From positions 1-19,892 of the forward strand of contig JBGSTX010000243.1 in assembly GCA_041736305.1 (NCBI GenBank): a stretch of 19,892 nt of DNA, written 5' to 3'. The position numbers and the translations under genes were made by a program. Below, piece after piece: positions 1-19,892 of the stretch; the stretch's first letter is position 1, and every line of letters begins with the position of its first letter. Source of the stretch: Oligoflexus sp. (lineage in GTDB: Bacteria; Bdellovibrionota_B; Oligoflexia; Oligoflexales; Oligoflexaceae). The notes beneath the pieces are model-generated. The model made no database searches, was not told the origin of the DNA, and worked only from the letters and a program-made list of their open reading frames with translations.

Positions 1-57
1 GATTTAAGACGAAAGGCAAAGTCCATCGAACAGGATCACGATCACGCACAGGGCTAA
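1..57 (+). CDS. Possible 3' end of an upstream CDS (…DLRRKAKSIEQDHDHAQG*)
   Basis: Frame +1 is open from base 1 to TAA at 55-57, encodes a hydrophilic His-containing tail, and is followed by AT-rich intergenic sequence. Too short to identify. Confidence 0.35.
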   Translation, partial: DLRRKAKSIEQDHDHAQG

Positions 58-83
58 GGCTAGGTACAGGGCAAAGGCTAGGT
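48..83. repeat. 18-bp tandem duplication with 1 mismatch
   Basis: ACAGGGCTAAGGCTAGGT (48-65) followed by ACAGGGCAAAGGCTAGGT (66-83). Confidence 0.8.
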
Positions 84-244
84 TTATTTAGCCTATGGCC
101 GACGCCGTAGGTGAGGCCCAAAAGCCCAGGTAAGTGCATAAAACTATAATAATAAAAACAATTCTTACCAAAAGGCTAAAGAGAAATTCAAATCTTCCGA
201 AAAGGTAAATAGGCATACGGCAAATTTATCTTTGAGGAAGACCC

Positions 245-1186
245 ATGCAGCTCATTTCGGCGAATTTTATTCGGGCTCTAGTTAGTATTTCAGCCATTTC
301 TCTGGCATTAGTCTCATGTTCCGGTGCAGAAAAAGCCAGTGGAGGCATAGAGGCAGGAAACACAGCTCCCGTGAAAAGCGGAACGCAGGATGGCAAAGAA
401 AAATCTGATTCTGAGCCACAAGCCGCGGCCGACGGTGGCAAGGAAGGTCAAAAGACGCAAAAGCCAGTCGTCGCAACGCTCAGCGATGCTGAAATCGTCG
501 CTAAAATGGAAATGGTTCCATTTATCCTCAATAATAGGACAGGGAAGCTATTCACCGGATTCAGCCCGGGCCCAAATTTTGTATTTACCAGCGTGGTCGT
601 TGTAGCTGCCGACGGCATCATTCCTAAGGACATTCAGGCAACTATAAGCCCACCAGATTCCGATCGCATTTACAGCAGTATTGACTTTCAGAAAAAAGCC
701 GCGGCTTTGAAATCCAAACTTACTCTTACTGTAGATCCAGCTTTCTTTTCAGTAGAAGAATTGCCCGCAGCCGAAGTTAGCTCCAATCCTAATGAGCCTG
801 TCCGCGTTTTCTTTATTACTTCGCTCAAAGCTGGCGCAAGCAATATCGACCTGAGTTTGGAAGGAAAAAAGATTTCACTTGCCGCTACCATTGCTCCCTA
901 TACGGTGCAGCAACTTACCGATGGTAGTGCGCGCTATACCACAGCGGTAGCTGGCGCAACTCCTTCGCCTTCTTGCCAATCTTGTCATGGAGCGCAGGGC
1001 GGGGCCAACCATTCTCCGACTTACCTGTCTCAATTCGGAGACGCAGCCATCTTGTCGACTATAGAGACAGGAAAGAATTCAGAAGATGGCTATATGACCC
1101 AGATTGCTCACAAAATGACCTTTGCAACACCTGCCCAGAGAGCCGGTATCGTAGCTTTTCTACGCTCACTTCCCCCGTCGCCCTGA
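245..1186 (+). CDS. Lipoprotein with C-terminal monoheme c-type cytochrome domain
   Basis: SD-like GAGGA upstream. Lipobox LALVS-C25, low-complexity linker, beta-rich middle domain, CxxCH (CQSCH, nt 974-988), distal H/M in IAHKM and a class I-like terminal helix AGIVAFLRSL. Confidence 0.8.
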   Translation: MQLISANFIRALVSISAISLALVSCSGAEKASGGIEAGNTAPVKSGTQDGKEKSDSEPQAAADGGKEGQKTQKPVVATLSDAEIVAKMEMVPFILNNRTGKLFTGFSPGPNFVFTSVVVVAADGIIPKDIQATISPPDSDRIYSSIDFQKKAAALKSKLTLTVDPAFFSVEELPAAEVSSNPNEPVRVFFITSLKAGASNIDLSLEGKKISLAATIAPYTVQQLTDGSARYTTAVAGATPSPSCQSCHGAQGGANHSPTYLSQFGDAAILSTIETGKNSEDGYMTQIAHKMTFATPAQRAGIVAFLRSLPPSP

Positions 1187-1215
1187 TTAGGCAACGCTAA
1201 GCAGTCCTCTCTATG

Positions 1216-1247
1216 AGGAGATCCTACTGCGGTAGGATTTCCTTTTT
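1216..1247 (+). terminator. Rho-independent terminator after the cytochrome gene
   Basis: Stem AGGAGATCCTAC-tgcg-GTAGGATTTCCT (one G-U pair) followed by TTTT. Confidence 0.7.
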
Positions 1248-1360
1248 GCGCGATACGACAGCGTTTAAGAAGGGGGAGGACATCACCTAACCCGATTGCA
1301 TACAATTGCTGGCCATGCTTCTCAAATTCTTCTAAAAGCTATAAAGGAGAAAAACTAAGC

Positions 1361-1393
1361 ATGACTCAGCTCTCGTGCCATCAAGACCTATGA
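1361..1393 (+). other. Candidate 10-aa leader ORF (MTQLSCHQDL*) whose TGA overlaps the ktrB ATG (ATGA)
   Basis: SD AAGGAG at 1344-1349, ATG at 1361, TGA at 1391-1393 overlapping the ktrB-frame ATG at 1390-1392. Confidence 0.4.
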
Positions 1394-3423
1394 ATACGAT
1401 CGCGAAATTTAACCCTCAGCGACTGGGCAGTTTCATCAGCATCGGTTTTCTCTTCGCGTCCATTTTAGGAAGCATAGACTATACGAAGGGCCTCTTTTCG
1501 GTAGCGCATCGGCAGGTCTTCGACGCCGGCCTCCTGCTCTTCTATCTGCTCGGGATCGCCCTGCTGACGAGCTCAAAAGAGCGAATAGGGCGCTACCTCG
1601 TCACTTTGGTGTTCACAGGCTACGGCGTCCTCCTCTTCAAGCACTTCATGGCCGTACCCTCTCAGGTTTTTCTCCTCATAATTGCCTTTATTCTCGCACT
1701 TTTCTTCCTGTTTCGTCTCGATCGTGACTACTTTTTACACGCCTGCGGTTTGCACAGCTTCTACCTGCAACTTCTGGCTACGATGTCTCTAGGGGTAATC
1801 CTCAATTGGTTCTATATTTTCCACTGGGCTAGCGATCTGACTTCGGCTTCCCTAAGCTCGCTCGCATTAGGCTTTGGCCTTATTCTGCTTCTCCTCAGCA
1901 TCTACCAACGAAAGCTGCTTACGAGCGAAAGACGCCGGCTTTTCGGCCTCCTCGGAGGGGCCTGCCTGCTCAGTGGCTTCGAGGCTATCAGGTATCCAGG
2001 ACTCTGGCTTCATGAACTAGCCCATTGCAGTATTTATTTTGCCCTCAGCATCTTGCTTGGGATACTTCCCTGGCGGGAATGGAGAAGCCGTTTTCACGCT
2101 ACGGTGGAAGCTATATTCTTCCATCCAGAGGGTGCTGTCCTCATCACTTTTCTAGGACTCTGCGGGATAGGAACAGCCCTGCTTAATCTTCCCGGCAGCT
2201 CAGCCAAGGCTACGGGAATTTCTTGGATCGACGCTGCGTTTACAGCCGTCAGTGCAGTCTGCGTAACCGGACTGACTGTGATCGATACCCGTGGTGATTT
2301 AAGCATTTTGGGGCAGGTATTTGTCCTCCTGCTCATACAAGTCGGCGGCCTTGGCATCATGGCGATATCATCACTAGCTCTGCTTTTTGTCGGGAAACGC
2401 TTCAGCCTTCGTCAGGAGACTGCCTTGCAGTCGGTGTTTGGGCAAAAAATCAAAGGCGAGATTGGTAAGCTCGTTAAAAAGATCGTTGGTCTGACGCTCA
2501 CGATCGAACTCATCGGCGTAATCGTGCTTACGGCGGCTTTCAAAAACTATGATATGAGTTGGGGGCAGGCTCTATGGAATGGCTTGTTTGCAGCGATCTC
2601 TGCCTTCTGTAACGCTGGATTTTTTCTGCATAGTCAAAGCTTGATGCCCTATAATCGCGATCCCCTGGTCCTCAATGCGGTGGCGATTCTCGTTATCTTA
2701 GGCGGTCTCTCTCCCGCCTATATATTTGCATTAATACAGCTAAAAAGCAGTGCCGTGCGGTCTTTGCAGTTTCGCTTCGTGACCTATTCGACGCTTGGGC
2801 TGCTGGCTTTTGGGACCATTATGATCCTTATATTAGAATGGAACCATACCCTAGAAGCGATGCCCGTACTGCATAAGATTAACAATGCCTGGTTTCACTC
2901 TGTCATCGCTCGCACGGCAGGTTTCAATTCCGTTGATGTGACCCAGTGGAGTGCGGCGAGCAAGCTCGTTATCCTAGCTCTCATGGTTATCGGTGGAAGC
3001 CCGGGAGGAACCGCTGGCGGGATTAAAACCACATCTTTTATGGTGATGATCTTTACCATCATCAGCGTCGCTAAGGGACGTCGGCACGTGGAGGCTTTTT
3101 CACGTCGCATTCCTCAGGAGACTGTCCTAAGAGCCACGACAGTGACTATAGCTGGTTTAGCCAGCACATTCGTTCTCTTTCTGGCCCTACTTCTTACCCA
3201 AAACGCCGACCCCTTTAGCTTGCTATTCGAAGTGGTTTCGGCCCTCGGTACGGTCGGACTCACAGTTGGAGCCTCCAGCCAGCTTAACGATATCGGTAAA
3301 ATTCTGATTATGGCAGGCATGTTTCTAGGTCGCGTCGGGCCACTCTCAGTATTTTTATTCTTAGGCTATCATGCCGAAAAGCAGATCTGGTCTGTCCCCG
3401 AAGAAGACGTCGTCGTCACATGA
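1375..3423 (+). CDS. ktrB: Ktr/Trk K+ uptake membrane subunit (KtrB/TrkH family) with ~250-aa N-terminal membrane extension; start may be ATG 1390
   Basis: Four pore-loop glycine motifs: SAVCVTGL, SAFCNAGF, ARTAGF, SALGTVGL. Also IGGSPGGTAGGIKTT and MFLGRVGPL. Followed by ktrA. Confidence 0.93.
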   Translation: MPSRPMNTIAKFNPQRLGSFISIGFLFASILGSIDYTKGLFSVAHRQVFDAGLLLFYLLGIALLTSSKERIGRYLVTLVFTGYGVLLFKHFMAVPSQVFLLIIAFILALFFLFRLDRDYFLHACGLHSFYLQLLATMSLGVILNWFYIFHWASDLTSASLSSLALGFGLILLLLSIYQRKLLTSERRRLFGLLGGACLLSGFEAIRYPGLWLHELAHCSIYFALSILLGILPWREWRSRFHATVEAIFFHPEGAVLITFLGLCGIGTALLNLPGSSAKATGISWIDAAFTAVSAVCVTGLTVIDTRGDLSILGQVFVLLLIQVGGLGIMAISSLALLFVGKRFSLRQETALQSVFGQKIKGEIGKLVKKIVGLTLTIELIGVIVLTAAFKNYDMSWGQALWNGLFAAISAFCNAGFFLHSQSLMPYNRDPLVLNAVAILVILGGLSPAYIFALIQLKSSAVRSLQFRFVTYSTLGLLAFGTIMILILEWNHTLEAMPVLHKINNAWFHSVIARTAGFNSVDVTQWSAASKLVILALMVIGGSPGGTAGGIKTTSFMVMIFTIISVAKGRRHVEAFSRRIPQETVLRATTVTIAGLASTFVLFLALLLTQNADPFSLLFEVVSALGTVGLTVGASSQLNDIGKILIMAGMFLGRVGPLSVFLFLGYHAEKQIWSVPEEDVVVT

Positions 3424-3454
3424 TAGCCCTGTTAACTCTCAGCGAGTCATCAAA

Positions 3455-4111
3455 ATGAAAAAGCAGATTATCGTCATCGGACTTGGTCAGTTTGGAATGG
3501 GGCTCGTTCGGGCCCTCTCCAAGAAACATGCTGAAGTCATTGCGGTCGACGTGGACCAGTCCAAGATTCAAGCCGCTTCAGCCTATGTTTCTCAGGCACT
3601 CCGCGTGGATGCTACCGACGAGGAAGCACTAGCTCAGCTCCGACCAGCCGACCGCGATGTTTGCATCTGCGCGACTGGTGACCAATCCAAAGAAGCTGCT
3701 ATTATTTGCACAGCTCTCTTGAAGCAAATGGGTGCCAAGCGCGTCATAGCCCGGGCTAATGACGAGCTGCATTCGCGGATTTTGCGTTTAGTAGGAGCCG
3801 ACGAGGTTATTAATCCTGAATGGGACTTTGGGGAACGCTTTGCCAATCGAGTGATTCATGAAGATATCCTCGAGGAAATGCTCCTAGGCCCAGATCTGGT
3901 CGTCACCGAGTTCAAGGTTCCAGAGATTTTCATCAATAAGTCTATCATCGAACTTGAGCTTCGCCAGCGCTACGGTATCACAGTCGTAGCGGTCCGCAGC
4001 GCTAGCACAGGAGCCGTGCAGCTGGCTCAACCTCAGGAGGTACTCCGGAAAGGGGATATTCTGATCGTCGTGTCGATGACCGGCAACGTATCTAAACTTT
4101 TGAATCGCTAG
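3455..4111 (+). CDS. ktrA: Ktr/Trk K+ uptake regulatory RCK subunit (KtrA/TrkA family)
   Basis: Starts MKKQIIVIGLGQFG (GxGxxG Rossmann motif), has GADEVINPE and a C-terminal RCK_C (ELELRQRYGITVVAV…LRKGDILIV). ATG 3455 is preferred over 3371, which lies inside ktrB. Confidence 0.93.
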   Translation: MKKQIIVIGLGQFGMGLVRALSKKHAEVIAVDVDQSKIQAASAYVSQALRVDATDEEALAQLRPADRDVCICATGDQSKEAAIICTALLKQMGAKRVIARANDELHSRILRLVGADEVINPEWDFGERFANRVIHEDILEEMLLGPDLVVTEFKVPEIFINKSIIELELRQRYGITVVAVRSASTGAVQLAQPQEVLRKGDILIVVSMTGNVSKLLNR

Positions 4112-4122
4112 GAGTCGCCGAG

Positions 4123-4791
4123 ATGAATGTCCAGCGCAACTTCAAAGCCGGATTCGTCAGTATACTCGCCCTCTTTACCCTGCTCTGCTTTGCTTCTATC
4201 GTCACTGTCGAGCAGGCGGCACCGCAAAAACTCAAGTTCTTTGCCGCCCATATGCAGGTTCAAGAATCTTTGCAAAAAATCCTGCTGATACTCAGTGCTC
4301 TTGACGGGCGAGGGCCAGTTGAACGGCAGAGTTCGTTTGCAGAAGAGTTGACTCATTTACGCAAAAATGTGGAAGACAAGGATCAGGCAGAGTCGGCAGC
4401 CCTCGACGTCCTGGAGCAGCACTATCCCGCTGCAACGCTCGGTGACCCGGTGGCCCGGCTGCAGATTCTGCGTGCAATCGAAGAAATTAGTCAGCGCCAA
4501 GGGCTGGCTTTTCAAAAAGCAAGTGAAGAGATTCGTCTGAGTTCGGTTAGCAGCGGTTGGGCCCTAGCTTTCCTGGGTATCGTCGGTTTCCTCACAGCCC
4601 TCACTATCCTCTCCCGCTTCAAGAGCAGAATCCTCGATCCCCTGACGGAAGTCATCAGCGTGATCGAAGACTGGAATAGCGGCAACCGCATGCGGCGCTT
4701 CAATCGCCAGCAGGCGGCCCCTGAGCTGCGAAGTTCGGTCGAGATATTGAACGATATCCTCGATCACGCTCAGGTCACCCGAAGCCGTTAG
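4123..4791 (+). CDS. Two-TM membrane protein with extracytoplasmic helical domain and C-terminal HAMP-like domain, no output domain
   Basis: SD AGGAG overlaps the ktrA stop. TM1 is GFVSILALFTLLCFASIV and TM2 is GWALAFLGIVGFLTALTIL. HAMP-like segment: ILDPLTEVISVIEDWNSGN…ELRSSVEILNDILD. Confidence 0.7.
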   Translation: MNVQRNFKAGFVSILALFTLLCFASIVTVEQAAPQKLKFFAAHMQVQESLQKILLILSALDGRGPVERQSSFAEELTHLRKNVEDKDQAESAALDVLEQHYPAATLGDPVARLQILRAIEEISQRQGLAFQKASEEIRLSSVSSGWALAFLGIVGFLTALTILSRFKSRILDPLTEVISVIEDWNSGNRMRRFNRQQAAPELRSSVEILNDILDHAQVTRSR

Positions 4792-4793
4792 AA

Positions 4794-5066
4794 CTAGCGA
4801 TCAGCTAACTCTCTGCCACAAGTGGCCGGCTTATCGAACTGAGGACCCTTTACCAGACAAGCTGAGCTAGAAGCTTCTTTTGGGCTCGATTCAGAGTTAA
4901 AGAGATCACTGTCAGTTTGGCAGATTCCTTCTTTGCATTCACCTTCACAGCAGGAAAGGAAGCCGGAGCAGAGTTCGCCGGCTGGGGTACATACCCTTGC
5001 TTCGGCAATTGAACTGAAGCTAAACATCAAGAGAACTAGAGGACTTAGGCTGAGAGAGCGAAACAT
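4794..5066 (-). CDS. Small secreted Cys-rich protein with inhibitor-cystine-knot (C-C-CC-C-C) motif
   Basis: Signal peptide ending AEA, then CTPAGELCSGFLSCCEGECKEGIC (C-x6-C-x5-CC-x3-C-x4-C). SD-like AAGGA upstream. Confidence 0.75.
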   Translation of the reverse strand: MFRSLSLSPLVLLMFSFSSIAEARVCTPAGELCSGFLSCCEGECKEGICQTDSDLFNSESSPKEASSSACLVKGPQFDKPATCGRELADR

Positions 5067-5279
5067 TTTGAAATTCCTTCCTTATCAGTCTTATGGAAAT
5101 CCCACAAAGCATTGCTGGATGAGCCTTCTAGCCTTTTTATAGCCGAGTTTCAACTCGCAAGAATTTGTGCAGTTTCTTACTTGATACACACACTTTTCCC
5201 GACTTGACTCCCTAGCTACCTACCGCATGATGAAGATGTCTTTATCGTTTGTTTATCTGAAATTTTTAGGGGGTCACTT

Positions 5280-5693
5280 ATGTTAAGAGAAAAAATTCTT
5301 AGGCCTAAGCTCCTACTGTTCGCCTTGCTAGGACTTGGTTTGAGTTCAAGTCTTTGGGCTCAGGGTTTTGGCGAATGCTATCAACTGCAATGGGGTTATG
5401 AATATAATTATAGGACAGGAGAAGGCCAGTCCTTTGATCCGACAATGCTTCCTGAAGGCAGCGCAGACGAAGACCTACAAACGCGAGATGCCTACGTCTG
5501 GTACTGTCAGGCGAAACCACTCTACGCCCCCACTTGGGACGTGGCAGGGAGTGGTACACGCTTTCACTCGTATAAAGCGTATCGGCTCGATGCTCAGGAT
5601 CAAGCCACCTTTCGCTGCGAGCGTTATGCCTCGCGCTGTACCTACCGCTGTGCGCTTGCGTCTAAATCCTGCGCGCCACATTTCTGGCCCTGA
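5280..5693 (+). CDS. Secreted hypothetical protein, 6 Cys
   Basis: Signal peptide (…LLLFALLGLGLSSSLWA/QG) and SD-like AGGGGG. C-terminal WYC…FRCERYASRCTYRCALASKSC. Confidence 0.7.
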   Translation: MLREKILRPKLLLFALLGLGLSSSLWAQGFGECYQLQWGYEYNYRTGEGQSFDPTMLPEGSADEDLQTRDAYVWYCQAKPLYAPTWDVAGSGTRFHSYKAYRLDAQDQATFRCERYASRCTYRCALASKSCAPHFWP

Positions 5694-5712
5694 ACCAAGC
5701 TAAGACAGGAGA

Positions 5713-5753
5713 TTGAGCCAAGCCCATCCCATCCTGGGGGAGCTTGGCCTCAA
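5713..5753. terminator. Long imperfect hairpin between convergent genes (possible bidirectional terminator or stabiliser)
   Basis: TTGAGCCAAGC…CCCA-tcc-TGGG…GCTTGGCCTCAA lies between the stops at 5693 (+) and 5766 (-). No U-tract. Confidence 0.45.
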
Positions 5754-5765
5754 GAGTGCCTGCGT

Positions 5766-6083
5766 TTACCAGCGACCATATCCATAGCAGTTTTGTGGGG
5801 GATAGTAATGATGGGGATAATGGTGATCGTCGCTATAAGGATTGCCGAGGATATAAGGGTAGCTGGCTCCGTCTCGATGCTCTGAATAATCATAGTAATA
5901 GCAGTGATGTGAGTAGTCTATACCCGTGCTGCTGTCCTGGTTCCGTTCTACTTGATTATCGTCCTGCTGAGCTGATGCAGAAGCTGAAGCGTCGTTTGAA
6001 AGTGCTGGAGTCGCCATGACTACGACTGAACCTGCGAGATAGCAGGCAAAAGCAAAAGCAAAAGCAAAGCTTAATTTTTTCAT
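5766..6083 (-). CDS. Small secreted protein with Tyr/His-rich C-terminal half
   Basis: SD AAGGAG 7 nt upstream and signal peptide MKKLSFAFAFAFACYLAGSVVVMA. The last 50 aa contain 13 Tyr, 7 His and 2 Cys. Confidence 0.75.
   Translation of the reverse strand: MKKLSFAFAFAFACYLAGSVVVMATPALSNDASASASAQQDDNQVERNQDSSTGIDYSHHCYYYDYSEHRDGASYPYILGNPYSDDHHYPHHYYPPQNCYGYGRW
6046..6068. repeat. Hexanucleotide tandem repeat (GCAAAA) x~3.8 encoding FAFAFAFA in the signal peptide
   Basis: GCAAAAGCAAAAGCAAAAGCAAA. Confidence 0.8.
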
Positions 6084-6215
6084 CGTGCATCTCCTTGGTA
6101 TAAGTTTAGCCTCCTTAATGAAAAAAAGGCCTTTTTACTATACTTATGAATAGAGCTGCTGTGTATCCGGGTAAGTATGTGTGCGGGGAGGATTCCGTAA
6201 TTTTTCTGCTTTAGG

Positions 6216-6252
6216 AATCGAGGTAGAGCGATCGGCTCGCTCTACCTCGATT
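6216..6252. repeat. Perfect 16-bp inverted repeat (hairpin) just 3' of the DUF4142-like gene
   Basis: AATCGAGGTAGAGCGA-tcggc-TCGCTCTACCTCGATT. Confidence 0.85.
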
Positions 6253-6260
6253 GGAGAGTT

Positions 6261-6878
6261 TCAATCAGCTCGAGAAATAAGCTCAGCCATGCGAATATGT
6301 TTTCTCACTGAGAAGTCTATGATCTCAGCAAGCTGGCGAAGTTCAGGCGCATTGCGCTGCTCTTTCATAGCTTTCAGAATCAGCAGAGTCCGAGCATGCC
6401 GAACTTTCGATTGCTGGAGTACAATCCCTGGAAATTGTTCAGAAGGAGTGGTTTCTAGGGCGGCGATTTCGGTGTTTTCACTGGCCTTCAGCTGCTGTGC
6501 TGCCTGAACCAGCTGATCCATTGTAACTTTAGAGTACTTTTGCTCCATCAAATCGCGGAGTAAATCGAAGACCTGAAGATGGTCTGCCACGAGAGTTTTA
6601 CCGTAGACCTTTGCGGCTTTAGTGCGAGCTTTTTCCAAAATTACTGCGCCGAATCGAATTTCAGCCGCATTCGCGATAACGAGCTGCTGCAGAAGACTGA
6701 CTTGCTGGTCGACATCTCCCGCAAGGGCCACTGACTGCTCAGTATTGCCCTCGACCACATCTGCAGTCTGTTCAGGGCTGGTGAGTTTACTCGTCTCGTC
6801 GGCTTGAGCTCCAAAAGACAAGGTGCTGAGGGTAAGCAAGAGAGCTAGGCAGGTCTTTGGTCCACTATGCTTCATCAT
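6261..6878 (-). CDS. Secreted DUF4142-like (ferritin-like four-helix) protein
   Basis: SD AGAGGA before MMKHSG (ATG 6878, preferred to 7010). Signal peptide …LSFGAQA. Pattern ANAAEIRFG…LEKA…KVYGKTLVADH…H…ELRQLA…KHIRMA is typical of DUF4142. Confidence 0.65.
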   Translation of the reverse strand: MMKHSGPKTCLALLLTLSTLSFGAQADETSKLTSPEQTADVVEGNTEQSVALAGDVDQQVSLLQQLVIANAAEIRFGAVILEKARTKAAKVYGKTLVADHLQVFDLLRDLMEQKYSKVTMDQLVQAAQQLKASENTEIAALETTPSEQFPGIVLQQSKVRHARTLLILKAMKEQRNAPELRQLAEIIDFSVRKHIRMAELISRAD

Positions 6879-7052
6879 ATTCAATCCTCTTTTTTTCATG
6901 GGTAAAATGAAAGGACATCTTTTATCTGAAACAAGATCACGTGCTCCCGTTTCATTGAGTTCACTTGTAGAGGAGTTTATTTCAAAAAAAAAGTGGACCG
7001 GATTGCTCATAGCTACCGGGATGTTGCGAAGATAGTCTGTAAGACAAAGCGT

Positions 7053-10000
7053 CTATGTAGAAATCTGCGAGCGGGAAAATTCTCGCAGGATGCCGAGCAA
7101 GGCTGATCCGTATTTATCAATTTTTACGGGACCGATCCCTTCGATCCCTTTCAGCTCAGCTTCCGTCGAAGGCTGAGCTTCAGCCAGAGCAGCGAGAGTT
7201 TTATCACTGAACACTCTAAAAGCCGGAACCCGCTCATCTTTAGCCTGACGCAGCCGCCAACCTCGAAGACGCTGAGCCAAGGGCGTATCAAGGTAGGCGC
7301 TCTGCGAAGCTCGTTGTTTTTGAGAGCGCTCAGCCGTATCTCGCCGCGCAGAGCTGCGCTTTCGCGTCTTGGAGCTGGGCAGCCTTTCGCTTTGCCGGAG
7401 ACGCTGCTTGGCTTCTCCCAAGACCTCTTGCATCGCTATGGTGCCCCAATCTGCAAAGGCGGCTTCAGCGCTAGTTAAACCCACGGCACGATATTCAATG
7501 ATTTTTTTGTCTTTGGTAAAACTTTCGACGGTGATCTGCACGAGTCCTTCGCGTTGCATGGCTTCGAGACAGCGCTCAAAAGACCGTCGATCGTCGCTAT
7601 CTAGAGACTCGCAAACAGTTTCTTGGACTCTCTTGAGAGAAGCCAGTCGAGGATAAGGCGGCAGATGCTTAGCCATAGCCTGCATCATGTCTACTTCGTC
7701 TTGCGAGGGAGTACGGGTAACGCGACTGAGGGAGCTGCTGGGATCACAAACATCACAGATACCACAGCGGCTGTGATCGGGGCTTTGATCGCCGAAATGT
7801 TGCAAAAACTGCAGCATGCGGCAATTCTGTCTAGTCTCTGCGAAGAGACCGATCAGCTTGACCTCATGTTCCTTGTGAGCTTTTTGTGCTGCATAAGTCT
7901 TCTGCCAGGGCTTGAGCAGAGGTCGAACCTGGTCATCCTGTGTAATATCGATAGCTCCGTGTACCCAGAGCTTTTCGAGAGCATTATCCAAGACCCCGAT
8001 TTCGTCTATCCACGGGATGGCAATGCGATTGATTCCAGTCTCGGGTATTTTTTTCAAGACGGACTGGAGTACCTCAAGTTCGGGATAGTTCTTTTTTACG
8101 AAGAACTGCCGCGTGCGATGATCGGCGTAGGAATAGAGCAATACGGCTCGCGAATATTTACCGTCGCGCCCAGCTCTCCCAATCTCCTGGTAATAGCTTT
8201 CCACGCTCGAAGGTAGGGCTGAATGGACGACGCAACGAATATCACTTTTATCGATACCCATACCAAAAGCTATGGTGGCGACAATCGCATCCAAGCGACC
8301 GGCAAGGAAGTCGCTTTGTACTTGGAGCCGCCGTTCAGGAGAGAAGCCTGCATGATAGGCAGCCACGCGAATCGATCCGCCGAGAAGATTGGCCAATTCT
8401 TCGGTCTCTTTCCGAGTCGGAGCATAAACTATCGCTGGCAAGCTTCCAGGAGATTTCAAAAGAGCTTTGATCAGCTGTGGCCGGTCGGGCACCGATACTT
8501 CAGAAATCTCTATAGCAATGTTCTTTCGCCTGAACCCGTGAATGTGCATCTTCGGGTTCTGCAGCCCAAGCTGCTGCTCGATATCCCGCTGCACCTCTGG
8601 GGTCGCCGTCGCCGTCATCGCCACGATAGGTGCTGGGCGCAGACGGGGTAGGCGCTGGACCAGCATGCGGTATTCCGGGCGAAAGTCATGACCCCACTGC
8701 GAGATACAGTGGGCCTCGTCCACGGCGACTAGGGAAGGGGGATGCTGCACCAAGAGTTCAAGAAATCCACTGAGCCCCAAGCGTTCGGGTGCTATGTAAA
8801 GCAGCTTGAGCCGACCGTCCAAATAGGAGCGAAACACCTCCTTCGAGGCCTCGCGGCTCATCCCGGAATGGAGGGCACCCGCTGCGATTCCGAGAGAGCG
8901 GAGCTTGCCCACCTGATCGTCCATGAGAGCAATCAAAGGACTGATCACGAGCGCCGTACCGGGGCGCATAAGGGCCGGTAGCTGATAGCAGAGAGACTTG
9001 CCGGCTCCCGTCGGCATGACTAGCAGGAGATCGTGACCGTCGATAATCTCACGGCAGATCTGCTCTTGGTGTTCGCGGAAAAGCTGATGCCCAAAAACCT
9101 GGAAGAGAGTTTCCCCAAGGCTCAGAGACTGAGAATGCAATATTTTCGATCCCTGCACGGACTTCTCCATTTTTTCAGACTCGAAAGCTCGTTGGCTTTC
9201 TTTTAGGGGCGGCTTACTTGCCTGGACTGGCATGGGCAGCGGTTCTCGACGCTGGCTGCGCATCGACTGAATAATTTCGCTGACAAACGTGCCAATTTCG
9301 TTCATGAAAGTGGCGAGGTCCAGCTCTCCTGCTTCAATCTTCTTAAGCTTCGCTTCCCATTCACCAGTCAGGGTTGCGCTCCGGACACTCGGATGAACGA
9401 CAGAAATAAGAAGCTTCCCTCGTTCCGTGGCCCAAAGACCCTTATCGCGGCGCTCAACGTAGGCCCGAAAGATGAGGTTTTCGAGAATGGCGGCGCGGGT
9501 AGCCGGCGTCCCGAGGCCCCGCTCCCGCAAAATATCGGATAGTTCTCGGTCATCGAGCCGACTGCCGGCCGACGCCATAGCGTTCAAGAGAGCTGCATCG
9601 GAGAGGGCTGGCGGGGGCTTGGTTTCTTTTGCCAGCGGTTTGACCTCTTTGAGTTCCAAGAGAGTTTCGGCCTGGACGTAGGGTAGGGGATCTTTTTCAC
9701 GCTGCGAACGCAGCTCGAGACGCTTCCAACCCAGCTGTACTACGCTGCTGCCGCTGCTGCGAAAGTGATGTTGAAAACTTTCTCTCTGTGCCTCTAGCTC
9801 GCCTGACTTAGGCTTCAGCACGGAGATGATCGTGCACTGGCTCGATACGAAATTCTCCTGCCAGACCATCAGGAGGCGTCTTGCAATTAAGTCGAACACT
9901 TTCGCTTCTTCTGGGCTCAGACGCGATGGCTTCTTCCCGCTGGGAATGATGGCGTGGTGATCGCCTATTTTTGCGTCATCAACGTACGTGCGACCGAGAG

Positions 10001-11102
10001 GTCGAAGCCCCGTGTCGGGGTGTAGACCCAGATTCCGGTAGGGGGCATCGATAGCTGCGACGACAGCGGAAAGCCCCTTAGCCACTGTCGAGCTGAGATA
10101 ACGGCTGTCAGAGCGCGGATAGGTGATGAGCTTATGCTTTTCGTAAAGCTTTTGTGCTAGGTCCAGAGTCTGCTTGGCTTGAAACCCGAAAATGCGATTG
10201 GCATCCTTCTGCAGTTCAGTCAGATCGTAGAGCCGCGGGGCCTGAACTTTGATTTCCTTGTCCTCGCGCTGCAGTACCCTTGCCTCGGCGTGCCTAGCAT
10301 CGAGCAAAATACGCGCGATCTCGGGATCGCCCTCCTTAAAACGGTGGGCTTCGCTCTTGGCCACGCGTTTCGCTCCGGGCTTCGGTCGAAAGTAGAGGCC
10401 TTTAAAGAGAGACTCAGCCAGAAAGCTCGCTTCAATCTCGAAATAGGCCTCAGGCACAAAATTTTCTATAGCCTCAGTCCGCTCGACGATGAGCGCCAGC
10501 GTCGGCGTCTGGACCCGCCCAACTGTCAGCGACTGATGCTGCTCTAGGGTGTAGGCGCGTGAGAGGTTCAAACCGACAAGCCAGTCGGCTCGGCTCCGAC
10601 CGCGCGCGTTATCCGCCAGACGATCGTAGTCTTTGAGCGGGCGCAGAGATTGGAAGGCCGCGTTGATACTCTCCTGGGTCAGGGACGACAGCCAAAGACG
10701 CAGGACCGGTTTGGTACACCCCGCCTTTTCATATATGTAACGAAAGATCAGTTCGCCTTCCCGACCAGCATCAGTTGCGGCAATAAGCTGCGTGACCGAA
10801 GGGCGATCCATGAGGCTCTTTAGCACCGCAAACTGATCTGCAGTCTGCTCAGAAACAACTAAAGGCCAACGATCTGGCAGCATAGGCAAATAGTTTTCCT
10901 GCCATTTTTGCCAAGCAGGATTTATGTCTTGAGGTTCAGCCAAAGTAACGAGGTGTCCAATGGCCCAGCTGATCAGGGTATCAGGCCCTTCAAAATAGCC
11001 ACGCCCTCGAGGCGCTATTCCAAGAGCCTGCGCGAGATCCCGAGCTACAGAAGGTTTTTCGCTTATGATTAGTCTCAAATGAATAAGCCTCATCCTAGTC
11101 AA
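7053..11102 (-). CDS. topB-recQ: DNA topoisomerase III (type IA) - RecQ helicase - HRDC fusion protein; start possibly TTG 11078
   Basis: Topoisomerase motifs: SEKPSVA, ATDAGREGELI, VGRVQTPT, catalytic LITYPRSD and GLGTPATRA. RecQ motifs: MPTGAGKS, DEAHCISQWGHDFRPEY, TATA, ATIAFGMGIDK, QEIGRAGRDG and Zn site CR…CGICDVC. HRDC: LRGWR…VPAFRVFSDKTL…GIGPVKIDKYG. One uninterrupted ORF. Confidence 0.93.
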   Translation of the reverse strand: MTRMRLIHLRLIISEKPSVARDLAQALGIAPRGRGYFEGPDTLISWAIGHLVTLAEPQDINPAWQKWQENYLPMLPDRWPLVVSEQTADQFAVLKSLMDRPSVTQLIAATDAGREGELIFRYIYEKAGCTKPVLRLWLSSLTQESINAAFQSLRPLKDYDRLADNARGRSRADWLVGLNLSRAYTLEQHQSLTVGRVQTPTLALIVERTEAIENFVPEAYFEIEASFLAESLFKGLYFRPKPGAKRVAKSEAHRFKEGDPEIARILLDARHAEARVLQREDKEIKVQAPRLYDLTELQKDANRIFGFQAKQTLDLAQKLYEKHKLITYPRSDSRYLSSTVAKGLSAVVAAIDAPYRNLGLHPDTGLRPLGRTYVDDAKIGDHHAIIPSGKKPSRLSPEEAKVFDLIARRLLMVWQENFVSSQCTIISVLKPKSGELEAQRESFQHHFRSSGSSVVQLGWKRLELRSQREKDPLPYVQAETLLELKEVKPLAKETKPPPALSDAALLNAMASAGSRLDDRELSDILRERGLGTPATRAAILENLIFRAYVERRDKGLWATERGKLLISVVHPSVRSATLTGEWEAKLKKIEAGELDLATFMNEIGTFVSEIIQSMRSQRREPLPMPVQASKPPLKESQRAFESEKMEKSVQGSKILHSQSLSLGETLFQVFGHQLFREHQEQICREIIDGHDLLLVMPTGAGKSLCYQLPALMRPGTALVISPLIALMDDQVGKLRSLGIAAGALHSGMSREASKEVFRSYLDGRLKLLYIAPERLGLSGFLELLVQHPPSLVAVDEAHCISQWGHDFRPEYRMLVQRLPRLRPAPIVAMTATATPEVQRDIEQQLGLQNPKMHIHGFRRKNIAIEISEVSVPDRPQLIKALLKSPGSLPAIVYAPTRKETEELANLLGGSIRVAAYHAGFSPERRLQVQSDFLAGRLDAIVATIAFGMGIDKSDIRCVVHSALPSSVESYYQEIGRAGRDGKYSRAVLLYSYADHRTRQFFVKKNYPELEVLQSVLKKIPETGINRIAIPWIDEIGVLDNALEKLWVHGAIDITQDDQVRPLLKPWQKTYAAQKAHKEHEVKLIGLFAETRQNCRMLQFLQHFGDQSPDHSRCGICDVCDPSSSLSRVTRTPSQDEVDMMQAMAKHLPPYPRLASLKRVQETVCESLDSDDRRSFERCLEAMQREGLVQITVESFTKDKKIIEYRAVGLTSAEAAFADWGTIAMQEVLGEAKQRLRQSERLPSSKTRKRSSARRDTAERSQKQRASQSAYLDTPLAQRLRGWRLRQAKDERVPAFRVFSDKTLAALAEAQPSTEAELKGIEGIGPVKIDKYGSALLGILREFSRSQIST

Positions 11103-11114
11103 GAGGATGAGACT
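11086..11114 (-). promoter_or_regulatory. Hairpin covering the putative RBS/start region of topB-recQ
   Basis: On the minus-strand mRNA, AGUCUCAUCCU-(7 nt)-AGGAUGAGGCU forms 11 bp with one G-U pair. Confidence 0.4.
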
Positions 11115-11238
11115 AGCACAGGAAAAGCCCTATTTCGAAGGACATCCACGCCTTGGGTCAGGGACGGCAGCATAGGCGGCCCGGCACCTTTCTCCTAGAT
11201 GAGGGTCCGGGCCTGCGACTCAAAGTCGCCGAGAGTTC

Positions 11239-12471
11239 TTAGGCTGAAGGAGGCTGCGGGAGCTGTCCGGCATGTTTCTCCTGGAAAAGGGTCCTGACCT
11301 GCGCTTCAAAGTCGCTGAGCACATTATTGAAAATCACGTGAGCATCGTAAGGCGACGCATAGGGATTGAAATACTTATGCACGTCTCCATCACTGAACCA
11401 CTTCGTACACATGTAGTAGAAATGATCGGAGGTTTGCAGCTTCCTGAAGGTATGCAGCAGCTCCGGACTGCGAACGGCTTTGACCAAAGTCTCGAGTGCA
11501 TAGAGTCTTTCGATCGAAGCATCCTGGATGTGATTGCCGAGCCACGCGCTCAGATCTCGATCCACATCGGCCCAAGAGACGTAATCAGGATAGGAGAGCT
11601 TGCCTATAGGCTGCTTATATTGCAGCACCTCGCGCGGCGTAGCGAAGTTGAAGTCTCCATGGGACAAGACGGCTGTAGGAAGGGCCCGCATGAATTCAAA
11701 GATACCCGATTCCGCCCATTGGTGCTCACCAAAGGTTTCGTAATCCATGAAGAGGTTAATGACCTCGCCATTGCCGGCGACTTGATGAATCCAGTCAGCA
11801 TAGGTGGCGGCAGTCAAAGGCCACGAAGGCCAGTCGCGATTGGAAAAGCGAAATGCTACGTCATCCGATAAGCGATAGTTCTTCAAGAGCAGGCCAAGCT
11901 TGCGGCAAGGCGCCGGCTGATAAACGAAGTTGGGTGAGCGCCAGTCGAGGATTCGATCGACACCTTCAGCTAAAATGCCTTTAAATCCTAGACTTTCCAC
12001 CTGCTGTGCGATGCTGTCGCTGAAGATGAGCTCCGTGTTTCGGAAGACTTGCGTCTCGTAATCAAAGAGCTCGCGCAGCTTATTCCGATGCAGCTCGATC
12101 TGGGCGCGAAACTCATCAGGCGAAAATACGCTCGAGAGCGAGTGATAGTAGGTCTCCGAGAGAAGTTCAACCGCTCCCGTATCGACCAACCTTTGAAAGG
12201 AGTCGATGACATCAGGCGCATAGAGTTCAAACTGCTCCAGACAAACGCCGCTGATAGAAAACGCTACACGAAAACGCCCCTGCCACTGGTGGATCAGGTC
12301 CAGCAGCAGCTGATTCATAGGACGGTAGCACTTTTCAGCAACCTTCAGCATGATCGAGCGATTCGCGTCGTGATCTTCATAGAAGTGATCGCGACCGATC
12401 CGAAAAAAATCGTAGTCTTTGCGGAGGCGAAAAGGCTGATGGACCTGAAAGTAGAAGCAGATGCTCGTCAT
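11239..12471 (-). CDS. Glycoside hydrolase family 57 (alpha-amylase-like)
   Basis: FYFQVHQP, ELLSETYYH, FRNTEL (nucleophile E), FMDYETFGEH (acid/base D) and LQTSDHFYY. ATGA overlap with the upstream GT4 gene. Confidence 0.92.
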   Translation of the reverse strand: MTSICFYFQVHQPFRLRKDYDFFRIGRDHFYEDHDANRSIMLKVAEKCYRPMNQLLLDLIHQWQGRFRVAFSISGVCLEQFELYAPDVIDSFQRLVDTGAVELLSETYYHSLSSVFSPDEFRAQIELHRNKLRELFDYETQVFRNTELIFSDSIAQQVESLGFKGILAEGVDRILDWRSPNFVYQPAPCRKLGLLLKNYRLSDDVAFRFSNRDWPSWPLTAATYADWIHQVAGNGEVINLFMDYETFGEHQWAESGIFEFMRALPTAVLSHGDFNFATPREVLQYKQPIGKLSYPDYVSWADVDRDLSAWLGNHIQDASIERLYALETLVKAVRSPELLHTFRKLQTSDHFYYMCTKWFSDGDVHKYFNPYASPYDAHVIFNNVLSDFEAQVRTLFQEKHAGQLPQPPSA

Positions 12472-13739
12472 CGTATCACCCTCTGGTAAATCAGTTTGAG
12501 TTGCTCCGCGACTCGATGCCAGGACATCCCCAGGAGAGTGGTCTCCTGCGCGCTGACCATTTCCGATTTAAGCCGCTTATTCTCGCAAAAATCTACCATC
12601 ATATCGGCAAGTGTGGCGATATCCCAGAAGTCGACCTGTACCGAATGCGGTAGAAGCTCCGCGGCCCCGGTTTGCTTGGAAACAATGACGGGAACGCTGT
12701 AGCGCATCGCTTCGAAGGGCGTGAGACCAAAGGGCTCCGACACCGAAGTCATCACGAAGAGGTCGGCCATACTATAGAGCCGATCGAGTGCCTCGCCGCG
12801 CAAGAAGCCGGTGAAATGAAAATTCTTCGTGATGCGCAGGGCAGCCGCCTCTTCGATCATGCGCGGCAGCATGTCTCCCGCGCCACACATCACAAAACGG
12901 TAATTGGGATGACGGGCGATGACGCGAGCGGCAGCGCGCAGAAAGTATTCGGGCCCCTTCTGCAGAGTAATACGCCCAACGAAAATAATGAGCTTCTCCC
13001 GAAACCCGCGTTCAATCGTATCGGGATCGATCAGCTTATCGTGAATCACCGCATTGTGAATCACATCGATCTTTTCATCGTCGATCTGATAGCGCTGCTT
13101 AAGGGTCTCTTTGGTGCGGTGGCTGACTGCGACGATCACATCGGCAGCATCTAGTCCCTGCTGTTCGATAGCGAGGATCCCAGGGTTAGGATGGTCGCCG
13201 GTTCTATCATATTCCGTAGCGTGGATATGCGCGACGAAAGGACGGCCAGAACGCTCTTTGGCGGCTATAGCTGCGGGAAAAGTCATCCAATCGTGAGCGT
13301 GGATCACATCGAAATCGCCTCGGGCACCCATGCGAAACCCGACTTCAGCAAAGCGCTGGACCTCATCGAAAAGGTTGTTGGCATAGTGGCCCGACATGGT
13401 GATGATGCTTTCCTGCTTGCCGTCGCCGTTTTTTTGAAGGTGCCTGACCCGCTCAAAGACCGGCGTATAATCCTCTTCGTTGAGGTAAGGCAGGAGGGGA
13501 GAGGAGACGGACCAGACCGTAACGTTTGGGGGTAGACTGAATTCCGGATCGAGCGCCTCGACTTCGTTGGCCGAAAGAACGCGATAGCCCTCGCGTGGCA
13601 CCGACTGTTCGGCTCGCGGCATGACGAAAATCACGTCCTCACCGCTTTCAGCCAGATGCTTGGTTATGCCGTAGCAGGCTGTGCCTAAGCCGCCGCTGAT
13701 CATAGGAGGAAATTCCCAACCAAACATCAGTACCCGCAT
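12468..13739 (-). CDS. Glycosyltransferase family 4 (glycogen/alpha-glucan synthase-like)
   Basis: MRVLMFGWEFPP..SGGLG, HAHDW, HIHATEYDR, FVGRITLQKG and SVSEPFGLTPFEAM (GT-B E-x7-E). Confidence 0.9.
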   Translation of the reverse strand: MRVLMFGWEFPPMISGGLGTACYGITKHLAESGEDVIFVMPRAEQSVPREGYRVLSANEVEALDPEFSLPPNVTVWSVSSPLLPYLNEEDYTPVFERVRHLQKNGDGKQESIITMSGHYANNLFDEVQRFAEVGFRMGARGDFDVIHAHDWMTFPAAIAAKERSGRPFVAHIHATEYDRTGDHPNPGILAIEQQGLDAADVIVAVSHRTKETLKQRYQIDDEKIDVIHNAVIHDKLIDPDTIERGFREKLIIFVGRITLQKGPEYFLRAAARVIARHPNYRFVMCGAGDMLPRMIEEAAALRITKNFHFTGFLRGEALDRLYSMADLFVMTSVSEPFGLTPFEAMRYSVPVIVSKQTGAAELLPHSVQVDFWDIATLADMMVDFCENKRLKSEMVSAQETTLLGMSWHRVAEQLKLIYQRVIR

Positions 13740-13757
13740 TATCTAAATCCTCGTTCT

Positions 13758-15728
13758 TCAAGATTGTTGGCCTATCTCAAGCAAGTCCATCAGTCGAATG
13801 AGTTCGGCCACGCTCCAGGCCTGTGAAATGCAGCCGTTGGGAGCGTAAGGCGGGTACGCGTCAAAGATTTCAGATACCCCCATAATACCCGCTTGCGAGA
13901 GGTGATCTGTCCATAGGGGTTCCAGATTTGTTCGCAAAAAGGCCTTCATCTCTGCATGGTCCTTCTCCTCGCTGACCCTTAGCATCCCCAGAGCATAATG
14001 ATAGACGAGCCAAGGCCATACTGTACCCTGATGATAGCTGCGGTCGCGCTGTGCAGAGCTGCCTTGATAGAAAGGCTCAAAGGCAGGATCGAGAGGGGCG
14101 AGCGTACGCAGGCCTACGGGCGTCAGGAGCTGAGCGGTGACCTTGTGCATGATGCTCCGCTGCTCGGCTATTCCGATCGGACTCCGCCGGAGACTTACAG
14201 CGAATATTTGATTGGGACGGAGCGAGGCATCGACAAAATTTTGATCGATGCAATCGGCAAGATAGCCGGCCTGAGGAAGCCAGAAACGAGCTTTAAAAGC
14301 CCGCGGCAAGCTCTCCAGCACGGGCATCAGCCGGGGAGAAAATTCCTGTGCCAGATCTTTGGCCAGCTCGTAGACGAAGCCAACGGCGTTGTACCAGAGG
14401 GCGTTGACTTCAACGGCTAGCCCCGAGCGGGGTGTGATAGGGAGCCCATTGACCTTGGCGTCCATCCAAGTCAGCTGAGTTCTCTTGTTTCCTGCATGGA
14501 GTAGACCCTCCCCATCCACGTGCGCGACGGGGCAACGGCCCTCGCAGAGATCGAGGAGTAGATTCTGGAGTTTGGGGAAGAGCTTGCCTAGAGCTTCCCT
14601 CGGGGCTCCGCTGCTTCGATAATCATCCAGAGCGGCGAACATCCAGAGTACAGCATCGATCGAACCATAGTTGGGTGCAGCTGTACCTGAGCCAAGGAAA
14701 TTGGGGATCAAGCCTTGTGAAGCTTGAGCCATAAAGGTCTCGACGACTTCGATGAGCCGCTCAGGCTGGCCCCGTGCCAGCGTTAGTCCCGGGAGGGCAA
14801 TCATAGCGTCGCGGCCCCACTCGCCAAACCAAGGGTAGCCGGCGGCGATGGAGAGCGCCCCATCGGCCCGTCGGACCATGAATTTTTCCGCTTCGTATTT
14901 GAGTTCTGCCTGCGGTGAAGGCGAAGAAGAGAAAGACTTTGCCAGCTGGACCCGCCGCTGCTCTTCCCGTTCCCAGTCTGTGCGCAGAGCCTGCGAGGCC
15001 GTAGGCACTAGGCCAAAGCCCAAGATCAGATCTTCCCCGAGACTGAGACTGGCTTCGAAAATCCCGGGACAAAACAGGTCTTCTTGATAATCGAAGCCTC
15101 GTTCTTGCTCGACCATATATTCGATCTGCTTGACCCAATAGGGTCCTGGGAAAAACTGCACCTGACGGTCGGCACTGACGTGTAGAGGAGGTTTCCCTGG
15201 CAAGGGTTCAATTTTCCAACCCTCTCCTTCGGGAAAAGTTTTAACCTGAAACTCAGCCGTCTCTTGCCTCAGGTGATGGTGGCTGCGATAGGCTAGGAGA
15301 GGGCGAAAAGTCAGCTGGGCGCTCTCACCTTCGATCATCCGGTAGCGGATGAGTACGACATCGGAGTCATGGAGGAGGAGCTGGCTGCGCTCGATCAGAA
15401 AAGAACCAACCCGATACCCGAGAGCTGGACAGTGATCATAGCGAAAATACTCGACATGATTATAGCCTTCGGGAAAATATACCGCATTGGGATGCTTGTT
15501 GGTAAAGAGGTCGATCGTTCGACCCCGATGAGTCAGGCTGGTTTCAAGCTTGGCGAGAAAATTAAACTTGTCTGCTAGATAGCCAGCATCGCTGATGAGG
15601 AGTCCATGATATCGACGCGTCGGGCAGTCCAAAATCGTATTCGAGCTGTAGCTGCCACGCGAGTTGGCGTCGAGCCACTCGCGCGAGAGAAGTGCCTGCA
15701 TTTTTTGCGAGGCTGCCTTGAGCAACAT
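13758..15728 (-). CDS. Amylo-alpha-1,6-glucosidase (GH133; GDE_N + GDE_C glycogen debranching enzyme, prokaryotic type)
   Basis: REWL…TRRYHGLL (GDE_N), AGYPWFGEWGRD, LTWMDAK…TPR.G.AVEVNALWYNA, RPNQ, LLTPVGLRTL, YHQGTVWPWL and SEIFD…GCISQAWSVAE. Confidence 0.93.
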   Translation of the reverse strand: MLLKAASQKMQALLSREWLDANSRGSYSSNTILDCPTRRYHGLLISDAGYLADKFNFLAKLETSLTHRGRTIDLFTNKHPNAVYFPEGYNHVEYFRYDHCPALGYRVGSFLIERSQLLLHDSDVVLIRYRMIEGESAQLTFRPLLAYRSHHHLRQETAEFQVKTFPEGEGWKIEPLPGKPPLHVSADRQVQFFPGPYWVKQIEYMVEQERGFDYQEDLFCPGIFEASLSLGEDLILGFGLVPTASQALRTDWEREEQRRVQLAKSFSSSPSPQAELKYEAEKFMVRRADGALSIAAGYPWFGEWGRDAMIALPGLTLARGQPERLIEVVETFMAQASQGLIPNFLGSGTAAPNYGSIDAVLWMFAALDDYRSSGAPREALGKLFPKLQNLLLDLCEGRCPVAHVDGEGLLHAGNKRTQLTWMDAKVNGLPITPRSGLAVEVNALWYNAVGFVYELAKDLAQEFSPRLMPVLESLPRAFKARFWLPQAGYLADCIDQNFVDASLRPNQIFAVSLRRSPIGIAEQRSIMHKVTAQLLTPVGLRTLAPLDPAFEPFYQGSSAQRDRSYHQGTVWPWLVYHYALGMLRVSEEKDHAEMKAFLRTNLEPLWTDHLSQAGIMGVSEIFDAYPPYAPNGCISQAWSVAELIRLMDLLEIGQQS

Positions 15729-15973
15729 GAGCCGCCCTTTCTCGCTGAAAATTGACCTTCTTCTTGAACCTTATAGAAAATAACGCTCAATCGAATGGAA
15801 TAAATATGTGTCGCCGATTGCCCTCTGTCCTGCATCATTAGAGGAATCGCAACAAAAATCAATAAGAGATTTCCCGAAGCTTATAGGCGCGGACCTTCCT
15901 TGTATTCGGGGACGCAGCCGCTGCTTCGCCATGCACAGGAGCAGGGAGGTCGCCGCTAAGCCAGTACCAGCCC

Positions 15974-17719
15974 TCAAGTGGTCCGGAGCGCTGCGGCAAT
16001 CACCCTCACGCCACAGGGTTCCAGGTTCAGAGTAAAAGCGGGGGAAGACACCGCGATATCTTGTCCTGAAAAGAGGTCGAAGAGTTGACGATCCTTCAGC
16101 AGTGCTTCTAAGAGATCAATGGTAATGAACTGCGGATTGTGGATATCCAGGTTCGCGACGACAAGATAGCTCGTGCTATCCGTAGCTGCCGCGCAATAGC
16201 GCAAAGCGGCGAGGACGGCAGGATGTTCGTGATCGACGAAACGAATGGAAGCTCCTTGTTGAAACTGAGGAATAGTAGCCAACCACTGGTTAACCTGCCT
16301 GATCAAACTGCTGAAGTCGGCTCCCTCTGCGAATTGCAGCTGCGGATTGCGGCCGATAAAATTGATTTTATTCAGCAAGCCTCGTTCAACGCCCTGACTC
16401 ATACCGGTAGCACCCGTCCCAAGCAGAGCCGAGACGAGGTAACGAGGTGCGGTGGAGCCGACCGCAGCGAATTCTTGGGCCGGCGTCCCGCTGTCGTGAG
16501 AGTTGACGGGACAAAACCAAGGCAGAAACGCGCTCGTTTCGTGCAGATAACGCAGGTAGCGGCGCAGCTCATGGGTAAAATGGTGTTCCCACAGCGTGCC
16601 GAGGAGAAAATCGATCTCATCCTGTTTGACTGTTAGAAGTAAGCGTTCATGTGACCCAAAAAATTCGCCCAAAATTCCAAGATTTGGAAATAACTGCCTG
16701 ATTTCTCTCGTTATGGCTGAGGCAAAGGGGGGATAGGTGCTGTGAAGATTATCCAGACGCAGCATGCCCTTTGTTCGTGCTGCATAAGCAGCCCAGTAGA
16801 GAGAATACGCGCGAAAATAGCTCCAAATCTGCTGCCGGGTTTCCGGATGTGGATGAGCATAATTGATGAGGACTAAATCATCCCATTTTTCCCAGCGATC
16901 CCCAGCCATGTATCCTGCTCGTTTCAAGCCATCACTTTCGCTCTGATCGGGAATGATCCAGTCCGGACATTCGCTGGCGATGCGGCTATCGACGGCAACG
17001 TGATTAAGCACCAGGTCCAGGCAGAGGCCAAGGCCGAGATCGCTGGCCTCTTGCACGAAGCTCTCCCAAGTTTCAAGGGCAGTAGAAACAAGGTCTCTGT
17101 CGAAGAGATCAGGTTCGAATTCAAACAGATCGCGGGCCGCATAAGGACTCTGCGAGTGCCCCTGCCGCGTTAGAGGTAAGAGATGCAGCATGTTGAAACC
17201 GAGGTCTTTGATGCGGGTTAGCTCAGCTGCCCAGGTATGCATGGGACCGAGTGCGCTGGGAATAGAGATGTACATGCGGAGGCCACAGAGCTGCTGCGGA
17301 TAGACCAGCAGCAAGAGGGGAGGGCCGCGCATCCAGAACCACTGCTGCCCGTCGAGCGTGTACTGAGCATATATATAGAAGCGGCCAGCGCCTTCGAGGA
17401 GTTTTTCTAGTACGAAAGCTCCGTCAGCCGCGGGTCTCAGGGCGAAAGTTCGAAATTCTCTGAAGGGCTGTGCAGCAAAGAGATTGCTGAGCAGGCGCAC
17501 GGCAGGAGCCGCAGGTGCTTGACTCGTGCGCAGCAGTACGCGCAGATTCAACAGAACTCCAACTGGCAGCACAGCTCGCTGTGAGGTGGGGCTTTGCAGG
17601 TCCCAGATGGCTTCATCAGCCTGCCCCATCCGCATTTGACTCGATGGAAGCGCTGGTATCGAAGCGACTTCCGCATTTTGCGGCCCTGTTTTAAGCATAT
17701 CCGCTGCCTTCCTCCCCAT
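15974..17719 (-). CDS. GH13 enzyme resembling the 4-alpha-glucanotransferase domain of eukaryotic glycogen debranching enzyme, with GlgE-like C-terminal half; start uncertain
   Basis: ALGPMHTW…DLGFNMLHLLPL…GHSQSPYA, DLVLNHVAVDS, WDDLVLINY, LRLDNLHST (nucleophile D), ILGEFF (acid/base E), VNSHD and YLVVANLD. Confidence 0.8.
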   Translation of the reverse strand: MGRKAADMLKTGPQNAEVASIPALPSSQMRMGQADEAIWDLQSPTSQRAVLPVGVLLNLRVLLRTSQAPAAPAVRLLSNLFAAQPFREFRTFALRPAADGAFVLEKLLEGAGRFYIYAQYTLDGQQWFWMRGPPLLLLVYPQQLCGLRMYISIPSALGPMHTWAAELTRIKDLGFNMLHLLPLTRQGHSQSPYAARDLFEFEPDLFDRDLVSTALETWESFVQEASDLGLGLCLDLVLNHVAVDSRIASECPDWIIPDQSESDGLKRAGYMAGDRWEKWDDLVLINYAHPHPETRQQIWSYFRAYSLYWAAYAARTKGMLRLDNLHSTYPPFASAITREIRQLFPNLGILGEFFGSHERLLLTVKQDEIDFLLGTLWEHHFTHELRRYLRYLHETSAFLPWFCPVNSHDSGTPAQEFAAVGSTAPRYLVSALLGTGATGMSQGVERGLLNKINFIGRNPQLQFAEGADFSSLIRQVNQWLATIPQFQQGASIRFVDHEHPAVLAALRYCAAATDSTSYLVVANLDIHNPQFITIDLLEALLKDRQLFDLFSGQDIAVSSPAFTLNLEPCGVRVIAAALRTT

Positions 17720-17822
17720 TGTCTTGCTAAGGCCCGCCCTCTCCTCTATTTTAAAGGCGAACCCTCAGCCCAGTTGAACCCTCTCTAGCCAGCGACACTG
17801 AGTTCGCAGAAGGAGGACAGTA

Positions 17823-19892
17823 ATGCGCGACCTTATCGACATCATCCTCGATAGTAACTCGTTCGAAGAGAAGGTGGCGGCCTTCCAAATCGCTTTTCGA
17901 AAGAGCCTCGAACACACCCAAGGTTCGATGCTGGATCGCTCGACCTCGCGCGAGCAACTCCTTGGACTTTGCGATACCGTGCGCCACCTGCTGATGCATC
18001 GATGGATAGCGACCCAAGGTCAGTATTATCAGACCAACACGAAAAGGCTCTACTATCTTTCGATGGAATATCTGCTCGGGCGCCTAGTCAAAAATGCCTT
18101 AATCAACTTGGAGCTCTTCGAAGTCGGCAAGAAAGCCTTGAGCGATCTAGGGCTCGACTTCGACGCCATCGCCGAACTGGAACCGGATCCAGGACTTGGC
18201 AACGGAGGTTTGGGTCGCCTGGCTGCTTGTTTTCTCGATTCGCTATCGACCCTCAGTTTACCCGTCTATGCCTATGGAATACGCTATGAGTTTGGAATGT
18301 TCAGGCAAGTCATAGAGAACCAGCAACAAAAAGAAATGCCCGATTCCTGGCTTCGCTACGGCTACCCGCTCGAGGTGGAAAAGAATATACATGCCTACGA
18401 AGTCGGCTTCGGAGGATCGAGCAGCTTCCACGAAAATTCAGCTGGAACGCTCCATGCTCAGTGGGACGCCAAGCAAAAAGTTCTGGCGGTGCCGCACGAT
18501 CTGCCTGTGCCGGGCTACGGCACGGGCAACGTCAACTCCCTTCGACTCTGGGCGGCTGAGGCAGACGAGGAGTTTCATTTCGCGATCTTCGATGGAGGGG
18601 ATTATGTCGGCGCGGTCATGGACAAGGTGGAGAGCGAGGTCCTCTCCAAAGTCCTCTATCCAAACGATTCTAACTACCTCGGCAAAGTTCTGCGGCTTAA
18701 ACAGCAGTATTTCTTGGTAGCCGCTTCACTCAAGGATATTATCAGACGCTTCAAGAGCGTCAATGCCTCGATACTCGATCTACCGGAGAAGGTGGTCATT
18801 CAGCTGAATGATACCCACCCGACTTTAGCGGTGCCCGAGCTGATGCGCCTGCTGATGGACGAAGAAGGAGTCGACTGGGATAGCGCCTGGCAGCTGACGC
18901 AAAAGACGATAGCCTTCACCAATCACACAGTCATGCCAGAGGCCCTCGAGTGCTGGCCCCTCAGCATGTTCAAAGAAATCTTGCCGCGGCATGCGCAGAT
19001 CGTCGAAGAAATGAATCGGCGCTTCCTCTTGAGTCTCAAGGAGCGGCCCATTTATGACCAGAGCTTTATCGACAAAGTGGCTCTTATTTCCAGGACGCAG
19101 CAGCCGGACGTTCGCATGGCTAACATAGCCGTGCTAGCTAGTTTTTCGGTCAACGGCGTTGCGGCTCTGCACTCCGAGCTACTCAAGGAGAAAGTTTTTC
19201 CGGAATTCCACAGTCTGTTTCCGAAGAAGTTCCATAACAAGACCAACGGCATCAGCCCCAGGCGCTGGTTGCTTTTGGCCAATCCCTCGCTGAGTCGGCT
19301 AGTCGAAGAGACGATAGGTCTCGACTGGGTGAGCAATCTAGAAGATCTCAAGCGACTCGAGGCCTACCAAAAAGATGCGGCCTTTCTGGAGAATCTGCAG
19401 GCAATCAAACAAAGGAACAAGGAAAAGCTGGCCGCCGTAATTGAGCGCGAGACGGGCGAGGCGGTCGATCCTCATTCGCTCTTCGATGTGCAGGTCAAAC
19501 GCATCCACGAGTATAAGCGTCAGCTTCTGAAACTGATGCAGTGCATCCATCACTATCATTTCCTACGCGACAACTATCAGGCCGATGTTCAGCCTCGGAC
19601 GGTGATTTTCGCCGGCAAAGCAGCGCCTGGCTATCGCATGGCAAAACTCCTGATTCATCTGATCCATGAAGTCGCCCGCGTCGTCAACACCGATCCACTC
19701 ACCCGGGAGAAGCTGCGGCTAGTTTTTCTGCCTAATTACAACGTCTCGCTCGCCGAACAGATCATCCCTGCCGCCGACCTTTCGGAGCAGATTTCTACCG
19801 CTGGAACCGAAGCTTCAGGTACGGGTAACATGAAATTCTGTCTGAACGCTTCCCTGATTATCGGTACTCTCGATGGGGCCAATATTGAAATC
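17823..19892 (+). CDS. glgP: Glycogen/starch phosphorylase (GT35), truncated by the window end
   Basis: SD AGGAGG at 17811-17816 and ATG at 17823. Motifs YYLSMEYLLGR, EPDPGLGNGGLGRLAACFLDS, QLNDTHP, FTNHTVMPEALE, NKTNGISPRRW, QVKRIHEYKRQ and EASGTGNMK (PLP lysine). The frame is open to the window end. Confidence 0.96.
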   Translation, partial: MRDLIDIILDSNSFEEKVAAFQIAFRKSLEHTQGSMLDRSTSREQLLGLCDTVRHLLMHRWIATQGQYYQTNTKRLYYLSMEYLLGRLVKNALINLELFEVGKKALSDLGLDFDAIAELEPDPGLGNGGLGRLAACFLDSLSTLSLPVYAYGIRYEFGMFRQVIENQQQKEMPDSWLRYGYPLEVEKNIHAYEVGFGGSSSFHENSAGTLHAQWDAKQKVLAVPHDLPVPGYGTGNVNSLRLWAAEADEEFHFAIFDGGDYVGAVMDKVESEVLSKVLYPNDSNYLGKVLRLKQQYFLVAASLKDIIRRFKSVNASILDLPEKVVIQLNDTHPTLAVPELMRLLMDEEGVDWDSAWQLTQKTIAFTNHTVMPEALECWPLSMFKEILPRHAQIVEEMNRRFLLSLKERPIYDQSFIDKVALISRTQQPDVRMANIAVLASFSVNGVAALHSELLKEKVFPEFHSLFPKKFHNKTNGISPRRWLLLANPSLSRLVEETIGLDWVSNLEDLKRLEAYQKDAAFLENLQAIKQRNKEKLAAVIERETGEAVDPHSLFDVQVKRIHEYKRQLLKLMQCIHHYHFLRDNYQADVQPRTVIFAGKAAPGYRMAKLLIHLIHEVARVVNTDPLTREKLRLVFLPNYNVSLAEQIIPAADLSEQISTAGTEASGTGNMKFCLNASLIIGTLDGANIEI

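Follow-up and report, generated by a model that had tools for sequence, protein, structure and literature searches.

The minus strand at positions 7053–11102 of the window, by which we mean the whole 19,892-nucleotide stretch of Oligoflexus sp. DNA analyzed here, encodes a Topo III-type topoisomerase and a complete RecQ helicase on a single polypeptide. We consider it probable that this protein is a tethered RecQ–Topo III enzyme for unlinking and dissolution, composed of two catalytically complete modules. The frame comprises 1349 codons plus stop, and its translation of 1349 residues contains a sole stop, at the end. Six Pfam families (Toprim, Topoisom_bac, DEAD, Helicase_C, RecQ_Zn_bind, and HRDC) lie on the one chain. 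Among 19 homologues with 45–71% identity, all catalytic residues are invariant: E15, D111/E115/E117, Y328, K702, the DEAH box at 795–798, R976/R979, and the four Zn cysteines. An initial annotation, made from the sequence alone, had described an intact type IA topoisomerase joined to a complete RecQ with a Zn site and HRDC; the Pfam matches and invariant residues agree with that description, and the fusion is a real chromosomal gene, intact and encoding one polypeptide. The start codon is ambiguous, with three candidates. TTG at 11102 yields the longest ORF, ATG at 11093 is the start that the database uses (P0002, 1346 aa), and TTG at 11078, with GAGG 9 nt upstream, makes the N-terminus equal to that of the homologues. 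The start is likely ATG 11093 or TTG 11078.

The N-terminal half begins with a Toprim domain (PF01751, residues 11–139; 10686–11072, minus strand), which carries E15, invariant in the homologues, and an acidic cluster (D111/E115/E117). The type IA topoisomerase core follows (Topoisom_bac, residues 159–600; 9303–10628, minus strand; Pfam E 3.8e-100). Its catalytic tyrosine is Y328, in an ITYPR context shared with E. coli Topo III, and is encoded at 10119–10121 on the minus strand, exactly where it had been placed at the outset. E15, D111/E115/E117, and the invariant Y328-P329-R330 align with their counterparts in E. coli Topo III. This half passes the cutoffs of two Topo III family models, NF005829 (PRK07726; 623.2 bits versus 597) and TIGR01056 (topB; 537.9 bits versus 515.75). 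It aligns over its full length with residues 1–610 of E. coli Topo III, and comparison of the AF2 model with 1d6m/1i7d (target TM 0.80–0.83 over ~630 columns) reveals the four-domain toroidal fold. The stretch that pairs with residues ~497–520 of E. coli Topo III, presumably that enzyme's decatenation loop, is present and ungapped. Pfam detects neither a Zn-ribbon nor Toprim_Crpt downstream of the core, and this result, together with the alignment, upholds the earlier statement that C-terminal zinc ribbons are absent. Where other type IA enzymes have a C-terminal Zn-ribbon or basic DNA-binding domain, this protein has the RecQ module. Because the topoisomerase half lacks a C-terminal DNA-binding domain of its own, it probably relies on the helicase to find its substrates.

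The C-terminal half carries the elements of a RecQ helicase. Lobe 1 (DEAD, residues 677–838; 8589–9074, minus strand) matches the E. coli RecQ core 1oyw with E 7e-94 and holds the Walker A residues G699/K702/S703 (9014–8994, minus strand) and the DEAH motif (residues 795–798; 8720–8709, minus strand). Lobe 2 (Helicase_C, residues 879–981; 8160–8468, minus strand) holds the arginine finger (R976/R979); Walker A, DEAH, and the finger are all invariant in the homologues. The Zn-binding domain (7746–8150, minus strand; RecQ_Zn_bind PF16124 at residues 1071–1119), with invariant cysteines C1094, C1113, C1116, and C1119, carries in the model a helix/beta-hairpin/long-helix elaboration that is likewise found in stand-alone relatives. 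A putative winged helix of RQC-like type (residues ~1134–1209; 7476–7703, minus strand), consisting of three helices and a beta wing with pLDDT >90 in the AF2 model, is assigned by fold, as Pfam RQC gives no match in this region. A second linker (residues ~1230–1270; 7293–7415, minus strand), which is basic, variable in homologues, and disordered (pLDDT <50, model residues 246–280), leads to the HRDC domain (residues 1274–1339; 7086–7283, minus strand; PF00570, E 1.5e-20), which resembles the E. coli RecQ HRDC 1wud (TM 0.86–0.94). RecQ cores appear as fold matches at TM 0.62. The best fold matches for the C-terminal region are the BLM Zn-WH-HRDC region (~300 columns, with a low TM, as the match comprises several domains) and assorted winged-helix proteins. 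The helicase passes the RecQ-family cutoff (TIGR00614, recQ_fam, 395.5 bits versus 219.8) and misses those of the canonical bacterial RecQ equivalogs (TIGR01389, 505.5 versus 640.2 bits; NF008279, 420.5 versus 1015 bits). By sequence, it is a distinct RecQ subfamily. Only 6 of 187 RecQ positions conserved in the fused proteins differ from 14 stand-alone relatives. Within the Zn-domain elaboration, the tryptophan of an 'LEKLW' motif (W1046) is conserved in 93% of the fused proteins but varies in stand-alone relatives.

The two modules are joined by a linker of ~45 residues (~615–660; 9122–9260, minus strand), the Pro/Gln/charged segment that the initial annotation had recognized. It is predicted to be disordered, with pLDDT values of 26–46 (model residues 616–656) and a whole-model pTM of 0.48. 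Homologous linkers contain no conserved columns and range from ~30 to ~90 residues in length. The source genome is a fragmented, metagenome-type assembly of 392 contigs, and in one relative (L028) the two halves lie in overlapping frames; both observations would be expected if two genes had been joined by misassembly, by a sequencing indel, or through pseudogene decay. Such an artifact is nevertheless highly improbable. The linker is bridged by a contig from one sequencing run, possibly the source, which covers 7808–10229 with 0 differences, and also by a contig from another study, which covers 8189–9788 with 64 substitutions and 0 gaps. Sequence from that other study also carries an in-frame 6-nt insertion behind 7344, in the second linker. 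The frame is uninterrupted, and neither contig shows an indel in the linker. The catalytic residues are all intact, and the best 120 database hits are all fused, including proteins from contigs of 4–12 Mb.

Topoisomerase and helicase domains occur together in 120 of these 120 best hits, and 117 contain all six families. The fusion is carried by 26 of the 131 genomes in the window's phylum, by 18 of the 31 nearest genomes, by at least 31 of the 301 Myxococcota sampled, and by at least 6 of the 301 Acidobacteriota sampled; a match to it is found in all 13 genomes of its genus. It is therefore a large family across three phyla and is not peculiar to this window. The myxobacterial fusions mentioned in the initial annotation are real, as exemplified by P0096 from Cystobacter fuscus and P0110 from Archangium violaceum. 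In the tree of the topoisomerase half, a starred branch (99*) has all 27 fused proteins on the same side, and in that of the RecQ half, 28 of 28 fall within one starred clade (99*). Both sequence-based trees fit a single origin followed by a few fissions. Natural fissions include G078, with the halves on different contigs. Databases label the fused proteins "DNA topoisomerase 3". The family is known from automatic annotation, and its two component enzymes are known as cooperating separate proteins. Literature searches returned no published description of a Topo III–RecQ fusion, and the literature searched likewise contained no biochemical characterization, as had been supposed.

Whether separate topB and recQ genes accompany the fusion had also been raised, and the answer differs for the two halves. 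A stand-alone Topo III of 875 aa with Toprim_Crpt repeats is present in this genome, whereas a second RecQ with Zn and HRDC domains is absent; the fusion is the only RecQ that bears both. The genome also encodes a short RecQ-like helicase of 464 aa. Given the stand-alone Topo III and this short helicase, these reactions could also proceed by means other than the fusion. Three genomes of other phyla have no Topo III-type enzyme besides the fusion. Stand-alone RecQ proteins of the same subfamily occur in Acidobacteriaceae (Tunturibacter, Granulicella) and in some Myxococcota. Their identity to the fusion is 44–46% across the full RecQ half, with the Zn elaboration, putative winged helix, and HRDC included. 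In the tree they branch basally to the fused clade, and, unlike the fusion, they lack a topoisomerase module. A search of five of these genomes with the topoisomerase half as the query found a Topo III-type gene in none (0/5); four gave only TopA-like matches of ~30% identity, and one gave nothing. The occurrence of stand-alone subfamily members where no Topo III-type gene was found suggests that this type of RecQ has no intrinsic need for Topo III.

E. coli RecQ and Topo III, like eukaryotic BLM/Sgs1-Top3-Rmi1, carry out unlinking and dissolution as separate proteins. The E. coli pair are the closest solved relatives of the fusion (Topo III 1d6m/1i7d, E 7e-83, TM 0.8; RecQ 1oyw). With SSB, they perform what is predicted for the fusion, a type IA strand passage that depends on ssDNA supplied by a 3'-5' helicase, but as two proteins rather than one chain. 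The fused helicase differs from E. coli RecQ in its subfamily, falling below the equivalog cutoff, and in its elaborated Zn domain, and the fused topoisomerase half, in contrast to E. coli Topo III, ends with the core and has no further segment of its own. Two papers (PMC2647321, PMC8185306) describe catenation/decatenation and the resolution of converging forks by the E. coli pair. The eukaryotic BLM/Sgs1-TOP3A/Top3-RMI1(2) complexes also combine a RecQ helicase in Zn-WH-HRDC order with a Topo III-type enzyme; the topoisomerase module of the fusion gives a fold match to human TOP3A-RMI1 (4cgy) at TM 0.77, and BLM is the best fold match for the C-terminal region. However, the eukaryotic dissolvasome is non-covalent, is assembled via the N-terminus of the helicase, and requires RMI1, an OB-fold protein that enters the gate of the topoisomerase. 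No RMI1-like partner is evident for the fusion: the RMI1 family (PF08585) has no match in this genome, but the control search also matched in 0 of 14 genomes, which makes this negative uninformative. Reverse gyrase, called a unique fusion of helicase and type IA topoisomerase units in PMC7245102, is also one chain with an SF2 helicase-type ATPase and a type IA topoisomerase. Its helicase-like module is N-terminal and its topoisomerase C-terminal, whereas Pfam places the topoisomerase first in the fusion, the opposite order, as first noted. The reverse gyrase helicase-like module is reduced and lacks the Zn, winged-helix, and HRDC domains, whereas the fusion has Zn and HRDC domains and a putative winged helix. 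Reverse gyrase also features a rigid interdomain latch and thermophilic hosts. Identity with reverse gyrase was rejected given the inverted domain order and a match to TIGR01054 of 87.8 bits versus a cutoff of 471.7, confined to the topoisomerase part.

From the observed architecture, motifs, conservation, distribution, and disordered, variable linker, we infer the activities of the fusion and their coupling. The RecQ module, probably supplying substrate targeting, would bind branched or gapped DNA and unwind it in the 3'-5' direction with ATP, exposing ssDNA. The tethered Topo III, specific for ssDNA, would cut one strand via Y328, pass another, and reseal. By repeating this cycle, the enzyme would unlink hemicatenanes, precatenanes, converging replication forks, and double Holliday junctions without producing crossovers. 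Fusion would ensure 1:1 stoichiometry and a high local concentration rather than create a rigid new machine. The enzyme may still need SSB or other partners and so is not necessarily self-contained.

The same architecture can be read in other ways. The two modules might act independently on different substrates, with the fusion fixing only co-regulation and stoichiometry and involving no hand-off. The flexible linker, the unchanged RecQ half, and the existence of separate halves that persist in some genomes are all compatible with such a role in co-expression. We nevertheless regard it as unlikely: RecQ and Topo III cooperate wherever studied, according to PMC2647321 and PMC8185306, the topoisomerase half is without its own C-terminal DNA-binding domain, and the fusion has been kept across deep divergence. 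A DpdF-like role in an anti-phage or DNA-modification system, or that of a mobile-element helicase, in place of housekeeping repair is suggested by a PADLOC profile labeled DpdF (PDLC02865, 1499 positions), which scores 1234 bits in three stretches that include the topoisomerase half, although PADLOC profiles carry no curated cutoff. A preprint (bioRxiv 10.1101/2024.02.29.582594) describes DpdF and PsyrT as RecQ-type SF2 helicases, which also favors this assignment. However, the curated NCBIfam model NF041063 reaches 219.2 bits against a cutoff of 550, none of the 10 neighboring ORFs has a PADLOC match, and the locus contains no dpd cluster. The gene neighbors (glycogen metabolism genes, TrkAH for potassium transport, DUF4142, and unknown genes) offer no functional clue, and none is conserved across 15 loci. 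The match in every genome of the genus is expected of a vertically inherited core gene, and a defense or mobile-element role is very unlikely.

It is also conceivable, but doubtful, that RecQ ATP hydrolysis drives the Topo III gate in a directional topological reaction. Positive supercoiling or ATP-dependent duplex strand passage would be examples, and the protein would then be a mesophilic counterpart of reverse gyrase with its domain order inverted. The enzyme classes are those of reverse gyrase, SF2 helicase and type IA topoisomerase; the topoisomerase part matches the reverse gyrase model weakly, the fusion has long been retained in three phyla, and W1046 could mark a contact surface. These points are countered by the bit score far below the reverse gyrase cutoff, the full RecQ with HRDC and a putative winged helix in place of a reduced module, the low pTM, and the persistence of the modules as separate genes in some genomes. 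None of the 50 fold matches listed spans both modules. The variable linker length and a RecQ half nearly identical to its stand-alone relatives favor a tether over a rigid machine resembling reverse gyrase. The disorder of the linker, the nearly unchanged RecQ half, and the fissions similarly speak for two autonomous enzymes on a tether rather than for a novel coupled activity.

A tethered RecQ–Topo III pair thus remains our preferred reading. A disordered linker may still be compatible with a transient, functionally important interface. There is a small chance that such an interface, with W1046 in it, supports an emergent ATP-driven activity absent from the free enzymes, such as processive duplex decatenation or positive supercoiling. 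If so, this widespread mesophilic family would be a second, independently evolved reverse-gyrase-like class with an inverted domain order.

The frame at 7053..11102 (-) encodes 1349 residues, is uninterrupted by stop codons and joins a topoisomerase III to a RecQ helicase. Pfam places Toprim at residues 11-139, Topoisom_bac at 159-600 (E 3.8e-100), DEAD at 677-838, Helicase_C at 879-981, RecQ_Zn_bind at 1071-1119 and HRDC at 1274-1339. In NCBIfam, the N-terminal 640 residues pass two curated Topo III cut-offs (PRK07726, 623 bits versus 597; TIGR01056, 538 bits versus 515.75) and residues 666-1004 pass that of the RecQ family (TIGR00614, 395 bits versus 220); the model of the canonical recQ equivalog stays below its cut-off (505 bits versus 640). 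Over its full length, the topoisomerase part can be aligned with residues 1-610 of E. coli Topo III. As the initial annotation had stated, it carries no zinc ribbon, its catalytic tyrosine (Y328) is encoded at nt 10121..10119 (-), and the linker occupies about 9260..9122 (-); any other C-terminal domain of its own is likewise absent. In an alignment of 19 fused proteins sharing 45-71% identity with the window protein, the invariant residues include E15 and D111/E115/E117 of Toprim, Y328-P-R330, Walker A G699/K702/S703, DEAH 795-798, R976/R979, the four zinc cysteines (C1094, C1113, C1116 and C1119) and residues of the HRDC core. Between the modules, no column of this alignment is conserved, and the length of the segment runs from about 30 residues in one database protein (P0030) through about 45 in the window to about 90 in two others (P0006 and P0110).

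An AlphaFold2 model of residues 4-1200 (mean pLDDT 75, pTM 0.48) gives the linker, at model positions 616-656, a pLDDT of 26-46. In Foldseek, this model resembles E. coli Topo III (target TM 0.80-0.83, 31% identity) as well as the RecQ catalytic cores 6crm, 4tmu and 1oyw (TM 0.62); none of the 50 matches listed covers both modules. A second model, of residues 985-1349 (pLDDT 82), shows a Zn domain extended by a helix, a beta-hairpin and one long helix; after it come a confidently modelled unit of three helices and a beta wing at residues ~1134-1209, a disordered basic stretch at ~1230-1264 and a five-helix HRDC. Its best fold matches are BLM Zn-WH-HRDC, various winged-helix proteins and the HRDC of E. 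coli RecQ (TM 0.86-0.94). These matches indicate that the helicase has the domain order of a complete RecQ, with the winged helix assigned by fold alone because Pfam does not detect it. A complex prediction for the topoisomerase half (residues 4-615) against the C-terminal region of RecQ (985-1349) scored 0.00 ("no answer") and is uninformative on an interface, for or against.

Three candidate start codons lie within 24 nt, and the choice among them is uncertain. ATG 11093 is the start used by the database (P0002, 1346 aa), TTG 11078 gives an N-terminus like that of the homologues and has GAGG 9 nt upstream, and TTG 11102 is the third candidate. An inverted repeat of 11 pairs at 11086-11114 (-) surrounds the annotated ATG and may act as a translational hairpin or an operator. 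A promoter and terminator scan of 6900-11400 returned counts at shuffle expectation (2 versus 2.3 expected; 6 versus 4.8), and Rfam gave no match across the whole window. An ATG inside the linker (nt 9170..9168), a candidate start for a separate RecQ, has no clear Shine-Dalgarno motif ahead of it.

An assembly artefact is refuted by contigs of two sequencing runs that bridge the linker and by relatives that are fused as well. The contig of run X1, possibly the source sample, spans 7808-10229 with no differences, and that of run X2, from another study, spans 8189-9788 with 64 substitutions and no gaps; the proposal that the fusion is one frame rather than a misassembly therefore holds. Runs X3 and X4 contain only short conserved helicase pieces of low likeness, near 8655-9017 and 10096-10133, and were set aside. 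Within a length range of 741-2361 aa, a topoisomerase and a helicase domain occur together in all of the best 120 of 7724 database relatives, all six families occur in 117 of these 120, and some are encoded on contigs of 4-12 Mb. Reverse gyrase shares the pairing of enzyme classes, but its domain order is opposite and, unlike it, the fusion has a full RecQ; the rgy model scores 88 bits against a cut-off of 472. The case for DpdF, the RecQ-type helicase of the Dpd DNA-modification and defence system, comes from the PADLOC profile PDLC02865 (labelled DpdF, 1499 positions), which matches both halves at 1234 bits and suggests that the architecture is filed in this defence database under the DpdF label. 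The curated DpdF model reaches 219 bits versus 550, and genomic context also argues against this identity. The PDLC02865 label may be a misassigned housekeeping architecture, or fused homologues may be present in some dpd clusters.

Two observations concern the sequencing runs themselves. The near-identical relative in X2 has an in-frame 6-nt insertion at window position 7344, in the basic linker before HRDC, which fits a lack of constraint on that linker. Run X1, the only run with all sampled words of the stretch, may be its source and is labelled a hot springs metagenome; the label implies no link to thermophily, because the family at large is found in soil-type Acidobacteriota and Myxococcota. 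No RNA dataset is listed as containing the stretch.

The window makes up one entire contig of a genome of 5.02 Mb in 392 contigs (92.7% complete), and the best named relative in a database search is an Oligoflexus sp. record at 59% identity. Upstream of the fusion on the same strand is a glycogen cluster comprising GH57 (11239-12471, -), a GT4/GT5 glycosyltransferase (12468-13739, -), a debranching enzyme with GDE_N and GDE_C (13758-15728, -) and an amylase/glucanotransferase-like protein (15974-17719, -). Beyond it, a glycogen phosphorylase begins at 17823 (+) and runs off the window; with the phosphorylase included, this compact cluster extends over 11239-19892. Downstream are a DUF4142 protein, two small unannotated ORFs and TrkA/TrkH. 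The small ORFs (5280-5693, +; 5766-6083, -) have signal-peptide-like N-termini and no match in Pfam or PADLOC; one is Cys/Trp/Tyr-rich and the other has a Tyr/His/Asp-rich tail. PADLOC defence profiles match none of 10 neighbouring ORFs. In an all-against-all ORF comparison of 15 fused loci with flanks of 1.5-3 kb, no neighbour is conserved, and only the fusion gene and frames overlapping it are shared.

The check for separate topB and recQ genes proposed in the initial annotation found both a stand-alone 875-aa Topo III bearing Toprim_Crpt repeats and a further RecQ-family helicase of 464 aa without Zn or HRDC matches. This Topo III is one of two further type IA enzymes that the genome has besides the fusion; the other is a TopA-type gene interrupted by a contig end. 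HRDC and RecQ_Zn_bind each occur once in the genome, both in the fusion, which is thus its only complete RecQ. An RMI1 family search of the same genome gave no match and is uninformative, since the positive controls matched nowhere.

Among the 31 nearest genomes, 13 hold both halves in a single frame of at least 1300 aa, a further 5 have frames across the junction that are clipped by contig ends, and most retain a separate Topo III (36-38% identical) together with a short RecQ. The fusion occurs in 26 of the 131 genomes of the window's phylum (21 whole, 5 junction-spanning but incomplete), one family of which has the RecQ type only. In genome G078 the halves are separate genes on different contigs (C35:28219-30093 and C168:8019-10022), with frames of 744 aa for the topoisomerase and 692 aa for RecQ, and genomes G104 and G105 have the fusion-type topoisomerase without the fusion-type RecQ; these natural split or partial forms are useful as controls. 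In even samples, the fusion was found in at least 6 of 301 Acidobacteriota genomes (E <= 1e-200) and at least 31 of 301 Myxococcota genomes, plus 2 probable, the latter count being a floor because a stricter first look was applied. Named carriers include Cystobacter fuscus, Archangium violaceum and Bryobacter, the first two bearing out the myxobacterial fusions mentioned in the initial annotation, and Solibacteraceae, Thermoanaerobaculia and Polyangiaceae are also represented. Fused forms are found in three phyla, and close relatives do not all have two separate genes. In three carriers (G136-G138) type IA matches besides the fusion are limited to a TopA-sized frame, so the fusion is the only Topo III-type enzyme there. 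One of them, G137 (Polyangiaceae; the genome of tree rows L039/L046), has a fused gene whose 1597-aa frame includes ~270 additional N-terminal residues, and also encodes an unfused RecQ paralogue, placed by the tree as sister to its fused copy.

Quick-search trees were built for each half. All 27 fused topoisomerase halves fall on one side of a starred branch, versus 50 stand-alone Topo IIIs (99*), and all 28 fused RecQ halves group together in a single starred clade (99*). Stand-alone Acidobacteriaceae RecQs are basal to the latter, although this polarity is tentative because the root is one long outgroup branch. Five "alone" rows are nested within the fused RecQ clade, of which L028 is a frameshifted fusion and L045 is interrupted by a contig start. 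The stand-alone RecQ relatives are 44-46% identical across the entire RecQ half and have the Zn-domain elaboration in common with it; a query with the topoisomerase half found a Topo III-type gene in none of the five genomes of such relatives that it covered. The simplest reading of these sequences is that a particular RecQ subfamily fused once, anciently, with Topo III, and that the fusion then spread over three phyla and underwent occasional fission or loss.

Type IA enzymes work on single-stranded DNA, and RecQ unwinds in the 3'-5' direction. The known partnerships that dissolve double Holliday junctions and unlink converging forks, with DNA handed between a RecQ helicase and a type IA topoisomerase, are loose assemblies of several proteins (E. 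coli RecQ/Topo III/SSB; BLM-TOP3A-RMI1/2). Two reviews describe RecQ and Topo III as jointly catenating and decatenating duplex DNA, resolving converging forks and dissolving double Holliday junctions (PMC2647321, PMC8185306). Both modules of the fusion are catalytically complete by their motifs, and the helicase takes the position of the topoisomerase's usual C-terminal DNA-binding domain. These features suggest a mechanism in which the RecQ module would target branched DNA and then open it, and the tethered Topo III would then pass strands through a transient single-strand break. For these predicted activities, a tether is favored over a rigid coupled machine, because the linker is disordered and free in length, fused-specific changes in the RecQ half are few, and some genomes keep the two modules as separate genes. 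Compared with 14 stand-alone RecQs, only 6 of 187 fused-conserved positions differ (S753, A986, L1042, W1046, H1048 and K1077), whereas 163 are conserved in both. The one fused-specific residue that stands out is W1046, which lies in the "LEKLW" motif of the Zn-domain elaboration and is a candidate contact point.

Cooperation between RecQ and Topo III is established biology; its widespread single-chain natural form is, as far as we found, uncharacterized. Relatives are publicly annotated as "DNA topoisomerase 3" or "RecQ", and a search of full-text literature, a body that excludes most subscription journals, found no description of a natural bacterial Topo III-RecQ fusion. The passages of two topoisomerase reviews in which "RecQ" or "fusion" occurs mention none (PMC2647321, PMC8185306). 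PMC12288472 lists a DNA-damage-responsive M. xanthus "RecQ" (locus 1950), which may or may not be of the fused type. The significance statement of a 2020 paper describes reverse gyrase as the unique fusion of helicase and topoisomerase units (PMC7245102); the family described here shows that it is not the sole natural fusion of helicase and type IA topoisomerase classes. The window protein is one ordinary member of the fused family. A single chain offers 1:1 stoichiometry and thousands of sequence variants, and the naturally varying linker lengths and split forms allow comparison, which together make the family a ready-made model for structural and single-molecule work. Because some Acidobacteriota and Myxococcota genomes have no other Topo III-type enzyme and the window's genome has no other complete RecQ, the fusion is probably central to the control of recombination in abundant soil bacteria.
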